Position numbers and translations under genes: made by a program
Notes under the pieces: generated by a model
What the model was told of the DNA's origin: nothing
The model's input: the letters and a program-made list of their open reading frames with translations, nothing else
Database searches by the model: none
In this document: in pieces, positions 1 through 64,000 of the stretch
Layout of the letters: the number at the start of each line of letters is the position of its first letter
Numbering within the stretch: the stretch's first letter is position 1
NCBI GenBank assembly: GCA_040900055.1
Contig: JBBDZU010000007.1
Location: forward strand, 25,831 to 89,830
DNA length: 64,000 bases
DNA from: Candidatus Saccharimonadales bacterium
Lineage (GTDB): Bacteria; Patescibacteriota; Saccharimonadia; Saccharimonadales; UBA10212
Direction of reading: 5' to 3'

Positions 1-674
1 ACGAGAAGCTGCCCGCAGAGCTGGATCGTCTAGCGTTAGTAATAACTGAAGATGCCTTTAAGGGAGCAAGTTACTTTACTGCCAAAGCTTACACAGATTT
101 TATTTTGACAGACCAACTAGCCGTATCTGGTATAAGCTACCAGCCATTAAAGCGCACCCTTAAATTACCAGCAGGCTGGCAAGAAGCTGCGACCACTTTT
201 GAACCGGTTCGCTCGGCAGCGATTTTTGCTGGCCGGGAATTTGTTGGCTTGGTCGGCGAACCGGCCATGAGTTTGCGCACCGGACTTAAACTACCAGAGA
301 GGACGGCCCAACTAGAGCTGGATATCGCTGTGCTTGAAGAGTTGGCCCGTCCGGCTGCTGCCTACCGGCCACTAGACAAGTACCCCACCATTGAACAGGA
401 CCTTTGTCTAAAAAGCCCGGCCAATTTGAGCTACCAGCAGTTGAGCGATTTTGTGAAGTCTAAACTAGACGATGTTCGCCGAAAAACAAACATAAACTGG
501 CAGATTTCGCCGCTAGATATTTATCAAAGAGCTGGCGATTACAAATTTAGACAAACTACTTGGCATATAACCTTTACACACCCCGGCAGGACGTTAACCA
601 AGCCCGAAGCGTCGAAAATAATCGACGAACTAGCCCTGGCCGCTGGCAAGACTCTAAAAGCCGAGAGGATTTAA
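1..674 (+). CDS. pheT: phenylalanine--tRNA ligase beta subunit, C-terminal fragment (5' end upstream of window)
   Basis: The frame of the listed 105..674 ORF stays open back to base 3. The C-terminal ~95 aa (YRPLDKYPTIEQDLCL...WHITFTHPGRTLT) resembles the FDX-ACB domain that ends bacterial PheT. Confidence 0.6.
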   Translation, partial: EKLPAELDRLALVITEDAFKGASYFTAKAYTDFILTDQLAVSGISYQPLKRTLKLPAGWQEAATTFEPVRSAAIFAGREFVGLVGEPAMSLRTGLKLPERTAQLELDIAVLEELARPAAAYRPLDKYPTIEQDLCLKSPANLSYQQLSDFVKSKLDDVRRKTNINWQISPLDIYQRAGDYKFRQTTWHITFTHPGRTLTKPEASKIIDELALAAGKTLKAERI

Positions 675-680
675 AGAGAA

Positions 681-1232
681 ATGAAGATTACGCGCTCTAT
701 GGTTCGACGAGCTGGCTGGTGGTCGCTAGCCCTGCTATTTGCTGCGACGACAATCGTGGCTTTGGTTTATTTTTTTTGGGCGGGGCAAAAGCCACCCGCG
801 CCTGTCACTGCTAAATGTTCATATAAGCCGGGCACCCTGATGCAAAGTGGTGGCGACAACCCCCTAAAGAATACTAAGCTGGTTAATTTTACGTCCGTAA
901 GTAATGTCGATTTTCTACGCTGTGAGGATTTTAAGATAGGCACCGGCACGGCGGTAAAAGCCGGTTCTAGCGTGACTGTTCAATACATTGGGGCGGTGGC
1001 GGCCACCGGAACAATCTTTGAGAGTACGCTAGATAGCGGCCAGCCAGCCACGTTTAGCCTAGATCAGACTATCCCAGGCTTCTCGACCGGCTTACTGGGC
1101 ATGAAAGCCGGCGGGGAACGCCGAATACTTATACCAGCCCAATATGCTTATGGCGCAGGACCTCCACAAGGTTCGGGAATCCCATCAAACGCCGACTTAG
1201 TTTTTGACATTAGCTTACTTTTTGTGCAATAG
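681..1232 (+). CDS. FKBP-type peptidyl-prolyl cis-trans isomerase, N-terminal membrane anchor
   Basis: Hydrophobic N-terminus (WWSLALLFAATTIVALVYFFW). Classic FKBP core: VTVQYIG...FESTLDSGQPATFSLDQTIPGFSTGLLGMKAGGERRILIP...DLVFDISLL. Confidence 0.9.
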   Translation: MKITRSMVRRAGWWSLALLFAATTIVALVYFFWAGQKPPAPVTAKCSYKPGTLMQSGGDNPLKNTKLVNFTSVSNVDFLRCEDFKIGTGTAVKAGSSVTVQYIGAVAATGTIFESTLDSGQPATFSLDQTIPGFSTGLLGMKAGGERRILIPAQYAYGAGPPQGSGIPSNADLVFDISLLFVQ

Positions 1233-1341
1233 GGTAGTGGATGGCGTAAAAAACACAATATATAGCGTACTTGCAAATAGGCTGTCCGCCATATACAATC
1301 TCAGCTAGGACCAATAAAATTAACAAAAAAGAAGGCTAAAG

Positions 1342-1590
1342 ATGGCAAAAAACATAACAATCTTTACGACTAACACTTGCTCTTACTGTCCAATGGTTAA
1401 GCGCTTTTTGGCTAGTAAGGGTTTGGCTTACGACGAAGTGAACTTAGAAGAGTACCCCGACCGCCAAGCCGAAGTATTTAATATGAGCGGGGCTTTAACG
1501 GTCCCTATAACTGTTATAACCCGCGACGACGACACTAAAGAAGTGGTTGTTGGCTACAATCTTCAGCGACTGGCTCCGGCAGTCACTTAG
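1342..1590 (+). CDS. glutaredoxin-like protein (NrdH/YruB-type)
   Basis: 82 aa with a CSYC redox motif near the N-terminus and a TVP cis-Pro-type motif. Lies directly upstream of trxB. GAAGG ribosome-binding site. Confidence 0.8.
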   Translation: MAKNITIFTTNTCSYCPMVKRFLASKGLAYDEVNLEEYPDRQAEVFNMSGALTVPITVITRDDDTKEVVVGYNLQRLAPAVT

Positions 1591-1640
1591 AAGCCTTCTT
1601 TTGGTCAAAGTTAGCTTTTAACCTAAGATATTAGGAGCTT

Positions 1641-2642
1641 ATGGCAGATAAAAAAATACACGACCTGGTTATTATTGGCGCCGGCCCGGCAGCCTTATCT
1701 GCGGCTTTATATTCCAGCCGTGAAGACATTGACACATTGTTATTTGAAAGAGGCGCCATTGGCGGTCTTGCTGCCGTTACCGATTGGGTCGATAATTACC
1801 CGGGTTTTGCTAAAGGTGTCGCTGGCTTAGAATTATCCGAAGCCATGCGGGCTCAAGCCGAGCGCTTTGGCGCCAAAATTGAACTAGGCGAGGTTATGGG
1901 TATATCCAGCGATGGAGAACTCAAGAAGTTAGATACTACCAGTGGTGATGTTTACGCTAAGGCCGTTTTAATTGCTACCGGCAACGATTATAAAAAAATT
2001 GGAGTGCCTGGCGAAGCTGAATACTACGCTCGCGGAGTCCATTACTGCGCAACATGTGACGGGGCTTTTTATAGAGACAAAAGGCTAGTAGTTGTAGGCG
2101 GCGGCAACTCGGCGGCTCAAGAGTCTATCTTTTTAACCAAATTCGCTAGCCATATAGATATTTTGGTCCGTAGTGAGCTGCGGGCCAGTGACGTGCTTGT
2201 CAAGGCACTGGCTAAACATAAAGATAAAATTACCGTCCACCTAAATACTTCAACTGATGAAATTGTCGGCCAAGAGGGCAAGGTTGTTAAAGTTATTGGT
2301 ACAAATAAGACTAGCGGTAAAAAAGTTGAGTTTCCTTGCGACGGTGTCTTTGTCTTTGTAGGATTAATACCAAACACTAAGTTCTTAGAAAGTGGCAAAG
2401 TTGAGCTTGATGAGAGGGGCTTCGTAAAGACTAATGACCAGCTAGGCACTAACGTATTAGGAGTCTTTTGCGCCGGCGATGTCAGGTCCGGGGCTACCGA
2501 GCAAATTGCCTCTGCTGTCGGCGAGGGCTCTACAGCGGCCTTAACTATTCGTGAGTTCCTCGATCAAATGCCGGCCCGCAAGCACTTAGATGAGCCTCAT
2601 CTGTCTATGGGCACCGATAGACGGGCTTATTCTGAAGCTTAG
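1641..2642 (+). CDS. trxB: thioredoxin-disulfide reductase
   Basis: GAGPAA FAD-binding motif, CATCDG redox-active disulfide, GGGNSA NADPH motif. AGGAG Shine-Dalgarno 5 nt upstream. Confidence 0.95.
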   Translation: MADKKIHDLVIIGAGPAALSAALYSSREDIDTLLFERGAIGGLAAVTDWVDNYPGFAKGVAGLELSEAMRAQAERFGAKIELGEVMGISSDGELKKLDTTSGDVYAKAVLIATGNDYKKIGVPGEAEYYARGVHYCATCDGAFYRDKRLVVVGGGNSAAQESIFLTKFASHIDILVRSELRASDVLVKALAKHKDKITVHLNTSTDEIVGQEGKVVKVIGTNKTSGKKVEFPCDGVFVFVGLIPNTKFLESGKVELDERGFVKTNDQLGTNVLGVFCAGDVRSGATEQIASAVGEGSTAALTIREFLDQMPARKHLDEPHLSMGTDRRAYSEA

Positions 2643-2713
2643 TTATTGAGAACTGGTACGATTTTATCTGGTCGGTCTAGTGTACAATAACCTATGATAT
2701 AAAAGGATCTCAG

Positions 2714-3241
2714 ATGGTTGATTTTAATAAAGTTTTAGAGCCAGGCGACTACCTAAAAGGTGAAGTCAACACTGTAGTAGAGATACCCAAAGGCTCTGTG
2801 AATAAAATCGAGTGGGACCGCAACCGGGCAGCTTTCAAGCTAGACCGCGTCGAGCCAGATATTTTTGCCAAGCCGGTCAACTATGGGTTTATTCCTCAGA
2901 CGCTTGATGAAGACGGTGACGAACTAGATACTTTAATAGTAACCGATGAACCACTTCAAACTGGCGCTTGGATGAAAGCTAAAATTATTGGGGTGCTGAA
3001 CTTTGAAGATGATGGTGAGGCTGATCACAAAGTGGTGGTAGTGCCGGCAGATAATCGAAATACCGGCGATTCCGTTAAATCGCTGAGTGATCTAGGCGAA
3101 CGCTGGAAACAGAAAATTGAGCATCACTTTTCTCATTACAAGGATCTTTATAAGCCCGGTAGCACCAAGGTGCTAGGTTGGGGCGACATCGAGGAAGCCA
3201 AAAAAATTATCGCCGACTCTATAGCCCGAGCCAAAAGTTAA
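2714..3241 (+). CDS. ppa: inorganic pyrophosphatase (family I)
   Basis: 175 aa with EIPKGS..K.E, YGFIPQTLDEDGDELD and HKVV motifs typical of family I PPase. Confidence 0.93.
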   Translation: MVDFNKVLEPGDYLKGEVNTVVEIPKGSVNKIEWDRNRAAFKLDRVEPDIFAKPVNYGFIPQTLDEDGDELDTLIVTDEPLQTGAWMKAKIIGVLNFEDDGEADHKVVVVPADNRNTGDSVKSLSDLGERWKQKIEHHFSHYKDLYKPGSTKVLGWGDIEEAKKIIADSIARAKS

Positions 3242-3310
3242 CGTTGGTTGCGCGCACACTATCTAACTCGTACAATTAAAAGATATTAAACTAATGCTTA
3301 AATAGGTGGG

Positions 3311-4483
3311 ATGAAAACCAAAATTGCTATAAATGGGTTCGGACGAATCGGCCGGAGCGCTTTTAAAATTGCTTTTGAGCGTCCTGACCTGGAAGTTGTG
3401 GCAATTAATGATTTAACCGATACCAAAACCTTGGCCTATCTTTTGAAACACGACAGCAACTACGGTACTTACCAGCGCAAGGTTGAGTTTAACGAAACAA
3501 ACTTAATAATTGACGGCACAACCGTGCGAGTTTTAGCTGAGCCCGAACCGGCCAAATTGCCCTGGCGTAAACTTGGCGCACAAGTCGTGATTGAATCAAC
3601 CGGACGCTTTACTGACCCAGGTATTGCCAAAGTCCATATCGAGGCTGGCGCTGCAAAGGTCATCATTAGTGCTCCAGCCAAAGGTGAGGCCGCCGAGACA
3701 ATTGTGCTTGGCGTCAATGACGATGAGCTAAACCAGGCCGGAGATATTATTAGCAATGCTTCTTGTACCACTAACTGCATCACACCAGTCATGGCTATTT
3801 TAGAAAGTCACTTTGGCATTGAAAAAGCCATGATGACAACGGTACATAGCTATACCAACAGCCAAAGGCTGCTGGATGCGCCGGCTAAGGATTTGCGTGA
3901 AGCCCGGAGCGCTGCTACCAATATAGTACCAACCACGACGGGAGCTTCTACGGCAGCCAGCAGAGCCATGCCAAAGCTAGCAGGCATTTTTGGGGGTTTG
4001 AGTATTCGAGTGCCCACGCCGGTAGTATCTTTAAGCGATTTCGTGGTTGTGTGTAAACGAGCGGTAACGGTTGAAGAAGTTAACGAAGTTTTTTTAAAAG
4101 CCGCCCAGGAACCTTTTTATCAAGGCATTTTAGCTACCACTGACGAACCGTTAGTCAGTAGCGATTTTATTGGCAACAGTCATTCCGCTATCATCGATCT
4201 AAGCCTCACTGCAGTAGTCGGCGACACCCTGCTCAAAGTAGTTGCTTGGTACGATAACGAATGGGGCTATGCTAATCGACTGGTAGAATTAACAGCTGAT
4301 ACGGCTCGGTTACTTTCGAAAGAAGAAAAAACAGGCTCAGAAACAATAAAGTCCAAAGACACTGACTCCAAACCGTTGTTGGAAGCTCCGGAGCGTGAGC
4401 CTGAAGCCCCAAAGAATACTCTTCCCAAGGCCTCGCCTAATCCTTCTCCGGGGGGTTCTATAGATGGCATCCGACATTTTTAA
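3311..4483 (+). CDS. gap: glyceraldehyde-3-phosphate dehydrogenase with ~55-aa low-complexity C-terminal tail
   Basis: NGFGRIGR NAD motif, SNASCTTNC catalytic Cys motif and WYDNEWGY near the normal C-terminus. A P/E/K/S-rich extension follows. Confidence 0.95.
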   Translation: MKTKIAINGFGRIGRSAFKIAFERPDLEVVAINDLTDTKTLAYLLKHDSNYGTYQRKVEFNETNLIIDGTTVRVLAEPEPAKLPWRKLGAQVVIESTGRFTDPGIAKVHIEAGAAKVIISAPAKGEAAETIVLGVNDDELNQAGDIISNASCTTNCITPVMAILESHFGIEKAMMTTVHSYTNSQRLLDAPAKDLREARSAATNIVPTTTGASTAASRAMPKLAGIFGGLSIRVPTPVVSLSDFVVVCKRAVTVEEVNEVFLKAAQEPFYQGILATTDEPLVSSDFIGNSHSAIIDLSLTAVVGDTLLKVVAWYDNEWGYANRLVELTADTARLLSKEEKTGSETIKSKDTDSKPLLEAPEREPEAPKNTLPKASPNPSPGGSIDGIRHF

Positions 4484-4976
4484 AATCGCATTGGCCTGCG
4501 ACCACGCCGGCTTTGAACAGCTGAAAGACCTAAAAATTTACCTGCAATCCCTGGGCCATAGCTGCCAAAACTTTGGTCCTGACAAATTGAATCCTAACGA
4601 CGATTATCCTGATTTTGTAGTGCCGGCCGCCAAGGCTGTAGCTAGCGGTGAATGCCAAAGGGGCATTATCATCGGCGGCAGCGGGCAGGGGGAAGCTATG
4701 GCCGCTAACCGCCTCTCTGGAGTGCGCTGCGCGGTGTTCTATGGGCCAGCCACCCCTAGAAAAGTTGTAGATGCTGGCGGCCGTATGAGCCATGATGTTT
4801 ATGAAATTGTTAAACTGTCAAGGTCCCATAACAACGCCAACATGCTTTCTTTAGCGGCCAGGTTCGTAAGTACAGGCGACATGAAACAAGTAGTTAGGCT
4901 TTGGCTAGAAACTCCATTTTCCCAGGAGCCTCGTCATATACGACGCAACGCTAAGCTAGATGAGTTGGATGGCTAA
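4464..4976 (+). CDS. rpiB: ribose-5-phosphate isomerase B
   Basis: ALACDHAGFEQLK and GIIIGGSGQGEAMAANR motifs of the RpiB/LacAB family. The start overlaps the gap tail by 20 nt. Confidence 0.9.
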   Translation: MASDIFKIALACDHAGFEQLKDLKIYLQSLGHSCQNFGPDKLNPNDDYPDFVVPAAKAVASGECQRGIIIGGSGQGEAMAANRLSGVRCAVFYGPATPRKVVDAGGRMSHDVYEIVKLSRSHNNANMLSLAARFVSTGDMKQVVRLWLETPFSQEPRHIRRNAKLDELDG

Positions 4977-4979
4977 AAT

Positions 4980-5624
4980 ATGAGCAGAATTTGTCCGGCT
5001 ATTTTAGCGGAAAGTCCTGGTCTTTATCGTGAACGGCTGGAAAAGGTTGCGTCCTTTGCCCGGCGCATCCAAATCGATTTAACAGACGGTCATTTTGCCC
5101 CGACCAAAACTATTGACGCTTCCGAAGCGTGGTGGCCAGTCGGGGTTAAGGCCGACTTTCATTTGATGTATAAAAACCCAATGGCGGCTACCGAGGAGAT
5201 TTTAAAACATCAACCTCATATGATTATTGTTCACGCCGAAGCTGATGGCGATTTTGAAAACGTCGCTTCAATTTGTAAAACCAAGAAAGTTAAAGTCGGT
5301 ATAGCCCTGCTAAAACAAACTTCGCCAAAAAAGATATTGCCGGTTATCAATGAGATTGATCACGTTTTAGTTTTTAGCGGGTCTTTGGGCAGGTATAACG
5401 GTTATGCAGATATTAGTTTGCTCTCCAAAGTACACTTTCTAAAAGCCCATCGTAAGGATCTGGAAGTGGGCTGGGATGGCGGTATCAATCTTCAAAATAT
5501 CTCACAGCTAGCTATCGGAGGAGTGGATGTCTTTAACGTAGGTGGCTTTATTCAAAACGCCGATGACCCGGAGAAGACCTACCATATGCTAACCAGAGTT
5601 GTAGAAGAAACCGGCACGACTTAA
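4980..5624 (+). CDS. rpe: ribulose-phosphate 3-epimerase family protein (divergent)
   Basis: ICPAIL...IQIDLTDGHFAP...FHLMY...VGWDGGIN aligns with Rpe motifs (PSIL, HxDxMDGxFVPN, HLMV, DGG). Sits between rpiB and tkt. Confidence 0.7.
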   Translation: MSRICPAILAESPGLYRERLEKVASFARRIQIDLTDGHFAPTKTIDASEAWWPVGVKADFHLMYKNPMAATEEILKHQPHMIIVHAEADGDFENVASICKTKKVKVGIALLKQTSPKKILPVINEIDHVLVFSGSLGRYNGYADISLLSKVHFLKAHRKDLEVGWDGGINLQNISQLAIGGVDVFNVGGFIQNADDPEKTYHMLTRVVEETGTT

Positions 5625-5681
5625 ATATTGGCTCCGCTGTCTAACATCATCTGTCTAATTCGGCTATAATCATAAGCAACA

Positions 5682-6548
5682 ATGGTGGTGGACCTAAATA
5701 AATATTCCTACCGTGATTTGGCTAAAGTTGCCGCCGATATTCGCATAGACATTATTAAAATGCTCGAAAAAGCCGGCAGCGGTCATTCCGCAGGGCCCTT
5801 AGGCTTGGCCGACATTTTTACGGCTTTTTACTTTAAGGTTTTAAGACACGATCCTGCCAACCCAGACTGGCCGCACAGAGATATTTTAGTGCTAAGTAAC
5901 GGACACTGTGTGCCGGTCCGCTATGTGGCTATGGCACATGTGGGCTATTTCCCAAAGTCAGAACTAGCCACCTTGCGCAAATTTGGCTCGCGTTTGCAAG
6001 GCCACCCCGAGCGCCTGCGCCTACCAGGTTTAGAAACTACTGGCGGACCACTGGGCTCTGGTTTAAGCCAGGCCTGCGGTATGGCTTTGGCGCTAGGTAT
6101 GGATAGCCAAACCCACCGGCAAGTTTATGCGGTAATGAGTGATGGGGAGCTTGATGAGGGCAACAGCTGGGAGGCTGTTATGCTAGCTGCTAAATATAAA
6201 TTAGCTAATCTCACAGCCATTGTAGATCGCAATAACATCCAAATCGATGGCCCGACCGAGCAAGTCATGCCGCTAGAAAACTTAAGCGCCAAATGGGACG
6301 CCTTTGGCTGGCACGTCTTAGAAATTGACGGCAATAATATCGAAGCCGTAGTCGAGGCCTGCAGCATGGCCAAAGCCATTGTTGAGAAACCGGTTGTTAT
6401 CATTGCCAGAACTATCCCCGGTAAAGGTGTGGATTTTATGGAGTATGATTTTCATTGGCACGGCAAAGCCCCCAGTCACAAAGAAGCGAAGGAGGCCCTA
6501 AACGAACTAAGGACGCTGCGCGGCAAAATCAGGAGCGAACACCAGTGA
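5682..6548 (+). CDS. tkt: transketolase, N-terminal (TPP-binding) subunit
   Basis: GSGHSAGPLGLADI, SNGH, DGELDEGNSWEA and DRNNIQIDG motifs. Split-gene form. Confidence 0.92.
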   Translation: MVVDLNKYSYRDLAKVAADIRIDIIKMLEKAGSGHSAGPLGLADIFTAFYFKVLRHDPANPDWPHRDILVLSNGHCVPVRYVAMAHVGYFPKSELATLRKFGSRLQGHPERLRLPGLETTGGPLGSGLSQACGMALALGMDSQTHRQVYAVMSDGELDEGNSWEAVMLAAKYKLANLTAIVDRNNIQIDGPTEQVMPLENLSAKWDAFGWHVLEIDGNNIEAVVEACSMAKAIVEKPVVIIARTIPGKGVDFMEYDFHWHGKAPSHKEAKEALNELRTLRGKIRSEHQ

Positions 6549-7525
6549 ACAAGCTTCATTTGTCACCTCGAGGCTTAACAGCCGAGCCCATCAGGAAAGG
6601 CTTTGGTAGAGGCCTGGTCGAAGCTGGAAAGCAATATGAGCAGGTTGTGGCGATTTGTGCCGATTTAACCGAATCTACTCAAATGCACTTATTTGCGGAG
6701 GCCTATCCACGTCGCTTCATAGAGGTTGGTGTAGCTGAGCAAAACTTAGTAACGGTTGGCTCAGGGCTGGCGGCTATGGGTAAAATCCCGTTCGTCTCGT
6801 CTTATGCGGCCTTTAGCCCCGGCCGAAATTGGGAGCAAATCCGCACCACCATTTGTCTAAATGACCGGCCAGTCAAAGTGATTGGGTCTCATGCTGGGGT
6901 TAGCGTTGGTCCAGACGGCGCCACTCATCAAATGTTGGAGGACATCGCTTTAATGAGGGCCTTACCAAACATGGTTGTTATGGCTCCAGCAGACAGCGTA
7001 GAAGCCGCCAAAGCCACTATTGCTATGGTAGTAGATAAACGCCCCAACTATATGCGGTTGGCCCGCGAGGCTACGCCAATAATTACCACTTCCAAGACAC
7101 CCTTTGAGATTGGCAAAGCTTATATTTTTCGAGAAGGGTCCGATATTAGCCTAATAGCAACTGGAACCATGACCTATCAAGCGCTGTCAGCCGCTGAAGT
7201 ATTGGCTAAAGAAGGGGTTCACGCCGAGGTAGTCCATGTCCCTACAATCAAGCCCTTAGATGCCCATACCATTTTAGATTCCGTTATCCGAACGCGGCAT
7301 GTAATCACCGCCGAGGAAGGCCAAATCAATGGCGGTCTAGGCGGAGCTGTCGCCGAGCTACTGGCCGAAAATTTGCCCACCCCCATGATGCGCGTTGGAG
7401 TGCTCGATAGGTTTGGCGAGAGTGGTCAGCCCCAAGAGTTACTGCATCATTTTGGATTAACCTCTGCTCATATTGCCAAAGCTGCCCATCATTTACTTGC
7501 TGACCATACCAACCATAAACATTAA
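6545..7525 (+). CDS. tkt: transketolase, C-terminal (pyrimidine-binding) subunit
   Basis: Homology begins at VNKLHL... I take the start as the GTG at 6545, which overlaps the upstream TGA as GTGA. EVGVAEQNLVTVGSGLA and GPDGATHQ motifs. The listed 6455 start would overlap the N-subunit gene by 94 nt. Confidence 0.9.
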   Translation: MNKLHLSPRGLTAEPIRKGFGRGLVEAGKQYEQVVAICADLTESTQMHLFAEAYPRRFIEVGVAEQNLVTVGSGLAAMGKIPFVSSYAAFSPGRNWEQIRTTICLNDRPVKVIGSHAGVSVGPDGATHQMLEDIALMRALPNMVVMAPADSVEAAKATIAMVVDKRPNYMRLAREATPIITTSKTPFEIGKAYIFREGSDISLIATGTMTYQALSAAEVLAKEGVHAEVVHVPTIKPLDAHTILDSVIRTRHVITAEEGQINGGLGGAVAELLAENLPTPMMRVGVLDRFGESGQPQELLHHFGLTSAHIAKAAHHLLADHTNHKH

Positions 7526-7529
7526 ATAA

Positions 7530-7559
7530 AATAAAAAAGGCCAGTTTAGAGACTTGGCC
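7530..7559 (-). terminator. intrinsic terminator oriented for the minus strand (abuts tkt stop)
   Basis: On the minus strand: GGCCAAGTCTCTAAACTGGCC hairpin followed by TTTTTTATTTTATTT. On the plus strand the hairpin has no following T-run. Confidence 0.6.
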
Positions 7560-7579
7560 TAGGTCTTGGCATCCGCAGT

Positions 7580-7777
7580 TCATCGCTTTCTCTGGCTCGA
7601 GTAGACCTGGTTGAGTACCTCCCGTCCGGTTTCGGTGATGGTGAAGCGAGGCCTGTTCAGCGCCAGTGTGAGGCGAGCGAGTTGTGCAGAAACATCTTCA
7701 CATCGGGCACGGGGGCCTCCTTAAAGGACGTCTGCGGTTTGGGCTGCCGCAGCAGTAATCACCTCCTCGGCAATCAT
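7580..7777 (-). other. small minus-strand unit: 18-codon ORF, in-frame TAA, 46 further open codons (short-peptide gene, decayed gene or structured RNA)
   Basis: ATG at 7777 lies 5 nt after a TATAAC -10 box. The reading frame gives MIAEEVITAAAAQTADVL*GGPRARCEDVSAQLARLTLALNRPRFTITETGREVLNQVYSSQRKR*. The terminator lies downstream. The stretch is visibly more GC-rich than its flanks. Confidence 0.4.
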
Positions 7778-7782
7778 TAGTT

Positions 7783-7811
7783 GTTATAACACCAAAGAGA
7801 AAATTTTTCAA
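7783..7811 (-). promoter_or_regulatory. sigma70-like promoter on minus strand (TTGAAA-17 nt-TATAAC)
   Basis: The plus strand reads TTTCAA at 7806-7811 and GTTATA at 7783-7788, separated by a 17-nt spacer. Confidence 0.5.
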
Positions 7812-7859
7812 GTTAAACTGGTAATGCTAAGCTGGAGAAGTTAAAATCAAGTTAAGATT

Positions 7860-8768
7860 ATGTTGACTCTAGCTCAGATGCGAAAAAATTGCCTAGCGGC
7901 TCGGGCGGCATTTGATAGGGCAAAAAAACAAGGGTTTGCCCTGGGTGCCTTTAATATCGACAACCAAGAAACTCTAATTGCTGTAATGTCTGCCGCCGCC
8001 GCCAAAAAAGCACCTATTTTAGTCGAAGTCAGCAAGACCGAAGCCGATGCTATGGGCTTAGATAACATCCGAGATATGGTCAATAACTATAAGGCCAAAT
8101 ACTCGGTTGAAGTCTATTTAAACTTAGATCACAGCCCAACCGTAGAAGATGCTATAGCCGGCATTAGTGCTGGTTTTGAATCGATTCACATCGATATTTC
8201 ACAGGCTAACCATAAAGCCACCGATAAGCAGATAATCGAAAAAACTAAGCAAGTTGTATTAGCATCAAAGCTAACTGGAGCTATCGTGGAAGCCGAGCCG
8301 CGTTATTTTGCTGGTAGCTCTAATTTACACAAAGAAAAAATAAACTACGATCTAATAAGAAAATATTTCAGTACACCCGAAGGGGCCAAGACTTTTGTAG
8401 AGTCTACCGGCATCGATACATATGCTGTGGCTATCGGCAATCTGCATGGTCATTACCCGGTGCCTAAAAAACTAGACATCGCTTTATTAAAACTTATTGC
8501 CAAGGTTATAGATTGCAATATCTCACTACACGGCGGCAGTGGCACGCCCGGTCATTACTTTAAGGAGGCCATAGCTGCCGGGGTGGTAAAAGTTAATATT
8601 AATACCGATTTGCGCATTGCTTACCGGCGGGCCTTAGAGAAGGTTTTGGCTCAGAATAAAGACGAATACGCCGTAGTCAAGTTAATGCCAAAAGTGATAA
8701 AAGCTGTTCAAAAAGTTGTAGAAGCCAAAATCGATATGCTGGATAGCGCCGGTCATGCCCGCCCGTAG
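7860..8768 (+). CDS. fba: class II fructose-bisphosphate aldolase
   Basis: GAFNI, LNLDHS and SLHGGSGTP motifs of the class II FBA/tagatose-bisphosphate aldolase family. Confidence 0.9.
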   Translation: MLTLAQMRKNCLAARAAFDRAKKQGFALGAFNIDNQETLIAVMSAAAAKKAPILVEVSKTEADAMGLDNIRDMVNNYKAKYSVEVYLNLDHSPTVEDAIAGISAGFESIHIDISQANHKATDKQIIEKTKQVVLASKLTGAIVEAEPRYFAGSSNLHKEKINYDLIRKYFSTPEGAKTFVESTGIDTYAVAIGNLHGHYPVPKKLDIALLKLIAKVIDCNISLHGGSGTPGHYFKEAIAAGVVKVNINTDLRIAYRRALEKVLAQNKDEYAVVKLMPKVIKAVQKVVEAKIDMLDSAGHARP

Positions 8769-8840
8769 TTGGCGGCTTTTATCTCTTTAAGCTTATGTTA
8801 AAATAAGCATAAGTTCTAAAGGTAGGCATAAAAAACCGTA

Positions 8841-9848
8841 ATGACACAAAAACTTGAAGTTCTGGCAGTTGGTGACGTGGTTACAGATGCTTTTATAAAA
8901 CTGGCCAACGACCAGGCAGCCGTAGAAGAAAATCCCGCGGGTCCTAAGCTAGTAATGCCCTACGCCGCCAAAGTACCGTTTGACTACACCCAGATTGTGC
9001 CGGCGGTTGGCAATGCGGCCAATGCAGCAGTGGCTTTCTCTAAGCTAGGGCTGGCTGCCGGGCTAGTCAGCAATGTCGGCGATGATTCTTATGGCCGGCA
9101 AATTATGACCGTCTTAGAAAAAGCTAAAGTTGACACCAGGTTTGTCCATATCAACAGCGGCAAAGCCAGTAACTTCCATTACGTTCTTTGGTACAAAGAA
9201 GACCGGACTATTTTAATCAAACACGAAGATTATGATTACCATTGGCCGCGCTTTAGGGCCGTTGATGTACCGGGGTGGCTTTATTTTAGCTCGGTTAGCT
9301 CCCAGGCCGAGGACTACCATGACCAACTAGCCGAATGGCTGCAGGATCACCCAGACGTAAAACTAGCCTTCCAGCCCGGAACTTTTCAAATACAAGCGGG
9401 GCCCGAGCGCTTGGCAAAAATTTACCAGCGCTCCGAAGTATTGGCCGTTAACCGCCAGGAGGCAGCCGAGATTTCCGGCGGAGACGCCTCAAATATTAAT
9501 GAGCTATTTGACCGATTGCACGGTCTTGGCCCTAAAATAGTAGTGATTAGCGACGGCCATGCTGGCGCATATGCTAGTTCGGGGCAAGCTCGCTATAAAA
9601 TGCCCATATATCCGGACCCTAAGCAACCGTTCGAACGAACCGGAGCCGGCGATGCTTTTACTTCAACCTTTGTAGCCGCTTTAATAAAGGGCGGCGATAT
9701 AGAAAGCGCCCTTTACTGGGCCCCCATAAATGCCATGAGTGTAGTACAAAAAGTAGGCGCCCAGGCTGGACTGCTAGACGAGACGGAAATCGATCGGTTG
9801 CTCCGGGCTGCACCAGAAAACTATCGTCCGGCGAGACTTGAGCCATGA
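8841..9848 (+). CDS. carbohydrate kinase, PfkB/ribokinase family
   Basis: N-terminal GDVVTDAF and C-terminal TGAGDAFTSTFVAAL PfkB signatures. Substrate not inferable from sequence alone. Confidence 0.8.
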   Translation: MTQKLEVLAVGDVVTDAFIKLANDQAAVEENPAGPKLVMPYAAKVPFDYTQIVPAVGNAANAAVAFSKLGLAAGLVSNVGDDSYGRQIMTVLEKAKVDTRFVHINSGKASNFHYVLWYKEDRTILIKHEDYDYHWPRFRAVDVPGWLYFSSVSSQAEDYHDQLAEWLQDHPDVKLAFQPGTFQIQAGPERLAKIYQRSEVLAVNRQEAAEISGGDASNINELFDRLHGLGPKIVVISDGHAGAYASSGQARYKMPIYPDPKQPFERTGAGDAFTSTFVAALIKGGDIESALYWAPINAMSVVQKVGAQAGLLDETEIDRLLRAAPENYRPARLEP

Positions 9849-10891
9849 CTAAAACACTAGCGGTTATCTTGGCTAAGCCAGAGAACGAAATAGCCCGCCT
9901 GATTTCAAATTTAGAGCGTCTGCATGGTCACCGAAGCTACGACGTTCGGTTAATGGCCAATCACTTGCACAAAATCAATGCCAAGCTAACGCAGCTTGGT
10001 CTGGATCCTAATGACACTACAGGTCCCGAGCTCTACCAAGCTCTGCTTGGCCGATTTGATAAGGACTCTCGTAAGATTGACCAAGCTTTAGGGGTAAATT
10101 CCCAAACGAGTGCCCAAGAACGACTACAGCTGGCTGTCGAGTTTGCGCAACAGCTTTTGGGTCCAGGCGAGGTATGGGCCTTGAAACGGACGGTCGCTAA
10201 GACTCTCTTAAAGCAGCAACCACCCAAAAAACTTATGAAACTGTTGGGATACCGCACGCTAGACTCTATGCTCAAACGTCAGAATATCGCCTCACTTTAC
10301 TTAAGTGTGGGGTATGTTGAGTCGTCATCTTGGCAAAAGAACCTGCGAGCGAAAATAATCAAGCTGGGGCAGGATAACTTCGAAATGCGCTCACCCGAGA
10401 TTGTTTTTTTGCCAGCTAAGACCTGGGCAGCTGTTCGTGGACCTAACACCCATGTAGCCGTCAGCAAACTAATGGGGGCGGTAACCGTAAGATCGCTTAC
10501 ATTTACTGATATCCCAGTATCAACCTACGTGCTATTTTTGCTGGAGGGGCTAAACCAAATTGGAGCGCTTAAAACCTCTCACACATTATTAAACGCTCAT
10601 CCTGCTTTGAATTTTTGGGCCGACAGCTGGCATCTTATGGCCACTTCCGATAATCGACCTGTGTCGCTTAATTTGCACGATGTAGCTATAAATCATTTAC
10701 TTAAAGCCAGTTTCGACGGCAGGTCTTTAGAGCATGGCCGGCAGGCCTTATTGTCCGAGCTAGCCAGCTATTACCATAAAGGCGCAGACGATATTAAAGT
10801 CTTGGCCAAGTCTCTCCAAATCGAACTAACTGATTTAATGCCCCTACCTTCTAAGTTGCAGCCGGCGGTAGAATACTCGGTGGTGGAATAG
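9845..10891 (+). CDS. hypothetical protein (348 aa), no family recognised
   Basis: Long ORF. Its start overlaps the pfkB stop (ATGA), and the next gene starts 2 nt after its stop. Confidence 0.6.
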   Translation: MTKTLAVILAKPENEIARLISNLERLHGHRSYDVRLMANHLHKINAKLTQLGLDPNDTTGPELYQALLGRFDKDSRKIDQALGVNSQTSAQERLQLAVEFAQQLLGPGEVWALKRTVAKTLLKQQPPKKLMKLLGYRTLDSMLKRQNIASLYLSVGYVESSSWQKNLRAKIIKLGQDNFEMRSPEIVFLPAKTWAAVRGPNTHVAVSKLMGAVTVRSLTFTDIPVSTYVLFLLEGLNQIGALKTSHTLLNAHPALNFWADSWHLMATSDNRPVSLNLHDVAINHLLKASFDGRSLEHGRQALLSELASYYHKGADDIKVLAKSLQIELTDLMPLPSKLQPAVEYSVVE

Positions 10892-10892
10892 T

Positions 10893-11459
10893 ATGTATCA
10901 AATCTGTGTATCCGGAGCAGCTAAAGGCACTAGTGTCGAAGACGGCAAAAAACTAGCTAATCAAATTGGTGGAGCGATTGCTAAAGCTGGTCATACGCTT
11001 ATGACTGGGGCAACGACTGGCCTGCCAGACCAAGCGGCCATTGGCTATAAAAAGGCTGGCGGTAAGATGAGTTTAGGATTGTCGCCAGCTGCTACTAAAG
11101 TTGAGCACGTTTTAAAATACCGTTTGCCAACCGAACATTATGACGCCATTTTATATACCGGCTTGCATTATGGCGGCCGGGACGCCTTGTTAATAAATTC
11201 GGCAGACGCCGTGGTAACTATTGGCGGGCGGTTGGGCACGCTTCATGAATTTACCATTGCTGCCGAGACCCACACGCCAATAGGCATCATGGAGAGTGCA
11301 GGCGGCATTAGCGCCCAAATTCAGCAGCTAATGAAACTTTTGCCCAACGCCCGCGAAGACTTAGTGATTTTTGAGGATGACCCAGAGAAACTAGTAGCTA
11401 AGTTAACAAGCTTGCTCAACAGACTACATATAGAATATCGCAATATTTACAATAATTAG
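10893..11459 (+). CDS. SLOG/LOG-like Rossmann-fold protein (TIGR00725-like)
   Basis: ICVSGAAKG N-terminus and IGGRLGTLHEF, resembling the GGxGTxxE motif of the LOG/DprA-related superfamily. Confidence 0.65.
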   Translation: MYQICVSGAAKGTSVEDGKKLANQIGGAIAKAGHTLMTGATTGLPDQAAIGYKKAGGKMSLGLSPAATKVEHVLKYRLPTEHYDAILYTGLHYGGRDALLINSADAVVTIGGRLGTLHEFTIAAETHTPIGIMESAGGISAQIQQLMKLLPNAREDLVIFEDDPEKLVAKLTSLLNRLHIEYRNIYNN

Positions 11460-11481
11460 AGAGCTGTATATAGTTGGGCTC

Positions 11482-12129
11482 ATGAAGCATAAGCGTCATT
11501 TTAATAAAGGTTTTACAGCCATACATTCTCTGCTGATACTGGTGGTGGTAGGGGTAATAGGCTATGCCGGCTGGTATGTTTGGGACAATCGTGAAAATGA
11601 TAGAGAAATTCCAAGCGTTGGGGAGCAAGAAATTAATAGTGGCTGGAATACCACAGTCGAATCTGGCCAAAAACGGTTTTCAATAATTTTTCCTGATGGT
11701 TGGGGGGAGATCCTAAAGCCCTTAGACTCTGATTGGTTTTTAATAAATGGTGACAAGCAGCCGACTATTGAAATTGGTAAGCCTGTTAAAATTACAGAGC
11801 TAGAAGGTTACGGTGGAGATAGCCTGACTCTATTTTCTGTACTCGTTTATGATAATTTCGCCAAGCCTAGAGGAACAGCTGAAGATTACACTCTCACCAA
11901 CGGTAAAGATAATCCAATCGAAGGTAAAAAATACGTATATATCCATGATAAGGACTCCCTTGAGGGCATCGGATACCAGCGCTTCAAAGGCGATCGTGAC
12001 TATGAATACATCTTTCCTTTAGGCGGGGGTGAAGAACTACGCATATCCTACTCAGTCTACGGAGCAGATCCTCGAAATAGTCTAAAAACTGTCGAAGCCA
12101 TCATAGAGACCATACGCTTGAAAAATTAG
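11482..12129 (+). CDS. hypothetical membrane-anchored/exported protein
   Basis: N-terminal hydrophobic helix (SLLILVVVGVIGYAGWYVW) followed by a ~180-aa soluble domain with no recognised motif. Confidence 0.55.
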   Translation: MKHKRHFNKGFTAIHSLLILVVVGVIGYAGWYVWDNRENDREIPSVGEQEINSGWNTTVESGQKRFSIIFPDGWGEILKPLDSDWFLINGDKQPTIEIGKPVKITELEGYGGDSLTLFSVLVYDNFAKPRGTAEDYTLTNGKDNPIEGKKYVYIHDKDSLEGIGYQRFKGDRDYEYIFPLGGGEELRISYSVYGADPRNSLKTVEAIIETIRLKN

Positions 12130-12146
12130 CTTGTTACAATTTATAG

Positions 12147-14102
12147 GTGAGTAAATTCCACCTAAAGAGTGAGTATCAGCCGACAGGCGATCAGCCTACG
12201 GCAATTGCTAAATTGACAGAAGGGCTAAGCAAGGGCTTGCGCGAGCAGGTTTTACTTGGAGTAACCGGCAGCGGCAAAACCTTCACCATGGCAAATGTTA
12301 TTGCCAATACCCAAAAAACAACTTTGGTGTTGTCTCACAATAAAACCTTGGCGGCACAGCTTTATAACGAGTTTAGGCAATTTTTTCCTAAAAATGCCGT
12401 GCACTATTTTGTCAGCTACTTTGACTATTACCAGCCAGAAGCCTACATGCCCAGGACCGACACATATATAGAGAAAGACAGCGACATAAACGAAGAAATC
12501 GACCGGTTGCGCCACGCCGCCACCGGTTCGCTCCTGTCGCGCCACGACTGCATTATCGTTGCATCGGTATCTTGCATTTATGGCATTGGTTCGGTAGAAG
12601 ATTACGCCAACCTAACACTCAAACTAAAGGTTGGCGAGCGGCGCTTACGCGATAAGCTGCTTCGTCAGCTAACGGACATCCAGTACCGCCGTAACGACAC
12701 AGACTTTCATCGCAGTACCTTTAGAGTTAGGGGTGATGTAGTGGATATCTTCCCGGCCGGGGAAGAATCGGCGTACCGGGTGGAATTGTTTGGCGACCAG
12801 CTAGAGAAAATAACCAAAATCAATCCCCTAACAGGCGAAGTGAAGAAAGCACTTAACACCTTAAGTATTTTCCCGGGCTCTCACTATGTGACTCCCGAAG
12901 AAAAGTTAAAAAAGGCCCTGGGCTTAATCCGCGCCGAAACTGCAGAAAGGTTAGCTTGGTTCAAAAGTCATGGCAAACTACTAGAAGCCCAGCGGCTGGA
13001 ACAGCGGGTCAAGTTTGACCTAGAGATGTTAGAACAAACTGGCTTCGTCAAAGGTATTGAGAACTACAGCCTTTATCTTACTAATCGTAAACCCGGCGAA
13101 CAGCCAGCTACTTTGCTAGATTATTTTCCGGATGACTTTTTAATGTTCATTGACGAGTCGCACATGAGCATACCACAGGTTCGGGGTATGTACGCAGGTG
13201 ATCGTTCCCGCAAAGAAGTGCTGGTAGAACATGGCTTTCGTTTGCCTAGCGCCCTAGATAATCGTCCTTTAACATTCTCGGAATTTGAAAGACACACTAA
13301 CCAGGTTATCTATGTCAGCGCTACGCCAGCCGAATTTGAGTTGTCTAGGAGTCCAGAGCCAGTCCAGCAGCTTATTAGGCCAACCGGCTTGGTCGATCCG
13401 AAAATCGAAATCCGCCCTACAACCGGTCAAATTGACGACCTAATAGAAGAAATCCGGGCAACCGTAAATAAGGGGCAACGGCTGTTGGTAACTACGCTAA
13501 CCAAGCGGATGGCCGAGGACTTAAGCGAGTATCTGGCCGAACTGGGCATTAAAGTCGCTTATATCCATAGCGAAATCGACACCTTAGAACGGACCGATTT
13601 GTTGCGCGACCTGCGCTTAGGTGTTTACGATGCGTTAGTAGGGATTAACCTGCTTCGGGAGGGCTTGGACTTGCCAGAAGTTAGCCTGGTAGCCATTTTA
13701 GACGCCGATAAAGAAGGTTTTTTACGAAGCTCACAAGCCTTAATCCAGACTGTTGGACGGGCGGCTCGCCATCTGGAGGGCCGGGTAATAATGTACGGCG
13801 ATAACGTCACCGGCAGCATGCAAAGGACTATCGACGAAACAAATCGCCGCCGGAAAATCCAGCAAGACCATAACCGCAAGCACGGCATTACGCCCAAAGG
13901 CATTAGCCGGGAAGTTGGCGATATGCTGCCGCGAGAGATAGCCCCCGAACCAAAGATAGATCTTCGCAAAATTCCTAAGGATGAATATAATCACCTGGTC
14001 CGAGATCTAACAGCTCAAATGAAGTTGGCAGCTGCCAACCTAGAGTTCGAGAAAGCCGCCGAGCTTAGGGATGTCATTGCCGAGGTGAAAGCCAAGCTAT
14101 GA
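12147..14102 (+). CDS. uvrB: excinuclease ABC subunit B
   Basis: [12 protein letters not shown] Walker A, DESH box and C-terminal UVR motif ([11 protein letters not shown]). GTG start 6 nt after TACAAT. Confidence 0.97.
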
Positions 14103-14115
14103 TGTGGGATAATGA

Positions 14116-14415
14116 TTGACAAAGATGAGTAAGTTATCGCGCGAGGACGTTTTGAGACTGGCTCATTTAAGCCGCCTAAAATTGTCCGAGGAAGAAGTAG
14201 AGAAATACCGCGGCGAACTCTCTAAAATCCTTTCTTATGTAGAGACTTTAAACAAAGTTGATACCAAAAATGTGCCACCAACCTACCAAGTTACTGGCTT
14301 AACCTCCGTAATGCGAGATGATGAGCCAATTGATTACGAAGCTAAGTCCAAGGATCTACTTAAAAACGCCCCAGCTTTAAGCAAAAACCAATTTAAAGTC
14401 AAAAGAGTTTTGTAA
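14116..14415 (+). CDS. gatC: Asp/Glu-tRNA amidotransferase subunit C
   Basis: ~95 aa, LAHLSRLKLSEEE...L..IL.YVE.L pattern, immediately upstream of gatA. The ATG at 14125 is an alternative start. Confidence 0.9.
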   Translation: MTKMSKLSREDVLRLAHLSRLKLSEEEVEKYRGELSKILSYVETLNKVDTKNVPPTYQVTGLTSVMRDDEPIDYEAKSKDLLKNAPALSKNQFKVKRVL

Positions 14416-14417
14416 AG

Positions 14418-15830
14418 ATGAGCAGCTGGCCAAAACTAGCAGATATAGCAATCCGCGTCCAAAAAGGCGAAGCTACTGCTACGGATTTGGTTGACCAGGC
14501 ATTGACAGCTATAGAAGCTAATACCGATTTTAAGGCCATAATTTCGGTATGTGAAAGCGCTAAAGACAAAGCTCGCCAAATTGACCAAAAAGTAAGCTCC
14601 GGAGAGCTAGCCGGTAGGCTGGCTGGTGTACCCTTTATTGCTAAAGATAATTTTTTGTACGAAGAAACTACCGCAGCCAGCAATATATTAGCCGGCTTTA
14701 AGGCACCTTACCGCGCCACAGCCATTGCGCGCCTTGAAGACGAGGGGGCTATTTGTGTAGCCAAGGCCAATTTGGACGCTTTTGCTCATGGTAGCAGCAC
14801 AGAAAATAGTGATTTTTTTGTAACTAAAAATCCCCATGACCAGACCAGGGTAGCCGGAGGCAGTTCTGGCGGCTCAGCTGCAGCAGTGGCGCTAGAGATG
14901 GCTCCTTTTGCTCTTGGCACCGATACTGGGGGGTCTGTGCGTTTGCCGGCGGCATTTTGTGGAACTATTGGCTATAAACCAACTTACGGCCTAGTCAGTC
15001 GCAGCGGAGTAATAGCGATGACCAGCAGCATAGATGTTATTGGCCCTATAACTACCAATACGAAGGATGCCGGTCTAATCTTAGATATCATCAGCGGCAA
15101 AGACGAGCTAGACAGCACAACTATTGATAAAGATGCTAAAGGCTACGATGATCTTGAAAAAACCGACTTTGGGAAGCTTCGGATTGGCATTATTAAAGAG
15201 TATATGGACGAGGGCGTGGAGCCTGGTGTAATAAAAGCCACCCAAAATGCAATCGCCAAGCTTAAAAAAGCCGGTGCCAAAATGCAAGAAGTGAGCTTAG
15301 AGCACATAGAACTAGCCTTGGCGGTTTATTACATCATCACGCCAGCAGAAGTCAGCAGTAACTTAAGCCGCTATGACGGGCAGCGCTTTGGCTATTTTTC
15401 CAAAAACGCCAAAACCTTAGAAGAGAGCTACAGTTTGGCGCGGGGTGAAGGCTTTGGTGCCGAAGCCAAAAGGCGGATTATGATGGGAACTTACGTTTTA
15501 TCAAGCGGCTACTACGAGGCCTACTACAAAAAAGCCCAGCTAGTCCGTACTAAAATCATCAACCAATTTAATGAAGCCTTTAAAAACTACGATTTACTGG
15601 TTGGGCCAACAGCTCCGACAACTGCCTTTAAGATTGGTGAAAAAACTAAAGATCCCCTATCGATGTACCTGTCGGACATTTTGACAGTTGGCGCGAATAT
15701 TGCCGGACTGCCTGCTGTAAGCCTGCCAGCTGGCCAATCTTCTGGCTTGCCAGTCGGTTTCCAAATGATAGCGCAAGCCGGGGAAGACAGAGCGCTGCTA
15801 GCAGCTGCCAGGAGCTTTGAATCCTTATGA
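14418..15830 (+). CDS. gatA: Asp/Glu-tRNA amidotransferase subunit A
   Basis: Amidase signature GGSSGGSAAAVA and GTDTGGSVR. Confidence 0.96.
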   Translation: MSSWPKLADIAIRVQKGEATATDLVDQALTAIEANTDFKAIISVCESAKDKARQIDQKVSSGELAGRLAGVPFIAKDNFLYEETTAASNILAGFKAPYRATAIARLEDEGAICVAKANLDAFAHGSSTENSDFFVTKNPHDQTRVAGGSSGGSAAAVALEMAPFALGTDTGGSVRLPAAFCGTIGYKPTYGLVSRSGVIAMTSSIDVIGPITTNTKDAGLILDIISGKDELDSTTIDKDAKGYDDLEKTDFGKLRIGIIKEYMDEGVEPGVIKATQNAIAKLKKAGAKMQEVSLEHIELALAVYYIITPAEVSSNLSRYDGQRFGYFSKNAKTLEESYSLARGEGFGAEAKRRIMMGTYVLSSGYYEAYYKKAQLVRTKIINQFNEAFKNYDLLVGPTAPTTAFKIGEKTKDPLSMYLSDILTVGANIAGLPAVSLPAGQSSGLPVGFQMIAQAGEDRALLAAARSFESL

Positions 15831-16234
15831 CCGAGATTTTTTTAGCTGTTGCCATAGTATTTGGGATATTAATCTTAGCCTTACTTAATATTTTCGGCAG
15901 AAAATTTCACCGTCGAGTTAATCAAAAATATTTTTATAAGCAGTGGAATATGATACTGTCCCAGGTTAAGACGCCAGAAGGTCGTATTTTAGCCATTATC
16001 GATGCCGACAAGCTGCTCGATCAGGCCCTGCGCCGCAGTGGTCTTAGGGGTAAGACAGTCGGCGAAAGATTAGTAGCGGCTCAGCGTAAATTATCCGATA
16101 ACGACGCAGTTTGGTATGCCCACAAATTGCGTAACCGCCTAGTCCATGAACCTAACGTTAAGCTTAAAAAATCAGAAGCCCAATTAGCCCTAACCGGTTT
16201 TAGGCAAGGTCTCAGAGACCTAGGCGCGCTATGA
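15827..16234 (+). CDS. membrane-anchored protein with HEPN-type RNxxxH motif (hypothetical)
   Basis: N-terminal TM helix (IFLAVAIVFGILILALLNIF). C-terminal helical domain ending AVWYAHKLRNRLVHEP. ATGA overlaps with both the gatA stop and the gatB start. Confidence 0.7.
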   Translation: MTEIFLAVAIVFGILILALLNIFGRKFHRRVNQKYFYKQWNMILSQVKTPEGRILAIIDADKLLDQALRRSGLRGKTVGERLVAAQRKLSDNDAVWYAHKLRNRLVHEPNVKLKKSEAQLALTGFRQGLRDLGAL

Positions 16235-17661
16235 AAAACATAAAATATATTTCAACTATCGGTATAGAGTGTCATGTCCAGCTTAAGACTAAAACTAAAT
16301 TATTTTCAGCCGTTAGTAATGATGCTAGGGGAGCTTCACCAAACAGCTTAATCAGTCATATAGATGCAGGTATGCCAGGCGCCCTGCCAGTTTTAAATTC
16401 GGCAGCGGTAGAGTTAGGCATCGTCGCAGCTTTAGCTTTTGGCGTGGAGCCGCAAAAGTTTTCTAAGTTTGAGCGCAAGCATTACTTTTATCCAGACTTG
16501 CCCAAGGGCTATCAGATTACTCAGTACGAGGATCCCATAATTGTCGGCGGGCATCTAGATTTTGCAATCGACGGGAAATCAAAGCGAGTAGGCATCGCCC
16601 GGGCTCATCTAGAAGAAGATGCTGGTAAAAACACACATCCAGCCGGAGCAGATTATTCGCTGGTTGACTTAAATCGGGCTGGTACACCATTGTTGGAAAT
16701 AGTCACGCAGCCGGATATGCACAGCCCGGCTGAAGCTAAACAGCTAGCCCGCGAGCTTTGGCTCGTTATGAAGTATGCCGGCGTGACTGACGGTGATTTA
16801 TACCATGGGCATATGCGCTTTGACATGAACGTCAGCATCAGCTCAGATGAAGCCACCTTGGGCACCCGCACGGAGACTAAAAACCTAAACAGCTTCCGTA
16901 GTGTAGAAAACGCCGCCGCCTACGAAATCAAGCGGCAAATCGATATCTTAGAAAAAGGTGGAGAGGTTATTCAAGAAACTCGGGGGTGGGACGAAGCCAA
17001 ACAAAAAACTGTCTCGCAGCGAGGCAAAGAAGAGGCCGAAGACTACCGCTATATGCCAGAACCCGACATTCCACCACTAGTGCTCGATAAAGCGCAGGTA
17101 GATAAGGTCCGTGCGCAAATGTCTGAGTTACCAGGTTCAATTCGGCAAAAACTAACTAAGTTAGAGATTTCTAAAAATGTCATAGAAGATATTCTAGACC
17201 GTCCGGCGGTCGTGTTCACGGTTCTGAAGATTTTGGAACAAGCCTCGGTCCCAGACGCCAAGCGAGCCGCCTTTTGGCTAATTGGCGCTCAATCTCCCGA
17301 AGTAACTGGGGAAATTGAACCGGAGTTAGAACCGAAGCGAGTTATCGAGTTATCACAAATGGTCGAAAGTGGAGATTTGAGCTCTAGCGCGGCCAAGCAA
17401 GTCTTTAACGAACTGCTCAGTTCCGCCGATGAGCCTGTCGCTATCGCTAAACGGTTAAACCTGCTACAAGTTTCTAATCAAGCCGAAATTGAGAATCATG
17501 TTAAGCAAGCCATAAGTCAAAACCCCAAAGTAGTTGCGGACATTAAGGCCGGTAATAAAAAGGCTACGGGCTTTTTGGTTGGTCAGGTCATGGATTTGAG
17601 TGGCGGCCGGGCCAATCCGGAAATGGTAGCCAAAAGCATAGATAAAATCTTAAATAAATAA
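16231..17661 (+). CDS. gatB: Asp/Glu-tRNA amidotransferase subunit B
   Basis: IGIECHVQL, HYFYPDLPKGYQITQ and a C-terminal GatB/YqeY domain. Confidence 0.96.
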   Translation: MKNIKYISTIGIECHVQLKTKTKLFSAVSNDARGASPNSLISHIDAGMPGALPVLNSAAVELGIVAALAFGVEPQKFSKFERKHYFYPDLPKGYQITQYEDPIIVGGHLDFAIDGKSKRVGIARAHLEEDAGKNTHPAGADYSLVDLNRAGTPLLEIVTQPDMHSPAEAKQLARELWLVMKYAGVTDGDLYHGHMRFDMNVSISSDEATLGTRTETKNLNSFRSVENAAAYEIKRQIDILEKGGEVIQETRGWDEAKQKTVSQRGKEEAEDYRYMPEPDIPPLVLDKAQVDKVRAQMSELPGSIRQKLTKLEISKNVIEDILDRPAVVFTVLKILEQASVPDAKRAAFWLIGAQSPEVTGEIEPELEPKRVIELSQMVESGDLSSSAAKQVFNELLSSADEPVAIAKRLNLLQVSNQAEIENHVKQAISQNPKVVADIKAGNKKATGFLVGQVMDLSGGRANPEMVAKSIDKILNK

Positions 17662-17723
17662 TTCATTGAGCTCATCCAGGCGAACACTTGTGGCTACTGC
17701 CCTTGACAGAGTATAATTTAGGT

Positions 17724-17972
17724 ATGGAAACAGCCGCGCAGGTCCTTTTGATTATTGTTAGCGCGATTTTAGCTATTTTTTTGCTGGCCTTAGTTATTTT
17801 GGCTGTTTATATCATAAAATTCTTACGGCGGGCCGACCAAGTTGCTGATAGTTTTGAGTCAGCCGCTACGGCTATTAGGCGTAGCGCCTCAGCTATGCCG
17901 TTTGTCAGGCTGGCGACTAACTTATTTAATAAATCAAGGAAACGTAAAGCAGAAAGGAATTCAAATGACTAA
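17724..17972 (+). CDS. small membrane protein (DUF948-like)
   Basis: I take the start as the ATG at 17724, 6 nt after TATAAT. One TM helix, then a charged tail. Sits upstream of a YtxH-like gene, a pairing common in Firmicutes. Confidence 0.55.
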   Translation: METAAQVLLIIVSAILAIFLLALVILAVYIIKFLRRADQVADSFESAATAIRRSASAMPFVRLATNLFNKSRKRKAERNSND

Positions 17973-18372
17973 GAATCATACTGGACGTAGATTAGCCCTC
18001 GGGGCCTTAATCGCAGGAGCTGCTGGCTACGTAACCGGCATTTTAACTGCTCCTAAAAGCGGCAAGCAAACTCGTCAAGACGTTATCGATAAAGCTGGAG
18101 AGATTAAATCCGAGGCCGAAGACCAGCTTCAAAAAGCCCATGACGAACTAAACAGTGCCCTAAAAAATGCCAAGACTAAGACGGTTGCACTTGGCACTCA
18201 AGCCAAAGCCGAATTTAATGAAACTGTAATACGCGCAAAAGATGCCAGAAACAAAACAGCCGAACTACTTAAAGCCGCTCGTGCCGGCGAGGCCGACGAC
18301 CCAGAGCTAAATAAAGCCATCAAACAGGCTAAACAGGCCCGCAAGAACCTAGCCAACTACTTTAAAAGTTAA
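17965..18372 (+). CDS. YtxH-domain protein
   Basis: I take the start as the ATG at 17965. The protein begins MTKNHTGRRLALGALIAGAAGYVTGILTAPKSGKQTRQD and continues as a long charged helix, as in the YtxH family. The listed 17842 start is an upstream extension overlapping the previous gene. Confidence 0.7.
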   Translation: MTKNHTGRRLALGALIAGAAGYVTGILTAPKSGKQTRQDVIDKAGEIKSEAEDQLQKAHDELNSALKNAKTKTVALGTQAKAEFNETVIRAKDARNKTAELLKAARAGEADDPELNKAIKQAKQARKNLANYFKS

Positions 18373-18451
18373 CTAAAACTCTCGCGCTTTTGCCTAAAAA
18401 TACAACGAAGTGTAGGTAGCTATACGGTAGCCTCAGCTATAATGTAGCTAG

Positions 18452-21400
18452 ATGGCCAAGGCCGAGTTAAAACTCAAAGCTTCCGATTTCGTACACCTTC
18501 ATGTCCATACCCAGTACAGCTTGCTGGATGGTTTAACTAAAGTTCCAGCATTAACCGACAAGGTTAAGCAAATGGGGATGGAGGCAGTTGCTATAACCGA
18601 TCATGGCACCATGAGCGGCGCCATAGAATTTTATAAAGAAGCCGTTTCTGCCGATATCAAACCCCTGGTTGGCATGGAGGCCTATGTATCCCCCAGGGCG
18701 TTAGCCGACAAAGACCCAGCTTTTGATAAGCAGTACTATCACTTAACTTTGCTTGCTACCAACTTCACCGGTTACCAAAATCTCATGAAGCTAGCTACCC
18801 TAGCAAGCTTGGAGGGTTTTTACTATAAACCGCGCATTGACCGTCAAACCCTGGCCGCCCATTCTGATGGCATTATCGCTCTTTCGGGATGTATTGGCGG
18901 AGAGCTAAGCGACGCGCTACGGCAAGGGCAACAAACTAAAGCTCAGCAGATCATAGCCTGGTATAAAGAAGTTTTTAAAGACCGATATTACATAGAACTG
19001 GCCGATCACGGCCACCCCAAACACCTTTCAGCCTGGGCTGACCAAACAAGGGTTAATCAACAATTGCTAGCGCTAGCCAAACAATATGAGCTACCGGCAG
19101 TAGTCACCGGCGATGCCCACTACTTAAATCATGAAGATAAAGATGCACATGAGGCTCTACTTTGCATCCAAACCGGTGCATTCGTGGCAGATGAAAACCG
19201 CTTTAGCCTTAAAGATTTTCAATTGCATGTGGCCGACCCGGCGGAAATTATCAGCCGATGGGGCAGAGAGCATCCGGAACTTATTTTAAATACCAAAAAA
19301 ATCGCCGACCGCTGCAATTTGAAGCTAGAGTTCGATAAAATCTTAATTCCAAAATTTCCCACGCCGGCAGGCGAGACCGAAAAGACGCTGCTTCAAAAGC
19401 AAGTCTGGCAAGGACTGGTCTGGCGCTACCAAGCCTTAAGTCGCGCAGGAGCGGCCGCGATAAGCGTGCCTGCGGCCAAAAAAATGCTATCACCGGAAAT
19501 TGTCCAAAGAGCGGAATTCGAACTCGATGTGGTCGATCGCATGGGCTTTAACGGTTATTTTTTAATTGTCGCCGATTTTATTAACTGGGGGAAAGACCGC
19601 GGTATTGTTTTTGGGCCTGGCCGCGGCAGCGCTGCTAGTTCCATCATGGCTTACGCTACCCGAATTACTGAAATTGAGCCCTTAAAGTACGACCTGCTTT
19701 TTGAGCGTTTTTTAAATCCGGATCGAATCAGTATGCCAGATATGGATATAGATATTCAGGACAACCGGCGAGACGAGGTGATTAACTACTGCATAGAAAA
19801 ATACGGACGCGACCGGGTGGCCAATATAGTTACTTTTGGCAGGATGGCGGCTAGAAACTCGGTGCGTGATGTGGCCAGGGTTTTGCAAGTTCCGTACGCC
19901 GAGGCTGACCGCCTAGCTAAAATGATACCGCTGCCTATCCAGGGGCGGCACACGTCTTTAAGCCAGCATCTAAAGGAAGTTGCCGAACTAAAGGCCGAAC
20001 AAGCCAACAATCCAGCAGCTTCGCGAGTGTTTGAACTGGCCATCAAACTAGAAGGTACAATTCGCAGCCATGGTGTCCATGCAGCCGGAGTGGTAATCGC
20101 GCCGGATGACATCGTAGAGTTCGTGCCACTGGAAATGGCTCAAAAAGGCGTAGTCGCTACCCAATATTCAATGTTGCCGATTGAAGATTTAGGACTTTTA
20201 AAAATTGATTTCTTAGGTTTGTCTAACCTAACCACTATCAAAAATGCCCTGCGCATTATTAAAAAAGTTTACGGTAAGGATATAGATATCTCATCTGTTC
20301 CCATGGACGACGAAAAAACCTTCAAGTTGTTGCAAGCTGGCGAAACAACCGGTGTTTTTCAGCTGGAATCAGCTGGCATGCGACGCTATCTTAAGCAACT
20401 AAAGCCTACGGTTTTCGAAGATATTATTGCCATGGTGGCGCTTTACCGTCCAGGTCCCATGCAATGGATCGAGGATTTTATCTCGAGAAAGCATGGCCAA
20501 AAACAAATCACCTATCTACATCCTGTGATGGAAGCTGCCTTAAAAAATACCTACGGCGTTATTGTTTACCAAGAACAAGTAATGCAAATTAGCAAAGACC
20601 TTTGTGGATTTACCGGCGGCCAAGCCGACACTTTACGAAAAGGTATTGCTAAGAAGATCCCCGAAGTTTTAGCCAAAATGAAAAAACAATTCATCGAAGG
20701 TGCTGTCTCCCACTCGGGTGCCGACAAAAAAGCCATGGAAAGATTTTGGGTGCAACTGGAGGAATTTGCGGCTTATTGCTTCAACAAAGTGCATTCAGCC
20801 TGCTACGGCCTAATAGCCTACCAAACAGCCTATTTAAAAGCTCACTTTCCGACGGCCTTTATGGCGGCCTTAATGACTAGCGATTATGACAATATCGACC
20901 GGCTAGCTATAGAGATTACCGAATGTCAGCACATGGGCCTTGAGGTATTACCGCCCGACATAAACCAGTCGTTCCATGAGTTTGCAGTGGTGCCAAACAC
21001 AGTCCAAATCCGCTTTGGTTTAGATGCTATTAAAAATGTGGGGTTTGGTGCGGTAGAGGAGATTCTCCGAGCTCGGTTAGCGTTAGGCGGGCGTTTTGAG
21101 TCACTTGAGGCTTACTCTAAAGAAGTTGATCCGCGAATTGTTAACCGCAAAGCCCTAGAAAGTCTTATCAAGGCAGGTGCCTTTGATAGTTTTGCGGAAA
21201 GGTTCAGCTTAGTTAACAATATCGACGGCATTTTAGCGCTATCAAATCAGTTTCACAAAAATGTGGCTTCTGGCCAAACCGAAATGTTTGGGGACATGGC
21301 CGGTCAAGTAATGACTGCCAAATTTAAGCTCGAGGTTTCAGACTCCGAGGAGATATCTGATTCTATCCAGCTAGAGTGGGAAAGACAGCTGCTTGGTATC

Positions 21401-22036
21401 TATCTAACTAAGCACCCCCTGGCAAGTTATGAAAAATTGCTGGCCGACCAAACTATGCCTATAACTTCTTTGGCTTCGGCCTCTGAGGGTTCAAGTGTTA
21501 AGGTTGGCGGGGTAATTACCGAAATTCGCGAGATTACTACCAAAACAGGTGCCAAAATGGCTTTTGTTAAGCTGGCCGATATTTCCGCAGAAATAGAGAT
21601 TGTAGTTTTCCCTAAAGTCTACAAACACTCTTTCGACGTTTGGCAACGAGACAAAGTGGTAATTGTAGCTGGCGAAATCGGTCGTGGGCGGGCAGGTTCC
21701 GGCTCGGAAATGAGCCTGCTGGCTAGGGAAGTAAAAACCGTTAACCTAGACGAAGCAGCTAATTATCAGCCAACCCGGTCTTCTAAATCAGCAGAGGCAG
21801 TTGCGCAGGCGTCACCACGCCTTTACATAAAATTAAGCGATCCCAAGAATGAATCGTCACTGGTAACGCTGAAAAAGAAACTCGATGGTCACCAGGGAGA
21901 AACTGAAGTCGTTTTAGTAACCGGCCAAAACACTCAGCGCAAAATTATTAAATTACCGCAAACGGTCAGTGTTAACGAGCAAAGTCTTCGCGATATTGCT
22001 TCAATTTTTGGCTCGACAAACGTCGTAGTTAAATAA
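18452..22036 (+). CDS. dnaE: DNA polymerase III alpha subunit
   Basis: PHP domain (HLHVHTQYSLLDG), polymerase core (GRGSAA, PDMDIDI) and an OB fold near the C-terminus. 1194 aa. Confidence 0.97.
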   Translation: MAKAELKLKASDFVHLHVHTQYSLLDGLTKVPALTDKVKQMGMEAVAITDHGTMSGAIEFYKEAVSADIKPLVGMEAYVSPRALADKDPAFDKQYYHLTLLATNFTGYQNLMKLATLASLEGFYYKPRIDRQTLAAHSDGIIALSGCIGGELSDALRQGQQTKAQQIIAWYKEVFKDRYYIELADHGHPKHLSAWADQTRVNQQLLALAKQYELPAVVTGDAHYLNHEDKDAHEALLCIQTGAFVADENRFSLKDFQLHVADPAEIISRWGREHPELILNTKKIADRCNLKLEFDKILIPKFPTPAGETEKTLLQKQVWQGLVWRYQALSRAGAAAISVPAAKKMLSPEIVQRAEFELDVVDRMGFNGYFLIVADFINWGKDRGIVFGPGRGSAASSIMAYATRITEIEPLKYDLLFERFLNPDRISMPDMDIDIQDNRRDEVINYCIEKYGRDRVANIVTFGRMAARNSVRDVARVLQVPYAEADRLAKMIPLPIQGRHTSLSQHLKEVAELKAEQANNPAASRVFELAIKLEGTIRSHGVHAAGVVIAPDDIVEFVPLEMAQKGVVATQYSMLPIEDLGLLKIDFLGLSNLTTIKNALRIIKKVYGKDIDISSVPMDDEKTFKLLQAGETTGVFQLESAGMRRYLKQLKPTVFEDIIAMVALYRPGPMQWIEDFISRKHGQKQITYLHPVMEAALKNTYGVIVYQEQVMQISKDLCGFTGGQADTLRKGIAKKIPEVLAKMKKQFIEGAVSHSGADKKAMERFWVQLEEFAAYCFNKVHSACYGLIAYQTAYLKAHFPTAFMAALMTSDYDNIDRLAIEITECQHMGLEVLPPDINQSFHEFAVVPNTVQIRFGLDAIKNVGFGAVEEILRARLALGGRFESLEAYSKEVDPRIVNRKALESLIKAGAFDSFAERFSLVNNIDGILALSNQFHKNVASGQTEMFGDMAGQVMTAKFKLEVSDSEEISDSIQLEWERQLLGIYLTKHPLASYEKLLADQTMPITSLASASEGSSVKVGGVITEIREITTKTGAKMAFVKLADISAEIEIVVFPKVYKHSFDVWQRDKVVIVAGEIGRGRAGSGSEMSLLAREVKTVNLDEAANYQPTRSSKSAEAVAQASPRLYIKLSDPKNESSLVTLKKKLDGHQGETEVVLVTGQNTQRKIIKLPQTVSVNEQSLRDIASIFGSTNVVVK

Positions 22037-22046
22037 CTAGAGTCGT

Positions 22047-22991
22047 TTACTGAACAAAGCCGCTAGAGCGGCTAACAATAAATAACAAGGCGACTATTAA
22101 AATCAAACTAATATCCACCAGTGGATGGCGGACTACAAATTTTTCACCGTGGACTACGGCTCTACGAATAGCAAACAGATGGCGACTTGCCCATGTCACG
22201 GCAATTATTGATAACGCACCAATGGCTATGACAGTTCCAAATCTAGAGATATAAAAATCCGATAAAGCTAGCTGGGCAGGCGAGATGGCAGTAGCGGCCG
22301 GCGCCACAGCCGTCTCGGTATTAGCCGGCTGGGCGTCGTTTTCCGCGGGTGGAGTTTCGGCTGCAGCCAGCCCGGTCGGTTGGCCGTAAAAAGCTACGGT
22401 AATGGTAGCTGGGCTACCGCCGGCGGCCGTAAATGTAGGGTTATTAGCAAAGCCGAAGCCGACTTCATAGTAGCTTGGGTCTAAAACGTTTTGGCGGTGG
22501 GGCGGAGAAGCCATCCAGCCTTTGACGGACAACTCCTCATTAGCAAAACCAGCTGCCAAATTCTCGCCTAGTTTTTGGTAGGCATATCCAAAAGACTCTA
22601 CAAATATCCACGGCAGTTGGCCGTCTGGGGTGTTGTGGCTCCAATAATTTCGGTCGGCCATGTCTTTGGCCTTGGCGTAGGCGGCGGCATTTAGCTTGGA
22701 GTTAAAGCGTAAAGGCTGTAAGCCATTGGCAACTCTCTGCTCGTTGGTAGCAGCCAGCAACCGGGCACTATCGGTGCTTACGGCGTAGGCTAGCACCCGG
22801 CTATTACCCGGGTTATCTAAATTGGCAGTAATGGCGCCGCTCTTCGCCGAAAAAATAAACAAAATTCCAATGACAGCCAAGAGCGGTAAATACGGCCAAT
22901 AAACCCGTTCAAAGGCTGGCAGTCTTACACCTTTTGGCACGTATTTTTGGTGCGATATCCGGTCTCGAGGGTCTTTTATTTTGGCTGTCAT
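22047..22991 (-). CDS. CAP/SCP-domain protein flanked by transmembrane segments
   Basis: CAP core: NYWSHNTPDG...GENLAAGF...GWMASPPHRQNVL..YYEVGFG. One N-terminal and two C-terminal hydrophobic helices. Confidence 0.8.
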   Translation of the reverse strand: MTAKIKDPRDRISHQKYVPKGVRLPAFERVYWPYLPLLAVIGILFIFSAKSGAITANLDNPGNSRVLAYAVSTDSARLLAATNEQRVANGLQPLRFNSKLNAAAYAKAKDMADRNYWSHNTPDGQLPWIFVESFGYAYQKLGENLAAGFANEELSVKGWMASPPHRQNVLDPSYYEVGFGFANNPTFTAAGGSPATITVAFYGQPTGLAAAETPPAENDAQPANTETAVAPAATAISPAQLALSDFYISRFGTVIAIGALSIIAVTWASRHLFAIRRAVVHGEKFVVRHPLVDISLILIVALLFIVSRSSGFVQ

Positions 22992-23030
22992 TTTAGGTCT
23001 ATTATACCTTTCAGTCTGGTTTTAACAAGC

Positions 23031-23528
23031 TTATGGTTTGAACCGTAAATGATATAAAGCAATGGCCGCTGCTATCGAAACATTCAAGGATTCTTTAGCA
23101 CCAAACATAGGTATAGCAAGCTCAATATCACAAAGCGCTATAACCTCTTTTGGCAAGCCGCCCACTTCGCTGCCGCAAACCAAAGCAATATCGCCAGCAG
23201 GTGTAAACTCCTGAAGCGTCATAGCATTTGGTGTCTGCTCTAAAGCGGCAACTTGGTAGCCCCCTTTTTTCAATCTGGAGATAGCAGCCTCTACATCTTT
23301 CATATAATGCCACTTTACGGTAGTCTCAGCCCCCAAGGCTGTTTTTTTAATTCGCCGGTCAGTCTTATCGGCTAGGTGGGGCAGGCGTGGATCATTGTCC
23401 ATTTTTGGGTAGGGAGTATAGCCCGTCAAATACACAGACTCCGCTCCAAGACCATCGGCTGTGCGAAGGATACTGCCTACGTTATGGCTGGAGCGAACAT
23501 TATGGACCACTAAAGCAATCCTACTCAT
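23031..23528 (-). CDS. SpoU/TrmH-family RNA 2'-O-methyltransferase
   Basis: HNVGSILRTADGLG, GSEVGGLP and LNVSIAAAIALYH motifs. 165 aa. Confidence 0.88.
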   Translation of the reverse strand: MSRIALVVHNVRSSHNVGSILRTADGLGAESVYLTGYTPYPKMDNDPRLPHLADKTDRRIKKTALGAETTVKWHYMKDVEAAISRLKKGGYQVAALEQTPNAMTLQEFTPAGDIALVCGSEVGGLPKEVIALCDIELAIPMFGAKESLNVSIAAAIALYHLRFKP

Positions 23529-23614
23529 GCCTTTAGCTTAAAGCCAAAGCAATCACCATCAAAGCACCGGCATTTAAGGCTAAGTGCTCATGCTTTATAC
23601 TTAAGCTTTAGAAT

Positions 23615-25219
23615 ATGCCCCAAGACGCAAGAACTGCCGAAGAACAAACTGTTGCTCGCCGAGCTTTAGCGCTGGGTATGGATTATGTCGACACCAGCAA
23701 GGTCCAAAAACAGCTCTTTAAAAACATCCTGCCGGTTAGCGAACTCTACAACCTCAAAATTATCCCTCTAGTGGCCGACGAACACAACATTCACTTTGGC
23801 ATTACTACCACCACCTCTCAGCAAACTATAAACCAATTGCACCAGCGTTTTACAGATCAGCGACTAAAGTTTTCTATAATCTCCGAGACCGGCTTCAAGG
23901 ATTACATAAAGCTTTACGATCCGCCCAAAGAAGTTGACTATCAAGACATAGCCATAAGCGCCAGCAGTGACGCCCGCGACAAAATGGTCTCTGAGGTCAG
24001 TTCCACTCTTGATCAGGTCCGCCCAGACGACATGCTAGCTTATTTGGTCAGTCAGGCTTACAAGTTAGGGGCTAGCGACATTCACTTAGAGATGCAGCGC
24101 GAAAATGTTCGGATCCGTTTTAGGGTGGACGGCGTTTTGCATCCAGTAGCGCAAGCTACTTTGGAAAAGTACCGACACCTAACGGCAGCCATTGCCTCTG
24201 CTGCCAACATTTCTACATCGGCTAAAGAGGCCCAAACTGGCCACATCAGCCGAAGCTACCGGTTGGCTACCGGCGAGGACGTGGTTCTTAACCTAAGGGT
24301 AGAGGCCGTGCCAACGGCTTACGGTATGGATATAGTCATGCGCCTGTTCAATATCAGCCTAGAGATGTTTAAGTTAAAAAACTTAGGTCTAAGCGAGCAA
24401 GAGTTCAAAGTGGTTAACCATGTTATAAATCATCCTACTGGCCTGGTTTTAATCGTGGGCCCTACTGGTTCTGGCAAAACTACCACGCTTTATTCGCTCA
24501 TTAACACTTTAAATACTCCTGAGCGCAAAATCATAACCTTGGAGGACCCGGTCGAGTTTAATATCCCAGGCGTGGTCCAAATACCAGTCGAAGGAGCCAT
24601 AGAAGGCCGGGACTTTGCCGAGAAATTGCGGGCCGTCTTAAGGCTCGACCCAGATGTAGTAATGGTGGGCGAAATTCGCGACGAAGACACTGCCAAAACG
24701 TCGTTGCAAGCAGCCCTTACCGGCCACCTAGTCCTAAGCACTTTCCACGGCTCTTCAGCTGCAGCCGCCCTAACTCGTCTTTTGGATATGATTGGTATTA
24801 ATCCGCTTTTTGCCAGCGCTATGCATCTAGTTATGGCCCAGCGGCTGGTCCGTCGGCTGGATGATGCTACCAAACAGGCTTATCAGCCCGACCAGGCGCT
24901 GAAGGCCCAGCTGCAAAAAGTTATCGATTCTTTGCCGGCCAGCATCTCTAAGCCGGACCTTAGTAACATCACGCTTTATAAACCCGGTAGCAGTCCCACT
25001 AATCCTTTTGGCTATAGCGGCCAGCTGGCTATTCGCGAACAATTGTCCATGACGCCTGGCATTCAACAATTACTGCGGTTGCCACCCAACCAAGTTACTA
25101 CCGAAATGCTCCAAGCCAAAGCCGTCGAAGAAGGCATGCAAACTATGCTGCAAGACGGAGTCTTAAAGGCTCTAGCCGGGCTAACTAGTTTAGAGGAAGT
25201 CTACCGAGTAGTTGGATAG
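23615..25219 (+). CDS. pilB: type IV pilus / type II secretion ATPase (GspE/PilB family)
   Basis: GPTGSGKTTTLYS Walker A, TLEDPVE Asp box, VGEIRD Walker B and STFHGSSAA His box. N-terminal T2SSE_N-like region. Confidence 0.9.
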   Translation: MPQDARTAEEQTVARRALALGMDYVDTSKVQKQLFKNILPVSELYNLKIIPLVADEHNIHFGITTTTSQQTINQLHQRFTDQRLKFSIISETGFKDYIKLYDPPKEVDYQDIAISASSDARDKMVSEVSSTLDQVRPDDMLAYLVSQAYKLGASDIHLEMQRENVRIRFRVDGVLHPVAQATLEKYRHLTAAIASAANISTSAKEAQTGHISRSYRLATGEDVVLNLRVEAVPTAYGMDIVMRLFNISLEMFKLKNLGLSEQEFKVVNHVINHPTGLVLIVGPTGSGKTTTLYSLINTLNTPERKIITLEDPVEFNIPGVVQIPVEGAIEGRDFAEKLRAVLRLDPDVVMVGEIRDEDTAKTSLQAALTGHLVLSTFHGSSAAAALTRLLDMIGINPLFASAMHLVMAQRLVRRLDDATKQAYQPDQALKAQLQKVIDSLPASISKPDLSNITLYKPGSSPTNPFGYSGQLAIREQLSMTPGIQQLLRLPPNQVTTEMLQAKAVEEGMQTMLQDGVLKALAGLTSLEEVYRVVG

Positions 25220-25515
25220 TAGCTATTCTTTTATTTTCAGCTTCAATCTCTAAGCGTTTTTGCTCCCAAGGGGGCGGGTCATCAACTTCTCTTTTATCAT
25301 GAACACCTTCTCTTACCAATGCTTCAATTTCTAAAGATCTTCCAGGGAAAGATATGCCCGTAAAAAAAATTGTAGGGACTATCATAAGTTCCAAAATAAT
25401 AGGCCCGTCCGTCAGGGTATACGCGCACCGGTTCTGCTTCTTGTTGCATCTAAGTAACTTTACCATATCTCCAGATTGAAGTGAGACCATTTTTGCTGTA
25501 GGATATATCAGTCCT

Positions 25516-26082
25516 ATGCAAAGTGTTATTCAGCAAATCGAGGCTAAAAGTAAGAAAGCCAAAGTCGCCGATATAAGAAGCGGCGACACCGTTAAAGTCC
25601 ACCAAAAAGTTAAAGAAGGTGGCAAAGAGCGCATTCAGATCTTTGAAGGCCTAGTTATAAAAACCAGCCGCAAAAACAGTCTAACCAGCCGAATTACTGT
25701 TAGGCGCATTGCAAGCGGTATAGGGGTAGAAAAAACTTATCTTATTCATTCGCCAACCGTTACTAAAGTAGAAATTATCAAGCGCAGCAAAGTCCGCCGA
25801 AATTATCTAAGCTACATGCGCGGACTGCGAGGAAAGGGAGCTAGGTTAACAGGATTAGATCTTGATTTAAGCTCTGTTAATGTTGCCCACGACGAGGCAG
25901 CCGAAGCCGAAGAGGCCAAAATCAAAAAAGAACAGGCCGAAAGCTATGATCCAGAGGCCGCCAAGGCCGAAAAAGCAGCCGAAAAAGCCGAAGCTACTGC
26001 TGCAGCTGCCGAGACCGCAAAACCGGAGGCCGAAAGCCCAAAGCCAGAAGCAGAATCGCCAAAGCCAGATACCGAAAAATAA
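25516..26082 (+). CDS. rplS: 50S ribosomal protein L19 with ~70-aa A/E/K/P-rich C-terminal extension
   Basis: The L19 core (GDTVKVHQKVKEGGKERIQIFEGLVI...RRNYLSYMRGLRGK) fills the first ~115 aa. A low-complexity tail follows, ending KPEAESPKPEAESPKPDTEK. Confidence 0.93.
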   Translation: MQSVIQQIEAKSKKAKVADIRSGDTVKVHQKVKEGGKERIQIFEGLVIKTSRKNSLTSRITVRRIASGIGVEKTYLIHSPTVTKVEIIKRSKVRRNYLSYMRGLRGKGARLTGLDLDLSSVNVAHDEAAEAEEAKIKKEQAESYDPEAAKAEKAAEKAEATAAAAETAKPEAESPKPEAESPKPDTEK

Positions 26083-26118
26083 CTAGACCCTACAAACTAA
26101 AAACTATAACCTATTTAT

Positions 26119-26697
26119 ATGGTTGGGATTGATGAGGTGGGCAGGGGATGTTTGGCAGGGCCACTTTTGGTTGTGGCTGCCCGCCAAACAGGCATAACGC
26201 CGGATGGACTTGTCGACTCTAAACTCCTAACGCGGATGCAGCGTGAAGCTATGTACGACAGACTTGCTCCTAACTACGAATTCGGTGAAGGTTGGGTATC
26301 TGCCACTGAAATTGATCGTCGAGGCTTAACTTCTGCAATGAAGCTAGGCGTCAAACGCGCTTTAAGAAGCTTAAGAGCAGATCATCAAGAAGAAGTTATC
26401 ATGGACGGCCCTATTAATTATCTGCCCAAGTCCTTCAAAAAAGTACAATGCCTAATCGATGCCGACATGACAGTTTCTCTAGTCTCAGCGGCCTCTATCT
26501 ACGCCAAAGTTACGCGTGACCGTTATATGGTTGAACTGGCCCGCCGCCATCCGCGCTATGGCTTTGAGAGCCACGTAGGCTATGGAACGCCCGATCATCT
26601 TAGCGCGCTAGATAAGTTCGGCTCACTTAAGAAGGTGCACCGACAATTTTTTGAGCCCATATACCAACTTTCTCATCAGACAAAGTCGCTGTTATGA
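26119..26697 (+). CDS. rnhB: ribonuclease HII
   Basis: GIDEVGRGCLAGPL catalytic motif and DSKLL. 192 aa. Confidence 0.92.
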   Translation: MVGIDEVGRGCLAGPLLVVAARQTGITPDGLVDSKLLTRMQREAMYDRLAPNYEFGEGWVSATEIDRRGLTSAMKLGVKRALRSLRADHQEEVIMDGPINYLPKSFKKVQCLIDADMTVSLVSAASIYAKVTRDRYMVELARRHPRYGFESHVGYGTPDHLSALDKFGSLKKVHRQFFEPIYQLSHQTKSLL

Positions 26698-27026
26698 CTC
26701 TAGGCGCTCAGGCCGAGGAAGCTGTCGCGAAAAAGCTCAAGAGCCAGGGTTACCAAATCTTGGCTCTAAATTGGAAAACCCGCATCTGCGAAATCGATAT
26801 AGTCGCAAAAAAAGACGACATTATATATTTTACTGAAGTTAAATATCGCAGTAGCTCCTCCCAAGGCAGCGGTTTTGATTACTTAACTCCTAAAAAGTTG
26901 TCTCAGCTCAAGTTCGCCGGCCGAGTCTGGACCCAAAATCAGCGCTGGGATGGCGACTGGCGTATCTTAGCCGCCCAAGTCTCTGGCCCAGACTTTTCTG
27001 ATATAGAAGTTACCGAGATAACATAA
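26694..27026 (+). CDS. yraN: YraN-family (UPF0102) endonuclease-like protein
   Basis: GAQAEEAVAKKLKSQGYQILALNWKTRICEIDIVAKK...FTEVKYR pattern. Start overlaps the rnhB stop (ATGA). Confidence 0.85.
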   Translation: MTLGAQAEEAVAKKLKSQGYQILALNWKTRICEIDIVAKKDDIIYFTEVKYRSSSSQGSGFDYLTPKKLSQLKFAGRVWTQNQRWDGDWRILAAQVSGPDFSDIEVTEIT

Positions 27027-27057
27027 GACAAAAGTTTTTTTGGGTATAATCAAATAA

Positions 27058-28269
27058 GTGAGTTACCAGCCATCGCCGGAAATTTTAGATAAATACGCCA
27101 AAGTAATGGTTAATTTTGCTTTAGGCGGCGGGCGGGGTGTTAAAGCTGGTGAGGTAGTCTATCTGCAGTCACCGCTGTCGGCTTTACCGTTTTATCGCGC
27201 GCTGCGTAAAGTCATCATCGATAGCGGCGGTCTAATTATCGGCAGCTTGGGTGACGATATGAGTGGCGCTGCAAAATATTTTTACAAGCACGCCACGCAC
27301 GAACAGCTAACGGCCTTTTTATCCAAGTATTACAAAGGGCTAGTGGCCCAGGTGGACCACCGCATAGCGATAATTGCCGATTTTGATGTTCACGAACTAG
27401 ACAATGTCGATCCTAAAAAATTAATGCTGTCTCAAAAAAGCGCCAAACCATTAATGGAGTGGTTCAACCAAAAAGAAAACCAAGGGCTATATACCTGGAG
27501 TCTAGCGCTTTACGGCACACCATCCATGGCCAAAGAAGCTGGTTTGTCGCTGGAAGATTACTGGCAACAAATCATCAATGCCTGTTATTTAGACCAAGCC
27601 GACCCAATTGCCAAGTGGGAGGCTACCTCAGCCGAGGTTCAAAGAGTTGCCAAAAAACTAACCAATCTACAAATTAAGACTCTGCATGTCAAGGGCCAAG
27701 ACGTAGATTTACATATAAATATTGGCGAAAAGCGTCAATGGCTAGGTGGCGGTGGTCGTAACATTCCAAGTTTTGAGGTCTTTACCTCGCCCGATTGGCG
27801 TGGCACCCAGGGCTGGATACGCTTTAACCAACCGCTTTATTACTACGGACCAAAAATTGAGAACATCGAACTGCACTTTAAAAAAGGTCGCGTGGTCAAA
27901 TTCTCGGCTACCAAAAACGAGAAACTGCTCAAAGAGGTACTAAATACCGACAAAGGCGCAGCCTGCGTAGGCGAGTACTCTCTAACCGACAAATGGCTGT
28001 CACGTATCACCAAATTTATGGCAGAGACACTATACGACGAGAACCTCGGCGGCCCCTTTGGCAACACCCACCTGGCAATCGGCAAATCCTATCACGACAC
28101 CTACACCGGCGACACTAAAAAGTTGCCCAAAAGCCTCCAGCGCCAACTAGGCTATAACGAATCAGTTATCCACGTAGATATGATCTCTACAACCGACAGG
28201 ACCGTCACTGCCGATCTGGCTGGCGGCGGCGTAAGAGTTATCTATAAAAACGGCCAATTTATAATCTAG
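27058..28269 (+). CDS. M29-family aminopeptidase (AmpS/PepS-like)
   Basis: N-terminal KYAKVMVNFALG...GEVV and C-terminal NTHLAIGKSY motifs of peptidase M29. GTG start 7 nt after TATAAT. Confidence 0.85.
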   Translation: MSYQPSPEILDKYAKVMVNFALGGGRGVKAGEVVYLQSPLSALPFYRALRKVIIDSGGLIIGSLGDDMSGAAKYFYKHATHEQLTAFLSKYYKGLVAQVDHRIAIIADFDVHELDNVDPKKLMLSQKSAKPLMEWFNQKENQGLYTWSLALYGTPSMAKEAGLSLEDYWQQIINACYLDQADPIAKWEATSAEVQRVAKKLTNLQIKTLHVKGQDVDLHINIGEKRQWLGGGGRNIPSFEVFTSPDWRGTQGWIRFNQPLYYYGPKIENIELHFKKGRVVKFSATKNEKLLKEVLNTDKGAACVGEYSLTDKWLSRITKFMAETLYDENLGGPFGNTHLAIGKSYHDTYTGDTKKLPKSLQRQLGYNESVIHVDMISTTDRTVTADLAGGGVRVIYKNGQFII

Positions 28270-28270
28270 G

Positions 28271-28828
28271 CTAAGCCGGCTTGCCTTCATAAGTTACTTC
28301 CAGAGGGATGTCTTTGGCCGAGGCTTCGTCGATGCAGGGGAAAAAGTGTTTGGTCGACTCTTTAGCCTTATATGCGGCAGAGATTACATCCGGTTCCTCT
28401 AGTGCCGGTGGCTTAACAGTAAAAGCCATTGTTACTAGGTAGCTGCCAGGATAAAGAGTTTCTTTGGTGTGCAAGCGGACCTGCTCAAAGCTGCCGTGGT
28501 GGTTAATGCGCTCAACAGCAATCTCTTTATCACCAGCCTTGGTATGGGCAGTAACTTTGGCGGAGGTGATTTTTAAATCTTTTTGATGAAAAACTAGGCG
28601 TCGGCTGGGTGCTCTCAGCTTTCGTCCGGTAATTATTATTAGGCCTTCGGCTGCCGTATCGCCGCTATGGGCCAAAATAGTCAACTTATAACTTTCGGGG
28701 CTAAAAAGCTTAGCGAGCGACTCGGTCTTTTTCATCCCCTTAATTTTAGCAACCAAAGCTTGCTTAAGCTGTAAGAATTTGCTATAATTTTCAGGTACTA
28801 GTCCGGCCGTCAGGTCGGATTTTTTCAT
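28271..28828 (-). pseudogene. M1 aminopeptidase (PepN-like) N-terminal beta-domain only, lacking the catalytic domain
   Basis: PESYKLTI...GLIIITG...LVFHQKDLKITSAKV...FFPCIDEASAKDIPLEV matches the M1 N-terminal domain (FPCFDEPxxKAxF). The ORF stops after 185 aa, before any GxMEN or HExxH region. Confidence 0.55.
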
Positions 28829-29023
28829 AATCAGTCACACCGCGCCAACCTGCTAACCGGCACAGCCGGCTACCCGCTGGTGCTTTTGGTACATTGCGTC
28901 GTCAGAAACTGCGCTGTTCCCTCATCGTATTTCAATACGTTTCGGTCCACTGCTCGTTTCTTCCTTACACTGCATCCAAATGTGATGATTATGAAATAAA
29001 ATCTGAAAGTGGAGTAATACGTC

Positions 29024-30268
29024 ATGGAAATGGATTTCAAACAACTAGCCGCGGCAATCAAAGTCATAGCCGAAGAAAAAAATCTCCCAGAAGAGCAAGT
29101 TACCGATGTGGTCCAGCAGGCCCTAGCGGCGGCTTGGCGCCGCGACTACGGTGACAGAGACCAAGAAGTTCGCGTGACTATGAACCTCAACACCGGCGAC
29201 GTGACAGCCTTTGTAACTAAAGAGGTTGTGCAAGTGGTTGAAGACCCCAAAATTCATATCAGTCTAACCGATGCTAAAGCTATCAAAAAAGACGCCAAAG
29301 TTGGCGAAACCGTAGAAGTTGTCCAAAAAATCGAAGATTTTGGCCGGGTAGCTGCCCAAACGGCCAAACAAGTAATCTTGCAGCGCCTGCGGGAAGCCGA
29401 GCGTGAAATTGTCTTAGCCGAATACGAGGATAAAATCGGCACGCTAGTCAATGGCGTAGTTACTCGTGTAGAAGGGCGCGTTACCCGCGTGGAGCTCGGT
29501 CGGGCCCAGGGTCTACTTCCGCTGTCGGAGCAAATTTCTAGCGAGCGCTACTATCCGGGCCAGCGGCTCAAACTTTACCTAAAAGATGTCGAAAAGGGGT
29601 TCCGGGGGCCGCAGTTAATTGTTAGCCGTGGTGCACCGGAGTTTATTAAATTAATGTTTGCTGCAGAAGTGCCAGAAATGGAAAGCAACGCCGTGGAAAT
29701 TAAAGCCATAGCTCGCGAAGCCGGTGTTCGAAGCAAAATTGCCGTTGCTAGCAATGTCCAGGGTGTTGACCCAGTCGGTACATTTGTGGGAGGCCACGGT
29801 ACGCGCATTAATGCTGTTCGCGACGAAATTGGCAACCAAGAAATGATAGATATTGTCGTTTGGGACGAAGATAAAACGGCATTTATTGCCAATGCCATGA
29901 AGCCAGCCAACGTTACTAAGGTAGAGATTAATAAAAGTGGCGATAAAGCTACCGTGGTGGTGCCAGAAGATCAGCTATCGATTGCTATCGGTAAAGCCGG
30001 GCAAAATGTTCGGCTGGCCGGCAAGCTAACCGGTTTTGAGCTTGATGTGGAGTCGGAACAAAAAGCCAAAGAAGCCAAGGCTCCAGCTGCCGATAAGCCG
30101 GCCAAAAAGGAAGAGCCACAGCCTAAGCCGGTTTCTAAGCTTAAGAAAAAGACAGAGCTAGAGAGTTCGCTACTAGAAGCCATAGAAGAGCATGGGACTC
30201 CGACAGAATCTAAACAGTCCCCAGAAGTTTTAGAAAATAAGGATGACGAGGAAAAGGCCGACTCTTAG
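29024..30268 (+). CDS. nusA: transcription termination/antitermination factor NusA with charged C-terminal tail
   Basis: N-terminal domain, S1 domain (GTLVNGVVTRVEG) and two KH domains (IGKAGQNVRLAGKLTG). A ~70-aa K/E/P-rich tail follows. Confidence 0.95.
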   Translation: MEMDFKQLAAAIKVIAEEKNLPEEQVTDVVQQALAAAWRRDYGDRDQEVRVTMNLNTGDVTAFVTKEVVQVVEDPKIHISLTDAKAIKKDAKVGETVEVVQKIEDFGRVAAQTAKQVILQRLREAEREIVLAEYEDKIGTLVNGVVTRVEGRVTRVELGRAQGLLPLSEQISSERYYPGQRLKLYLKDVEKGFRGPQLIVSRGAPEFIKLMFAAEVPEMESNAVEIKAIAREAGVRSKIAVASNVQGVDPVGTFVGGHGTRINAVRDEIGNQEMIDIVVWDEDKTAFIANAMKPANVTKVEINKSGDKATVVVPEDQLSIAIGKAGQNVRLAGKLTGFELDVESEQKAKEAKAPAADKPAKKEEPQPKPVSKLKKKTELESSLLEAIEEHGTPTESKQSPEVLENKDDEEKADS

Positions 30269-30693
30269 GTTGACGGCGGCTGCCAGAAATTCTCTATCGG
30301 ATTTCCATCATCATCTACTACACCGAAAACGTAGTAGAGTCCTGTAATTTCATACAGTTTAGTAAGTTCTTGGGGGATATTACTTAGATAAACTTCTTTA
30401 CCCAAGTCCTTTGCTTTCCTAAGAGTCTTAATAAAAACTCCCTGCGTGCTGGAGTCGATATATGTAGATCTTGAGTGATCAAAAATTATGGACCGAATAT
30501 CTTCTCTTTCTAGCAATTCCAAAGCCAGGCTCTTCGTATCAGGTGCGGTATATAGATCTTCATTTTCAGCCAAATAGATACGCCCACTTCCCGTCTCGGG
30601 ATCTATTTCAAAATATGCTTCCATTGGAACCGGGCTTCTCATCTCAGGCGACATGATTTTAGTTATACACCGGAGGCTATCAATAGCAAGCAC
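30265..30693 (-). CDS. STAS-domain protein (anti-sigma-factor-antagonist-like), orphan
   Basis: IIFDHSRSTYIDSSTQGVFIKTLRKAKDLGKEVYLSNIPQELTKLYEITGLYYVF fits the STAS pattern (DxSxxxxIDSSG...L....itGl...f). Start codon uncertain; internal ATGs are possible. Confidence 0.55.
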   Translation of the reverse strand: MLAIDSLRCITKIMSPEMRSPVPMEAYFEIDPETGSGRIYLAENEDLYTAPDTKSLALELLEREDIRSIIFDHSRSTYIDSSTQGVFIKTLRKAKDLGKEVYLSNIPQELTKLYEITGLYYVFGVVDDDGNPIENFWQPPST

Positions 30694-30743
30694 AAGGGGT
30701 ATGGGTGCTCGCCTACATGCCCATTAATAGGTATAATTGAGCT

Positions 30744-31229
30744 ATGAGTTTGTATCAGGGAACTTATGGTGACCATGCTAAACCAGGCGGCTATAACTCT
30801 GAGAGATTAGCAGAATACTACGCAAGGAAGCGAGCAGAACGCGAAGCAAAAGGGGACTTTGGCGCCGCAGCGGAAATAGACATAGCTTCACGATACGTGG
30901 CTTTGGCAACCAGTACTCGTCATCTAAGGAAGGCTGAGATTATTTATGCAAATGCTGGGATTTTAGCGGCTAAAGAGGCAAGGTTTCACGGCTATGAAAT
31001 CAAAGGCTGGGATAGTGAGATAAGCAGTACCGAACCGCCGGCTTTTGAACGAATGCCCGATGGCGATGCGCTGTGGTTTATCGATTCCCCCCTTAGTCAT
31101 GTTGAAGGGCTACCGCGCAATCTTAGATTTTTAGGTCAACTAGCAAACAATTTTTGGATCGATCAAATGCCACCCCTAGAAGAAGATCCTCCCAAGCATG
31201 GAACTGATAGGACAGCAGGGCCCATATAG
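30744..31229 (+). CDS. hypothetical protein (161 aa)
   Basis: ORF only; no family recognised. Confidence 0.45.
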   Translation: MSLYQGTYGDHAKPGGYNSERLAEYYARKRAEREAKGDFGAAAEIDIASRYVALATSTRHLRKAEIIYANAGILAAKEARFHGYEIKGWDSEISSTEPPAFERMPDGDALWFIDSPLSHVEGLPRNLRFLGQLANNFWIDQMPPLEEDPPKHGTDRTAGPI

Positions 31230-31246
31230 CTAGAAAACGATGGTCC

Positions 31247-31858
31247 ATGACAATCGAACAAAAAATAGCCCAGGCCGAAAGGGAGCTGGCAAAGAAAGAT
31301 CCCAAGCTGGGGGCTCTAATCAAGCTGCAAAAGCCCGTAGTCCATAAGCCGCGGACGAATTATTTTTTTAGTCTTTGCCGCAGCATTGTTGGCCAGCAGG
31401 TGTCGGTCGCCGCGGCCGCTACCATTTTTGCCCGGTTGGAAGCCGCTACCGGCATGGACCCTAAAAAGGTCATCAAGCTCACCGATGTGCAGGTCAAACA
31501 AATTGGTCTGTCGCGCCAAAAGGTCGGCTACATTAAGGATCTAGCCCAACACTTTGTAGATAACGCAGGAGTTTATAATCATTTAGGCCAACTGCCTGAC
31601 GATGATGTAATAGTCGAGCTAACAGCGGTTAAGGGAATAGGTACGTGGACGGCCCAAATGTTTTTAATGTTCACGCTAACGCGGCTTGATGTATTCGCAC
31701 CAGACGACATTGGGATCCAACGGGCCATGAAACAGCTTTATGGCTGGAAAAGTGTGCCCAAAAAAGACAAGCTTGTTAAAGCCGCCGAGCGCTGGCGGCC
31801 TTATCGAACCGTAGCTTGTTGGCACTTATGGCAATCGCTGCAGAATAGTCCCGCGTAG
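31247..31858 (+). CDS. HhH-GPD DNA glycosylase (3-methyladenine DNA glycosylase II-like)
   Basis: LTAVKGIGTWTAQMFLMF...DVFAPDDIGIQRAM helix-hairpin-helix plus catalytic Asp pattern. Confidence 0.85.
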   Translation: MTIEQKIAQAERELAKKDPKLGALIKLQKPVVHKPRTNYFFSLCRSIVGQQVSVAAAATIFARLEAATGMDPKKVIKLTDVQVKQIGLSRQKVGYIKDLAQHFVDNAGVYNHLGQLPDDDVIVELTAVKGIGTWTAQMFLMFTLTRLDVFAPDDIGIQRAMKQLYGWKSVPKKDKLVKAAERWRPYRTVACWHLWQSLQNSPA

Positions 31859-31896
31859 TCCTTGACCAATTCCATCGCTTATGGTTGCGTTAGAGT

Positions 31897-32463
31897 ATGG
31901 GTGAAGTTAAAAAACCGGTTGTATATGCCTTTATTGACGCTCAAAACTTGAAAATGGGCGTGGAAAATAATATTTATAGCGAGAAGAATAAAACAAAAAT
32001 ACTTTATGAAGGCTGGCCACTAGACTACAAAAAATTCAGACTCTATCTGACTAATAAATACGGGGTATCTAAGGCTTACCTGTTCATTGGAGAAATTCCT
32101 GGCCGATGGTGGCTATACAAAAAATTACGCGATAGGGGGTTCGAAGTTGTTCTAAAGCCCACAATCCCATACGACGACGGCACAGGTGATAGCAGTAGGA
32201 GTAAAACAAAGGGAAATGTTGACGCCGATCTCGTTCTTTATGCCGGCGCTTTGACCTACAAGCAGTACAACCAAGCCGTAATCGTTAGCGGTGATGGGGA
32301 TTTCCGACTATTGTTTGAATATCTTGACGCAGAAAATAAGCTGCTAAAAATTCTAGCACCAAACTTTCGGTACTCTAGCTTGCTGAATAAGTTCGAAAGC
32401 AAGATTGATGTGATAGGCACAAAAAAGGATGAACTAGGTCGTGAGGATAATACAAAAAAATAA
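31897..32463 (+). CDS. NYN/LabA-like (PIN-like) domain protein
   Basis: VYAFIDAQNL...GNVDADLVLYA...AVIVSGDGDF motifs of the NYN (DUF88/LabA) ribonuclease-like fold. Confidence 0.75.
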   Translation: MGEVKKPVVYAFIDAQNLKMGVENNIYSEKNKTKILYEGWPLDYKKFRLYLTNKYGVSKAYLFIGEIPGRWWLYKKLRDRGFEVVLKPTIPYDDGTGDSSRSKTKGNVDADLVLYAGALTYKQYNQAVIVSGDGDFRLLFEYLDAENKLLKILAPNFRYSSLLNKFESKIDVIGTKKDELGREDNTKK

Positions 32464-32526
32464 CTGGCCTCAGCGGTCGGTCGAAACCTTAGGCTTAGCC
32501 AGTTGTAGTAATACATCTTACGATGC
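32453..32526 (-). ncRNA. predicted ~70-nt small RNA, antisense to the 3' end of the NYN gene
   Basis: Bounded by a minus-strand TTGACA-17-TAGTAT promoter and a minus-strand intrinsic terminator (AACTGGC...GCCAGTT stem, then A and seven T). Transcript ends are inferred. Confidence 0.4.
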
Positions 32527-32532
32527 AACAAC

Positions 32533-32561
32533 ATACTAACAATATTATGTCAACATGTCAA
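32533..32561 (-). promoter_or_regulatory. sigma70-like promoter on minus strand (TTGACA-17 nt-TAGTAT)
   Basis: The plus strand reads TGTCAA at 32556-32561 and ATACTA at 32533-32538, separated by a 17-nt spacer. A second TTGACA copy lies 8 nt downstream. Confidence 0.5.
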
Positions 32562-32949
32562 GGAGCTATCCACATGTGGCACTCGTGCGCTCGCCAGCAG
32601 TGAATCTGCGGAACGACAAGCGGTCCTCGTTCCTTCGGGCAGTCCTCGATTCTGGCTTTTGTCTCGCTTCAAACTCTCTCTGTTTTCTCACGGCTGAACT
32701 ATTTATTCTTCCTCAAAACACAATAATCAACAGTATGTTTACTATACTGGCCATTCCCGCCAGTACAATTATCGGTCCGCCGTAGTCCCGTATAGCTGTA
32801 ACGATAATAGAAACCTTAGTCGTTGGGATAACGTACAAGTAATTTTAGTCATTGCCTACTCGGTTTTACTTGGGCCACGAAACTTAATTTACTGCAAAAT
32901 ATACCAAGACGAGGCAGTAAGAAATAAAAATGCACACAGGAATGCTCAA

Positions 32950-33060
32950 GTGATCAATTGGACAAATAAAGTAATAAACTTTGTTCTAGCTGCTGAGCTA
33001 CTCTTTATAGCTACGTTCGTAGCGGCCCTGGTGGTGCTGCTATATAGCGTAATTCTGTAA
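32950..33060 (+). CDS. possible 36-aa hydrophobic peptide (very tentative)
   Basis: GTG start 7 nt after AGGAA. The product is MINWTNKVINFVLAAELLFIATFVAALVVLLYSVIL, a single predicted TM helix. Below the ORF-track length cutoff. Confidence 0.2.
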   Translation: MINWTNKVINFVLAAELLFIATFVAALVVLLYSVIL

Positions 33061-33087
33061 ATATTTGTAACTTAGGCTGGGCGAGGG

Positions 33088-33114
33088 TTGGCACTCGGGG
33101 TTGACGAGTGCTAG
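33088..33114. promoter_or_regulatory. CIRCE-like inverted repeat (HrcA-type operator) overlapping the clpC promoter
   Basis: TTGGCACTC-GGGGTTGAC-GAGTGCTAG compared with consensus TTAGCACTC-N9-GAGTGCTAA. The spacer ends in TTGAC (-35-like). TATAAT at 33122-33127, ATG at 33140. Confidence 0.8.
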
Positions 33115-33139
33115 TTTGTGATATAATGGGGGCTGTAAA

Positions 33140-35635
33140 ATGATTCCAAATTCACCTGATTTTCAAGAATTTTTAGGCCATTTGACCAACAATGCTTTGC
33201 ATTCGCTAAAGCAAGCCGACGCTATAGCCAGGGCTTCTAGCAGCGCCTACATTGGCACCGAGCATTTGCTGCTAGGTGTTTTAGCCCAAGATGGCTCCAT
33301 GGCTTCTAAAATCTTGGAAGGTACCGGCATTACGCTGGATAGGGCGCGGTTGGCGCTAAACCTAACGCCTAAAACCCTAGTTATCAATATGGGCGGCAAA
33401 GGTTTATCCGAAACCGCCAAACTAACCCTTAAAATGGCCTGGGAAATTGCCCAAGAGTTTGGCCAAGACTACTGCGGCACCGAGCACATTCTATACAGCA
33501 TCCTAAGCCAAAAGAACGCTCGGGCTACCACTTTGCTACGCGACATGAGCGTGGACATTGATAAATTATCATCCGAGGTCGAGCAGTTTCTTAACCGCCA
33601 GCAGTACGAGCACGACGGCGTAGGCTCTGCAAGCCGCCGCCGCACCAAAAATGCCAAGAAAAACGCTTTAGAATTTTTTGGCACCGACCTTACGGCACTT
33701 GCTAAAGAAGGCAAGCTTGATCCGGTAGTTGGTCGTGAGCCCCAAATCCGCCGAGTGATTACCATTTTAAACCGGCGCACTAAAAATAACCCGGTACTGA
33801 TCGGCGAACCGGGCGTTGGTAAAACCGCCATTGTAGAGGGCATTGCCCAGCGCATTATTAACGAGGAAGTTCCCGACAGTCTGCTTGATAAGCGCATTAT
33901 TACGCTAGATTTAGCCGGGATGATTGCCGGGACTAAATACCGCGGCGAGTTCGAAGACCGCTTAAAGAAAGTTATTGCGGAACTTGAGCAAGACAAAAAC
34001 ATCATTGTCTTTATTGACGAGCTGCACTTAATCGTCGGCGCTGGCGCGGCCGAGGGTTCTATGGACGCCGGCAACATTCTAAAACCCAGCTTAGCTCGGG
34101 GCAAGATCCAAATGGTTGGGGCCACGACTACCGATGATTACACCCGCTACATAGAAAAAGATGCTGCGCTTGAGCGACGCTTCCAGCCGATTCAAGTGCC
34201 TGAAGCTACCGTGGTGGAGACCTTAGCGATCCTTAAGGGCCTGCGCAGCCACTACGAGGAATTCCACGGCGTAAAAGTGGACGATGAAGTCCTAGGCGAC
34301 ACTGTTGGCTTTGCCCGCCGCTACATTAACGACCGCTACATGCCAGACAAAGCCATTGACTTACTGGACGAAACTTCTGCTTACCTGCGAGTCAACCGCG
34401 GCAAAACACCGCCGCAGCTTCGCCAGTTACACAAGGAGCTAAAACTGTCCAATACCCGCATAGAAGATGCCGTGGACGGCGAAGATTACGAAAAGGCTGC
34501 CAAAGAAAAACAAAAGGCCAGCCAAATTAAAGACCGCATTAAGCAAATGGAAGCGACCTACAAGGCCGGCAAACCTATCACAATTTCTTCCGACGATGTA
34601 GCCGAAACTGTTGCCCGTATGACTGGCGTGCCTACCCGTAAAGTTATCCGTAGCGAAGCTAAATACTTAGTAAATCTAGAAAAAAACCTTGGCAAATACA
34701 TTATTGGCCAGGAAGAGGCTGTAAAAACTGTAGCCGGCGCCGTGCGGCGCTCGCGCTCCGGTATCTCTAGCGAAAAGCGGCCGATTGGCTCGTTTATATT
34801 CTTAGGACCAACAGGTGTTGGTAAAACAGAACTTGGCAGAGTTTTGGCCCGCGAATTCTTTGGTAGCGACGACGCCTTAGTCAAAATTGACATGAGCGAA
34901 TTTGGCGAACATCACACTGTAGCCCGCCTAATTGGTGCCCCGGCTGGCTACGTTGGCTATGACGACGGCGGCCAGTTAACCGACCGCATTCGCCGACAAC
35001 CCTATAGCGTGGTGTTATTTGACGAAATCGAAAAAGCCCACCCCGATGTTTTCAATATGCTGCTGCAAATACTAGAAGACGGTACATTATCCGACGCCAA
35101 AGGCCGGAAAATTGACTTTACCAACACTATTATCATTATGACCAGCAATATTGGTGCCGAGAAACTGCAAAAAGAGGCCAGCTTTGGCTTTCGTGCCGCC
35201 AACCCGGCCGATTTGGAGAACCTAGACGAGCTGCACGCCGCCAATAAGAGCAAAGTGCTCGAAGACCTTAAAAAGACTATGCGACCGGAGCTGCTAAACC
35301 GGATCGATAAAATAGTTGTCTTTAGGGCTTTAACTAAAAAAGATGCTCTAAAGATTTTAGACATCCAGCTTGATGACCTTCGAACTCGGCTAATCAAAAA
35401 AGGTATTGGTCTAGAAGTAAGTAAAACAGCTAAAGACTATCTGCTGAGTAAGGGTTATGATGCCCAAAATGGTGCGCGGCCGATGCGGCGCTTGCTGCAG
35501 GAAACATTGGAAGACGCTATCGCTGGCGGCCTGTTGGAGGACGCCTACAACAAAGGCGACGTTGTGCAAGTGAAGACTAAAAAATCTGCCAAAGCCGAAG
35601 AGCCGCAACTAGTTTACGCGGCTACCCCAGAATAA
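33140..35635 (+). CDS. clpC: ATP-dependent Clp protease ATP-binding subunit ClpC
   Basis: Two Clp_N repeats, two AAA+ modules (GEPGVGKTA, GPTGVGKTE) and a UVR-like linker (GEDYEKAAKEKQKA). 831 aa. Confidence 0.95.
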   Translation: MIPNSPDFQEFLGHLTNNALHSLKQADAIARASSSAYIGTEHLLLGVLAQDGSMASKILEGTGITLDRARLALNLTPKTLVINMGGKGLSETAKLTLKMAWEIAQEFGQDYCGTEHILYSILSQKNARATTLLRDMSVDIDKLSSEVEQFLNRQQYEHDGVGSASRRRTKNAKKNALEFFGTDLTALAKEGKLDPVVGREPQIRRVITILNRRTKNNPVLIGEPGVGKTAIVEGIAQRIINEEVPDSLLDKRIITLDLAGMIAGTKYRGEFEDRLKKVIAELEQDKNIIVFIDELHLIVGAGAAEGSMDAGNILKPSLARGKIQMVGATTTDDYTRYIEKDAALERRFQPIQVPEATVVETLAILKGLRSHYEEFHGVKVDDEVLGDTVGFARRYINDRYMPDKAIDLLDETSAYLRVNRGKTPPQLRQLHKELKLSNTRIEDAVDGEDYEKAAKEKQKASQIKDRIKQMEATYKAGKPITISSDDVAETVARMTGVPTRKVIRSEAKYLVNLEKNLGKYIIGQEEAVKTVAGAVRRSRSGISSEKRPIGSFIFLGPTGVGKTELGRVLAREFFGSDDALVKIDMSEFGEHHTVARLIGAPAGYVGYDDGGQLTDRIRRQPYSVVLFDEIEKAHPDVFNMLLQILEDGTLSDAKGRKIDFTNTIIIMTSNIGAEKLQKEASFGFRAANPADLENLDELHAANKSKVLEDLKKTMRPELLNRIDKIVVFRALTKKDALKILDIQLDDLRTRLIKKGIGLEVSKTAKDYLLSKGYDAQNGARPMRRLLQETLEDAIAGGLLEDAYNKGDVVQVKTKKSAKAEEPQLVYAATPE

Positions 35636-35916
35636 ATCTTCCACCTTGTGCCGACAAGGTGGCGCCAAAAATACAATTTTCACACTTTGGACGGCAAAGT
35701 GTGGCAAACCGCCGGGCGGCTTCGCTTGCTTGAGGCATCTTTAGTAAAAGCAGTCTTTGCCTCGACAACTCCTCGTCATATGCCACCGGCATATTAACTT
35801 CGTCAAACAGTCGAGAAAGCTCAAAGCCCAGACTGTTTTACTACATCTGCCTCAGGCTCACTACGCATGCCCGGACCCCCCCAATAACTCCATCTGTTTT
35901 CTCAAGTCCGAACCTT

Positions 35917-35951
35917 ACAAACTACAAACCACAAACTACAAACGTTATACT
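35917..35951 (+). repeat. four tandem heptads (ACAAACT/ACAAACC/ACAAACT/ACAAACG) running into a TATACT -10 box
   Basis: Read directly from the sequence. 25 of 30 positions match the module upstream of rsmD (44429-44458). Confidence 0.7.
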
Positions 35952-35960
35952 TAAGGAACA

Positions 35961-36941
35961 ATGTTGTCCGTTAGAAAGCTAATAAGCTCGGCTGGACTTG
36001 CAGCCATTATTGTCTTACCTATTCTGGCTTGGCAAAATGCCCAAGCCATAGAAGATTGGTGGCGGCTTCGCGACTATACGCCGTCGCAGGAAGTTGTAGC
36101 TTTAGCCACCGATACCAAAATGACCGACTTCGCGCGGCGAGTTTTTTACGTTAATCACCCTAGTTTAGTCGACGACGTTAAAAGTTTTCGCGAAAGCTGC
36201 CCGCAAAGCGAACAAACCATCGTACTGGGCTGTTATCTCTCAGGCCAAAACGGCATTACGGTTTACGAAGTAAAAGATGAGCGTCTAGCTAACGCGCCGG
36301 AAGTTACAGCTGCCCACGAGATGCTGCACGCTGCCTACGACCGCCTAAGTGATGATGAGCGTAGCCGTGTAAATAGTCTTCTAAACGATTACTACAAAAA
36401 CAGCTTAAACAACGAGCGAATTCTAGACACAATCGACCTTTACAAGCAGATCGAGCCGAATGATGTAGTGAACGAGATGCATTCCATCTTTGGCACAGAA
36501 ATATTAAGCCTGCCTACAGAGCTAGAAGATTACTACAAACGCTATTTTACGGACAGAAGCCTGGTGGCTATGTTAGCGGCTAGCTATGAGAAGGAGTTCG
36601 AGAGTAGGCAAACCCAAATAAAGGATTATGAGAACCAACTGGACGACCTAAGGGCTAGGATTTTAGCCGATGAACGTAGTTTAAGGAATCAATTGTCAGA
36701 CCTGGAGGCCGAGAGAAATCGCCTGGACTACTTAAAAGACTCCGGCCAGACCGAAGAATATAACGCTGCCGTACCTGGCTTTAACTCGATGGTGCGAAGC
36801 TATAACTCAGGCGCAAGGGACTATAATGCCAACGTTAAGGCTTATAACGACCTGCTAGCCGCCTACCGCAGAGTTGCCGGAGAACTGCAAAACTTATACA
36901 ACGCCATAGATACTAGGCTGACCACCCAGCCGGCTAACTAA
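35961..36941 (+). CDS. membrane-anchored protein with HExxH motif and coiled-coil C-terminus (hypothetical metallopeptidase-like)
   Basis: N-terminal helix (AGLAAIIVLPILAW), AAHEMLHAAY, then heptad-rich QIKDYENQLDDLRARILADERSLRNQLSDLEAERNRL. Confidence 0.6.
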   Translation: MLSVRKLISSAGLAAIIVLPILAWQNAQAIEDWWRLRDYTPSQEVVALATDTKMTDFARRVFYVNHPSLVDDVKSFRESCPQSEQTIVLGCYLSGQNGITVYEVKDERLANAPEVTAAHEMLHAAYDRLSDDERSRVNSLLNDYYKNSLNNERILDTIDLYKQIEPNDVVNEMHSIFGTEILSLPTELEDYYKRYFTDRSLVAMLAASYEKEFESRQTQIKDYENQLDDLRARILADERSLRNQLSDLEAERNRLDYLKDSGQTEEYNAAVPGFNSMVRSYNSGARDYNANVKAYNDLLAAYRRVAGELQNLYNAIDTRLTTQPAN

Positions 36942-39912
36942 CTACAGCGTCGTTAGATTTTTGCCCAGAACCATCTTGGGCATATACCACTGTTCCGGGC
37001 GGAGCGTTAGCATTTGGCACTGAACAACTGCCACTGCCCGAGCAAATTACCGCCGAACTAGTCTTATTGTATATCGTGACTGTGCCGGAGCCGCCTAACC
37101 AGCTAAAGTTAGTTGTTCCGCCTGCGCTGCTGGCCTGGAGGTTGCTTGGCGGGCTCGCCGCCGTCGTAAAATTTACGGTTTTACTGTCGGTTGAATCATA
37201 TAAAACGCTATCAATAACCTGGGCGCTAACAGTTTGGGACCCACTTGCAGACGGGCTATAGTTGTGTGTGCATGAAGTAGCAGAGCCTGACGTAGAACAG
37301 GTTTTGATTTCTGTACCGCCTACAGAGAGCTTAATACTGCCGGGCGATAAGGGATGGGTGCCAGCCGAAGCCGTGCCGGTAACCGTGTAGGTGCCGTTGC
37401 CATTGTCCGAGACCGTCAAGGTTATGACCGGCCTTGAGTCACTACATTTATGGACATCGTCCGTAGACGAGGCCGTAGCGCTATTTTGGGCGCCTCCGGC
37501 CGTACCGAAGAAAGTGTCAATCGAGAAGTTCTCGGCGGCGCTGCTGCCAGCGGCAGTCTGGCGGGCTAAGCTTGGCGTACAGCTGGTAGCTAGCTTGCCG
37601 GAAACCTTGTCTATAGTTGACGATTTAGCTACCGCCCCGGTTTTAGGCTTATACCAGGCAGGGTATAAGTCATTGGCCGGGCTAGGCTCGATAGTAGATG
37701 TACCAACATGGCTCCTAACCACGTAAGCCGGCAGAACCTGCACACTAGACGGTCTTGTCCAGTTGACGGCTTTTTCGCCGCTATGTGCACCATTCATCCA
37801 GCCCTGCCAAATTGGCCTGGTCATGTTTTCCATAAAGCCGCTTAAGACCTTTTGCCTGCTATGGTAGCCAACCCAAACACCAGCGGCATATTTAGTTGAA
37901 AAGCCCATCATCCAACCGTCTTTACCCTCGGCGGTGGTTCCGGTTTTTACGCCAAAATTCCAACCACTATAGCGGTGGGGCTTAATGGACATATAACTAG
38001 CCCGGGGGTCGCTCATCATGTCGGCTACTATGTAGGCGCTATCTGGTCGGACTACCTGCTTTTTTTCTGGTTCTTTTTCTGGCTGTCGCCATTTGTAACG
38101 GCTTTTGCCGTTGCTCTCTTTAATTTCCAAGATGTAAGTCTGTTTTAAGTAAGTGCCCAGCCGCGAGATAGTAGCAAAGCCATTAACATGCTCGTCTAGC
38201 CGTAGATAAGCGCCGTCACCAATACCGGCCGAGGCGTAACATGGCTCTTCATCTGAGGCGGTAGCGTTTGCCACGTCCGTACCGGCCGCGTAGCATTTGT
38301 AGCCGCTCCTTAGTCCCATAGCTTCAGCAGTACTGATGGTTTTTTCGACGCCGTTTATAAGAATGGCTTTAACGGCCGGGACGTTTCTAGAGCCGCCTAA
38401 GGCGTAACGAAGCGGAAGGGGGCCAGGGAAGCGAAAGTCATAATCGGCCAAGCAGTTTCCGCCATCTTTTGGCCGCGCTGGGTTAGTGCAAGGATAGCCC
38501 GGAAGAGGCTGCTTAACATCGTAAAGCACCGATCCGGCACCGGCGTTGGTGCTATTTTCTATTAGTGATACGTAATCGTAGGGCTTAAAGCTAGAGCCTG
38601 GCGGTAAGGGTTGTCTGGCATAGTTTATTTGGCCATATTCCGGGTTAGTAAAATCTGATCCACCGACTAGGGCTACCATTTGACCGGTTTTAATATCTTG
38701 GGCGACAAAAGCCGCTACGTCGCCGCCCTGGTTTCTAACTTGGCGAAGGCCTTTATTGACTTGCTCTTCAGCTAAATCTTGCAATTTAGCATCTAGGGTG
38801 GTTATCACCTTCCAGGCACCGACCTCGGCAGTTTTTTCTTCCTCGATTTTCTTGGTTAGCTCATTTTTGGCGGCCAAGACAAAGTAAGGGTGCTTAATGC
38901 CAGCAAATTGGGTCTGTTGAGGCTGTACCTGGGCTAAAATATCGACTTTTTTGGCGGCCTCGGCCTCTTCTTTGGTGATTTTTTTCGTATCGGCCATAAC
39001 GTCCAAAATGTAGTGCATTCTGCCTATTAGAGCTTCTTCATTAAAAAACTCTTGGTTATAGGGCGAATAAAAAGATGGCGCCCTAGGAATGGCTGCCAGC
39101 ATAGCCGACTGGGCTAAGGTTAGGTCTTTAGCAGAAGTATGGAAATAATCAGAAGCAGCTACTTGCACGCCGTAGTCTAAGCCGCCGTAAGGGGCAGTAT
39201 TAAGATAGCCGGTTAAAATCTCTTCCTTGGTATAAGTACGCTCTAGCTCAATGGCCAGTATCAGCTCTTTAACTTTTAAGATTATGTTGCGCTTTTGGCC
39301 AAAATCCTGGTTAAGCTTAACTAGCTGTTGGGTGATGGTTGAGCCTCCTTGGGTTCCACCGCCGCCAAAAATGTTCTGAAAAGCCGCCCGCATAATAGCC
39401 TTGGCGTCAAAGCCGCGATGCTTAAAAAAGTCGCGGTCTTCTACGGCTACGGTGGCATCTTTAATGTATTGGGATATTTGGTCGCCCTCTACCGGCACGC
39501 GCTTAATAGTGTTGTAGTCTTGCCAGAGCAGAGTTTCTCCAGTACGGTCGTAATAACTAATGCTGCCGCCTAGCCGGTCGCCGGAGATATCGTGCAGGTT
39601 GGGCAAAAATTTTCTAAAGTAAGCAAAAACCGCCAAGGTTAGAACAAAAAAGACAAATATAGAAACCCCAGCGACTTTAAGGGCCATAATACCGCCCTCA
39701 CGGCTAAACCAATATTCCTTCATATGTCCTAAATTAAAACGCCAGGCCCAGCGTTTTAGGCGAGATTTAGGCAAAGACTTCATACGCTCCAGCTTGCGGC
39801 CTTTGGCTGCTTGACTAGCAGTCCAACGACCACCAAGTGTGCGGTGGGCGCGCAGCGAAGATGACCGGCGACCAGCACTTCTTAAGCGTCTTGCCGAGCG
39901 TTTAAATATCAT
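36934..39912 (-). CDS. class A penicillin-binding protein (glycosyltransferase + transpeptidase) with basic N-terminal and Cys/Ser/Thr-rich C-terminal extensions
   Basis: GT51 motifs (EDRDFFKHRGFD, GGSTITQQLVK), transpeptidase SSFKP and KTGT. 992 aa. Confidence 0.93.
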   Translation of the reverse strand: MIFKRSARRLRSAGRRSSSLRAHRTLGGRWTASQAAKGRKLERMKSLPKSRLKRWAWRFNLGHMKEYWFSREGGIMALKVAGVSIFVFFVLTLAVFAYFRKFLPNLHDISGDRLGGSISYYDRTGETLLWQDYNTIKRVPVEGDQISQYIKDATVAVEDRDFFKHRGFDAKAIMRAAFQNIFGGGGTQGGSTITQQLVKLNQDFGQKRNIILKVKELILAIELERTYTKEEILTGYLNTAPYGGLDYGVQVAASDYFHTSAKDLTLAQSAMLAAIPRAPSFYSPYNQEFFNEEALIGRMHYILDVMADTKKITKEEAEAAKKVDILAQVQPQQTQFAGIKHPYFVLAAKNELTKKIEEEKTAEVGAWKVITTLDAKLQDLAEEQVNKGLRQVRNQGGDVAAFVAQDIKTGQMVALVGGSDFTNPEYGQINYARQPLPPGSSFKPYDYVSLIENSTNAGAGSVLYDVKQPLPGYPCTNPARPKDGGNCLADYDFRFPGPLPLRYALGGSRNVPAVKAILINGVEKTISTAEAMGLRSGYKCYAAGTDVANATASDEEPCYASAGIGDGAYLRLDEHVNGFATISRLGTYLKQTYILEIKESNGKSRYKWRQPEKEPEKKQVVRPDSAYIVADMMSDPRASYMSIKPHRYSGWNFGVKTGTTAEGKDGWMMGFSTKYAAGVWVGYHSRQKVLSGFMENMTRPIWQGWMNGAHSGEKAVNWTRPSSVQVLPAYVVRSHVGTSTIEPSPANDLYPAWYKPKTGAVAKSSTIDKVSGKLATSCTPSLARQTAAGSSAAENFSIDTFFGTAGGAQNSATASSTDDVHKCSDSRPVITLTVSDNGNGTYTVTGTASAGTHPLSPGSIKLSVGGTEIKTCSTSGSATSCTHNYSPSASGSQTVSAQVIDSVLYDSTDSKTVNFTTAASPPSNLQASSAGGTTNFSWLGGSGTVTIYNKTSSAVICSGSGSCSVPNANAPPGTVVYAQDGSGQKSNDAVVS

Positions 39913-40016
39913 ATCCCTCTTTCATTGTTCAAAAACTATTATAGCAAAGCACTTTGTTTAGCAACGGTGGCAGCAGTGCAACATTAAGCTATACTGTTAC
40001 CAGAGAGATACCGTTT

Positions 40017-41321
40017 ATGAAATTAAGTGAAGAATTAGCTTGGCGCGGGTTAATAAAAGATAAAACATTCCAGGATGTTAGCTGGTTGGACGAACCAAAA
40101 ACCTTTTATCACGGCGTTGACGCCACTGCTGACAGCTTAACTGTAGGTAATTTGGCAGTGTTAATGCTGGCACGGCGTCTTATTGAACGGGGATGGAAAG
40201 CGGTTATCTTGATAGGAGGCGCGACTAGCTTAATAGGCGATCCAGGTGGAAAGATCGCGGAACGTGAACTTATATCGCGTGACGAAATTAAACGCAACTC
40301 CAATGCAATTAGGAACCAAATTAATCAGCTCTTTGATGGTCAAGATTTTACACTAGTAGATAATTATGATTGGTGGAGTAAGTCAGCGACAAACGAAGGG
40401 ATGCTATATCTCGATTTCCTGAGAGAATATGGCAAAAAGTTTTCTATGACCGAGCTCATGCAGAGGGAATTTGTAACTGAACGCATGGGTGGAGGGGCTT
40501 CGGGAATTAGTTATGCAGAGTTTAGCTACGGGCTTGTGCAGGCATACGATTATTATAGGTTAAGCCTGAAAAGAGGAGATAAGGATGGTCAAGATGCTGT
40601 TCTGCAGGTAGGCGGCTCTGATCAATGGAGCAATATGTTGCTGGGGGTGGCTTTGATCCGGAAAATCGACAACAAAGAAGGACATAACAAAGAAGCACAT
40701 GCTCTGAGCATGCCTTTAATTGTAGATAAAGCCACCGGCCAAAAATTCGGAAAAACAGAGGCTGGGGCAATTTGGCTGGATCCGCAAAAAACTACGAGTA
40801 CTCAGTTTTACCAATTCTGGGTAAATACCGACGATGCAGATGTGGAAGATTACCTCAAGATATTTACACTGCTACCCAAAGATAAAATTGAGCACTATGT
40901 AATGAAACATAAATCTGCTCCTGAACACAGATACGCCCAACAGCAGCTAGCCTACGAAGTCACAAGAACTGTTCATGGAGAAGAAGCCCTAGACCGTGCA
41001 GAAAGAGTGACAGATTTGATAAGGGGCCGAGACTCAAACCTGCTAGATATAAAAGAGGAAGATGTCTCTGACATAAGAAATGAGATTGCATACACGAAAG
41101 CCAAAATAGGAGACTCAATACAGGAAAAGATCGTTGAAGTGAAGCTGGCTGCATCCAAAACAGAAGCAAATAGATTGATGGCTAGTAACGCGATATCAAT
41201 CAATGGTATTAAAGTACCCCCCCGTGTACAGAGTTTTAAAAAATCAGATTTTATCAATGGGCGGCTGCTAATTCGTCGCGGTAAAGCTTACAAAGATTCT
41301 GCCTTGATAGAGTTAGAATAG
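40017..41321 (+). CDS. tyrS: tyrosine--tRNA ligase (HIGH motif replaced by TVGN)
   Basis: GVDATADSLTVGNL...IGGATSLIGDPGGK...GGSDQWSNM...KFGKTE and a C-terminal S4-like domain. I take the start as the ATG at 40017 (MKLSEELAWRG). Confidence 0.9.
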   Translation: MKLSEELAWRGLIKDKTFQDVSWLDEPKTFYHGVDATADSLTVGNLAVLMLARRLIERGWKAVILIGGATSLIGDPGGKIAERELISRDEIKRNSNAIRNQINQLFDGQDFTLVDNYDWWSKSATNEGMLYLDFLREYGKKFSMTELMQREFVTERMGGGASGISYAEFSYGLVQAYDYYRLSLKRGDKDGQDAVLQVGGSDQWSNMLLGVALIRKIDNKEGHNKEAHALSMPLIVDKATGQKFGKTEAGAIWLDPQKTTSTQFYQFWVNTDDADVEDYLKIFTLLPKDKIEHYVMKHKSAPEHRYAQQQLAYEVTRTVHGEEALDRAERVTDLIRGRDSNLLDIKEEDVSDIRNEIAYTKAKIGDSIQEKIVEVKLAASKTEANRLMASNAISINGIKVPPRVQSFKKSDFINGRLLIRRGKAYKDSALIELE

Positions 41322-42092
41322 ATGGCTAAAGTCGGTGTTAAAAAAAGGGTTCGAAAAGCTAACCAGTACGATGACCCAAGATATAACTATCAAGATTATT
41401 GGGCAGGCCGAGAATACGAGCACGCCGCTGAAGAGCTGGCGATTAAACGGTTGCTGCGGGGTAAGCGCTTTAAAAATGCGGTGGACGTTGGCGGCGGCTA
41501 TGGACGCCTAAGCGTTTTTCTTACCAAATTTGCTGAGAAAGTAACTTTGGCCGAACCCAGCCAACAGCAGCTGGACATCGCTAAAATCTACCTAAAAGGT
41601 AATAAAAAAGTTGAAATGAGGCGGCTACAGGCCGCCGACCTGCAATTTAAGGATGGTGCAATTGATCTAGCGGTGGTTGTTAGGGTATTACACCATCTGC
41701 CCGATCCTATGACCGAACTCAAAGAAATTGCCAGAGTTTTAAAACCGGGCGGCACATTTATTTTAGAATTTGCCAACGACGCCCATTTTCTTAATCGTAT
41801 CCGCTACGGCGTCCGTGGTAAACGAGTTCCGCAAAAACCGGTAGACATCAGCAGCTCGCAGGGTAAGGGCGAAATTGCTTTTGTGAACCACCACCCAAAA
41901 ACCATTATTAAAATGCTTCAAGACGCCGGTTTTGAAGTTGAGGCAGTGCTATCCGGCTCTAACTTACGCTCGCCGCTGCTCAAGCGGGTAGTCGGCAAGC
42001 GCCCCTTGCTGGTGCTGGAAAAAATCCTCCAGCCGCTGCTGGCCCCCATCTATTTTGGTCCGAGTATCTGGCTAAAACTTACAAAGAAATAG
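41322..42092 (+). CDS. class I SAM-dependent methyltransferase
   Basis: VDVGGGYGRLS motif I and LKPGGTFILEF. Confidence 0.8.
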   Translation: MAKVGVKKRVRKANQYDDPRYNYQDYWAGREYEHAAEELAIKRLLRGKRFKNAVDVGGGYGRLSVFLTKFAEKVTLAEPSQQQLDIAKIYLKGNKKVEMRRLQAADLQFKDGAIDLAVVVRVLHHLPDPMTELKEIARVLKPGGTFILEFANDAHFLNRIRYGVRGKRVPQKPVDISSSQGKGEIAFVNHHPKTIIKMLQDAGFEVEAVLSGSNLRSPLLKRVVGKRPLLVLEKILQPLLAPIYFGPSIWLKLTKK

Positions 42093-42312
42093 CTTCATGC
42101 ATAGGTATGCTACCCATGAAGCGTAGCGCACTTTCAGTTTCTTTTCTTATGGCTTTCTTATAGCCTCGTTCCGTTCGGAAGATCTCCCGTTCAACTACCG
42201 TACTATTTACGACCCCGTCATCGGCGATTGAACGGATAGATACTTCTGCTTGCCGTTGACCTTCATCCAGCGTGTATTCCTTTACACGTACGTATACTGG
42301 TCTCTCTTCCAT
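42079..42312 (-). CDS. hypothetical small protein (77 aa)
   Basis: ATG at 42312 lies 6 nt after a minus-strand TATTAT box, the same geometry as other genes here. Divergent from recG. No family recognised. Confidence 0.4.
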   Translation of the reverse strand: MEERPVYVRVKEYTLDEGQRQAEVSIRSIADDGVVNSTVVEREIFRTERGYKKAIRKETESALRFMGSIPMHEAISL

Positions 42313-42361
42313 GTTGTAATAATAGTTATCTTTTTAACATAACGCAACATATACTTTTACT

Positions 42362-44398
42362 GTGCAACTAAGAAAACAAATTACAGAACTTAAGGGTGTG
42401 GGAGATGAGGTAGCTAAAAAGCTTGGCGTCCTTGGCGTAAAGACTATTGGCGACCTAATCGAACATTACCCCAGACGTTACGAGGATTACTCCAATGTCA
42501 TGCCGGTCGCCGAGCTAAAACCTGGCCCTGTGACTCTAAAAGCCAAAATCGGCAGCACAAGCGGCCGTTATGTACGTAGGGGGTTACACATTACCGAGGC
42601 TATTGCTACAGACTCCACCGGAAGCGTCCGCCTGATATGGTTTAACCAGCCTTATCGAGCCGGAGCCATTAAGCCCAACACCGAATACTTTATAGCCGGC
42701 GAATATGCGCTTAGGCGCAGCCGCTTTTCTATACTTAATCCTTCGGTTGAGCTAGTTAGCAACTTTCCGATTAGTACGGCCAGGATTATTCCAATTTACC
42801 GAGAGACCAAGGGCCTAAAATCGGCAACTATTAGAAAACTAATCCGCCAGGCAATTAACGAGGTCAGCCTGTGGCCGGAGCACCTGCCGGAGTGGCTAAT
42901 TAAAGAGCACAAGCTGATAGATTATCAAAAAGCTAATTTAGAAATGCACTTTCCGTCTTCTGTTACTGCCTTGGCTAAAGCCAAAAACCGACTTGGATTT
43001 GAAGAAGTATTCGAGTTAAGCTTGGCGGCCTTATTAAACAAAGCGGAATTAACCAAGGAAAAAGGCCTGGCGATCTCGTTTAAGCAAAAACTGGCCCAAG
43101 ATTTTGTAGCCAAATTGCCTTTTAAGCTTACGGACGCCCAGCGCAAGGCAATTTGGCAAATTTACCAAGACCTTAGCAAAACCCAGCCAATGAACCGGCT
43201 GGTGGAGGGCGATGTAGGTTCGGGTAAAACCGTAGTGGCAGTCATGGCGGCACTGATGGCTATAGCCGAAGGCTTTCAAGTTGCCTTGATGGCCCCGACT
43301 GAAATTTTGGCTCGTCAACACGCCCAAACCCTAGGCCAACTACTGGCCAGTGTTGGCTATCAGGACAAGCTTGGTCTGCTAATAGGCAGTTTAAAGCCAA
43401 CCGACAAACAAGCTATGCAAAAAGCTATCGCCAAAGGTGAAATTGGCTTTATTGTTGGCACCCACGCTTTAATTGCCGAGAAAGTTGACATGCATCGCCT
43501 TGGGCTGATTATCATCGATGAGCAGCACCGTTTTGGCGTGGCCCAGCGCAAGAAGCTTCAAGCCAAGGCTGGCCACATGCCGCACGTATTGCATATATCG
43601 GCCACCCCAATACCACGAAGTTTAGCGCTAACACTTTACGGCGAGTTGGATATTTCCATATTGGACCAAATGCCGGAAGGTCGGCAGTCTATAATCACTA
43701 AAATTTGCTCGCCAAATTCTCGTATGACTTTATATGCCGACATGAATAGAGAGCTGGATGAAGGGCGTCAGATGTTTATAGTCTGCCCTCTAATTACAGA
43801 TACCGAACTTAGTGGGGGGTTAAGTGTTGAAGAAGTTTATGAACGGCTAAGCAAGCGAGACTTTAAAAATAGGAGGGTGGGCTTGCTACATGGAAAGATG
43901 AAGGCAGACGAGAAGGAATCTGTCATGCAGAAGTTTTTGAATAGGGACTACGATATTTTAGTTAGCACCACAGTCATAGAGGTAGGAGTAGATGTGCCTA
44001 ATGCTTCAATAATGTTAGTAGAGGGCGCCGAGCGGTTTGGCCTGGCCCAAATCCACCAGCTGCGTGGGCGTGTCGGACGCGGGGCGCATCAAAGTTTTTG
44101 TTACCTAATGCTTAGTGACAGCCAAGCACCTAGCCAACGTCTAAATGCGCTAGAGACTATGAGCGACGGCTTTAAACTAGCTGAGCTTGATTTGCGCTTA
44201 CGCGGCCCAGGCGCCATTTACGGCACATCTCAGCACGGTGCCTTAGATCTTAGGGTGGCTAATTTAACAGATGTAAAACTTATTTCTGCGGCCAGAGGAG
44301 CGGCCAAACAATTTATCGACAAAAAAGAGAGCTTATCCAAATACCCTCACCTAAGTGCACGAGTCAGTGCCCTTCGCGCCGTAACCAACCTGAATTAG
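42362..44398 (+). CDS. recG: ATP-dependent DNA helicase RecG
   Basis: Wedge/OB N-terminus, GDVGSGKT, DEQHRFG and QLRGRVGRG helicase motifs. GTG start 6 nt after TATACT. Confidence 0.95.
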   Translation: MQLRKQITELKGVGDEVAKKLGVLGVKTIGDLIEHYPRRYEDYSNVMPVAELKPGPVTLKAKIGSTSGRYVRRGLHITEAIATDSTGSVRLIWFNQPYRAGAIKPNTEYFIAGEYALRRSRFSILNPSVELVSNFPISTARIIPIYRETKGLKSATIRKLIRQAINEVSLWPEHLPEWLIKEHKLIDYQKANLEMHFPSSVTALAKAKNRLGFEEVFELSLAALLNKAELTKEKGLAISFKQKLAQDFVAKLPFKLTDAQRKAIWQIYQDLSKTQPMNRLVEGDVGSGKTVVAVMAALMAIAEGFQVALMAPTEILARQHAQTLGQLLASVGYQDKLGLLIGSLKPTDKQAMQKAIAKGEIGFIVGTHALIAEKVDMHRLGLIIIDEQHRFGVAQRKKLQAKAGHMPHVLHISATPIPRSLALTLYGELDISILDQMPEGRQSIITKICSPNSRMTLYADMNRELDEGRQMFIVCPLITDTELSGGLSVEEVYERLSKRDFKNRRVGLLHGKMKADEKESVMQKFLNRDYDILVSTTVIEVGVDVPNASIMLVEGAERFGLAQIHQLRGRVGRGAHQSFCYLMLSDSQAPSQRLNALETMSDGFKLAELDLRLRGPGAIYGTSQHGALDLRVANLTDVKLISAARGAAKQFIDKKESLSKYPHLSARVSALRAVTNLN

Positions 44399-44458
44399 TT
44401 GGTAGTTTATTGTTGGTAGTTTTTAGATCTACAAACTACCAACTACAAACTGTAAACT
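44397..44458. repeat. 62-bp imperfect palindrome: four inverted heptads, AGATCT, four direct heptads (ACAAACT family)
   Basis: AGTTGGT AGTTTAT TGTTGGT AGTTTTT | AGATCT | ACAAACT ACCAACT ACAAACT GTAAACT. The last heptad contains TAAACT, 6 nt before the rsmD GTG. Confidence 0.75.
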
Positions 44459-44464
44459 GTTCTT

Positions 44465-44998
44465 GTGAGGATAATTACTGGATATTTAAAGGGACGGGAA
44501 TTTAGAACTCCACATAGTCATCGAACGCATCCTATGAGCGACAAGGTACGGGGCGCGCTATTTAACATTTTGGGCGATATTGGAGGCCTCATCCTTTTGG
44601 ATGCCTTTGCTGGCAGCGGCGCCCTAAGCCTAGAAGCCGTTAGCCGCGGCGCAAAAGAAGTTGTAGCTATCGATAAAGATAGCCCGGCTCACAAAATTCT
44701 AGAGCAAAACGTCAAAGAGCTTGGAGTTAGCGATCGCATAAAAATAATTCGTGCTAACAGCTCTGGTTGGAGCCAGAATAATCAAGATAAAAAGTTTGAT
44801 TTAATGTTTTTAGATCCGCCCTATGACCAGCTTCAGCTACCGCTCCTAAAAACATTCGCTGAAAGACATGTTAAATCAGGCGGCATTTTGGTACTTTCGT
44901 ACCCCGGAAAATCGACAGCCCCAGAATTTGAAAATTTTAAAATCATCGCCAATAAAAACTACGGTGACTCCCAGCTCGTTTTTTGTCGAAAGGTATAA
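44465..44998 (+). CDS. rsmD: 16S rRNA (guanine966-N2)-methyltransferase RsmD
   Basis: RIITG...R.T.D.VR.ALFN, DAFAGSGAL and LDPPY motifs. 177 aa. Confidence 0.9.
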   Translation: MRIITGYLKGREFRTPHSHRTHPMSDKVRGALFNILGDIGGLILLDAFAGSGALSLEAVSRGAKEVVAIDKDSPAHKILEQNVKELGVSDRIKIIRANSSGWSQNNQDKKFDLMFLDPPYDQLQLPLLKTFAERHVKSGGILVLSYPGKSTAPEFENFKIIANKNYGDSQLVFCRKV

Positions 44999-45005
44999 TT
45001 TAGAT

Positions 45006-45563
45006 ATGTCAAAGCCTTTTGCGATAGTTTTCGCCGGAGTGCCTGGCAGCTCCAAAAGCATAATTGCCTATTACCTGTCGGGTAAATTTGGCATACCGAT
45101 TTTCTCTAATGATGGGCTTCGGTACGAAGTCAAGGAAGATTTACTCATAAATAACTTGATTCTCAAGGAAGACTTACTAGCCGAAGGCATAAACGCTCCA
45201 AAAGCTTTAGCCGAATATGAAAAACGCCTTTCGCAAAGGCGTGAAGAGCTTTTGGGTACTGGCCGGCCGATTATCTTCGACGGCAGCATTGATCGCCGCT
45301 GGGCTGAAGCTAGGGAGCAGCTGCTTAAACATCAATATAGCTGGTTCATGATAAGCATTAACCTTTCTCGCGAATTTTTGGAAAACTTATTTTCGGCAAC
45401 CAATCGAGCAGCCTTTATCCCCAAACTGGATAAGTACTTCGGGCAGCACGAGAGATTCCTAGAAAAATATGGTCATGAAGTAAGTATTGAAATTAATGAC
45501 AAAAGCTTTAAGGATCGCCTAAAAGTATCCGCCGAAGCCCTACAGAACTTTATTGACAAATAA
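45006..45563 (+). CDS. P-loop NTPase/kinase-like protein (AAA_33 / zeta-toxin-like fold)
   Basis: I take the start as the ATG at 45006 (MSKPFAIVFAGVPGSSKS, a Walker A variant) and note IIFDGS (Walker B-like). The listed 44868 start would overlap rsmD by 131 nt. Confidence 0.65.
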   Translation: MSKPFAIVFAGVPGSSKSIIAYYLSGKFGIPIFSNDGLRYEVKEDLLINNLILKEDLLAEGINAPKALAEYEKRLSQRREELLGTGRPIIFDGSIDRRWAEAREQLLKHQYSWFMISINLSREFLENLFSATNRAAFIPKLDKYFGQHERFLEKYGHEVSIEINDKSFKDRLKVSAEALQNFIDK

Positions 45564-45583
45564 ATGGTAAATTGTCATAACAA

Positions 45584-45697
45584 ATGAAGAATCTTCTACA
45601 AGTTCCACATATTGAAGCTCCGGCGCTTGCAGGGCTATCGATCGTGGCAGATAAAAATTATGGCGACGCCCAGCTAGCCTTCTACCGAAAGCTATAA
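45584..45697 (+). pseudogene. orphan duplicate of the rsmD 3' end
   Basis: Translates to ...SIVADKNYGDAQLAFYRKL*, compared with the genuine RsmD C-terminus ...KIIANKNYGDSQLVFCRKV*. No RsmD body precedes it. Confidence 0.7.
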
Positions 45698-45784
45698 TAA
45701 TAGGCTAGAGGCTCGTGCTAGAGAGAAGTAACTGAAGTCAGGTGCTGGCAAGGAGTTTCTGAAGTCACTATAATTGATGAGGAT

Positions 45785-45869
45785 GGGGATGTGGTGAAAT
45801 TGGTATACACGCTAGTTTTAGGAACTAGTGCCTTCGGGCGTGTAGGTTCGAGTCCTATCATCCCCACCA
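45785..45869 (+). tRNA. tRNA-Leu (anticodon UAG), CCA encoded
   Basis: Acceptor GGGGATG/CATCCCC, D arm GTG..CAC, anticodon stem CTAGT/ACTAG with loop TTTAGGA, long variable arm (TGCCTTCGGGCGT), T arm GTAGG-TTCGAGT-CCTAT, then ACCA. TATAAT lies 10 nt upstream. Confidence 0.9.
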
Positions 45870-45908
45870 TTTATTGATTAAAATATACTTTAGTGGTATA
45901 ATATAACT

Positions 45909-46673
45909 ATGGAATTAGTTTCTCCTGCTGCGAGCGAGATAGGACTACGAACAAAACCAGTCGAGCTTATAAGGAAGATTATACGGAACCCTGGCTTCCT
46001 GCTTAGGGCTCCGGAGAGAATTAAAGATATATCACGCTGGCGACAAGTCTACGAGATTATTGACGAGTATAGTGACGCTCATCCTGGTCTAACCTTTCTT
46101 CAAATAGGAGCAAACGATGGAGTCAGAAGTGATCCCGTCCACTAAAGAATAGTTACAAAAAACTGGCACGGCGTTTTAGTAGAGCCTGAACCTCAATCTT
46201 TTGAAGAGCTAAAGCAAAACTACGCGGGCTCGGAGGGCCTAGTATTTGTACAAGCTGCCGTAACTGATAGGGATGGCCAGGTCGACCTCCTAAGATTTCA
46301 AAGCGCTGGTCCAGATAACGCCGGGATTGAATCAGCATCGGTTGACCCAGCAGCATTCGCAAAGTCAGCCAAGCTACTTGGACTTAAAAACGGCGCAGCA
46401 CTTTCAGAGACCATACAGGTGCCAGCGGTCCGACTACCTACCTTAATAAGTGAGCATAATTTAGATATTTTTGGTTTTCTAATTGTAGATGCCGAAGGAA
46501 GTGATTTGGTCATACTCAAGGACCTACTGGGAACGCAGGTTCGGCCAGGCATGATTCTTTATGAGAACCTAATGATGACTCCAAGTGAACACGATGCATT
46601 AAATGATGAGTTTCACAGCGAAGGCTATAGATCTCTGGCCCTAAGCCAAGATACTTTTCTGTACAGAAGCTAA
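45909..46673 (+). pseudogene. FkbM-family methyltransferase interrupted by an in-frame TAA (46143-46145)
   Basis: Same frame on both sides of the stop: ...LQIGANDGVRSDPVH*RIVTKNWHGVLVEPEPQSFEELKQNY...FLIVDAEGSDLVIL. This fits the FkbM pattern (GAN.G, EP.P..F..L, iD.EG.E). Confidence 0.65.
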
Positions 46674-47410
46674 CTTGATTGTTTTTTGAGTTCTTCGTAG
46701 CGCAGGGCCGGTGCAACCATATAAATTGAACTCAGTGCGAAGGCCACCAGCGGCCCAATTATGGGGAAGAAGTTGGTAATGCCTAGCAAAATCGAAACTA
46801 AAATAACACTATAGATGGCCCAGGCGTGCCCGCGGGTCATGTTCCAACTACCGCGAAAGGCGCTGGCAATAGAACCTTTTTGTTCAACCATAATGTAAGG
46901 TACTAAGAACAGCCGCCAAAGCAGGATAACACCTGGCAAAATAAGCATTAGAAAACCTATAAAAATCGCCAGAATAAGCAAGATGTAGGTGCCGATCAAC
47001 TTAAGCCACAGCCATTTGCTTACAAATTCTGCCCATATTCCTGACAACTTTAGGCTATTCCCCTGAGCTCCCCGCACCACAGCAATTGTTACTAAAAGGA
47101 AAAGGACAAAATACAAAATGCCAATGAAGCTAAAGAATAAAGCGCTGCCGGTAGCATAAGAGCCGGTGTCTACATTCGGACCAAAGATGCCGTTCACAAA
47201 AATGCTGCCCCAACCGCGCGCCTTTTCACCGTCATCAGATATTCGGGCCAAGGTTTCCCATAGGGCAAAAAGTCCGCTAATGGAGAAAAGCACCATAAAA
47301 ACCTCGAAGTTGCGCCTAATAATTTGGTAGCTTTTACCAAAAAGGTCAAAGGCGCTGGTTGTTTGAGTCTGGGTGGATTTGGCTGCTGACATTTTGCTTT
47401 CTCTCGACAT
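46670..47410 (-). CDS. hypothetical polytopic membrane protein
   Basis: 246 aa with about five or six hydrophobic segments. No family recognised. Confidence 0.6.
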   Translation of the reverse strand: MSRESKMSAAKSTQTQTTSAFDLFGKSYQIIRRNFEVFMVLFSISGLFALWETLARISDDGEKARGWGSIFVNGIFGPNVDTGSYATGSALFFSFIGILYFVLFLLVTIAVVRGAQGNSLKLSGIWAEFVSKWLWLKLIGTYILLILAIFIGFLMLILPGVILLWRLFLVPYIMVEQKGSIASAFRGSWNMTRGHAWAIYSVILVSILLGITNFFPIIGPLVAFALSSIYMVAPALRYEELKKQSS

Positions 47411-47470
47411 AATTGTGCCACTATTTCGCGGTGATTTCTAGCAGAATATTTTTAAAGTATAATTACGGTA

Positions 47471-48712
47471 ATGTCTCTGTCTACCCAACCGTATAAGGGC
47501 GCCCGTGATTTTTATCCGGAAGATAAACGCCTACAAAAATACATTTTTGACAAGCTGCGGCAAGTGGTAGAGAGTTTTGGCTACCAGGAATACGACGCCC
47601 CTATTTTAGAGCCGCTGGATATTTATTTAGCCAAGACCGGCGAAGAAATTGTTAACGAGCAACTCTACTCTTTTGTAGACCGCGGTGGGCGGCGGGTGGC
47701 CATTAGGCCGGAGATGACTCCATCTGTTAGCCGTATGGTTGCCGGCCGACGTCAAGAACTGGCCTATCCATTGCGCTGGTATAGCATTGCCAATTTTTGG
47801 CGTTATGAACGACCACAGCGCGGTCGCTTGCGCGAACACTACCAACTAAACGCCGATATTTTTGGAGTGGAAGGGGTTGCGGCTGACGCCGAAATCATCC
47901 AAGTGGCTGATTCTATCCTCAAATCACTAGGAGCTAAGGCCGAGATGTATAGAATCAACATCAACAGTCGGGTAGCTATGATTCAAGCAATGAAAGAGTT
48001 TGGTCTAGAGGGAACTGAGCTGAAAGCCGTATACAAACTGGTCGATAAAATGCCAAAACTGACTGACGAAGATTTTAAAAAAGTATTGTCAGAAAATTTG
48101 TCCGCGGAAAAAGCCACTAAGCTGCTGAAATATCTAGATAATAATCAACCGCCGGAAAAGGTCGACAGGTTACTATCCCTACTAAAAAGTGTTGGCGTAA
48201 CAAGCGCTACTTACGAGCCGAGTGTAGTTCGTGGGCTTGAATATTACACCGACATTGTTTTTGAGGTGTTCGACACTAACCCCGAGAATGCTAGGGCGTT
48301 GTTCGGTGGCGGGCGCTACGACGGGTTGGTGGGGCTGTTTGGGGTAGAGCCGCTACCAACCGTAGGTTTTGGTATGGGTGACGTAACGCTGCAAAACTTT
48401 TTAGAGGCGCATAAACTTTTGCCGAAGCTACAAGTCGAAACCGATGCCATTGTGGTATTAATTGGCGATTTGTACGAATCTGCCCAAAGCCTGCTGGCGC
48501 AGCTGCGTGAGTCCGGCTTAAAACTGGCCGTAGACAGCAGCGGCCGTAAACTAGATGCTCAGCTTAAAAGTGCTGATAAGTCTGGCGTCAAGCACGTAAT
48601 TTTTATTGGCGAAGCCGAACTAAAATCCAAAAAGCTAAAACTTAAAAATTTACAGACCGGGGATGAGAGGCAGCTGAGCGCAGAAGAATTGGTCAAGGCT
48701 CTTCAAAGCTGA
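47471..48712 (+). CDS. hisS: histidine--tRNA ligase
   Basis: GARDFYPED, RPEMTPSVSRM, WRYERPQRGRLREHYQ and GGGRYDGL motifs. ATG 7 nt after TATAAT. Confidence 0.95.
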   Translation: MSLSTQPYKGARDFYPEDKRLQKYIFDKLRQVVESFGYQEYDAPILEPLDIYLAKTGEEIVNEQLYSFVDRGGRRVAIRPEMTPSVSRMVAGRRQELAYPLRWYSIANFWRYERPQRGRLREHYQLNADIFGVEGVAADAEIIQVADSILKSLGAKAEMYRININSRVAMIQAMKEFGLEGTELKAVYKLVDKMPKLTDEDFKKVLSENLSAEKATKLLKYLDNNQPPEKVDRLLSLLKSVGVTSATYEPSVVRGLEYYTDIVFEVFDTNPENARALFGGGRYDGLVGLFGVEPLPTVGFGMGDVTLQNFLEAHKLLPKLQVETDAIVVLIGDLYESAQSLLAQLRESGLKLAVDSSGRKLDAQLKSADKSGVKHVIFIGEAELKSKKLKLKNLQTGDERQLSAEELVKALQS

Positions 48713-49995
48713 TGCAGGTAAGCCGAACGGATATTAGCCCAACAATGGTGCGACTGACGGTTGAAACCGGTGAGCCTGAGCTGTTGCCTATTAAAACTCA
48801 TGTACTAGGGCATTTTGCCGGGTCTGTAAACGTGCCTGGATTTAGGGCCGGCAAGGTCCCGACCTACTTACTGGAAAAGCACGTAGATCAGCGCGCATTA
48901 CTTGATGAATTCATGGAGCATGCTGTTAACAGCCTTTATAGACGAGCTGTAGAGTCCGAGAAACTAAGACCTGTACTGCCGCCCAAAGTCGAGGTCAAGA
49001 AATTTGTACCATATAGCGACCTGACGTTCGAGATAGAAGTTGATGTTGTGGGCAACATAAAGCTGCCAGACTATAAAAAAATTAAATTAGCTAAACCAAA
49101 AGCGACTGTCTCGGCAGAGGAAGTTAACAATGTGATTTCCTCGCTGCAAAAACAACTAGCCGAGCGTAAAGAAGTAGATAGACCAGCCAAAACTGGCGAC
49201 GAAGTAGTTATCGACTTTACTGGCAATCACCAAGACGGCAAGCCGGTAAGTGGCGGTACGGGTAAAGATTACCCGCTGTTACTTGGCGGCAATAGCTTTA
49301 TTCCAGGGTTTGAAGACCAGATTGTTGGCTTAAAAGCCGGCCAAACCAAAGAGTTCTCCCTAACCTTTCCGAAAGATTACGGGGCGAAGGCTTTAGCTGG
49401 GGTTAAAGTGGACTTTGGCGTTAGTGTTAGAAAAGTCCACCAGTTGGTAGAGCCTAAAGTTGATGATGCTTTAGCAGCTAAAGCTGGGCCTTTTAAGACT
49501 GTGGTGGAGCTAAAAGCCGACATTAAAAAACAAATGGGTATAGAAAAGAATAGGCAAGCTGACCGAGATTTTGAAACTGAGTTAATTAAACAAATTGTTA
49601 CTGGATCTAGCGTTGAAGTTCCGGATAGTTTAATTGACGAGCAAGTAAAGCAATCAGAGGAAACCGAGAGGCGCAATTTGATTGCTCGCGGTCAAACCTG
49701 GCAGGAGCATTTAGCCGATGAGGGAGTCACCGAGGAGCAGCATCGCCAGCGCCATAGGCCAGATGCCGCCGAAAAAGTTAAAGCCGGCCTAGTTTTATCG
49801 GAAATAGCCGAAGCAGAAAATATCAATGTTACGCCAGAGGAAGTCGCCAGCCGAATTGAGCTGCTTAAGGGCCAATATAAAGATGCCGCTATGCAAGCCG
49901 AGCTAGATAAGCCCGAAAACCGCCAAGACATTGCCGCCCGCTTACTAACCGAAAAAGTCATTGCCAGACTGGTCGAGCATAGCCAAATAAGCTAG
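48712..49995 (+). CDS. tig: trigger factor
   Basis: N-terminal ribosome-binding region (GFRAGKVP), central FKBP-like domain (FIPGFEDQIVGLKAGQ) and helical C-terminal arm. Start overlaps the hisS stop. Confidence 0.92.
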   Translation: MQVSRTDISPTMVRLTVETGEPELLPIKTHVLGHFAGSVNVPGFRAGKVPTYLLEKHVDQRALLDEFMEHAVNSLYRRAVESEKLRPVLPPKVEVKKFVPYSDLTFEIEVDVVGNIKLPDYKKIKLAKPKATVSAEEVNNVISSLQKQLAERKEVDRPAKTGDEVVIDFTGNHQDGKPVSGGTGKDYPLLLGGNSFIPGFEDQIVGLKAGQTKEFSLTFPKDYGAKALAGVKVDFGVSVRKVHQLVEPKVDDALAAKAGPFKTVVELKADIKKQMGIEKNRQADRDFETELIKQIVTGSSVEVPDSLIDEQVKQSEETERRNLIARGQTWQEHLADEGVTEEQHRQRHRPDAAEKVKAGLVLSEIAEAENINVTPEEVASRIELLKGQYKDAAMQAELDKPENRQDIAARLLTEKVIARLVEHSQIS

Positions 49996-50018
49996 CACTC
50001 TTGCTTGACGAGTGCTAA
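49992..50018. promoter_or_regulatory. CIRCE-like inverted repeat (HrcA-type operator) overlapping the clpP promoter
   Basis: CTAGCACTC-TTGCTTGAC-GAGTGCTAA. The spacer again ends in TTGAC. TATAAT at 50029-50034, ATG at 50043. The left arm overlaps the tig stop codon. Confidence 0.85.
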
Positions 50019-50042
50019 TTTATCGGAATATAATAATTGCGT

Positions 50043-50675
50043 ATGGACAAACCCAGCAACCAGATTTTGGTGCCCACAGTTATAGAGCAAGAGGGCCGGA
50101 TAGAGCGAGCCTACGACATCTACAGCCGCCTGCTTAAGGACCGCATTATCTTTTTGGGCGATGAAGTTAATCAACACACCTCCAACCTAATCGTCGCCCA
50201 GATGCTATTTTTGGAGAACGAAAGCCCAGACAAAGACATCTTGTTTTATATCAACAGCCCTGGTGGCAGTGTTTACGATGCCTTTGCCATTTATGACACT
50301 ATGCAATTTGTTAAAAACGATATTCAAACAGTAGGCATCGGCGTACAGGCTTCGGCTGCAGCTTTTCTGCTAAGCGCAGGCACCAAAGGCAAGCGGCTAC
50401 TTTTACCCCACGCAACTGTGATGATCCACCAACCTTCTAGCGCGTCCCAGCGCTCCTCAATAAGTGACTTAGAAATCGACCTTAAAGAAGGCATTAGGCT
50501 AAAGCACTTGCTTAACGAGATTTTAGCCAAAAATACTGGCCAGAAGTTGGCCAAAATCGAAAAAGACGTTGACCGCAACTACTGGATGAGCGCCGAAGAA
50601 GCCGAGGCCTATGGGCTAGTGGATAAAGTTATTGACAGCCGGAAGATCGCTGCCACAGTCCAAAAACAAGCGTAG
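50043..50675 (+). CDS. clpP: ATP-dependent Clp protease proteolytic subunit
   Basis: [21 protein letters not shown] (catalytic Ser) and MIHQP (His). I prefer the ATG at 50043 over the listed TTG at 50037. Confidence 0.95.
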
Positions 50676-50843
50676 TGCCCAGTTCAGTTAGGGGTTGATT
50701 ATCTGTTAGCGTTTAGGTAATATAAATGTTAAGAAGTAGTGTACTTTGGCGGTGCTGTGTTTGGTAACAGTTCAAAACCGCTGGATGTAGTGGGCTTCGC
50801 CAAAAGCGACAAACTATAAAGACTAATTAGGGAGCATTTCTAT

Positions 50844-53800
50844 TTGATGGCCAAAAACACTGGCACGTTTGAAAGACGCACGTACTTTACCAAGTCAGAC
50901 GAAATTATAAATCCGCCAAATCTGGTAAGCCACCAGAGCGATTCGTTCGACTGGTTTGTTAGGGAGGGATTAGGCGAGTTACTGGTCGAGGTTAGCCCTA
51001 TAGATGACTACACCGGTACTAAATTGAGCATTAAATTTTTAGATTATCACTTCGAAAAAACTAAATTAACCGAGAACGAGGCCCGCGAAAATAATGTCAG
51101 CTTTGAAGCGCCTCTAAAAGCTACGGTCGAGTTGACCAATAAAGTTACGGGTGAAGTAAAAAAACAAGAAATATATTTGGGTGATTACCCTTGGATGACC
51201 TCTAGAGGGACTTTTGTAATTAACGGTGCTGAACGGGTAGTTGTTAGCCAGCTGATTAGATCTTCCGGAGTGTTTTTTACGGCCGAGCCACATGGCGCCA
51301 CAAACTTATACGGCGCCAAAGTTATCCCTGTACGGGGTGCTTGGCTAGAGTTTGAAACTTCTGCAGCCGGTGTGCTGTATGTAAAAATTGACCGTAAGCG
51401 GAAAATTGCCGTCACTACATTATTAAAAGCCCTAGGCATGAACCCCGAGCAGATTCGAGCAGCTTTTGCTCACGTAGACACAGGGGCAGCTAGCCAAATT
51501 AGCGCAACCTTAGAAAAAGACCCCAGCCACTCACTAAACGAGGCTTTAATTGAAGTTTATAGGCGTCTGCGGCCGGGAGACTTAGCCACCGTTGAGAATG
51601 CCCGCTCGCTGCTAGAAAATATGTTTTATAATTTTAAGCGCTTTGATTTTGGCAAAGTAGGACGCTACAAGATTAATAAGCGCCTTGATCTTAACGTGCC
51701 TAACACCACAGAAAACCGGGTTATGCGCATAGACGATCTAACAGCTATTATTGCCGAAATAATCCGTCTAAATAACACCCAAGAGCCGGGTGACGAGATT
51801 GACTCACTGGCTAACCGCCGAGTCAAACTAGTTGGCGAGTTGGTCCAACGTCAATTCCGCATAGGATTACTTCGTATGGAGCGTAACGCCAAAGACCGTA
51901 TGAGTATGTCTGAGATAGAAACCGTTACTCCTGCCCAACTAATTAATGCCAGACCGGTTGTAGCCGCCGTACGAGAGTTTTTTGCCTCTAGCCAGCTTAG
52001 CCAGTTTATGGACCAGATTAATCCTCTTTCGGAACTTGCCCATAAGCGGCGCTTAAGTTCAATGGGTCCTGGTGGCCTAAGCCGCGAGCGCGCCGGTTTT
52101 GAGGTCCGTGACGCCCACGCCACCCACTATGGCCGCATTTGCCCAGTCGAGACTCCGGAAGGTGCCAACATTGGCCTGGTGCTGAATTTGGCTTCCTTTG
52201 CCCGCATTAATGAATATGGCTTTATTGAAACTCCTTACCGTAAGGTAATTAATGCTGTGAGTGCCCGCGAAGCCGCTGGACATATTGCCTCCGCCGATCT
52301 AGAAGACTCAGGCGGTAAGGTCATTGTCAAAGCAGGGGTAACTATCACCGCCGCCGCTGCCAAAAGATTAGCTGGAGTTAAAGGGCGCGCTACCTGGCCA
52401 GTAAAAGCTAAGACTACCTCTAAGATTGTATTCTTAGATGCTGCCGAAGAAGAACAAGCCGTAGTTGCCGGCGCCGGCAACGAAATTGACGATAACGGCT
52501 ATTTTATCGAACCACGTGTTAGTGCTCGCCACCACTTAGAGCCGGGCGAAGTCGACGCTAATGAAGTTACCCATATGGACTCTAGCCGGGCCCAGACTAT
52601 TGGTAGCAGTGCTGGCTTAATCCCCTTTGTTGAGAAAAATTACGTTTTACGTTCACTGATGGGCTCCAACCAGCAGCGTCAGGCTGTGCCGCTAATTAAG
52701 CCTGAAAGCCCAATTGTTGGCACTGGCTTAGAAACTGTTGTGGCCCATAACACCGGACAGCTAATTGTCGCCGAAGATGATGGCCAAGTTCTAAGGGCCA
52801 CAGCCGACGAGGTAGCCGTTAAATATAAAAACGGCAAAACCAAAACTTACGAGCCAGTGCACTTTGTCCGTAGTAACGAAGGCAGCTCCATAAACCAAGT
52901 CGTGGCGGTGGATAGCGGCGAAAAAGTCAAAGCTGGCCAGCCGCTGATAGAAGGCATGAGTATTGCCGACGGAGAATTGGCCTTAGGCAAAGACTTACTA
53001 GTAGCTTTTATGCCTTGGGCCGGCTACAACTTTGAAGACGCCATTATTATTTCCCGCCGCTTGGTTGAAGATGACAGCCTAACTTCTATTCACATCGTCG
53101 ACTACATGACAGAAGTGCGTGAGACCAAACTGGGGCCAGAGATAGTCACGCGTGATATTCCAAACGTTAGCGAAGAGTCGCTTAGACACCTAGACGAAGA
53201 CGGCATCGTGCGCATTGGTGCCGAAGTCCACCCGGGCGACATTTTAGTAGGCAAGATTACCCCTAAAGGCGAGCAAGAATTATCATCTGAGGAGCGCTTG
53301 CTTAGAGCCATCTTTGGCGAAAAAGCTAAAGAAGTCCGTGACACTTCCCAGCGTATGAGTACCGGACGCCATGGCAAAGTGGTTGGCGTAAAAGTCTTCT
53401 CCAGAGCTTTAGGCCACGAACTAAAAGCCGGCGTCATTATGCAGATCCAAGTTTTTGTAGCTCAAATGCGAAAAATTGCCGTAGGCGATAAATTAGGCGG
53501 GCGCCATGGTAATAAAGGGGTAATCGCCAGGATTTTGCCAATAGAAGATATGCCTTTTAATGATGACGGTGTGCCAGTTGACATTATTTTAAATCCGCTA
53601 GGTGTGCCTTCCAGGATGAACATTGGCCAGCTATTTGAGACCCATCTTGGTATGGCAGCTCGCGCTTTAGGTATCAAAGTCATTAGCCCGGCCTTTAACG
53701 GCGTAAGAATAGATAAAATTCAAGAATTGCTAGGCCAAGCCGGCCTGCCCAAAGACGGTAAACAGCAGCTATATGACGGACGAAACGGTGAGTCGTTTGC

Positions 53801-54365
53801 CGAGAGGACTACTGTTGGCAGCATGTACATTATTAAGCTTAACCACATGGTCAGCGATAAAATACACGCCCGTTCCACCGGCCCTTACACTATGGTGACT
53901 CAGCAGCCGTTAGGCGGTAAAGCCCAAAACGGCGGCCAGCGCTTTGGTGAGATGGAGGTCTGGGCACTAGAGGCTTACGGTGCGGCTTATTGTCTGCAAG
54001 AGATGCTAACTATTAAATCTGACGATGTTTATGGCCGGGCCAAAGCTTATGAAAGCATCATTAAGGGCACACCAATCCAAGGCCCTAAAGTACCAGAAAG
54101 TTTTAATGTGTTAGTTAAGGAACTCCAGGGCCTTGGGCTAAAGGTCGATTTGCTGGCGAAAAATAAAGTTATTGATGCCGAAGAAATTTTAGCCAGTAAC
54201 ATCAAAGACGTGGCCAAAGCTGCCCCGTCGCTAAAGAGCCCATCTGACGCTGAACCTACAGTCGTGGTTAACGAAGCTGCCTTGGCTGAAGAAATACGAA
54301 TGATGGGCGACGGCGCATCAGTGACAATTTCCGAGGGCGGCAGTAAAGGTAAGGAGGCTGTTTAA
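50844..54365 (+). CDS. rpoB: DNA-directed RNA polymerase subunit beta
   Basis: GDKLGGRHGNKGV, NPLGVPSRMNIGQ and EMEVWALEAYGAA motifs. 1173 aa. The start is either TTG at 50844 or ATG at 50847. Confidence 0.97.
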   Translation: MMAKNTGTFERRTYFTKSDEIINPPNLVSHQSDSFDWFVREGLGELLVEVSPIDDYTGTKLSIKFLDYHFEKTKLTENEARENNVSFEAPLKATVELTNKVTGEVKKQEIYLGDYPWMTSRGTFVINGAERVVVSQLIRSSGVFFTAEPHGATNLYGAKVIPVRGAWLEFETSAAGVLYVKIDRKRKIAVTTLLKALGMNPEQIRAAFAHVDTGAASQISATLEKDPSHSLNEALIEVYRRLRPGDLATVENARSLLENMFYNFKRFDFGKVGRYKINKRLDLNVPNTTENRVMRIDDLTAIIAEIIRLNNTQEPGDEIDSLANRRVKLVGELVQRQFRIGLLRMERNAKDRMSMSEIETVTPAQLINARPVVAAVREFFASSQLSQFMDQINPLSELAHKRRLSSMGPGGLSRERAGFEVRDAHATHYGRICPVETPEGANIGLVLNLASFARINEYGFIETPYRKVINAVSAREAAGHIASADLEDSGGKVIVKAGVTITAAAAKRLAGVKGRATWPVKAKTTSKIVFLDAAEEEQAVVAGAGNEIDDNGYFIEPRVSARHHLEPGEVDANEVTHMDSSRAQTIGSSAGLIPFVEKNYVLRSLMGSNQQRQAVPLIKPESPIVGTGLETVVAHNTGQLIVAEDDGQVLRATADEVAVKYKNGKTKTYEPVHFVRSNEGSSINQVVAVDSGEKVKAGQPLIEGMSIADGELALGKDLLVAFMPWAGYNFEDAIIISRRLVEDDSLTSIHIVDYMTEVRETKLGPEIVTRDIPNVSEESLRHLDEDGIVRIGAEVHPGDILVGKITPKGEQELSSEERLLRAIFGEKAKEVRDTSQRMSTGRHGKVVGVKVFSRALGHELKAGVIMQIQVFVAQMRKIAVGDKLGGRHGNKGVIARILPIEDMPFNDDGVPVDIILNPLGVPSRMNIGQLFETHLGMAARALGIKVISPAFNGVRIDKIQELLGQAGLPKDGKQQLYDGRNGESFAERTTVGSMYIIKLNHMVSDKIHARSTGPYTMVTQQPLGGKAQNGGQRFGEMEVWALEAYGAAYCLQEMLTIKSDDVYGRAKAYESIIKGTPIQGPKVPESFNVLVKELQGLGLKVDLLAKNKVIDAEEILASNIKDVAKAAPSLKSPSDAEPTVVVNEAALAEEIRMMGDGASVTISEGGSKGKEAV

Positions 54366-54367
54366 GC

Positions 54368-57300
54368 ATGCGCCAATATAGCCACGGAACTAACATTGCC
54401 GATTTTGACGCCGTAAGGCTGGCCATTGCCAACCCAGAGAATATTCTTGACTGGAGCTACGGCGAAGTAACTAAGCCCGAGACCATTAACTACCGCACCC
54501 AAAAACCGGAGCGTGACGGCTTGTTTGATGAACGAATCTTTGGGCCTGTTAAAGACATCAACCCTCACGACGCTAAATATAAAGGTATTCGCAGCCGGGA
54601 CATGGCGGTCGATAAGCGAGGCGAGATTGTCACCCGGTCCATAGTGCGCCGGGAGCGAATGGGTCATATTTCCTTGGCTTCGCCTGTAGCTCATGTTTGG
54701 TTTTTACGCGGCACACCAAGTGCCACGGGACTAATACTTGGCTTGACCGTCAAGAACTTAGAGCGGATAGCTTATTTTGCCAGCTACATAATTAAAAGCG
54801 TAGACGTAGCCGCCCGCGACAAGATAAAAGCCGATAAGGAAGCCGAGTTTACGGCAGCCGAGGCGGCCATTAATAAACGTTACGAAAAAGCTAGCTTAAA
54901 AAAAGACGCCGATGTTCGTGATTTGGCCGAATTAAGGACTAAAGAGCTAGAAGAACTCACCGCTGAGGCCGAAGCTTCCAAGGCTCAAGTCGATGGGTTA
55001 GATCGGCTAAGGCTAATCTCCGAGACCGATTACCGCAACTTACCCGATAATTTGCGTTCGCTAATTAAGGTTGGAATGGGCGGCTCAGCCCTAAAAGAGC
55101 TGCTCGAAGAAGTCGATTTAAAAAAACTGATAAAAGATCTGTCAGCCGAAGCCGAAGAGACCAAAGGCCAGCGCAAGAAAAAGATTATGAAGCGGCTTAG
55201 ACTGATTGAGAGTATGGAGAGGGCCGGTATAAAGCCAAGCAGCCTTTGCATTAGTGTTATACCGGTAATACCGCCGGATCTTCGGCCGATGGTGCAGTTA
55301 ACCGGTGGGCGTTTTGCTACTTCTGACTTAAACGATCTTTACCGGCGGGTAATTAACCGTAACAACCGACTAAAAAAATTAGTGGACCTTAACGCCCCCG
55401 AAGTTATTCGCCGAAACGAGCAGCGCATGCTCCAAGAAGCTGTCGATGCCTTAATAGACAATAACAGTGCCAGGTCTGGCCGAGCAGTAGCTGCCACTGG
55501 CCAGCGTCGGCGCCTGAAGTCCCTTTCTGACATGCTAAGGGGTAAACAAGGCCGTTTCCGCCAGAATTTATTGGGCAAGCGAGTCGACTATTCCGGACGC
55601 AGCGTAATTGTTTCTGGGCCGGAGCTAAAAATGTACCAATGCGGCCTACCAAAAACTATGGCCCTGGAGCTCTTTAAACCTTTTGTAATTGGCCGGCTAA
55701 TTGACCAGGAACTGGCCCACAATATTAGAAGTGCCACTCGGATGATAGAACTAAATGAAGCAGCTGTTTGGGACGCCCTAGACGAAGTTATAAAAGGCAA
55801 ATACGTACTACTTAACCGTGCCCCCAGCTTGCACCGTTTAAGCGTCCAGGCTTTCCAGCCGGTTTTAATCGAGGGCAAGGCTATTCAGCTTCATCCGCTA
55901 GTTTGTAAAGGTTTTAATGCCGACTTTGATGGCGACCAAATGGCGGTCCATCTGCCACTTGGTACTATTGCCCAGGCCGAAGCTAGAGAAATTATGGCCG
56001 CCAACAAAAACTTGCTTAAGCCAGCCGACGGCTCACCAATCCTGCACGTGGAACAAGACATTGTTTTAGGGTGTTACTACTTAACATATGAGCGACCAGG
56101 CAACGAAGCCGAGGAACCTAAAGCATTGGGCAGTATCGAGGAAGTTGTTTTGGCTCTTGACCGCCGAAAAATTGACCTGCAAAGCCGGGTAAAAGTAATG
56201 TTCCGCGGTGCTGAGCGAGACACTACAGCCGGCCGGCTGCTATTTAACGAGATATTCCCAGATGACTTCGCTTTCCAAAACGAGGCTATGACGAGCAAGA
56301 AGTTAGACTCCGTTATGTCGGCTACCTACCAAAAATACGGGCAGGAAAAGACAGCCGCTATAGCCGACGACCTAAAAGACTTGGGCTTTGGTTACGCTAC
56401 TTATTCTGGTCTATCCATAGGCATGGATGACTTTTCCGATCTTGTTAGCTTGCCTAAAATCGTCGATGACGGCGATAAACGTGCAACAGAAATCTCTAAA
56501 CAGTTTGGTGAAGGCTTTATTACCGACGAGGAACGCTATCGGCTTACCATCGAAACCTGGACAGACGTGGATTCTTTAGTTGAAAAATCTTTGGCCGAGC
56601 AATTTGCCACAGAAGATAACACTATGTCGATTGCGGTGGCTTCTGGCGCCCGGGGCAACTTAAGCCAGATGAAGGATAGTGTTGGCATGATTGGTATTCG
56701 GGCCGACGCCACTGGCCGAGCCATGGAGTTACCAATTAGAAATAACTATAAGTATGGCTTAACGCCGCTAGAATACTTTACGGCTACTCGTGGCACTAGA
56801 AAGTCATTGATTGATATTGCTCTTCGAACAGCCGATTCGGGCTACCTAACCCGCCGCCTGGTAGATGTAGCCCAAGATGTCTTTACCATTGCGGCCGAGG
56901 CTGATGACCCTGGCTTTCCTCTTTATAGGTCCGACTCGGAAACTATCGGCATTGACTTTGGCTCCCGCTTAAAAGGCCGTTATAGTGCCGAGACTATTAA
57001 AAAGCATGTCAAAGCCGGCGAGCTAATTACAGCCGAAATCGCTCAAGCTATTGCCGCTGTCCATACAATTTCCGCCGTTCGCATAATGAGTCCGTTATCT
57101 TGCAGCAGTGCCCGCGGCGTTAGCCAAAGATCTTATGGCATCGATATGGCTACCGGCAACCTTGTAGCCAATGATTATCCTATTGGAGTTATTGCTGCCC
57201 AGTCGATTGGTGAGCCAGGTACCCAGCTGTCGTTAGACTCTAAGCACCGAGCCGGGGCAGTTACCGCTGGCGACGATGTAACCCAAGGTTTAACACGCGT

Positions 57301-58234
57301 AGAAGAACTGTTAGAAGTTAGAACACCCAAGGGACAGGCTTACCTAAGCGACATTAAAGGTGTAGTAAATGCCTGGGAAGAAGACGACCAGTACATCGTT
57401 CAAGCTACTGCCAAAGAGCAAAAAGCTATAAAACTCCCCCTAGTTAGCCGCCAGCCCAAAGTAAATGATGGCGACGAGATAGCCGCCGGTGACGTAGTGG
57501 CCGCCAACTCCGATGGTACCGAGAAGTTGACCTCACCTATGGTAGGCAAGGTCAGCATCAACGACACCTCCATAACTATTACGCCAACCGCCAAAACCGT
57601 CGTACGCTATGAGATACCTGGCTTTAGGCAACTTTTAGTCAAGGATGGTGACGAGGTAGAAGCCGGCCAGCGGCTAACTAATGGTTCTATAAACCTGCAT
57701 GAGTTAATGCGACTTTCCGGAGTAGAAGAGGCGCAGCGCTACATCATGAATGAAATCCTCTATATTTTCGCCAGCCAGGGCCAAAACGTGGCCGACAAAC
57801 ACCTTGAAGTGGTTATCCGCCAAATGTTTTCAAGAGTCCAGATTGAAGATGCCGGTGACAGCCAGTTCATTACAGGTGACATAGTTAGCAAACAGGCCGT
57901 TATCGAGGTTAATGAATCGCTTAAAGCTAACCAAAATCCGGTTAAATATAGCCAGTTGCTACTTGGCATTACCAAAGCATCTTTAAGCACCGATTCTTTC
58001 CTAAGTGCCGCCTCTTTCCAAGACACCACCCGCGTCCTGATTGCCGCTGCCACCTCCGGAAAAGTAGATAATCTTTACGGTTTGAAGGAAAACGTTATTT
58101 TAGGTCGGCGGATTCCAGTGGGCACAGGCGCTTTGAAGGCCGAAGAATTGGCTGAGCTGGAAGGCCCAGAAGACCTAGCTAGATTAGATAGTCAAAGCGC
58201 CGAACGCCGTGACAACGTTGATTTTAAAGAGTAA
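54368..58234 (+). CDS. rpoC: DNA-directed RNA polymerase subunit beta'
   Basis: NADFDGDQMAVH catalytic motif. AAGGAGG Shine-Dalgarno upstream. 1288 aa. Confidence 0.97.
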   Translation: MRQYSHGTNIADFDAVRLAIANPENILDWSYGEVTKPETINYRTQKPERDGLFDERIFGPVKDINPHDAKYKGIRSRDMAVDKRGEIVTRSIVRRERMGHISLASPVAHVWFLRGTPSATGLILGLTVKNLERIAYFASYIIKSVDVAARDKIKADKEAEFTAAEAAINKRYEKASLKKDADVRDLAELRTKELEELTAEAEASKAQVDGLDRLRLISETDYRNLPDNLRSLIKVGMGGSALKELLEEVDLKKLIKDLSAEAEETKGQRKKKIMKRLRLIESMERAGIKPSSLCISVIPVIPPDLRPMVQLTGGRFATSDLNDLYRRVINRNNRLKKLVDLNAPEVIRRNEQRMLQEAVDALIDNNSARSGRAVAATGQRRRLKSLSDMLRGKQGRFRQNLLGKRVDYSGRSVIVSGPELKMYQCGLPKTMALELFKPFVIGRLIDQELAHNIRSATRMIELNEAAVWDALDEVIKGKYVLLNRAPSLHRLSVQAFQPVLIEGKAIQLHPLVCKGFNADFDGDQMAVHLPLGTIAQAEAREIMAANKNLLKPADGSPILHVEQDIVLGCYYLTYERPGNEAEEPKALGSIEEVVLALDRRKIDLQSRVKVMFRGAERDTTAGRLLFNEIFPDDFAFQNEAMTSKKLDSVMSATYQKYGQEKTAAIADDLKDLGFGYATYSGLSIGMDDFSDLVSLPKIVDDGDKRATEISKQFGEGFITDEERYRLTIETWTDVDSLVEKSLAEQFATEDNTMSIAVASGARGNLSQMKDSVGMIGIRADATGRAMELPIRNNYKYGLTPLEYFTATRGTRKSLIDIALRTADSGYLTRRLVDVAQDVFTIAAEADDPGFPLYRSDSETIGIDFGSRLKGRYSAETIKKHVKAGELITAEIAQAIAAVHTISAVRIMSPLSCSSARGVSQRSYGIDMATGNLVANDYPIGVIAAQSIGEPGTQLSLDSKHRAGAVTAGDDVTQGLTRVEELLEVRTPKGQAYLSDIKGVVNAWEEDDQYIVQATAKEQKAIKLPLVSRQPKVNDGDEIAAGDVVAANSDGTEKLTSPMVGKVSINDTSITITPTAKTVVRYEIPGFRQLLVKDGDEVEAGQRLTNGSINLHELMRLSGVEEAQRYIMNEILYIFASQGQNVADKHLEVVIRQMFSRVQIEDAGDSQFITGDIVSKQAVIEVNESLKANQNPVKYSQLLLGITKASLSTDSFLSAASFQDTTRVLIAAATSGKVDNLYGLKENVILGRRIPVGTGALKAEELAELEGPEDLARLDSQSAERRDNVDFKE

Positions 58235-58253
58235 ATACGAGAGAATCATCTAA

Positions 58254-58664
58254 ATGCCCACAGTTAGCCAATTGGTTAGAAAACCGCGCAAGAAAGTAAC
58301 TGGCAAGACCAAGTCGCCGGCCTTGCTGCGCATGACCAACAATTTAAAGACCAGAAACTATGAAAAACCCTCGCCTTTTAAGCGAGGCGTTTGTGTTAGG
58401 GTCACCACTAAAACACCCAAAAAACCAAACTCAGCTTTGCGCAAGGTTGCCCGTGTACGCTTAACTAACGGCCAGGAAGTTTGGGCTTACATTGGTGGAG
58501 AGGGACATAATCTGCAGGAACACGCCGTAGTTTTAGTACGTGGTGGTCGGGTGAAAGACTTGCCGGGTGTTAGATATCATATTGTCCGCGGCAGTCTGGA
58601 TTTGCAGGGCGTACAAAACCGCAGACAGGGCCGTTCAAAATACGGCGCCAAGAAAGCTAAATAA
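58254..58664 (+). CDS. rpsL: 30S ribosomal protein S12
   Basis: PTVSQLVRK...[16 protein letters not shown]...[15 protein letters not shown]. Confidence 0.97.
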
Positions 58665-58666
58665 GC

Positions 58667-59146
58667 ATGCCACGTAAAGTCACTAAATCGCTAGTTCGGA
58701 CGGTAGCCCCAGATCGTTTATATAGCAGTACGCACATAGCTAAGCTAATCAACCGTGTAATGCTACATGGTAAAAAACAACTGGCTGAAAAACAGGTTTA
58801 TGGGGGTATGCAAAAGGCTGCTGATAAGCTAAAGGTCCAAAACCCACTAGAAGTTTTTGAACAAGCCATGAAAAACATCAGCCCTCATATGGAAACTCGG
58901 TCCAGACGGGTAGGTGGAGCCAACTACCAAATTCCATTCGAGGTTCGTGGCCAGCGCCAACAGCATTTAACAACCATGTGGTTTGTGGAAGCGGCAAGAG
59001 CTCGATCGGGTATGGGTATGGAAGATCGAATCTTTGCAGAATTAGTTGATGCCTATAACAATGCCGGCTCGGCAGTAAAGAAAAAAGAAGACACCCACCG
59101 TATGGCTGAAGCCAACCGCGCTTTTGCCCACTTTGGCAGGAGCTAA
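58667..59146 (+). CDS. rpsG: 30S ribosomal protein S7
   Basis: KLINRVMLHGKK...RSRRVGGANYQIP...ANRAFAHF. Confidence 0.96.
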   Translation: MPRKVTKSLVRTVAPDRLYSSTHIAKLINRVMLHGKKQLAEKQVYGGMQKAADKLKVQNPLEVFEQAMKNISPHMETRSRRVGGANYQIPFEVRGQRQQHLTTMWFVEAARARSGMGMEDRIFAELVDAYNNAGSAVKKKEDTHRMAEANRAFAHFGRS

Positions 59147-59147
59147 G

Positions 59148-59447
59148 ATGCATCAAAGAGTAGACCGTGAAGTTATTTATTTCGAAGAATTGGAGACGCG
59201 ACAAGAAACTGGCTTCATCGTCGCCGCTCCCGAGCAATGTCTAGCTATCGACTGCGAATTTTTAAGTCCAAAAACTATAGCCGGTGACAAATCTTTACCG
59301 ATTGATCAAACAGCAGAAGACCTAGGTCTACGTGAAGGTGGTCGGCAGATAGTGATGAAAGAAATAAGTGTTCGAGGACTCCAGGCCGCCAATGGGCTCT
59401 GCCCGTATATTAAGCATAAGCCTAACTGCTGGCGAAAAGTTAAATAA
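59148..59447 (+). CDS. hypothetical 99-aa four-Cys protein between rpsG and fusA
   Basis: The ATG lies 1 nt after the rpsG TAA, with AGGAG inside the rpsG 3' end. Its TAA lies 1 nt before the fusA ATG. Cys pattern CLAIDC ... [10 protein letters not shown]. No family recognised. Confidence 0.5.
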
Positions 59448-59448
59448 G

Positions 59449-61536
59449 ATGGCCGACAAAAAATACCCTTTAGAAAAAATGCGCAATATTGGAATAATTG
59501 CCCATATTGACGCAGGTAAAACTACTGCAACTGAAGGTATCTTGTATCGAACCGGTCTAAAACATAAAATCGGCGCAGTCCATGAAGGCGAAACCACAAC
59601 CGACTGGATGGCCCAGGAAAAAGAACGCGGCATTACCATAACAGCCGCCGCCGTAACTTGTTTTTGGAAAGATCACAAAATCAACATAATTGACACGCCC
59701 GGCCACATTGATTTCACGGTAGAGGTGGAGCGTTCACTTAGGGTCCTCGACGGGGCCGTGGTTGTTTTTGATGGAAAAATGGGAGTAGAGTCACAATCCG
59801 AAACTGTTTGGCGCCAAGCCGACAGATATAATGTCCCACGTCTTTGTTTTATCAACAAAATAAATCAAACTGGCGGAGATTTTTATAAAAGTCTAGACAG
59901 CATTCATCATCGCTTGAGCCGCCGGGCCCTACCGATTCATTTGCCAATTGGTTTTGAGCAAGCAACTTCCGGCGTTATTGACCTAATTAGTATGAAGAGC
60001 TACACCTACAAAGATTTTACCGACAAAAATCTAACCGAAGGCGAAATCCCAGAAGACATGCGAGAAAAGGCCCAGCGGTATCGCAGTTTGCTAATCGAAG
60101 CGGCAGTTGAGGCCGACGACCATGCCCTAGAAAAGTATCTAGAAGAGGGAGAGGATAGCTTAACCGAAGCTGAAATCAACCAAGCTGTCCGAAAAGCCGT
60201 ACTTACTGGCCATTTTTTTGCAGTTAGTGGCGGTGATGGCCGCGGAGTAATAGTCGAAAAACTGCTAGATGCGGTAGTAGATTTTCTACCCAGCCCGCTA
60301 GATCGCGGCAGTAGCTGGGGTGTCAATCCAAAAAATGGCGAAGAAGTTGAACGTAAGCCGGACGCTGGCGCCCCATTTGCCGCTTTAGCTTTTAAAATCG
60401 CCACTGATCCATTTGTCGGTAAGCTGGCCTTCATAAGATGCTATTCCGGAGTAGTGAGAGCCGGTAGCTATATTCAAAATAGCTCGACTGGAGAAAAAGA
60501 GCGGGTGGGGCGGATTGTTCGCATGCATGCTGACAAAAGAGAAGATATCTTGTCAGTCGAAGCCGGCGACATTGCCGCTATTGTGGGTTTAAAAAATACT
60601 ACCACCGGCAACACCCTGTCTGACGCCGCAAACGCGGTAGTACTAGAGAGCATTACGTTTCCGGAACCCCCAGTTTCTATAGCCATCGAGCCTAAGACCA
60701 AAGCCGACCAAGAGAAAATGAGCCTGGCGCTTTCTCGTCTAGCCGAAGAAGATCCTACCTTTAGAATTAAATCTGACCAAGAGACCGGGCAAACAATCAT
60801 TTCTGGCATGGGCGAACTGCACCTAGAAATTATTGTCGACAGAATGAAACGGGAGTTCAGTGTCGAGGCCAATGTTGGCCAGCCCCAAGTTGCTTACCGC
60901 GAAACGATTCGTAAAGACGGCGTTGAAGCCGAAGGCAAGTATATTCGCCAAAGCGGGGGGCGCGGCCAATACGGACACGTACTGCTTAGACTTTTCCAAA
61001 ACGAGCCAGGCAAAGGCTTTGACTTTATTAACTCTATTAAAGGCGCCTCAATTCCATCGGAATTTATTCCGGCAGTTAGAGCCGGCATCGAGGAGGCTAT
61101 GTCTAATGGTGTAATTGCGGGTTATCCGGTTGTTGATATTAAGGCAGAATTATATGACGGCTCTTATCACGATGTGGACAGCTCTGAAATGGCCTTTAAA
61201 ATTGCCGGCTCTATGGCCTTTCAAGACGGCTTTAAAAAATCGGCGCCAGTATTACTTGAGCCTATTATGAAAGTAGTAGTCGTCACACCAGAAAGCTTTA
61301 TGGGCGATGTAATTGGTGACCTTAACTCCAAGCGCGGGCGTATAGAATCAATGGAGGATTTGTCCGCCGGAATTAAAGAAGTGACTGCCTATGCGCCACT
61401 TGGCGAGTTGTTTGGCTACACAACTAACCTTAGGAGCATGACCCAAGGGCGGGCCAGTTCTTCCGTGGAGCTAGACCATTACGCCGACGTGCCCCCCAAC
61501 ATTACCGAAGCTATCGTTGCTAAATCTACAAAATAA
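59449..61536 (+). CDS. fusA: elongation factor G
   Basis: Homology starts at [34 protein letters not shown] and NKID-type motifs. The listed 59368 start is an upstream extension. Confidence 0.97.
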
Positions 61537-61591
61537 ATAAACTTAAAACCGTAGCTCAAAAATGCGGAAGGCTATAAGCTAAAAGCAAGTT

Positions 61592-63124
61592 ATGATGATT
61601 AATGTCAAACACCTGCCTATGCCGCCGGTGCTGCCTTTGCCTAAAGTCCGTCTTACGCCCGCCCAAGCCCTCTATACGCTGACTTCCAAGAACGGCCTTG
61701 GCGTTTACGCCAGCTCGGACCGCCTTTTTAAGGGGGCAGTTTTTGGGCGCGACTCGCTGGAAGTCGCCGAAGATTTAATGCACATAAAACCAAAGCTAGT
61801 CGAAAAAATTTTGCTAACGATGGCGTCATTGCAAGGCGAAGCCGATGATTATCTAAATGAAGAAGAGCCCGGCAAAATCATCCATGAATACCGTAAAACG
61901 GTAGTCGACGGCAAACCGTTAGACAAAGTTAGCCAGGATATTTTTAACAGCCTTGCTCGGCAGTGGGGCGGCAGTGATACAGTTTTAGCCTACTATGGCT
62001 CAGTAGATTCTACGCCACACTTTATAAGAGCTTTAGCCACTTATTGCCAAGCCTACGGCCTGGAAATCCTGACTCGACAGGTCAAACTGCGCAGCGGCCA
62101 AAAACAATCGGTGCTTGAGGCTCTTGATAACGCCATCAACTGGTTAGCCAAGCACGCTAAAAAATCTAAAAGTGGCCTAATAGAATACCAACGTCGTAAT
62201 CCCCACGGCATTGAAAATCAAGTTTGGAAAGATTCCCGAGAATTTTATGTCCATAAAGACGGTCACTTGGCCAGTCATAGCCGCCCAATCTCATCTATAG
62301 AGGTCCAGTCCCTAACCTATGATGCCCTTATTTTAGCTGCAGAAATTTTGCCGTCACGAAAAGCCCAGCTAACCGAGCTGGCTGACCAATTGCAAAAGCG
62401 AGTCATTGAACTGCTTTGGCTACCGAACAGAGACTATTTTGCTCTAGGTACAGACTTTGAGGCTAAGAACAAACTCCGGGTAATTAAAACTATTACCGCC
62501 AACCCAGCCGAGATACTAGATAGCTTGTTTCTCGACAATCTGCCGCTAAAAGACAAACAGCGCTATATTACCGGCATCGTCCAGAACATTATGGGCACTG
62601 ACTTTTTAACCGACGCCGGTATCCGTAGCCGCGCCCTGTCGGAAGCCGGCGTTATTAAATTTTGGGACTACCATGGCAGTTACGTTAGCTGGCCCAAAGA
62701 AACTTACGACATAGCCAAAGGCTTAAGGCGCCAAGGCTTTCCGGCCCTAGCGCGTGAATTAGAAAATCGCTTGCTTAATGTAATCAAAGCTACCCGGACA
62801 TATCCGGAGTTTATCTACGTTGACTTTCGCGGGCGAGTTCTGGGAGCGCCAACTTCGGCCAAAACTCACGGCGAACTAGTATTAGTGGACAGCAAGCACC
62901 AGCCGGAGAAAATTCAGGCTTGGACAATTTCGGCTGTTTTAGCCATTAATAGCTTTCGCCGTCGACGGTCTGTAGCCAGGGTCCATCAAAAACTTTGGCA
63001 AATTAAGTTAGAGAAGGAAGTTTTGCGCCATATTCCCCATGTGCCAAAGTTGCGTTTCGCTCGCGAACTGCAGGCCCGTTATCCAGCCTACCCCTACGAG
63101 CTGGACTTACAGGACCGCATTTAA
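61592..63124 (+). CDS. amylo-alpha-1,6-glucosidase / glycogen-debranching-enzyme-like (GDE_C) protein
   Basis: FGRDSLEVAED and ENQVWKDS motifs typical of the (alpha/alpha)6 GDE_C family. 510 aa. Confidence 0.75.
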   Translation: MMINVKHLPMPPVLPLPKVRLTPAQALYTLTSKNGLGVYASSDRLFKGAVFGRDSLEVAEDLMHIKPKLVEKILLTMASLQGEADDYLNEEEPGKIIHEYRKTVVDGKPLDKVSQDIFNSLARQWGGSDTVLAYYGSVDSTPHFIRALATYCQAYGLEILTRQVKLRSGQKQSVLEALDNAINWLAKHAKKSKSGLIEYQRRNPHGIENQVWKDSREFYVHKDGHLASHSRPISSIEVQSLTYDALILAAEILPSRKAQLTELADQLQKRVIELLWLPNRDYFALGTDFEAKNKLRVIKTITANPAEILDSLFLDNLPLKDKQRYITGIVQNIMGTDFLTDAGIRSRALSEAGVIKFWDYHGSYVSWPKETYDIAKGLRRQGFPALARELENRLLNVIKATRTYPEFIYVDFRGRVLGAPTSAKTHGELVLVDSKHQPEKIQAWTISAVLAINSFRRRRSVARVHQKLWQIKLEKEVLRHIPHVPKLRFARELQARYPAYPYELDLQDRI

Positions 63125-63181
63125 TTGACTTTCTACCCCTGTTATGTTAAGATTATAGTTTCCGTCTTGGAGTTTTAGTAC

Positions 63182-64000
63182 ATGAAAATAGCTATAGTCG
63201 GGGGACCGTATATTCCGGTACCTCCTAAAAAATACGGTGGCACTGAGTTAGTTATTTACTATCTTATAAAAGGTCTTAAGGAAGAAGGACACGACGTTAT
63301 ACTACTTGGTCCAGGCGACTCGACAGTAGATTGCCAGCTAATATCAACAGTCTCAAAATCAATATTCTTTCCGGAAGATCCCAGCGAACTAGGAGTATTT
63401 AATAAAAGATTAGCTAAAATCGAAGCCCAAACCAAAGATAAGCTCAAAGCTATTGCGCCAAAGGTGGATATTATTCACTCTATGGGGTTTGATCTACTGG
63501 ATTTCAGGAAATTTCCAAGCTTAACTACCTTGCATGGCCCGATTACATTCCCAGAATTAGGCTACTACCTAGAGCGCAAGGATTTAAACTTTGTTTCTAT
63601 ATCTAAAAACCAGCAAGAGGCCCTCCCTGAACTAAATTGGATGGCTGCCGTCTATAACGGTGAGGACCCAACGCTTTTCCCCATAATTACCGACCCAGAT
63701 GACTATGTTTGCTTTATAGGTCGTTTTGACAGAGAAAAAACTCCCCATTTGGCTATTGCTTTAGCTATAAATCTAGGTATTAAGATTAAACTTGCCGGTA
63801 AGACAGATTTTTTAGGCTATGAATACTTTGAGCAAGAGATTAAGCCTTATCTTAAAAATCCTTTGGTGGAATATCTGGGCGAGATCGGTTTTGAGGAAAA
63901 AATAGATCTCCTAAGCAAGGCCAAATGCAACCTGCACCCTACTGGTTTTAGAGAACCGTTTGGTCTAACAGTTATGGAGGCGGCCTACTGCGGCACTCCA
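63182..64000 (+). CDS. GT4-family glycosyltransferase (3' end beyond window)
   Basis: Not in the ORF track because no stop falls inside the window. MKIAIVGGPYIPVPPKKYGGTELV... through ...FREPFGLTVMEAAYCGTP (GT-B retaining transferase motif). GGAG ribosome-binding site upstream. Confidence 0.8.
   Translation, partial: MKIAIVGGPYIPVPPKKYGGTELVIYYLIKGLKEEGHDVILLGPGDSTVDCQLISTVSKSIFFPEDPSELGVFNKRLAKIEAQTKDKLKAIAPKVDIIHSMGFDLLDFRKFPSLTTLHGPITFPELGYYLERKDLNFVSISKNQQEALPELNWMAAVYNGEDPTLFPIITDPDDYVCFIGRFDREKTPHLAIALAINLGIKIKLAGKTDFLGYEYFEQEIKPYLKNPLVEYLGEIGFEEKIDLLSKAKCNLHPTGFREPFGLTVMEAAYCGTP

Follow-up and report, generated by a model that had tools for sequence, protein, structure and literature searches.

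Conserved candidate CIRCE operators embedded in the predicted clpC and clpP promoters of Saccharibacteria

HrcA, CIRCE and the control of clp genes in other bacteria

The classical mechanism of the chaperone repressor HrcA and its operator CIRCE has been described in several papers (PMC3842655; PMC8762339; PMC545781). In Bacillus subtilis, where groESL and hrcA-grpE-dnaK-dnaJ are the targets, as well as in Chlamydia and the delta-proteobacteria, the operator has the consensus sequence TTAGCACTC-N9-GAGTGCTAA and is found in or next to a vegetative promoter, the operator being placed downstream. The genes for the Clp protease, clpC and clpP, are controlled in such organisms by CtsR, sigma-32 or ClgR. 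In the CtsR regulon of Firmicutes, which comprises ctsR-mcsA-mcsB-clpC, clpP and clpE, the operator of a stress-relieved repressor overlaps the promoter and consists of a heptad direct repeat.

There are examples of HrcA-type control that reaches AAA+ proteases beyond the chaperones. One is the tig-CIRCE-lon arrangement of Mycoplasma pneumoniae (PMC7737663), which bears out the statement, made in a preliminary description of the DNA studied here, that CIRCE occurs upstream of lon in Mollicutes. Secondly, clpL of Lactobacillus gasseri is regulated by HrcA, as cited in PMC3192767. Thirdly, the title of a paper cited in PMC3842655 (reference 22) points to dual control of clpP by CtsR and HrcA in Streptococcus salivarius. 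All three are single-species cases or involve dual control with CtsR.

Transcriptional regulation is almost unexplored in Saccharibacteria and in the Candidate Phyla Radiation at large, and full-text literature searches returned no paper linking HrcA or CIRCE to these bacteria. The cultivated Saccharibacterium Southlakia epibionticum encodes an HrcA protein of 242 aa (SEML1_0720; K03705, PF01628 and PF03444), the gene of which is part of an hrcA-grpE-dnaK operon (PMC10633639, supplement), an organization that is shared with the classical regulon. In a Tn-seq experiment, hrcA of this species was called essential, and clpC and clpP non-essential.

Two CIRCE sites in the predicted promoters of clpC and clpP

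The window analyzed here is a stretch of 64,000 nucleotides from a Candidatus Saccharimonadales bacterium, and its relevant features are listed in Table 1. When both strands of the whole window are searched for CIRCE with at most three mismatches, the only matches are one site upstream of clpC, reading TTGGCACTCGGGGTTGACGAGTGCTAG, and one upstream of clpP, reading CTAGCACTCTTGCTTGACGAGTGCTAA. Both have a spacer of exactly 9 nt and end at a similar distance from the start codon, i.e., 25 nt at clpC and 24 nt at clpP. Short palindromes do occur by chance, which is all that speaks for two sites without function. However, dinucleotide shuffling of the window gives an expectation of 0.04 matches compared to the two observed, none of 100 shuffles reached two, and the third-ranking CIRCE-like site in the window already has five mismatches.

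Table 1. Features of the clpC and clpP loci, with positions counted from the first nucleotide of the window.
Feature	Coordinates	Strand	Description
CIRCE operator 1 (TTGGCACTC-N9-GAGTGCTAG)	33088..33114	.	clpC promoter; 2 mismatches to consensus
-35-like hexamer TTGACG, clpC promoter	33101..33106	+	Spacer positions 5-9 and first base of right arm
Extended -10 TGATATAAT (TGnTATAAT), clpC promoter	33119..33127	+	Predicted; 15 nt past -35
clpC	33140..35635	+	ClpC-type class I Clp/Hsp100 ATPase, 831 aa; Pfam and structure alignments
tig (trigger factor)	48712..49995	+	TIGR00115, 361 bits (cutoff 180)
CIRCE operator 2 (CTAGCACTC-N9-GAGTGCTAA)	49992..50018	.	clpP promoter; 1 mismatch to consensus
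-35-like hexamer TTGACG, clpP promoter	50005..50010	+	Promoter scan
-10 hexamer TATAAT, clpP promoter	50029..50034	+	Promoter scan; 8 nt ahead of ATG
clpP	50043..50675	+	Clp protease proteolytic subunit, 210 aa; NF001368, 285 bits (cutoff 249)

Both spacers end in TTGAC, so that a TTGACG hexamer runs from the spacer into the right arm of the operator. Unlike the classical operator, the sites in the window therefore contain the -35-like hexamer itself. At clpP, the promoter scan found TTGACG and TATAAT at a spacing of 18 nt, with 11 of the 12 hexamer positions matching. The -35/-10 spacing at clpC is short (15 nt), and the promoter is missing from the list of the scanner because the latter takes spacings of 16-18 nt only. 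The preliminary description had reported agreement with the consensus at 16 of the 18 arm positions of the clpC site, a TTGACG -35 overlapped by the right arm, TATAAT at 33122 (to 33127), the clpC ATG at 33140 and a recurrence of this design at clpP (49992); each of these points is confirmed by the sequence, and the clpP site matches even better (17 of 18). Like those of the classical regulon, the two CIRCE sites are thus located within or next to predicted vegetative promoters, here of the proteostasis genes clpC and clpP, the overlap being judged by consensus matching and conservation. The -10 hexamer is followed by the ATG after no more than 12 nt at clpC and 8 nt at clpP, which would make the two mRNAs leaderless or almost so. 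In three relatives (L026, L118 and L031), the corresponding gap at clpP is 6-7 nt.

The ATPase encoded downstream of operator 1 is assigned to the ClpC subfamily, judging by its Pfam architecture (Clp_N twice, AAA, AAA_lid_9, AAA_2 and ClpB_D2-small), which fits the two AAA+ modules, double Clp_N domain and short middle domain of ClpC, and by its alignment, in one end-to-end stretch, to the ClpC/ClpC1 structures 6EM8, 3J3S and 8A8U (E = 2e-232). An identification as ClpB was rejected, as the score is under the ClpB equivalog cutoff and ClpB aligns in pieces only. Pfam gave no match to the UVR motif in the ClpC of the window; this motif is listed for the Southlakia orthologue. A Candidatus Saccharimonadales MAG at NCBI encodes a protein that matches the ClpP of the window with 100% identity.

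The genes upstream of clpC are nusA and genes for a STAS protein, a glycosylase and an NYN protein; ctsR, mcsA and mcsB were not found among the family matches of these ORFs. The CtsR operator RGTCAAA-NAN-RGTCAAA was tried as a candidate as well, but its 10 matches at three mismatches are at chance level (6.2 expected), and the stretches from the CIRCE sites to the clp start codons are free of a CtsR box. Although the targets are the same and the operator of a stress-relieved repressor would likewise overlap the promoter, CtsR-type control of the clp genes is not evident here: the heptad direct repeat does not rise above chance, and a CIRCE-type inverted repeat is present instead.

Upstream of clpP lies tig, the stop codon of which (TAG, 49993-49995) falls within the left arm of the CIRCE site. 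The order tig-CIRCE-clpP parallels the sequence of trigger factor gene, CIRCE and protease gene in M. pneumoniae. The window and Southlakia have the gene orders hisS-tig-clpP-rpoB-rpoC and nusA-clpC in common. An Rfam scan of the window yielded one tRNA and nothing else, and region 32400-33160 was empty even at E values up to 1.

Conservation of the candidate operators among relatives

To gather orthologous loci, 80 metagenome clpC loci were chosen by ClpC protein similarity alone (72-87% amino acid identity). One CIRCE site with at most three mismatches is present upstream of clpC in 76 of them. The remaining four contigs stop less than 175 nt upstream of clpC, hence all 76 informative loci carry the operator. 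Together the clpC loci span 786 kb, in which there are exactly 76 such sites, every one of them at clpC. For clpP, 30 loci were likewise chosen by protein similarity alone, from three ClpP clusters of 80-82% identity, and each has one CIRCE site with 0-1 mismatch upstream of clpP. CIRCE is thus conserved upstream of orthologous clpC and clpP genes. This conservation in independently selected loci refutes chance palindromes, the probability of which we regard as negligible.

Within 76 unique sites, T2, GCACTC, GAGTGC and A26 are invariant, so the core GCACTC-N9-GAGTGC does not vary in the clade. The two positions at which operator 1 deviates from the consensus correspond to frequent clade variants (G at position 3 in 28/76 sites, G at position 27 in 11/76). 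In an alignment anchored on CIRCE, conservation is confined to the arms, TTGAC and the TGnTATAAT block, and does not extend to the flanks; the distance of the TGnTATAAT-like block to the right arm is constant in the closest relatives. The position of the -35 element within the spacer takes two forms. Of 71 unique clpC sites, 10 use spacer positions 5-9 like the site in the window, and the other 61 have TTGAC or TTGCA at positions 1-5.

An inverted repeat can also act in RNA, either as a hairpin that ends or stabilizes an upstream transcript, such as the tig mRNA, or as part of the clp mRNA itself. Transcribed CIRCE is reported to influence mRNA stability in other bacteria. Moreover, the hairpins of both regions are more stable than those of shuffled sequences (-17.1 and -12.8 kcal/mol, z = -3.7 and -2.9), and the clpP palindrome begins inside the tig stop codon. 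The pattern of conservation nevertheless points away from RNA. Instead of covarying, the arms keep an invariant sequence, and the changes that do occur, at positions 1/27 and 3/25, are not coordinated between the arms (A-C in 11 sites, G-T in 17 and G-C in 11). The constant register of the palindrome with the TTGAC and TGnTATAAT blocks places it upstream of the predicted transcription start sites of clpC and clpP. An intrinsic, Rho-independent terminator was rejected for both sites, as the loop is 7-9 nt, the stem is not followed by a T-run and the terminator scan finds none on the + strand. Altogether, we consider a role at the RNA level very unlikely.

CIRCE at chaperone genes and HrcA in the phylum

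Other targets of promoter-embedded CIRCE were sought by scanning 185,579 species genomes for the exact pattern. As these loci were picked by the motif itself, the counts show presence and distribution, not frequency or independent conservation. In Saccharibacteria and other Patescibacteria, CIRCE was found upstream of groES (11 loci) and groEL (2), and in other Patescibacteria upstream of dnaK (2) and of short hrcA genes (4). The scan also recovered CIRCE at clpC (10) and at clpP (7, in genomes of Saccharibacteria or Patescibacteria). The canonical target groES/groEL thus carries the element in Saccharibacteria MAGs, as it does in the classical regulon.

A gene for the repressor itself was not found in or near the window. 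Searches of six-frame ORFs by phmmer with six HrcA queries, representing short and long forms, detected no hrcA in the window or in any of the Saccharibacteria loci examined, and hrcA is also absent from about 12 kb flanking the window in the same organism (about 9.3 kb upstream and 2.7 kb downstream; Logan SRR27977660). Profile searches of a set of 5.8 billion proteins gave no HrcA labelled as Saccharimonadales; the matches are Parcubacteria, Moranbacteria and Andersenbacteria proteins or unlabelled short HrcAs. A search of the 50%-representative proteins returned 150 unlabelled proteins, and in viral contigs four HrcAs of the long form were detected, all from unrelated organisms of higher or lower GC content. 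Short HrcA proteins are widespread among Patescibacteria. They measure about 230-256 aa and miss some 90 residues in the middle, and differ in this respect from the HrcA of the classical regulon.

These observations bear on the question of which protein reads the operator. The conserved element may be real and yet be recognized by a regulator other than HrcA, for instance another repressor that took over CIRCE, in which case the regulon would not be of the HrcA type. Such a reader would fit the failure to see hrcA in the window, its flanks and the Saccharibacteria loci examined, the fact that none of the approximately 30 Saccharibacteria-type pattern matches precedes hrcA, and the atypical length of the Patescibacteria protein. 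Against it, the core half-sites equal the HrcA consensus in 76/76 unique sites, and the promoters of the short hrcA genes in sister Patescibacteria lineages carry this CIRCE as well. To our knowledge, no CIRCE-binding protein other than HrcA has been described. A cultivated Saccharibacterium, furthermore, does possess an orthologue of HrcA that includes its DNA-binding domain. Lastly, CIRCE is present at groES/groEL, the sole constant HrcA target across bacteria (PMC545781). A different reader is therefore, in our opinion, quite unlikely.

HrcA as the candidate regulator of the Clp protease

Taken as a whole, the evidence favors HrcA, and we consider it highly likely that both palindromes are functional HrcA operators on the core promoters of clpC and clpP, which appear to be of the sigma-70 type. 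Since CIRCE lies on these promoters at the same place in essentially all relatives, the chaperone repressor HrcA very probably controls the Clp protease as well in this phylum with reduced genomes. The preliminary description had proposed an HrcA-type regulon that includes the Clp machinery, and this proposal is supported by the unbroken conservation at 76/76 clpC and 30/30 clpP loci and by the element shared with groES/groEL.

How such control would work can be outlined from established HrcA biology. Under normal conditions, a dimer of HrcA, held active by GroEL/GroES, would sit on the palindrome. The latter would cover about -47 to -21, i.e., the -35 hexamer and most of the -35/-10 spacer, so that bound HrcA would exclude RNA polymerase. 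Titration of GroEL by unfolded proteins would inactivate HrcA, and clpC and clpP would be derepressed along with groES-groEL and, probably, hrcA-grpE-dnaK. One repressor would in this way co-regulate folding and degradation in this lineage. In this outline, the occupancy of the sites by HrcA, which way the genes are regulated, what signal induces them and where transcription starts are all inferred.

A more far-reaching reading can be offered tentatively, as something possible rather than probable when taken in its entirety. In Saccharibacteria, and possibly in much of the Patescibacteria, proteostasis might have a single master regulator, namely a minimal HrcA of about 240 aa without the inserted dimerizing domain of the 1STZ-type protein. 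This HrcA might have taken over the role that CtsR, ClgR or sigma-32 has in other bacteria and co-repress the chaperonin, the DnaK system and ClpCP from promoter-embedded CIRCE, often on leaderless mRNAs. If this holds, the essentiality of hrcA in Southlakia would reflect the need to restrain the regulon and not just polarity on grpE-dnaK.

The mechanism is not a new one, as other bacteria are known to have HrcA regulons that reach lon, clpB, clpL or clpP. The present case would extend a known regulon across a whole clade; lon, clpL and clpP of other organisms provide the precedents. Like M. pneumoniae, L. gasseri and S. salivarius, Saccharibacteria would have HrcA-type control of an AAA+ protease; in contrast to these cases, both ClpCP components carry CIRCE, the CtsR box is absent and the arrangement is conserved throughout the clade. 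The result is a concrete candidate regulon with near-invariant operators, comprising groES-groEL, clpC, clpP and probably hrcA-grpE-dnaK, through which one repressor appears to govern both folding and degradation in a genome of about 1 Mb. The regulon is directly testable in Saccharibacteria that can be cultivated and are naturally transformable (TM7x, Southlakia), and its promoters are defined and probably stress-inducible, which makes them of interest for genetic tools.

A similar promoter design in Clostridia

The exact design of the window, GCACTC-N4-TTGAC-GAGTGCTA followed by a -10 element, recurs in many genomes of Lachnospiraceae and other Clostridia. These bacteria belong to another phylum and use the embedded CIRCE at other genes: the targets are clpB (TIGR03346, 1311 bits), lon (TIGR00763, 761 bits) and small heat shock proteins (hsp18/hsp20), together with hrcA and dnaJ-type genes, and not clpC or clpP as in Saccharibacteria. 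The HrcA protein of Clostridia is of full length, about 345-357 aa, in contrast to the short form of Patescibacteria.

Two CIRCE operators in the clp promoters

The preliminary description had claimed a near-consensus CIRCE, the inverted-repeat operator of the heat-shock repressor HrcA, in the clpC promoter and the same design at clpP, with a spacer ending in TTGAC and a -35 that overlaps the right arm. This is borne out at both sites when they are compared with the reference consensus TTAGCACTC-N9-GAGTGCTAA. They are the only sites with at most three mismatches in the whole window, the best remaining candidate having five. In shuffles, 0.04 such sites are expected, and two at once were obtained in 0 of 100. 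The two palindromes are real and not due to chance.

Operators and genes discussed in the text (window coordinates)
Feature	Position	Sequence or product	Remarks
CIRCE site 1 (clpC promoter)	33088-33114	TTGGCACTC-GGGGTTGAC-GAGTGCTAG	2 mismatches to consensus
CIRCE site 2 (clpP promoter)	49992-50018	CTAGCACTC-TTGCTTGAC-GAGTGCTAA	1 mismatch to consensus
clpC	33140-35635	831-aa class I Clp ATPase	two Clp_N repeats, two AAA+ modules, ClpB_D2-small domain
tig	48712-49995	trigger factor	gene preceding clpP
clpP	50043-50675	ClpP	

At both sites, the spacer closes with TTGAC, and the G that opens the right arm completes a TTGACG -35. For clpP, a promoter scanner reports TTGACG and TATAAT separated by 18 nt (11 of 12 matches). 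The clpC promoter has a 15-nt spacing, which falls outside the scanner range of 16-18 nt, and an extended -10, TGATATAAT, at 33119-33127. Only 12 nt (clpC) and 8 nt (clpP) separate the -10 from the ATG, so that transcripts started at the predicted promoters would have no leader or almost none. Predicted distances of 6-12 nt without a Shine-Dalgarno sequence are found in the window (33127-33140 and 50034-50043) and, among the loci compared, at clpP of L026, L031 and L118 and at clpC of L121, L123, L144, L151, L181 and L187. Because of this short distance and the missing Shine-Dalgarno sequence, the clpP mRNA, and the clpC mRNA in some relatives, looks leaderless. Such short clpC upstream regions make up 6 of 70 unique ones, the other 64 having 54-227 nt between the CIRCE end and the start codon. 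Since the tig stop codon falls within the left arm of site 2, the 47-nt gap between tig and clpP is wholly taken up by operator and promoter.

By its sequence, the protein encoded behind site 1 is of the ClpC type, as it gives a single end-to-end alignment with solved ClpC/ClpC1 proteins (E = 2e-232). A ClpB identity was rejected: the score is below the ClpB equivalog cutoff, the alignment to that model is split into stretches, and ClpB itself is matched in pieces only. The ClpP sequence is shared at 100% identity with an NCBI protein from a 'Candidatus Saccharimonadales bacterium' MAG. The window DNA is about 70% identical to loci of Saccharibacteria MAGs, and the gene orders hisS-tig-clpP-rpoB-rpoC and nusA...clpC recur in Southlakia epibionticum, a cultivated Saccharibacterium. 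Between nusA and clpC, this small genome also encodes a protein with a STAS domain like that of anti-sigma-factor antagonists (TIGR00377, score below cutoff; 30265-30693, minus strand).

Conservation of the operator

A metagenome scan by the ClpC protein alone, with the motif not used in selection, yielded 80 loci (72-87% amino-acid identity). One CIRCE with at most three mismatches is located upstream of clpC in 76 of these, and the other four lie on contigs with only 87-173 nt of sequence before the gene. The 786 kb of these loci contain exactly 76 such sites, all of them upstream of clpC. For clpP, 30 loci were retrieved by exact protein look-up from three ClpP clusters (80-82% identity); in each, one CIRCE with no more than 1 mismatch precedes the annotated start by 20-105 nt.

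In a palindrome-anchored alignment of the clpC sites, information is restricted to the arms, TTGAC and a TGnTATAAT-like block, the flanks being uninformative. T2, GCACTC, GAGTGC and A26 are invariant across 76 unique sites, and arm positions 1, 3, 25 and 27 vary without coordination; G3 and G27, by which the window deviates from the consensus, are frequent variants in the clade. Two registers occur: 61 unique sites have TTGAC/TTGCA at spacer positions 1-5, while 10, including the window, have it at positions 5-9, and the distance from the -10 to the palindrome is constant inside each register subgroup.

The palindrome could alternatively act as an RNA hairpin or terminator, and the hairpins at both sites are indeed stable. 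However, neither is followed by a T-run, a terminator scanner reported no plus-strand terminator at either site, the arms lack pair-preserving covariation and the element is in a locked register with the promoter blocks. CtsR was considered as a regulator of the clp genes and rejected, as matches to its box are not above chance level and no ctsR operon was detected at clpC. With every defining feature present at the sequence level, both sites belong to the known HrcA/CIRCE operator family.

HrcA as the presumed repressor

In the established model, HrcA normally occupies CIRCE in or near promoters and is released under stress, its activity requiring GroEL/ES (PMC3842655, PMC8762339). Here the palindrome would reach from about -47 to -21 and include the -35, so that HrcA bound to it would be expected to exclude RNA polymerase from clpC and clpP. 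Following this model, titration of GroEL would release both genes together with groESL.

No hrcA was found in the window, in about 12 kb of flanks recovered from Logan assembly SRR27977660 (same organism) or in any Saccharibacteria locus examined. The phylum does encode HrcA, since Wang et al. (2023; PMC10633639) list SEML1_0720 of S. epibionticum in their supplementary tables as K03705 (PF01628 and PF03444, 242 aa), the first gene of an hrcA-grpE-dnaK operon. It is unlikely that a different regulator reads CIRCE in this genome, given the invariant half-sites of the HrcA type, the CIRCE sites at groES in Saccharibacteria MAGs and the phylum's own HrcA. In the three Tn-seq essentiality columns of the same tables, hrcA and grpE are ES throughout, clpC (SEML1_0512) and clpP (SEML1_0493) are NE throughout, and groES and groEL are NE/ES/ES. 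The call for hrcA could be explained by polar effects on grpE-dnaK.

In Patescibacteria (L049, L069, L070, L088 and P0001-P0490), HrcA is a very diverse short form of 227-256 aa; 581 representatives of 50% clusters score at E < 1e-30. The alignment of these proteins to the HrcA model falls into two stretches. With the Thermotoga structure 1STZ (338 aa), they share a clear match at the winged helix only, and they lack roughly 90 of its central residues. The Southlakia protein is listed with ECOD domains 1stzA1 and 1stzA3 only, i.e., winged helix and sensor (PMC10633639). These matches suggest that the inserted dimerising domain has been lost from short HrcA.

Wider distribution and precedents

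An exact-pattern scan for GCACTC-N4-TTGACGAGTGCTA, with one genome per species, returned at least 119 loci which, being chosen by the motif itself, show its distribution and not its frequency. Among the matches listed for Saccharibacteria and other Patescibacteria, the downstream gene is clpC-like in at least 10 loci, clpP in at least 7, groES in at least 11, groEL and dnaK in at least 2 each and short hrcA in at least 4. Family scans confirmed the GroES, GroEL, ClpP and HrcA identities, and Parcubacteria HrcA scores above the TIGR00331 cutoff. One MAG (GL124) has, like the window, both clpC and clpP among the matches listed. Also among these matches, an identical promoter-embedded CIRCE precedes clpB, lon, hsp18/hsp20 and hrcA in Lachnospiraceae (L002, L019, L095 and many others), as well as htpG and dnaJ, identified by N-terminal resemblance; this pattern points to a wide HrcA regulon in that family as well. 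In an uncultured bacterium (L030, CBFCWH010000002.1, 722-744), CIRCE and promoter carry the arm variants of the window's clpC site (TTGGCACTC...GAGTGCTAG). No ORF of at least 60 aa follows, and a hairpin with a T-run is present in the region about 80 nt downstream; this may be a short CIRCE-controlled transcript.

HrcA control of an AAA+ protease has a precedent in tig-CIRCE-lon of Mycoplasma pneumoniae (PMC7737663). Others are clpL of Lactobacillus gasseri, as cited in PMC3192767, and clpP of Streptococcus salivarius, under joint control of HrcA and CtsR according to a title cited in PMC3842655. CIRCE on both ClpCP components, apparently without CtsR, across a whole Saccharibacteria clade appears to be new; no literature linking HrcA or CIRCE to Saccharibacteria, TM7x or Patescibacteria was found in searchable full text.

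Other elements upstream of clpC

A YACAG motif occurs in 32 of 64 long clpC leaders outside the window (L120-L199), compared with 8.7 +/- 2.7 in shuffles (maximum 18). It is mostly located 35-41 nt upstream of the start codon, often right behind a hairpin (e.g., AACGAC...GTCGTTACAGC in L126), and could mark a processing site or an RNA element with a regulatory role. The 624 nt upstream of the clpC operator (32464-33087) contain no ORF of at least 100 aa, and Rfam gives no match there even with the E-value limit raised to 1; the sole ORF noted encodes a hydrophobic peptide of 36 aa (32950-33060). Within this region, 32596-32689 is weakly similar (73%) to 10137-10239 of L148, and the similarity between the window and its relative L051 sets in precisely where CIRCE begins.

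Follow-up and report, generated by a model that had tools for sequence, protein, structure and literature searches.

Mobile islands integrate into, and restore, the 3' ends of tRNA and protein genes, as SCCmec does with rlmH/orfX. A different event, C-terminal displacement, leaves orphaned 3' ends and was reportedly described in Rhs, CDI and T6SS loci by Jackson et al. in 2009. In effector-immunity loci of these Rhs/CDI/T6SS systems, displaced C-termini and orphaned 3' ends are documented (Kirchberger et al. 2017, PMC5361080). A third process is homology-facilitated illegitimate recombination (HFIR), in which linear DNA integrates by homology at one end and by illegitimate joining at the other (PMC3240628). 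Moreover, Saccharibacteria are naturally competent (PMC10187176, PMC10633639).

Here, a locus of a Candidatus Saccharimonadales genome is compared with these systems. In the window (the whole stretch of DNA analyzed, 64,000 nt), a complete rsmD is followed by a P-loop gene, a second and incomplete rsmD 3' end, hereafter the orphan, and tRNA-Leu. An earlier note on this DNA took the P-loop gene for a newly inserted cassette that had brought its own replacement rsmD end. Based on the analysis reported here, the orphan is genuine but unexceptional, a scar that DNA exchange has left in a hotspot of gene turnover, and its reading as the footprint of a new cassette is not well supported.

Organization of the locus

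All positions assigned in the earlier note to the end of rsmD, the P-loop gene, the orphan and tRNA-Leu were confirmed (Table 1). The resident rsmD matches PF03602 over model positions 1-181 of 182 (E 4e-44, 150.8 bits against a cutoff of 24) and TIGR00095 with 121.2 bits, above the cutoff of 117.5. A -10-like box lies over its stop codon, with the ATG of the P-loop gene 7 nt further on, and this junction, AGGTATAAT-N7-9-ATG, is common to three divergent lineages (this genome, L056 and L061), being present as AGGTATAA-N7-9-ATG in the last two. The arrangement suggests a promoter of the leaderless type, and GGTATAAT-N7-ATG also precedes the FkbM gene.

Table 1. Features of the rsmD to tRNA-Leu region (positions in the window)
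Feature	Position	Strand	Remarks
Resident rsmD (16S rRNA m2G966 methyltransferase), full length	44465-44998	+	PF03602, TIGR00095; ends ...NYGDSQLVFCRKV*
rsmD-stop/P-loop-start junction	44992-45008	+	GGTATAAT-N7-ATG; repeat family D1
P-loop kinase-fold gene, 185 aa, uncharacterized family	45006-45563	+	Walker A variant GVPGSSKS
Segment from P-loop stop to orphan	45564-45604	+	Joint within 45564-45605
Orphan rsmD 3' end, 30 codons (PHIEAPALAGLSIVADKNYGDAQLAFYRKL) + TAA	45605-45697	+	Family HMM, alignment
Orphan-to-tRNA spacer	45698-45784	+	87 nt between orphan stop and tRNA-Leu
tRNA-Leu(TAG)	45785-45869	+	ARAGORN, Rfam RF00005
FkbM-type methyltransferase gene, inactivated	45909-46673	+	Single in-frame TAA, 46143-46145
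Membrane protein (UPF0259/GPDPase_memb-like)	46670-47410	-	Backbone gene

Between the P-loop stop and the orphan, the sequence has no similarity to rsmD or to the post-P-loop sequence of any relative. The spacer between the orphan and tRNA-Leu, also without similarity to the spacers of relatives, holds a 27-nt tandem repeat (45715-45740 and 45742-45767) and a promoter-like CTGGCA-18-TATAAT (45745-45774). The tRNA is the only match of the Rfam scan. Downstream, the FkbM gene was rightly called broken in the earlier note, being a single frame interrupted by one stop codon; read through, it matches PF05050 at positions 1-172 of 173 (E 2e-17). It has no homologue at the same position in any relative and is variable cargo 3' of tRNA-Leu, and the membrane-protein gene is found on either side of the tRNA, depending on the relative. 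No GC or skew anomaly appears from 42 to 49 kb. The absence of an integrase was also borne out, with no recombinase domain in the ORFs between recG and hisS (rsmD, the P-loop gene, the FkbM pseudogene and the membrane-protein gene), and neither att-like direct repeats nor a copy of the tRNA 3' end were found downstream.

The genome is a metagenome-assembled genome, and a chimera of co-occurring Saccharimonadales strains could be invoked, with the hint of strain heterogeneity that an independent contig (L048) breaks exactly at the 3' end of tRNA-Leu. However, the left joint lies in non-conserved sequence with no shared k-mer for mis-joining, and that independent Logan assembly (SRR27977660) contains the same joint base for base, with 100% identity over 39006-45869, orphan included. 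Because of this identity an assembler-specific artefact is unlikely, and we consider a chimera extremely improbable.

The second rsmD 3' end

The orphan does derive from the 3' end of an rsmD gene, and it is undecayed, encoding a C-terminus of functional grade. A family HMM, for which 43 relatives but not this genome were used, aligns its positions 147-176 of 177 with 45605-45694 (20 bits, i-E 1.4e-7). Moreover, 26 residues align with the resident C-terminus at a Smith-Waterman BLOSUM62 score of 76, whereas shuffling gave at most 47 (peptide, 5000 shuffles) and 49 (six-frame DNA, 2000 shuffles), so that the similarity claimed in the earlier note is above chance. The count of identical residues in the last 18, given there as 11, is 12, and the weaker similarity further upstream is real, although by HMM it reaches 45605, which is 11-12 codons, and may extend to 45587 (17 codons), instead of about 15.

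Over the last 26 codons the two ends share 14 amino acids, 8 of them through different codons, and the differences by codon position are 8/6/15. They align without indel and finish with the same TAA stop; DNA identity is 62% over 78-90 nt, the copies being about 62-68% identical, with 7 nt as the longest identical run. Against a C-terminal HMM from 162 relatives the orphan scores 60.1 bits and the resident end 56.6, which places the orphan at the 36th percentile among real rsmD C-termini. In simulations of neutral decay at a divergence of 38/90, the maximum was 26.7 bits and 0 of 20,000 reached the score of the orphan. Also, the orphan is nearer to the family consensus than the resident end at three changes (S->A, C->Y and N->D). 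A duplication in situ followed by decay is ruled out by the simulations together with this closeness to the consensus. Since the orphan scores like a working C-terminus and simulated decay never attains its score, the comparison supports that one of the rsmD ends came from another lineage, both having diverged as functional genes, and the interpretation of the divergence in the earlier note is upheld by the codon differences, the absence of indels and the simulations.

Among relatives, the best match of the orphan is the rsmD of L055/P0158 (21/25 amino acids; 74% over 85 nt of DNA). Two degenerate DNA patterns designed on the orphan gave 0 matches to a donor in metagenome contigs, and a protein search with the short orphan peptide was empty. 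In their variable part, the 30 C-terminal residues of the resident rsmD track the affinities of the N-terminus of the same gene (rho 0.30, p 1e-4), whereas the orphan shows no congruence with them (rho 0.09); relatives with orphan-like 'GL-type' ends have a more distant N-terminus (59.9 vs 63.9%). A chimeric resident rsmD was considered and rejected: its last 39 nt are 90% identical to L049, but L003 and L006 are similar, which corresponds to motif conservation with no breakpoint.

The P-loop gene and the tRNA-Leu neighborhood in relatives

The P-loop protein has 48 homologues, all but two at most 67% identical, the exceptions being the protein of this same genome and a fragment of 57% coverage at 58%. 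GVPGSSK, D92, S94, D96, R97, W99 and H148 are invariant in the family, and GVPGSSK[ST] is unvarying across 38 homologues. The AlphaFold2 model (pLDDT 90.3) has as best PDB folds the putative kinase 2rhm, adenylate kinase, gluconokinase and polynucleotide kinase (TM 0.5-0.66), with a Foldseek probability of 1.00 for the last three. Besides its Walker A motif, the protein is thus predicted to have a P-loop NMP-kinase-like fold. Of the families proposed in the earlier note, the kinase fold stands, but membership in AAA_33 (15.3 bits, below the cutoff of 27) or Zeta_toxin (no match) does not; AAA_33, AAA_18 and Zeta_toxin are touched only by distant, second-tier relatives. The protein has no NCBIfam match above cutoff, and a role as a defense, toxin or mobile-element gene was rejected on the absence of matches in PADLOC and in plasmid and phage collections.

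Copies 63-64% identical occur on contigs of 65.6% GC; the gene is patchy in relatives and has moved across phyla. In this genome it is of the type with an 11-aa insertion, as in L049, L053 and L057, whereas L056 and L001, the nearest relatives by rsmD, carry the type without it. With this mild mismatch between P-loop type and rsmD kinship, the gene could have been exchanged.

In about 55 related loci the recG-rsmD-tRNA-Leu-hisS backbone is conserved and the content varies on both sides of tRNA-Leu. Large serine recombinases lie directly 3' of the tRNA in two relatives (L036 and L033), and two of the ORFs scanned in that slot encode Replic_Relax proteins. These comparisons agree with the hotspot described in the earlier note, and the gene orders support gene turnover around tRNA-Leu across the order. 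The empty site that the note expected, rsmD abutting tRNA-Leu, also exists and is the commonest state, in about 20 relatives with a gap of 7-40 nt, all of them distant (at most 68% rsmD identity). An exact look-up for an empty site at the species level returned only the same genome (L048), and the nearest relatives in 5.8 billion proteins have identities of 68% for rsmD and 67% for the P-loop protein.

An rsmD followed by the P-loop gene is found in at least nine lineages (this genome, L001, L028, L049, L053, L056, L057, L059 and L061), which span both P-loop subclades. No second orphan was detected by the HMM scan of six-frame translations in 56 of the 62 fetched loci, nor by a DNA-profile nhmmer scan of the post-P-loop spacers; in L057, L059 and L061 a second rsmD piece was sought by tblastn only, with one piece each. 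The nearest relatives of this genome have the P-loop gene without the orphan, and the two-copy arrangement, whose presence in all relatives would have spoken against the earlier note, recurs in no other scanned locus. Because of the nine lineages, the conserved junction and the lack of another orphan, the arrival of the P-loop gene would long predate the undecayed fragment, and the view of it as a cassette newly inserted between the two copies is not sustained.

A relic of site-specific integration, in which a small element whose attP was similar to the rsmD 3' end entered by means of a tyrosine or serine recombinase and later lost its integrase, is very unlikely in our judgment. In its favor, a gene is flanked by two copies of the target end, and relatives have recombinases and Replic_Relax proteins beside the tRNA. 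Nonetheless, these recombinases sit on the other side of the tRNA, this genome has none between recG and hisS, the identity between the ends does not exceed the 7-nt run and there are no att-like direct repeats. Also, divergent lineages keep the rsmD-P-loop junction without having a second copy, and plasmid and phage collections yielded no homologue of the P-loop gene. For the same absence of integrase and att-like core, the footprint of tRNA-targeting islands proposed in the earlier note is not supported.

The sequence preceding the tRNA offers another reading, of an ancient displaced end selected as a carrier of the tRNA-Leu promoter. Relatives have a -10-like box over the stop codon of the upstream gene, and the stop plus AATA(C) ('TAAAATAC') lies 7-40 nt before the tRNA in 15 of 21 empty-site relatives; L049, L053 and L028 have the TAAAATAC motif after the P-loop stop as well, and the orphan itself ends in cTATAAT. 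However, promoter selection would not keep 30 protein-grade codons, other P-loop-bearing lineages lack the orphan, and the promoter-like site at 45745-45774 is closer than the orphan box, 88 nt upstream of the tRNA. This reading is highly improbable.

Expanded spacers upstream of tRNA-Leu arose independently in L049, L053 and L056. In these loci, the conserved motif found after the stop has remained next to the upstream gene, and the tRNA is preceded by 90-250 nt of unrelated DNA with no recognizable gene fragments.

Origin of the orphan and comparison with known systems

The best explanation, which we favor tentatively and at just under an even chance, is that a foreign rsmD end with its leader became lodged 5' of tRNA-Leu through homologous recombination on one side only. 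A short piece of chromosome from another Saccharimonadales lineage, with rsmD abutting tRNA-Leu, would have been taken up, presumably by natural competence. Its right end would have paired with the resident tRNA-Leu as homologous anchor, while its left end would have been joined illegitimately into the spacer 3' of the resident P-loop gene, leaving the last 30 rsmD codons of the donor, the stop codon and the tRNA leader. Such a process would correspond to HFIR and its 'trapping' of foreign DNA; rsmD and the P-loop gene would be an old co-inherited pair, and the latter would not be cargo. From 40 to 50 kb, exact-identity blocks longer than 28 nt shared with relatives occur only in tRNA-Leu (48 nt), coding genes reaching at most 25 nt; with rsmD ends only 62% identical, only tRNA-Leu offers such an anchor nearby. 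An anchor on the tRNA side would give the observed order, whereas one to the left of the P-loop gene would have almost no identity. Repeated events of the same kind would fit the expanded spacers of L049, L053 and L056.

The mechanism and polarity of the exchange are what we infer from these data, and there are points against the tRNA-anchored import. Neither parent was found, and no benefit is obvious. Anchors in HFIR experiments reportedly measure about 150-200 nt, compared with the 85 nt of tRNA-Leu here.

The opposite polarity, a C-terminal displacement in which the P-loop gene is imported and the orphan native, would explain a gain of gene, and we regard it as unlikely, although with an appreciable chance. 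In this case, the ancestor would be an empty site with an orphan-type rsmD abutting tRNA-Leu; a fragment with rsmD, or its 3' part, and the P-loop gene would have replaced most of the native rsmD and pushed its last 30 codons downstream, which approximates the model of the earlier note without integrase. The topology fits, being a working end, cargo and a displaced end beside an intact tRNA-Leu with its own leader, and no other state is as common in the order as the empty site. The patchiness of the P-loop gene, its movement across phyla and its type, different from that of the nearest rsmD relatives, point in the same direction, and Rhs/T6SS loci offer a documented precedent of orphaned 3' ends attributed to HFIR (PMC5361080). 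However, this route needs a left crossover in rsmD or recG, at about 38% DNA divergence and with identity blocks of at most 25 nt. Moreover, the resident C-terminus tracks its own N-terminus and the orphan does not, and the resident rsmD, tRNA and membrane protein share as nearest relative L056, an rsmD-P-loop locus with a resident-type C-terminus (...GDSQLVFYRKV*). L056 is the nearest in rsmD (68%) and in tRNA-Leu (4 differences, all within the variable loop) and the second nearest in the membrane protein (48%), and the three comparisons weakly favor it as the nearest relative. This argument from congruence is weak because the clade is star-like, this genome lies on a long branch and recG, a flat star at 72-77% to a dozen lineages, has no clear nearest relative. 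Of the two copies, the orphan is the likelier foreign one, which is opposite to the analogy with tRNA islands; that inserted DNA brought a replacement working end, as the earlier note had it, is then disfavored, the polarity not being proven.

A further idea, that an rsmD end plus P-loop gene forms an integrase-less mobile cassette whose replacement 3' end repeatedly displaces resident ends, is a long shot. If true, an rsmD stop codon would also serve the following gene as its -10 box, the cassette would have been exchanged between Saccharibacteria and bacteria of high GC content, which might be their hosts, and the orphan would be the first intermediate caught.

The orphan locus reveals no new kind of system, and its value is that of a clean, statistically solid scar of exchange between lineages, readable in a CPR/Saccharibacteria genome. 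If the tRNA-anchored import is correct, tRNA genes would promote an integrase-free gene flux between very divergent Patescibacteria, as the only sequences conserved enough for recombination, which fits the recent finding of natural competence.

With islands that target 3' ends, the locus shares the 3' end of an rRNA methyltransferase gene beside a tRNA, a duplicated end that brackets DNA and, in relatives, recombinase elements at the same tRNA. However, here there are neither integrase nor identical core repeats, the copies are 62-68% identical and the bracketed P-loop gene is ancestral in the clade. As in Rhs/CDI/T6SS loci, a linked gene stands after the full-length one, and then comes the 5'-truncated, orphan 3' end of a different allele; HFIR is the mechanism proposed there too. 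Nonetheless, in place of a polymorphic toxin there is rsmD, a conserved housekeeping methyltransferase whose conservation peaks at the C-terminus, the part that varies in those systems. Moreover, a single orphan is present instead of an array, and the P-loop gene is an old neighbor and not a recent arrival in the manner of fresh cargo or an immunity gene.

The closest likeness in process would be with HFIR. Foreign DNA adjoins a conserved, possible one-sided anchor, tRNA-Leu, with the orphan ending 87 nt before it; the other end would be a joint without homology, and neither recombinase nor repeats are needed. Also, the host phylum is naturally competent (PMC10633639). In contrast to HFIR as described, the event is deduced here from one genome with neither parent in hand and an anchor of only 85 nt, and what would have been trapped is recognizable only because it belongs to the neighboring housekeeping gene, in the version of another lineage.

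The stray rsmD 3' end

Between the P-loop gene and tRNA-Leu, the window, from a Candidatus Saccharimonadales MAG, carries a stray rsmD 3' end (the orphan, 45605-45697). Its best local alignment with the resident RsmD (BLOSUM62) scores 76, the shuffle maxima being 47 (5000 peptide shuffles) and 49 (2000 six-frame DNA shuffles). Moreover, a profile of 43 relatives, with this genome left out, places 45605-45694 at positions 147-176 of 177, which identifies the orphan as the last 30 rsmD codons plus the stop. As the earlier note proposed, it is a genuine rsmD 3' end, beyond chance both by shuffling and by an independent family profile; the likeness of the last 18 residues also holds, although 12 and not 11 of them are identical to the resident end. 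The resident gene is complete, covering PF03602 positions 1-181 of 182 (E 4e-44) and scoring above the TIGR00095 cutoff.

Of the last 26 codons, 6 are identical between the two ends, another 8 show silent differences only, and the remaining 12 encode different, mostly similar amino acids; differences number 8, 6 and 15 at codon positions 1, 2 and 3 (third-position excess, binomial p 0.03), indels are absent, and both ends have their stop, TAA, in the same place. A C-terminal HMM of 162 relatives gives 60.1 bits to the orphan (36th percentile of real genes) and 56.6 bits to the resident end (25th percentile), and random mutation of the resident end to the observed 38/90 divergence reached at most 26.7 bits in 20,000 trials. 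Also, the orphan has the family consensus GDAQL and FYRK where the resident shows the oddities GDSQL and FCRK. The latter are a Ser where most relatives have Ala and a Cys (TGT, 44984-44986; FCRKV) where Tyr is near-invariant. The closest match to the orphan is P0158, the rsmD protein of related locus L055 (21/25 residues, 74% DNA identity over 85 nt); identity of the orphan to the resident end is 62%. This gene-like score, never reached by the mutation trials, and the consensus residues indicate that the orphan is a recently silenced part of a working rsmD from another lineage. The suspicion that one rsmD end came from a different lineage is thus borne out, the codon-position pattern being a further support.

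An assembly artefact is scarcely credible, given that an independent contig from the Logan assembly of run SRR27977660 (L048) matches the window at 100% identity over 39006-45869. This contig stops at the exact last base of tRNA-Leu, a possible sign of strain variation, or of a break in the assembly, directly 3' of it. The FkbM gene beyond is indeed broken, being a single ORF with one in-frame TAA (46143-46145) that, read through, covers PF05050 1-172/173 (E 2e-17); the gene was inactivated very recently, or the stop is a sequencing error. FkbM is absent at the corresponding position from every relative. The gap that separates recG from rsmD contains a loop-free palindrome (24+24 nt, 88% complementary, 44404-44451), which has only weak miRNA-like hairpin matches in Rfam and may be a terminator or operator. 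The orphan-to-tRNA spacer holds an imperfect 27-nt tandem repeat (45715-45740 and 45742-45767, 77% identity), whose second copy provides the -35-like CTGGCA of a promoter-like site (45745-45774).

Features of the window, and related loci with AATA(C) after the stop codon preceding tRNA-Leu
Feature	Position or locus	Remark
recG	42362-44398	
rsmD (resident)	44465-44998	complete
P-loop gene, 185-aa ORF	45006-45563	
37-codon ORF (holds orphan)	45584-45697	
tRNA-Leu(TAG)	45785-45869	
FkbM-type gene	45909-46673	
membrane protein	46670-47410	minus strand
hisS	47471-48712	
AATA(C) after rsmD stop	L002, L003, L008, L015, L017, L021, L023-L025, L027, L033, L035-L037, L040	
AATA(C) after P-loop stop	L049 992-1005, L053 5565-5578, L028 2375-2380	

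The P-loop gene as a neighbour of rsmD

The P-loop protein (NCBI locus tag WD877_02255) has 48 homologues. One of them is the protein itself and another a fragment with 57% query coverage at 58% identity; the remainder are at most 67% identical. Among 1.84 billion cluster representatives, a profile finds 73 at E<=1e-30, a number that rises to 585 at E<=1e-3. Invariant are GVPGSSK (a Walker A variant), D36, R39, E41, E44, D45, D92-x-S-x-DR-x-W99, H148, D165 and R171. AlphaFold2 predicts a P-loop NMP-kinase fold (pLDDT 90.3), with putative kinase 2rhm, adenylate kinase, gluconokinase, polynucleotide kinase and APS kinase as top structure matches (TM 0.5-0.66). The protein falls below all curated families and has zero defence, plasmid or phage matches; its most probable role is that of a kinase acting on small molecules or nucleotides.

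Within the gene, 33 nt are duplicated in tandem (45130-45145 / 45163-45178, KEDLL...KEDLL). The resulting 11-aa insert marks a subclade that includes the window, L049, L053, L057 and high-GC copies, and it forms the low-confidence loop in the model (residues 58-62, pLDDT <50). The high-GC copies (L050 1033-2359, L051 and L052 4578-5931; 63-64% identical to the window's, on 65.6% GC contigs) sit among typical free-living-bacterium genes and nest within this subclade in an NJ tree. These copies all precede a gene for a 253-aa membrane protein that contains three WxWTGFxGNxLWDW repeats (74% mutual identity). Because the other neighbours differ, the pair is a two-gene module that crossed phyla.

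In the window, L001, L056 and L061 the P-loop gene starts 7-9 nt beyond rsmD, and in L057 the two overlap; ORFs intervene in L049, L053 and L059, L028 has a more distant form, and in L025 the gene follows the tRNA. The window, L056 and L061, which together cover both P-loop subclades, have in common a AGGTATAA-N7-9-ATG junction with a -10-like box over the rsmD stop. Apart from the window and its identical copy L048, HMM scans of 56 out of 62 fetched loci revealed no additional rsmD piece; the later-fetched L057, L059 and L061, covered by tblastn only, have one piece each. The rsmD genes of these P-loop-bearing lineages are 55-68% identical, and an orphan formed at the arrival of the P-loop gene, being as old as such lineages, could not look undecayed. 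The proposal of a P-loop cassette flanked by repeats is not supported by this distribution, with rsmD adjacency in several divergent lineages and, among the loci covered, the orphan only in the window and L048. The P-loop gene is an old neighbour of rsmD, not fresh cargo.

Variation around tRNA-Leu

A scan for rsmD with one genome per species gave 47 loci, more being added by exact look-ups. The recG-rsmD-tRNA-Leu(TAG)-...-hisS backbone is conserved across Saccharimonadales, and the empty site, rsmD straight to tRNA-Leu, is present in about 20 loci (rsmD stop 7-40 nt from the tRNA). Elsewhere, the rsmD-tRNA slot holds the P-loop gene, a membrane-protein gene whose place in the window is beyond the tRNA, a NUDIX-phosphatase fusion (four loci), a sigma-factor-like protein, MurT/GatD or several unknowns. 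The tRNA-to-hisS slot varies from 0.1 to 5.1 kb, with Replic_Relax domains in two ORFs and a PemK toxin in one. Large serine recombinases (Resolvase and Recombinase domains; Zn ribbon only in L036) adjoin the 3' side of tRNA-Leu in L036 (6629-8167, minus strand) and L033 (3782-5245, minus strand). The hotspot of the earlier note is therefore upheld, by varied genes on both sides of the tRNA and by these recombinases.

The recombinase ORF of L036 and the tRNA end share 19 nt. Six relatives (L007, L013, L026, L029, L031 and L034) have the UPF0259-like membrane-protein gene in the rsmD-tRNA slot, whereas in the window and many other loci it comes after tRNA-Leu; the tRNA is inverted in L041 and L059, overlapping the P-loop 3' end in L059. 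The position of tRNA-Leu relative to its neighbours is itself unstable. In L049, L053 and L056, a conserved post-stop motif is separated from the tRNA by 90-250 nt of unassignable DNA, which suggests that the spot upstream of tRNA-Leu was repeatedly disturbed.

In the tabulated loci, AATA(C) follows the stop codon of the gene before tRNA-Leu, so that the sequence reads TAAAATAC, and AATACATCTGTTCT is common to L049, L053 and L003. This looks like a tRNA-Leu -10 box over the upstream stop codon, conserved across the order. Also, GGTATAAT plus 7-9 nt plus ATG precedes the P-loop gene in the window (44992-45008), L056 (1988-2008) and L061 (3139-3157), the box lying over the rsmD stop, and precedes FkbM (window 45895-45911), which suggests leaderless or near-leaderless transcripts for both genes.

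Polarity and mechanism of the exchange

Among relatives, identity to the resident C-terminus (variable 16 aa) follows identity to the resident N-terminus with rho 0.30 (p 1e-4), the values for identity to the orphan being rho 0.09 and p 0.23; orphan-like 'GL-type' relatives have an N-terminus further from the resident. The closest rsmD (68%) and tRNA-Leu (4 differences, T-arm shared) are those of L056, whose membrane protein ranks second (48%; L062, 53%); L056 also carries rsmD-P-loop with a resident-type end, ...GDSQLVFYRKV*. However, recG forms a flat star (72-77%), with the window on a long branch. The orphan, rather than the resident end, is probably the foreign copy, a polarity opposite to the tRNA-island model, and the mechanistic case for this is stronger than the sequence-affinity case.

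The parental rsmD alleles differ by ~38% in DNA, and at that divergence, when window 40-50 kb is compared with the relatives, stretches of exact identity longer than 28 nt fall only inside tRNA-Leu (48 nt), those in coding genes being <=25 nt. An incoming fragment, rsmD' end, leader and tRNA-Leu, would pair with the resident tRNA-Leu, and illegitimate joining of its upstream end would give exactly the gene order seen. In PMC3240628, homology-facilitated illegitimate recombination is defined by homologous sequence at one end and an illegitimate joint at the other, and natural competence in Saccharibacteria is described in PMC10633639. A native orphan with an imported P-loop gene is unlikely, if worth weighing: it fits the patchy distribution and cross-phylum transfer of this gene, but importing rsmD-P-loop would need the left-hand crossover to take place in coding DNA that matches poorly, and a right-hand tRNA anchor would delete the native rsmD end instead of preserving it. 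Site-specific integration is very improbable, and the island-type insertion into the rsmD end envisaged before is not supported, integrase and core repeat both being lacking; retention of the orphan as a tRNA-Leu promoter is rated slightly lower still.

Overall, the foreign copy and the hotspot stand, the repeat-flanked cassette and island-type integration do not, and the polarity is probably reversed. The native-orphan reading would resemble the 'C-terminal displacement' of Rhs/T6SS loci (PMC5361080). The locus is a new instance of an already known type of recombination scar.

What the first reader, a model, noticed from the sequence alone, without database searches (positions are those of the whole stretch)
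49992..50045. Second CIRCE operator, over the clpP promoter and overlapping the tig stop codon
CTAGCACTC-TTGCTTGAC-GAGTGCTAA matches the consensus in 17 of 18 arm positions. It has the same spacer ending (TTGAC) as the clpC copy, and TATAAT lies 18 nt after TTGACG. The clpP ATG is only 8 nt past the -10, suggesting a leaderless transcript. The left arm contains the tig TAG. tig read-through and clpP initiation would therefore both meet a bound repressor. Two independent copies with identical architecture make chance very unlikely.
Basis: partly seen in the sequence, partly recalled or inferred. Interest (0 to 1): 0.65.

Follow-up and report, generated by a model that had tools for sequence, protein, structure and literature searches.

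The report
CIRCE heat-shock operator on clpP promoter
A textbook heat-shock repressor binding site (CIRCE) sits on the promoter of the ClpP protease gene in this Saccharibacteria genome and in 76 of the 80 closest related species genomes fetched (nearly all labelled Saccharibacteria), so the lineage seems to switch its protease on together with its chaperonins, a sensible but not revolutionary rewiring of a known circuit.

Summary
CTAGCACTC-TTGCTTGAC-GAGTGCTAA (49992-50018) matches CIRCE in 17 of 18 arm positions. It contains the tig stop codon and holds a -35 (TTGACG) in its spacer. TATAAT follows 18 nt later, and the clpP ATG comes 8 nt after that, with no ribosome-binding site.

It is not chance. 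The window has 2 matches where 0.04 are expected. A CIRCE lies at the same place in 76 of 80 related genomes, nearly all labelled Saccharibacteria.

In those genomes the eight core bases of each arm (TAGCACTC / GAGTGCTA) barely vary: 2 deviating bases in 76 sites. The spacer varies except for TTGAC. The -10 follows the -35 rather than the palindrome. In 60 of 77 loci the ATG lies within 11 nt of the -10, which indicates a leaderless message.

The same composite operator-promoter precedes clpC here and in 3 metagenome loci, and groES-groEL in an NCBI-labelled Saccharibacteria genome.

Most likely mechanism: HrcA bound to CIRCE blocks RNA polymerase, and proteotoxic stress releases it.

Weak points:
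- I could not find hrcA in this genome or in any Saccharibacteria sequence. I found only a short form in other CPR bacteria.
- The overlap with the tig stop codon is not conserved (5 of 77).

Verdict: a new member of a known kind, of moderate interest.

The parts
49992..50018 (.). CIRCE operator: left arm 49992-50000 (CTAGCACTC), spacer 50001-50009 (TTGCTTGAC), right arm 50010-50018 (GAGTGCTAA)
   Evidence: Sequence. One mismatch to the consensus, and 2 matches in the window against 0.04 expected. An orthologous site is present in 76 of 80 related genomes. The eight core bases of each arm are near-invariant: one C-to-G in the left core and one G-to-A in the right core among 76 sites.
50005..50010 (+). 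-35 element TTGACG. Five bases lie in the CIRCE spacer and the sixth is the first base of the right arm.
   Evidence: An exact TTGAC lies inside the CIRCE in 72 of 77 orthologous loci, at offset 13 (43 loci), 9 (27) or 11 (6). Among unrelated CIRCE sites from IMG/VR contigs, only 4 of 125 have it.
50029..50034 (+). -10 element TATAAT, 18 nt after the -35
   Evidence: 11 of 12 match. In relatives the -10 lies 17-18 nt after the -35 in 73 of 77 loci, so it moves with the -35 and not with the palindrome.
50043..50675 (+). clpP coding sequence from ATG 50043, probably translated from a leaderless or nearly leaderless mRNA
   Evidence: Pfam CLP_protease, E = 4e-74. No SD motif lies in the 8 nt between the -10 and the ATG. 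The N-terminus MDKPS aligns with relatives that start at the equivalent ATG. The ATG lies within 11 nt of the -10 in 60 of 77 loci. A public gene call uses TTG 50037 instead. That start lies only 2 nt after the -10, so this promoter's transcript could not include it.
48712..49995 (+). tig (trigger factor). Its stop codon TAG 49993-49995 lies inside the left arm.
   Evidence: Pfam Trigger_N, FKBP_C and Trigger_C. tig lies upstream of clpP in nearly all related loci, but its stop is inside the arm in only 4 of them. About 20 abut the site and the rest end roughly 100-2200 nt upstream of it.
33088..33114 (.). Sister CIRCE before clpC (TTGGCACTC-GGGGTTGAC-GAGTGCTAG), with -35 TTGACG at 33101-33106 and extended -10 TGaTATAAT at 33119-33127
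   Evidence: The same composite site lies before ClpC homologues in metagenome loci L141 (59% identical to the window ClpC), L184 and L107.
33140..35635 (+). clpC (Clp ATPase), a second proposed member of the same regulon
   Evidence: Pfam Clp_N, AAA, AAA_2 and ClpB_D2-small. NCBI names this exact protein an ATP-dependent Clp protease ATP-binding subunit of a Candidatus Saccharimonadales bacterium.

Best explanation
This is a working CIRCE operator fused to the sigma-70-type promoter of clpP.

The -35 hexamer sits in the 9-nt spacer of the palindrome, and the right arm fills the first half of the gap between the -35 and the -10. A dimeric repressor bound to the two arms would therefore cover the -35 and the DNA next to it and keep RNA polymerase off the promoter (steric exclusion). 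By every precedent that repressor is HrcA.

In the established HrcA model, HrcA needs GroEL/GroES to stay active. When unfolded proteins occupy the chaperonin, HrcA leaves the DNA.

Here that would start transcription about 7-9 nt after the -10, at or just before the A of the ATG, giving a leaderless clpP mRNA. clpC and groESL would be switched on together with it through sister sites.

Shown: the site, the promoter geometry, their conservation and co-variation across relatives, and the sister sites.

Inferred: the identity of the repressor, the repression itself, the stress signal and the transcription start site.
For: - Match and chance.
- Conservation: 76 of 80 related genomes, nearly all labelled Saccharibacteria, carry one CIRCE at this position and nowhere else in about 6.6 kb. 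Of these, 36 are perfect, 32 have one mismatch and 8 have two.
- Selection: the eight core bases of each arm deviate at only 2 bases in 76 sites, while ClpP identity falls to 67% and Tig identity to 38%. The palindrome extends to AA...TT flanks.
- Promoter: the -35 lies inside the spacer, and the -10 tracks it at 17-18 nt from three different offsets. TTGACG-18-TATAAT is the best promoter match in the region.
- Leaderless start: 60 of 77 loci have the ATG within 11 nt of the -10, and 16 of the other 17 have an SD-like motif.
- Regulon: a perfect CIRCE with an embedded -35 lies before groES-groEL in NCBI Saccharibacteria assembly GCA_035437425.1. The same site lies before clpC here and in L107, L141 and L184.
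- Regulator family in the wider radiation: hrcA-grpE-dnaK operons of other CPR bacteria carry the same composite operator (L112, L129, L152; Pfam PF01628).
- Literature: HrcA footprints of 30-40 bp over core promoters repress by steric interference (PMC7464140). groESL is the constant member of HrcA regulons (PMC545781).
Against: - No hrcA turned up in the 64 kb window (Pfam or NCBIfam on 40 ORFs; HMM built from about 150 short HrcA representatives).
- None turned up in about 12.7 kb beyond the window ends (10 kb left, 2.7 kb right), or in roughly 0.6 Mb of fetched loci from related genomes.
- None of the named proteins among about 360 listed short-HrcA hits is from Saccharibacteria.
- These searches were targeted and capped, so they are absence of evidence, not evidence of absence.
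- There are no expression or binding data.
- An 18-nt spacing is slightly longer than the optimum.
- Four of the 80 fetched loci lack the site. One is labelled Saccharibacteria, two Parcubacteria and one only 'bacterium'.
Confidence: 0.8

Rival explanations
1. The palindrome works mainly as RNA. On tig transcripts it would form a 9-bp hairpin that terminates or stabilises the tig message, and the likeness to CIRCE is secondary.
For: The site begins inside the tig stop codon and is followed by TTTAT. The centroid fold of 49975-50045 contains the hairpin. From my own knowledge of the B. subtilis literature, CIRCE within a transcript can affect mRNA stability.
Against: The terminator scan did not call it: the loop is 9 nt and the T-tract is weak. 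Folding energy is ordinary, z = -0.74. In many relatives the site lies roughly 100 to 2200 nt beyond the end of tig. The same site precedes clpC and groES, where no gene ends nearby. A hairpin needs only complementarity, yet here the exact base identities of the arms are near-invariant, with no compensatory changes. That pattern points to protein recognition.
Confidence: 0.05
2. The site is a real operator on the clpP promoter, but in Saccharibacteria a protein other than a recognisable HrcA binds it.
For: I found no hrcA in any Saccharibacteria sequence, and no Saccharibacteria name among the listed short-HrcA hits. No paper in the library links HrcA with Saccharibacteria, Patescibacteria or the CPR.
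Against: The arms equal the universal CIRCE consensus, and the canonical target groESL carries the site in the same lineage. Other CPR classes have HrcA with the same operator design. NCBI names the short CPR HrcA 'hypothetical protein' or 'DeoR family', so its absence from annotation and from the literature is expected. My searches could list only the 120-150 best hits of families with thousands of members.
Confidence: 0.1
3. The site is a chance palindrome or a decayed relic with no present function.
For: One arm position departs from the consensus (C for T at 49992).
Against: The window has 2 matches against 0.04 expected. The site is present at the orthologous position in 76 of 80 genomes, with near-invariant cores and a co-varying promoter. 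The C variant at arm position 1 occurs in 9 of the 76 relatives and coincides with tig stop codons.
Confidence: 0.02

Closest known systems
CIRCE/HrcA control of groESL and hrcA-grpE-dnaK (class I heat-shock genes; Bacillus subtilis and many other bacteria)
   Same: The same inverted repeat TTAGCACTC-N9-GAGTGCTAA with the same 9-nt spacer. It lies in the promoter region of a protein-quality-control gene, and a groESL copy exists in the same lineage (consensus as quoted in PMC545781 and PMC3842655).
   Different: The target here is the ClpP protease, and clpC as well, rather than a chaperone. The -35 lies inside the spacer, so the operator is not transcribed from its own promoter. From my own knowledge, in B. 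subtilis CIRCE lies between the transcription start site and the ribosome-binding site. Only 4 of 125 unrelated CIRCE sites had a TTGAC over the spacer. The message is leaderless.
clpP of Streptococcus salivarius, regulated by both CtsR and HrcA (Chastanet and Msadek 2003, cited in PMC3842655 and PMC6305308)
   Same: It is a clpP gene under CIRCE/HrcA control, so clpP as an HrcA target has a precedent (I read only the title and citing text, since the paper itself is not held).
   Different: In streptococci the clp genes are mainly CtsR targets and HrcA is added on top. Here the window has no CtsR box with 2 or fewer mismatches to the RGTCAAANANRGTCAAA consensus I used. CIRCE is the only recognisable operator, and the arrangement is conserved across the lineage rather than in one species.
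HrcA operators over core promoters in Helicobacter pylori and Campylobacter jejuni (PMC7464140)
   Same: The repressor covers core promoter elements and is thought to act by steric interference with RNA polymerase.
   Different: Those sites are CIRCE-like, centre on the transcription start site, and work together with HspR. Here the site is a near-perfect CIRCE centred on the -35, and no HAIR-like (HspR-type) inverted repeat is evident in the promoter region as read (not formally scanned).
CIRCE with embedded -35 before hsp20, clpB, lon and dnaJ in Firmicutes-like gut-metagenome contigs
   Same: The composite GCACTC-N4-TTGAC-GAGTGC is identical, with a -10 about 17 nt downstream.
   Different: Those promoters have TG-extended -10 elements (GTGCTATAAC), leaders of 60-180 nt and SD sites. 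Their targets are different genes in a different phylum.

Membership tests
CIRCE operator of the HrcA regulon | Inverted repeat matching TTAGCACTC-N9-GAGTGCTAA with a 9-nt spacer | tested here: met
   17 of 18 arm positions and a 9-nt spacer.
CIRCE operator of the HrcA regulon | Located in the promoter or 5' region of a heat-shock or protein-quality-control gene | tested here: met
   The site overlaps the -35 and the -35/-10 spacer of clpP.
CIRCE operator of the HrcA regulon | Conserved at the orthologous position in related genomes, with base-specific conservation of the arms | tested here: met
   Present in 76 of 80 genomes. The core TAGCACTC/GAGTGCTA is near-invariant (2 deviating bases in 76 sites) while the spacer varies.
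CIRCE operator of the HrcA regulon | The canonical target groESL carries a CIRCE in the same lineage | tested here: met
   A perfect CIRCE lies 80 nt upstream of groES-groEL in NCBI Candidatus Saccharibacteria assembly GCA_035437425.1. Similar groES loci are L086, L116, L119, L135, L154, L156 and L198.
CIRCE operator of the HrcA regulon | An hrcA gene in the same genome | tested here: inconclusive
   No hrcA in the 64 kb window, in about 12.7 kb beyond its ends or in the related loci fetched. The rest of the 236.6 kb contig and of the genome could not be read. A short HrcA exists in other CPR classes.
CIRCE operator of the HrcA regulon | HrcA binds the site, and the gene is derepressed by heat or in an hrcA mutant | not testable with these tools
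   This needs EMSA or footprinting and expression data.
CtsR operator (class III heat-shock genes, the usual control of clpP and clpC in Firmicutes) | Tandem heptad direct repeat RGTCAAANANRGTCAAA in the promoter (consensus from my own knowledge; PMC3192767 quotes a slightly different form) | tested here: not met
   The window has no match with 2 or fewer mismatches. Ten scattered 3-mismatch hits include one in the tig coding sequence at 49971.
Intrinsic (Rho-independent) terminator of tig | G+C-rich hairpin with a short loop, followed directly by a run of T | tested here: not met
   The terminator scan did not call it. The loop is 9 nt and the tail is TTTAT. The fold z-score is -0.74.
Leaderless mRNA | The start codon lies at the distance from the -10 where transcription starts, with no SD motif | tested here: met
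   In the window 8 nt separate the -10 from the ATG and contain no SD. In relatives 60 of 77 loci have a gap of at most 11 nt, with a mode of 7-8.
Leaderless mRNA | The mapped 5' end coincides with the start codon | not testable with these tools
   This needs 5'-end mapping.

The most novel reading that the evidence does not exclude
In Saccharibacteria, CIRCE may be the single proteostasis switch. It would join the chaperonin (groESL) and the Clp protease (clpP, clpC) in one regulon through promoters built into the operator. It would be read by a non-canonical repressor: either the short CPR-type HrcA, which lacks about 90 central residues of the solved Thermotoga protein, or a protein that is not recognisably HrcA.
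Probability: 0.2. Interest if true: 0.55.

Novelty: new member of a known kind. Interest (0 to 1): 0.35.

Why it matters
Saccharibacteria are ultra-small epibionts with few regulators, and almost nothing is known about how they control genes. A near-invariant operator and promoter module in front of clpP, clpC and groESL gives a concrete, testable regulon for the lineage. It also shows that the protease and the chaperonin are probably induced together. In Firmicutes these are usually split between CtsR and HrcA.

There are practical uses too:
- It gives a validated promoter model for the group (TTGAC, 17-18 nt, TAnnnT, then a leaderless ATG).
- It corrects a gene start: ATG 50043, not TTG 50037.
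- It flags that the short CPR HrcA is usually annotated as hypothetical.

It does not change how the CIRCE/HrcA system itself is understood.

Tried and rejected
1. Finding hrcA.
- Pfam or NCBIfam on 40 window ORFs found none.
- tblastn and an HMM of short HrcA representatives against all fetched loci hit only L112, L129, L152 and IMG/VR contigs L207-L209. A second run of the HMM on the later IMG/VR loci hit only L219.
- Three searches of the large protein collection listed only Moranbacteria, Parcubacteria, Falkowbacteria, Buchananbacteria, Giovannonibacteria or unnamed Patescibacteria proteins.
- A search of representatives found 2654 with E < 1e-30, but it gives no names.
- Name look-ups for 20 representatives chosen for Saccharibacteria-like amino-acid composition gave only 'Patescibacteria group' and Sungbacteria.
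- Genomic context of P0281, P0124 and P0217 showed CPR hrcA-grpE(-hsp20-dnaK) loci that could not be tied to Saccharibacteria.
- Walking off both window ends found nothing.
- Two IMG/VR scans found no Saccharibacteria contigs.

2. L196 and L191 looked like new CIRCE targets but turned out to be tig-clpP again. L087 is not hrcA, and L089 is a groES locus of another CPR bacterium.

3. The terminator reading was rejected, and CtsR control was rejected.

4. Rfam found no RNA family at the site; the only hit in the window is a tRNA at 45785-45866.

5. Literature searches for HrcA together with Saccharibacteria, Patescibacteria, CPR or TM7 gave nothing relevant. The S. salivarius clpP paper is not held.
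Full report
**What is in the sequence**

Between tig (48712-49995; Trigger_N, FKBP_C and Trigger_C domains) and clpP (CLP_protease, E = 4e-74) the window reads agCTAGCACTC-TTGCTTGAC-GAGTGCTAA-tttatcggaaTATAATaattgcgtATG.
- The arms are 49992-50000 and 50010-50018. They match TTAGCACTC-N9-GAGTGCTAA in 17 of 18 positions.
- The tig stop TAG is at 49993-49995.
- TTGACG is at 50005-50010 and TATAAT at 50029-50034, 18 nt apart.
- The clpP ATG is at 50043, 8 nt after the -10.
- No purine-rich ribosome-binding motif lies in between.

A pattern search with up to 3 mismatches finds two sites in the 64 kb, this one and 33088-33114 before clpC. The expectation is 0.04, and no shuffle reached two. TTGACG-18-TATAAT is the best sigma-70-like match in 49500-50900, at 11 of 12.

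**Where the window comes from**

The ClpC and Tig proteins of the window are identical to NCBI proteins MEX2006956.1 and MEX2006969.1. These belong to a Candidatus Saccharimonadales metagenome-assembled genome, on a contig of 236,585 bp. The closest ClpP loci in species-representative genomes are almost all labelled Saccharibacteria or Saccharimonadales.

**Conservation**

I fetched the 80 closest clpP loci from species-representative genomes (ClpP identity 67-84%) and scanned them. Nearly all are labelled Saccharibacteria or Saccharimonadales; a few carry other or no lineage names.
- 76 loci carry exactly one CIRCE with at most 2 mismatches, always about 50 nt upstream of clpP and nowhere else in the roughly 6.6 kb fetched.
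- 36 of these are perfect, 32 have one mismatch and 8 have two.
- The eight core bases of each arm (TAGCACTC and GAGTGCTA) are the same in nearly all 76; the only exceptions are one C-to-G in the left core (L007) and one G-to-A in the right core (L050). The palindrome extends outward to AA...TT in about 80%.
- Over the same set Tig identity falls to 38%, and the spacer varies.
- A hairpin would tolerate compensatory changes, and none is seen. This pattern indicates a site read base by base by a protein.
- The four loci without a site comprise one labelled Saccharibacteria, two labelled Parcubacteria and one labelled only 'bacterium'.

**The promoter is built into the operator**

- In 72 of 77 loci (76 relatives plus the window) an exact TTGAC lies inside the CIRCE.
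- It sits at offset 13 in 43 loci (the last five spacer bases, as here), at offset 9 in 27 (the first five) and at offset 11 in 6.
- The best -10 lies 17-18 nt after that -35 in 73 of 77 loci. It starts 9-10 nt after the right arm when the -35 is at offset 13, and 3-6 nt after it when the -35 is at offset 9.
- So the -10 follows the -35 and not the palindrome. This independent co-variation supports the promoter assignment.
- Among 125 CIRCE sites in unrelated IMG/VR contigs, only 4 have TTGAC over the spacer. The arrangement is therefore a feature of this lineage rather than of CIRCE in general.

**Leaderless start**

The first in-frame ATG lies within 11 nt of the -10 in 60 of 77 loci, with a mode of 7-8 nt. 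Of the 17 loci with leaders of 15-94 nt, 16 have a GGAG, GAGG or AGGA motif before the start.

It also supports ATG 50043 as the start. A public gene call uses TTG 50037, which lies 2 nt after the -10, so this promoter's transcript could not include it.

**Other members of the regulon**

It returned 120 loci.

Loci resembling Saccharibacteria (by similarity to the window's proteins, or by an NCBI label in one case) carry the composite site in front of three genes:
- clpP: eleven loci, with ClpP 62-79% identical to the window protein.
- clpC: L141, whose ClpC is 59% identical to the window ClpC, plus L184 and L107.
- groES-groEL: L086, L116, L119, L135, L154, L156 and L198.

NCBI names the GroEL and GroES of L135 as Candidatus Saccharibacteria proteins. 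The corresponding NCBI assembly GCA_035437425.1 has a perfect TTAGCACTCAGCCTTGACGAGTGCTAA 80 nt before groES. groESL is the constant member of HrcA regulons (PMC545781), so the lineage has the canonical target as well.

The clpC site in the window has the -35 at the same offset. Its -10 lies 15 nt downstream with a TG extension, whereas the ClpC homologues have 17 nt.

**The architecture is not unique to Saccharibacteria**

The same scan returned many Firmicutes-like gut contigs. In these the composite site precedes hsp20, clpB, lon or dnaJ, with TG-extended -10 elements and long SD-bearing leaders. It also returned hrcA-grpE-dnaK operons of other CPR bacteria (L112, L129, L152).

**The repressor**

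This is the weak point.
- No hrcA lies in the window, in about 12.7 kb beyond its ends, or in the related loci I hold.
- The HrcA proteins I did find are a short form of 225-260 residues. They match Pfam PF01628.
- They belong to Moranbacteria, Parcubacteria, Sungbacteria, Falkowbacteria, Buchananbacteria and similar groups.
- The short family is large, with 2654 representatives at E < 1e-30.
- Each search lists only its best 120-150 hits, and none that carried a name was from Saccharibacteria.
- NCBI labels these proteins 'hypothetical protein' or 'DeoR family'. That would explain why no paper in the library links HrcA with Saccharibacteria, Patescibacteria or the CPR.

I therefore infer HrcA from three facts: the universal operator sequence, the groESL copy in the lineage, and the presence of HrcA with the same operator design in sister lineages. 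I have not shown it.

**Mechanism**

With the -35 in the spacer and the right arm between the -35 and the -10, a bound dimer would cover the region polymerase must contact. HrcA footprints of 30-40 bp over core promoters are thought to repress by steric interference (PMC7464140).

From my own knowledge, B. subtilis differs: there CIRCE lies downstream of the transcription start site and is part of the mRNA. Here the operator is not transcribed from its own promoter.

Release under stress would follow the GroEL-titration model of HrcA activity. That is established for other bacteria and inferred here.

**The overlap with tig**

tig lies upstream of clpP in nearly all loci. Its stop is inside the left arm in only 4 relatives plus this window. 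About 20 loci abut the site, and the rest end roughly 100-2200 nt upstream of it.

The overlap is best read as tight packing, since TTAG or CTAG offers a TAG stop. No terminator is called after tig, and the hairpin is thermodynamically ordinary (z = -0.74). Read-through from tig into clpP is therefore possible, and a bound repressor could impede it, but nothing tested here bears on that.

**Comparison with what is known**

- The site meets the sequence, position, conservation and regulon-context criteria for a CIRCE operator. The regulator criterion is inconclusive, and the binding criterion cannot be tested here.
- clpP under HrcA has a precedent in Streptococcus salivarius, where it is regulated together with CtsR (cited in PMC3842655 and PMC6305308).
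- In Firmicutes, clp genes are normally CtsR targets (PMC6305308). The window has no CtsR box with 2 or fewer mismatches to the consensus I used.
- What is new is the lineage-wide placement of clpP and clpC under CIRCE in Saccharibacteria, the operator-embedded -35, and the leaderless clpP message.

**Verdict**

It is a new member of a known kind. It is of moderate interest (0.35) to people who study CPR biology or heat-shock regulons, and it settles no open question. Confidence in the HrcA-operator explanation is 0.8. The main remaining doubt is that no hrcA has been shown in this lineage.

Noticed in passing
L112, L129, L152, L210, L212, L338; proteins P0001-P0522: CPR bacteria encode a short HrcA of 225-260 aa. 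Against the solved Thermotoga maritima HrcA (1STZ, 338 aa) it aligns to residues 15-139 and 230-330, so about 90 central residues are missing. From memory these form the inserted dimerising domain. Many Moranbacteria-type members end in a hydrophobic tail. NCBI names them 'hypothetical protein' or 'DeoR family'. The family has 2654 representatives at E < 1e-30.
   Followed up: partly
L082-L201 (for example L099, L108, L113, L194): In Firmicutes-like gut-metagenome contigs the same CIRCE with a -35 in its spacer precedes hsp20, clpB, lon and dnaJ. It comes with a TG-extended -10 (GTGCTATAAC) and leaders of 60-180 nt. Several sites are identical across many contigs.
   Followed up: partly
window 32464-33087: About 620 nt upstream of the clpC operator contain no ORF of 100 aa or more and give no Rfam match at gathering score. 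The stretch has G+C-rich segments that look unlike the flanking sequence.
   Followed up: no
window 50037-50045: A public gene call starts clpP at TTG 50037 (212 aa, MRMDKPS...). Promoter geometry and homologue N-termini favour ATG 50043 (210 aa).
   Followed up: yes
L002-L081, positions -2/-1 and +28/+29 relative to the 27-nt CIRCE: In these Saccharibacteria-type loci the operator palindrome extends by two bases on each side (AA-TTAGCACTC-N9-GAGTGCTAA-TT), in about 80% of sites. In the window the left extension is AG because it lies in tig coding sequence.
   Followed up: partly
L292 5425-5547 (IMG/VR contig IMGVR_UViG_3300038675_000167): Three CIRCE cores lie in tandem, exactly 49 nt apart, on a contig classed as viral.
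   Followed up: no
L210 9930-10003; L338 9850-10000: hrcA promoters differ among CPR bacteria. In L210 a perfect CIRCE lies between a TTGACA-17-TATAAT promoter and the ATG, which is the classical arrangement. In L338 no CIRCE with 3 or fewer mismatches occurs anywhere in the locus, and dnaK is not adjacent.
   Followed up: no
window 50675-50844: clpP is followed directly by rpoB and rpoC, with no clpX next to it. The same hisS-tig-clpP-rpoB order is seen in the identical Logan contig L001. tig lies upstream of clpP in nearly all related loci.
   Followed up: no

Follow-up and report, generated by a model that had tools for sequence, protein, structure and literature searches.

Bacteria keep the genes for ribosomal proteins S12 and S7 and for elongation factor G in one of their most conserved operons, the str operon (rpsL-rpsG-fusA). 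The Saccharimonadales have genomes of roughly 1 Mb with little spare DNA, and a clade of these small-genome bacteria keeps an extra gene inside this operon. The locus analysed here lies in a stretch of 64,000 nucleotides (the window) and raises the question of what is encoded by the 99-codon open reading frame between rpsG and fusA, ORF99, why it is kept at this position, and whether its product acts on translation. It is fairly probable that ORF99 is a translated, clade-restricted small-protein gene, the local and highly diverged form of a long-standing occupant of the rpsG-fusA slot in one Saccharimonadales clade. Should its product act on translation, a poorly understood phylum would gain a new lineage-specific factor. 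Otherwise the locus would still illustrate that coupling can hold the ends of an ORF fixed even though the sequence between them changes more than ten times faster than the neighbouring genes, and that nothing of a protein need last except a four-ligand metal site.

The open reading frame between rpsG and fusA

An earlier note on this DNA described a 300-nt ORF that fills the rpsG-fusA gap exactly, one nucleotide from each neighbour. The junction coordinates agree with this description. The stop codon of rpsG (TAA, 59144-59146) is followed by a single G (59147) and then by the ATG of ORF99 from 59148, and the stop codon of ORF99 (TAA, 59445-59447) is followed by a single G (59448) and the ATG of fusA from 59449. 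The AGGAG translation signal described within the 3' end of rpsG was also found (Table 1). The product likewise matches the one described, with cysteines at positions 31, 36, 85 and 94, which form C-x4-C and C-x8-C pairs, and the residues WRKVK at the C-terminus. NCBI holds an identical entry, hypothetical protein WD877_02315 of a Candidatus Saccharimonadales MAG. The classical str operon has tufA after fusA. In the window fusA is followed by an ORF of 510 aa that is not tufA and has no Pfam match at E up to 1e-5.

Table 1. Features of the rpsG-fusA region in the window and of the two tandem slot ORFs on metagenome contig L082
Feature	Sequence	Coordinates	Strand	Remark
rpoC	window	54368-58234	+	upstream of rpsL
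rpsL	window	58254-58664	+	S12 by Pfam
rpsG (ribosomal protein S7, 159 aa)	window	58667-59146	+	Pfam Ribosomal_S7, E 2e-52
AGGAG Shine-Dalgarno (SD) motif	window	59138-59142	+	inside the rpsG coding sequence, 5 nt before the ORF99 ATG
ORF99 (99-aa Cys4 protein, 99 codons)	window	59148-59447	+	between rpsG and fusA
N-terminal Cys pair of ORF99	window	59238-59255	+	alignment with P0002, Cys positions
C-terminal Cys pair of ORF99	window	59400-59429	+	alignment with P0002
TAA-G-ATG stop-restart junction, ORF99/fusA	window	59445-59451	+	sequence, SD scan
fusA (elongation factor G, 695 aa)	window	59449-61536	+	Pfam GTP_EFTU, EFG_III, EFG_IV, EFG_C
510-aa ORF 3' of fusA	window	61592-63124	+	no Pfam match
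L001-type cassette (L082A)	L082	10-318		first of tandem
Window-type P0002	L082	383-673		second of tandem

ORF99 is a genuine coding gene. When the 302-nt gap is shuffled by dinucleotides, just 0.5% of the shuffles contain an open frame as long. Cysteine makes up 4.0% of the product, ten-fold its share in the 27 long ORFs of the window (0.38%), and at the rate of those long ORFs the probability of at least four cysteines in 99 residues is 6e-4. A codon-position Markov model trained on the genes of the window scores the ORF99 frame at +6.4 bits and the other five frames at -56 to -96. The shuffle, cysteine-enrichment and codon-model results thus exceed what chance would give. Set against segments of real genes, the codon-model score reaches just the 3rd percentile, and ORF99 has a GC3 of 0.37 compared with 0.48 for window genes (0.42 for rpsG and 0.45 for fusA).

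When 1.84 billion representative proteins were searched exhaustively with phmmer, one true homologue of ORF99 emerged, P0002 (96 aa, E 2.8e-7); P0003-P0007 were rejected as repeat-protein false positives. A profile of ORF99 and P0002 found nothing beyond the pair among 5.8 billion proteins, and a word-index search with ORF99 returned only ORF99 itself. The P0002 gene lies directly after an rpsG 3' end and overlaps the start of fusA. The earlier note had named loss of the frame in relatives as grounds for abandoning the gene; the frame is kept, in the same slot, in its sole detectable homologue. The two proteins are identical at 35 of 93 aligned residues (about 34-38% identity), all four cysteines of ORF99 are kept, and the motifs AP-x-x-C...C-x-FL and AANG-x-C-x5-PNCWR are common to both. 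The N-terminal pair is C31-x4-C36 in ORF99 and C-x2-C in P0002. The C-terminal pair, C85-x8-C94, lies within AANG-x-C-x5-PNCWR, where many identical residues have differing codons. Indeed, 20 of the 35 identical residues are encoded by different codons, third codon positions are 34% identical compared with 53% for first and second positions, and pN is 0.46 against a saturated pS of 0.78. This codon pattern indicates that it is the protein that is conserved, not the RNA.

A non-coding element filling the gap instead of a gene is so improbable that it can be set aside. RNA leaders or attenuators between rpsG and fusA have been described in streptococci and Pelagibacter (PMC2965389), and they provide a precedent for control of fusA expression from the same intergenic position. 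The gap in the window differs in being an ORF that carries no RNA structure signal. It has no Rfam match at E up to 1, its fold energy equals that of shuffles (z-score 0.06), and it contains neither a promoter nor a terminator. An S7-binding leader or attenuator RNA was rejected on the same results, and conservation at the level of RNA structure only, which the earlier note had raised against its own proposal, is excluded. The conservation between ORF99 and P0002 is at the amino acid level; their nucleotide identity is 47%, with third positions at the low value given above.

The statement of the earlier note that the product belongs to no recognised family is borne out across Pfam, NCBIfam, PDB sequences, PADLOC and PHROGs. 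ORF99 matched 0 families in Pfam-A and NCBIfam at E up to 10, gave only a chance match to the sequences of PDB chains (E 3.8), and had no match in PADLOC or PHROGs. The structure prediction of ORF99 alone that the note had called for did not succeed, as AlphaFold2 gave no confident fold, with a pLDDT of only 33 from the single sequence and 44 from the two-sequence alignment. An HNH or other homing endonuclease was rejected, given the lack of a Pfam match and the fact that P0002 does not share H89 of ORF99.

A clade-wide slot and the divergence of its occupants

S7 served as the probe to fetch 80 genome loci and 80 metagenome loci. The related set comprises 54 distinct Saccharimonadales loci whose S7 is at least 66% identical to that of the window. 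A slot ORF was taken as a + strand ORF that starts within about 13 nt of the rpsG stop and ends at or near the start of fusA. The rpsG-fusA gap is at least 140 nt long in 43 of the 54 related loci, and 40 of these 43 contain a + strand ORF of at least 40 codons that starts within 13 nt of the rpsG stop. Among gaps of 140-520 nt, a frame open over at least 80% of the gap is present on the + strand in 40 of 41 loci and on the - strand in 6 of 41. The gap is about 3-90 nt in distant Saccharibacteria, including oral TM7, and in most loci of other phyla, which upholds, outside the clade, the earlier view that a short rpsG-fusA spacer is the norm. ORF99 has the slot-ORF layout, with gaps of 1 nt and 1 nt. 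Rather than an isolated wedge, it is the local form of a clade-wide, very fast-evolving slot occupant. A literature search on an rpsG-fusA insert in Saccharibacteria found no description of the slot or of a family. What the search did find on this position concerns RNA leaders in other phyla only. ORF99 is a clade-specific form of a familiar kind of protein, small, with four cysteines and encoded among translation genes, whose pattern of evolution is unusual and informative.

Slot occupants are 41-168 aa long. Searches with phmmer and blastp link them into small groups only (the window and P0002; L001 and L082A; L010 and L014; L017, L103, L037 and L011), and hhalign of 22 cassette groups gave no significant link between subfamilies, with a best probability of 8%. 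Of 45 slot ORFs, 42 are without a Pfam match, and the matches obtained were to 23S_rRNA_IVP (L018), to LssY_C (L156) and, marginally, to UPF0261_C (E 0.0025). PADLOC returned nothing for the 45 slot ORFs, and the sole PHROGs match was the IVS/Avd-like protein of L018. That the Cys4 occupants share an ancestor, and likewise the Cys-free ones, is inferred from position and architecture only.

Several loci have unusual slot contents. The slot of L018 (3521-3886) holds a 23S-rRNA-intervening-sequence/bAvd-like four-helix protein (Pfam E 5.6e-35), that of L156 (383-1207) holds an LssY_C membrane protein (E 1.6e-66), and that of L127 (3105-3599) holds a 164-aa ORF that is YajQ-like by eye only. In L021 (3481-3787), which belongs to the clade, every + frame of the 307-nt gap is interrupted by stops, and the gap may contain a decayed occupant. 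L002 and L024/L114 have two ORFs in the slot. The 992-nt gap of L086 contains, within 2983-3852, a Cys-free ORF of 168 aa followed by a Cys4 ORF of 118 aa (C-x2-C...C-x7-C), both on the + strand. GC3 of the slot ORF is below that of the flanking rpsG and fusA in 36 of 37 loci, with a mean difference of -0.14.

Species-level pairs of slot ORFs are saturated in dS, and for this reason closer relatives were found for one group, subfamily H. Every additional member also occupies the rpsG-fusA slot. For L103 and L165, the cassette has a dS of 0.21, a dN of 0.060 and a dN/dS of 0.28, and S7 has a dS of 0.18, a dN of 0.003 and a dN/dS of 0.015. The corresponding values for L103 and L166 are 0.94, 0.195 and 0.21 for the cassette and 1.61, 0.025 and 0.015 for S7; those for L165 and L166 are 1.12, 0.189 and 0.17 for the cassette and 1.61, 0.022 and 0.014 for S7. 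The slot ORFs of subfamily H are under purifying selection, with dN/dS of 0.17-0.28, and their dN is approximately 8-20 times that of S7. The earlier note had asked for dN/dS, and these values answer for a related Cys subfamily. The window type's own dN/dS is not estimable because it has one homologue only and dS is saturated, as the pS against P0002 shows.

The cassettes of subfamily H appear to have been co-inherited with their flanks, since cassette dS is close to flank dS. Between typical species pairs, S7 dN is 0.09-0.2. At that species-level divergence, the measured cassette rate predicts a complete loss of detectable similarity. Vertical divergence of a single ancient gene can therefore explain most of the apparent hypervariability of the slot. 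The status of ORFan, held here by two sequences among 15 billion proteins, can thus come from ordinary vertical divergence at a dN/dS of about 0.25. Such a vertical origin of ORFans bears on how orphan genes in CPR genomes are read.

The cysteines and comparison with known systems

The number of cysteines per slot occupant is bimodal. Among 47 occupants, 15 have no cysteine, 7 have one, none has two, one has three, 17 have four and 7 have five; the scarcity of two or three cysteines has a P of 5e-12 against the Poisson expectation. The Cys-rich class has an N-terminal C-x2-7-C, then 31-73 residues, and then C-x4-18-C. Knuckles of the form C-P-G-C-P or C-x-N-C-P occur in several occupants. At the first ligand position of subfamily H, C-P-G-C-P of L011 aligns with H-P-x-C-P of L017 and L103, and a swap of Cys and His at a ligand position is typical of zinc sites. 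Had the cysteines formed two independent disulfides, occupants with two cysteines should occur as intermediates. The all-or-none counts thus argue for a single four-ligand site rather than two independent disulfides.

It seems likely from these features that the ORF99 protein binds metal. The four cysteines would form one tetrahedral metal site, most likely for Zn, that clasps the N- and C-terminal parts of a small domain. The spacings of x4 and x8 in ORF99 are non-canonical, and C-x8-C is not a classical zinc knuckle. Alternatively, the cysteines may ligate an Fe-S cluster or form disulfides. The proposal of the earlier note that the product is a small metal-binding factor is accordingly strengthened in part: four cysteines kept in P0002 and all-or-none counts speak for it, and the binding of metal is itself inferred only.

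Several known systems resemble the slot ORFs in part. Makarova et al. are said to have described in 2001 Zn-ribbon ribosomal proteins that occur in C+ and C- forms (bL31, bL33, bL36, bS14 and bS18). Like the slot ORFs, these are small, are encoded with the translation machinery, and have four cysteines in two pairs that are lost all together, which gives the same 0-or-4 pattern. Unlike them, the slot ORFs have no sequence or profile match, are not basic, evolve more than ten times faster than S7, and have a second pair of the form C-x4-18-C instead of CxxC. A ribosomal protein of the C+ type was rejected for ORF99 on its net charge of -1, a cassette dN 8-20 times that of S7 and the lack of a family match. 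The CPxCG-type zinc-finger micro-proteins of archaea and bacteria are orphans of fewer than 120 aa with two Cys pairs. The likeness lies in small size and orphan status and, for some slot occupants, in the C-P-G-C-P or C-x-N-C-P knuckles. ORF99 differs in having C-x4-C and C-x8-C and no family, and CPxCG proteins lack the fixed position in the str operon.

FusB and FusC are EF-G-binding proteins of about 213 aa with two domains, one of them a four-Cys zinc domain, and are encoded on plasmids or islands. ORF99 is similar in being a four-Cys protein linked with EF-G, in its case by gene position. It differs in its length of 99 aa, in its location between rpsG and fusA, and in having no match in Pfam, NCBIfam or PDB sequences. 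A FusB-type protein was rejected on length (99 aa compared with about 210 aa) and on the lack of a similarity match. Finally, Bacillus carries ybxF, which encodes an L7Ae-like protein, between rpoC and rpsL as a lineage-specific extra gene of the rpoBC-str cluster. ybxF, like ORF99, is a small non-universal gene embedded and co-expressed in an otherwise invariant translation operon, but it has another position, a recognisable fold family and ordinary conservation.

Translational coupling, cassette turnover and the role of the protein

The SD scan found no SD-like core in the 18 nt before the fusA ATG of the window. Judging from the junctions, ORF99 probably passes ribosomes on to fusA. Ribosomes would either initiate at the AGGAG within rpsG or resume after finishing S7; having translated ORF99, they would stop 1 nt short of the fusA ATG and begin again at that codon. 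ORF99 would then be an obligatory link in the translational coupling of S7 to EF-G, its translation would be needed for EF-G synthesis at this locus, and its protein might be made in amounts comparable to S7 and EF-G. Such a coupling constraint is proposed as the reason that ORF boundaries are conserved while the sequence is not. An AGGA/GGAG core precedes fusA in loci whose slot ORF stops more than 40 nt before the fusA start, and in L021, with its long gap and a broken or absent ORF, fusA has an AGGA core. Restart coupling is not universal, since an SD-like core precedes fusA at several tight junctions.

One metagenome contig carries two different slot ORFs in tandem (L082; ENA ERZ27256600, contig k141_4149486, 743 nt). 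Its L001-type and window-type cassettes are separated by a mini-ORF of 19 codons, MKDKKYNLISSAFAHFARG, in which a 5' piece of fusA runs into the final eight codons of rpsG. This fusA piece is closest to the fusA of L001 (25 of 33 nt, compared with a median of 17), and every junction in the array is tightly packed. The mini-ORF looks like a scar of duplication or recombination. A rough neighbour-joining tree of the flanking genes places the window and L001 as sisters, which makes tandem duplication or gain followed by differential loss a plausible origin of the array. A blastn-short search of other spacers for flank remnants found them on L082 only, the boundaries of ORF99 in the window have no repeats, and a tblastn search against phage found no match.

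These observations bear on two readings in which the peptide matters little or is recently acquired. It is quite unlikely that the frame is kept solely for the travel of ribosomes from rpsG to fusA, for coupling or for protection from polarity or mRNA decay, with a functionless peptide as the product. This would fit a frame that is open on the + strand in nearly all gaps despite unrelated sequences, start and stop positions that are kept while the sequence is not, the lack of an SD-like core before the window's fusA, a low coding score, a GC3 that is low in ORF99 and below the flanks in nearly every cassette, and the failure of AlphaFold2 to give a confident fold. A functionless peptide would, however, be expected to show a dN/dS near 1, far above that of subfamily H. 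In addition, pN is well below pS both between the window and P0002 and between L001 and L082A, and the all-or-none cysteines and the AANG-x-C-x5-PNCWR motif with its differing codons indicate constraint on the protein. It is very unlikely that the slot is an insertion hot-spot for exchangeable or selfish cassettes and that ORF99 is an allele recently swapped in by recombination across its conserved rpsG and fusA flanks instead of being inherited vertically. The tandem of two types with its fusA-5'/rpsG-3' fusion remnant, the unrelated slot genes of L018 and L156, the position of subfamily H members on separate branches of the flank tree, and a cassette GC3 below flank GC3 would all be consistent with exchange. 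Yet the dS of the cassette matches that of the flank in the close pair (0.21 and 0.18), which points to co-inheritance, and the rate of divergence alone predicts the loss of similarity, so that replacement is not needed. The boundaries have no repeats, attC-like sites or integrase, phage homologues were not found, and the tandem array is a single metagenome contig of 743 nt. An integron-like gene cassette was rejected, as boundary repeats are absent from the window, flank remnants occur on L082 only, and no integrase is present in the ORF list of the window.

The remaining alternatives assign the protein a role in translation. It is unlikely, although less so than either of the foregoing, that the Cys4 protein has S7, the 30S subunit or EF-G as its binding partner and modulates translation or protects it, possibly while evolving fast in an arms race with translation-targeting toxins or antibiotics of hosts or competitors. 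The gene is retained in the str operon across a genome-reduced clade, the coupled junctions imply co-expression with S7 and EF-G, and FusB-type proteins offer a precedent, from general knowledge, for a Zn-finger that binds EF-G. Against this, there is no similarity to a ribosomal protein, to FusB or to a translation-factor family, and the occupants are mostly neutral to acidic (net charge -13 to +9, with ORF99 at -1), unlike rRNA-binding proteins. Neither this charge nor a dN so far above that of S7 would suit a protein that docks onto a conserved surface of the ribosome. About half of the occupants have no or one cysteine (15 and 7 of 47), about 11 of the 54 clade members are without a slot gene, and some slots hold unrelated genes. 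Because the slot is clade-wide and has Cys-poor and unrelated occupants, its position is weak evidence for binding to the ribosome or EF-G, and the earlier suggestion of a ribosome- or EF-G-associated factor, to which only position points, is not sustained given this rate and charge. A core ribosomal role is disfavoured by the charge, the fast evolution, the Cys-free and unrelated occupants and the clade members that lack the gene. It is also rather improbable that all slot ORFs form one ancient clade-specific Zn-binding family that acts on translation, as a modulator of EF-G or the 30S subunit or as a protector from translation-targeting toxins of hosts or competitors, is made in step with S7 and EF-G, and has its divergence driven by an arms race. 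If true, episymbiotic CPR bacteria would have translation accessory factors of a new, lineage-specific class.

An accessory, co-expressed Zn-binding protein is more likely than a core ribosomal or EF-G subunit. Retention of a slot gene across a genome-reduced clade suggests that co-expression with the translation machinery confers some benefit. The best reading of the sequence data is that ORF99 encodes an accessory metal-binding mini-protein and that its ORF may double as a translational link to fusA.

The end of rpsG itself also varies within the clade. The last two or three codons of S7 differ among the window (59124-59146) and homologous rpsG ends, which encode endings such as HFGRS, HFARY, HFARG and HFART, and for most slot occupants it is the last rpsG codons that form the SD-like core. 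Because the variable codons mostly spell such a core, the C-terminus of S7 seems to be shaped by the ribosome-binding site of the downstream ORF.
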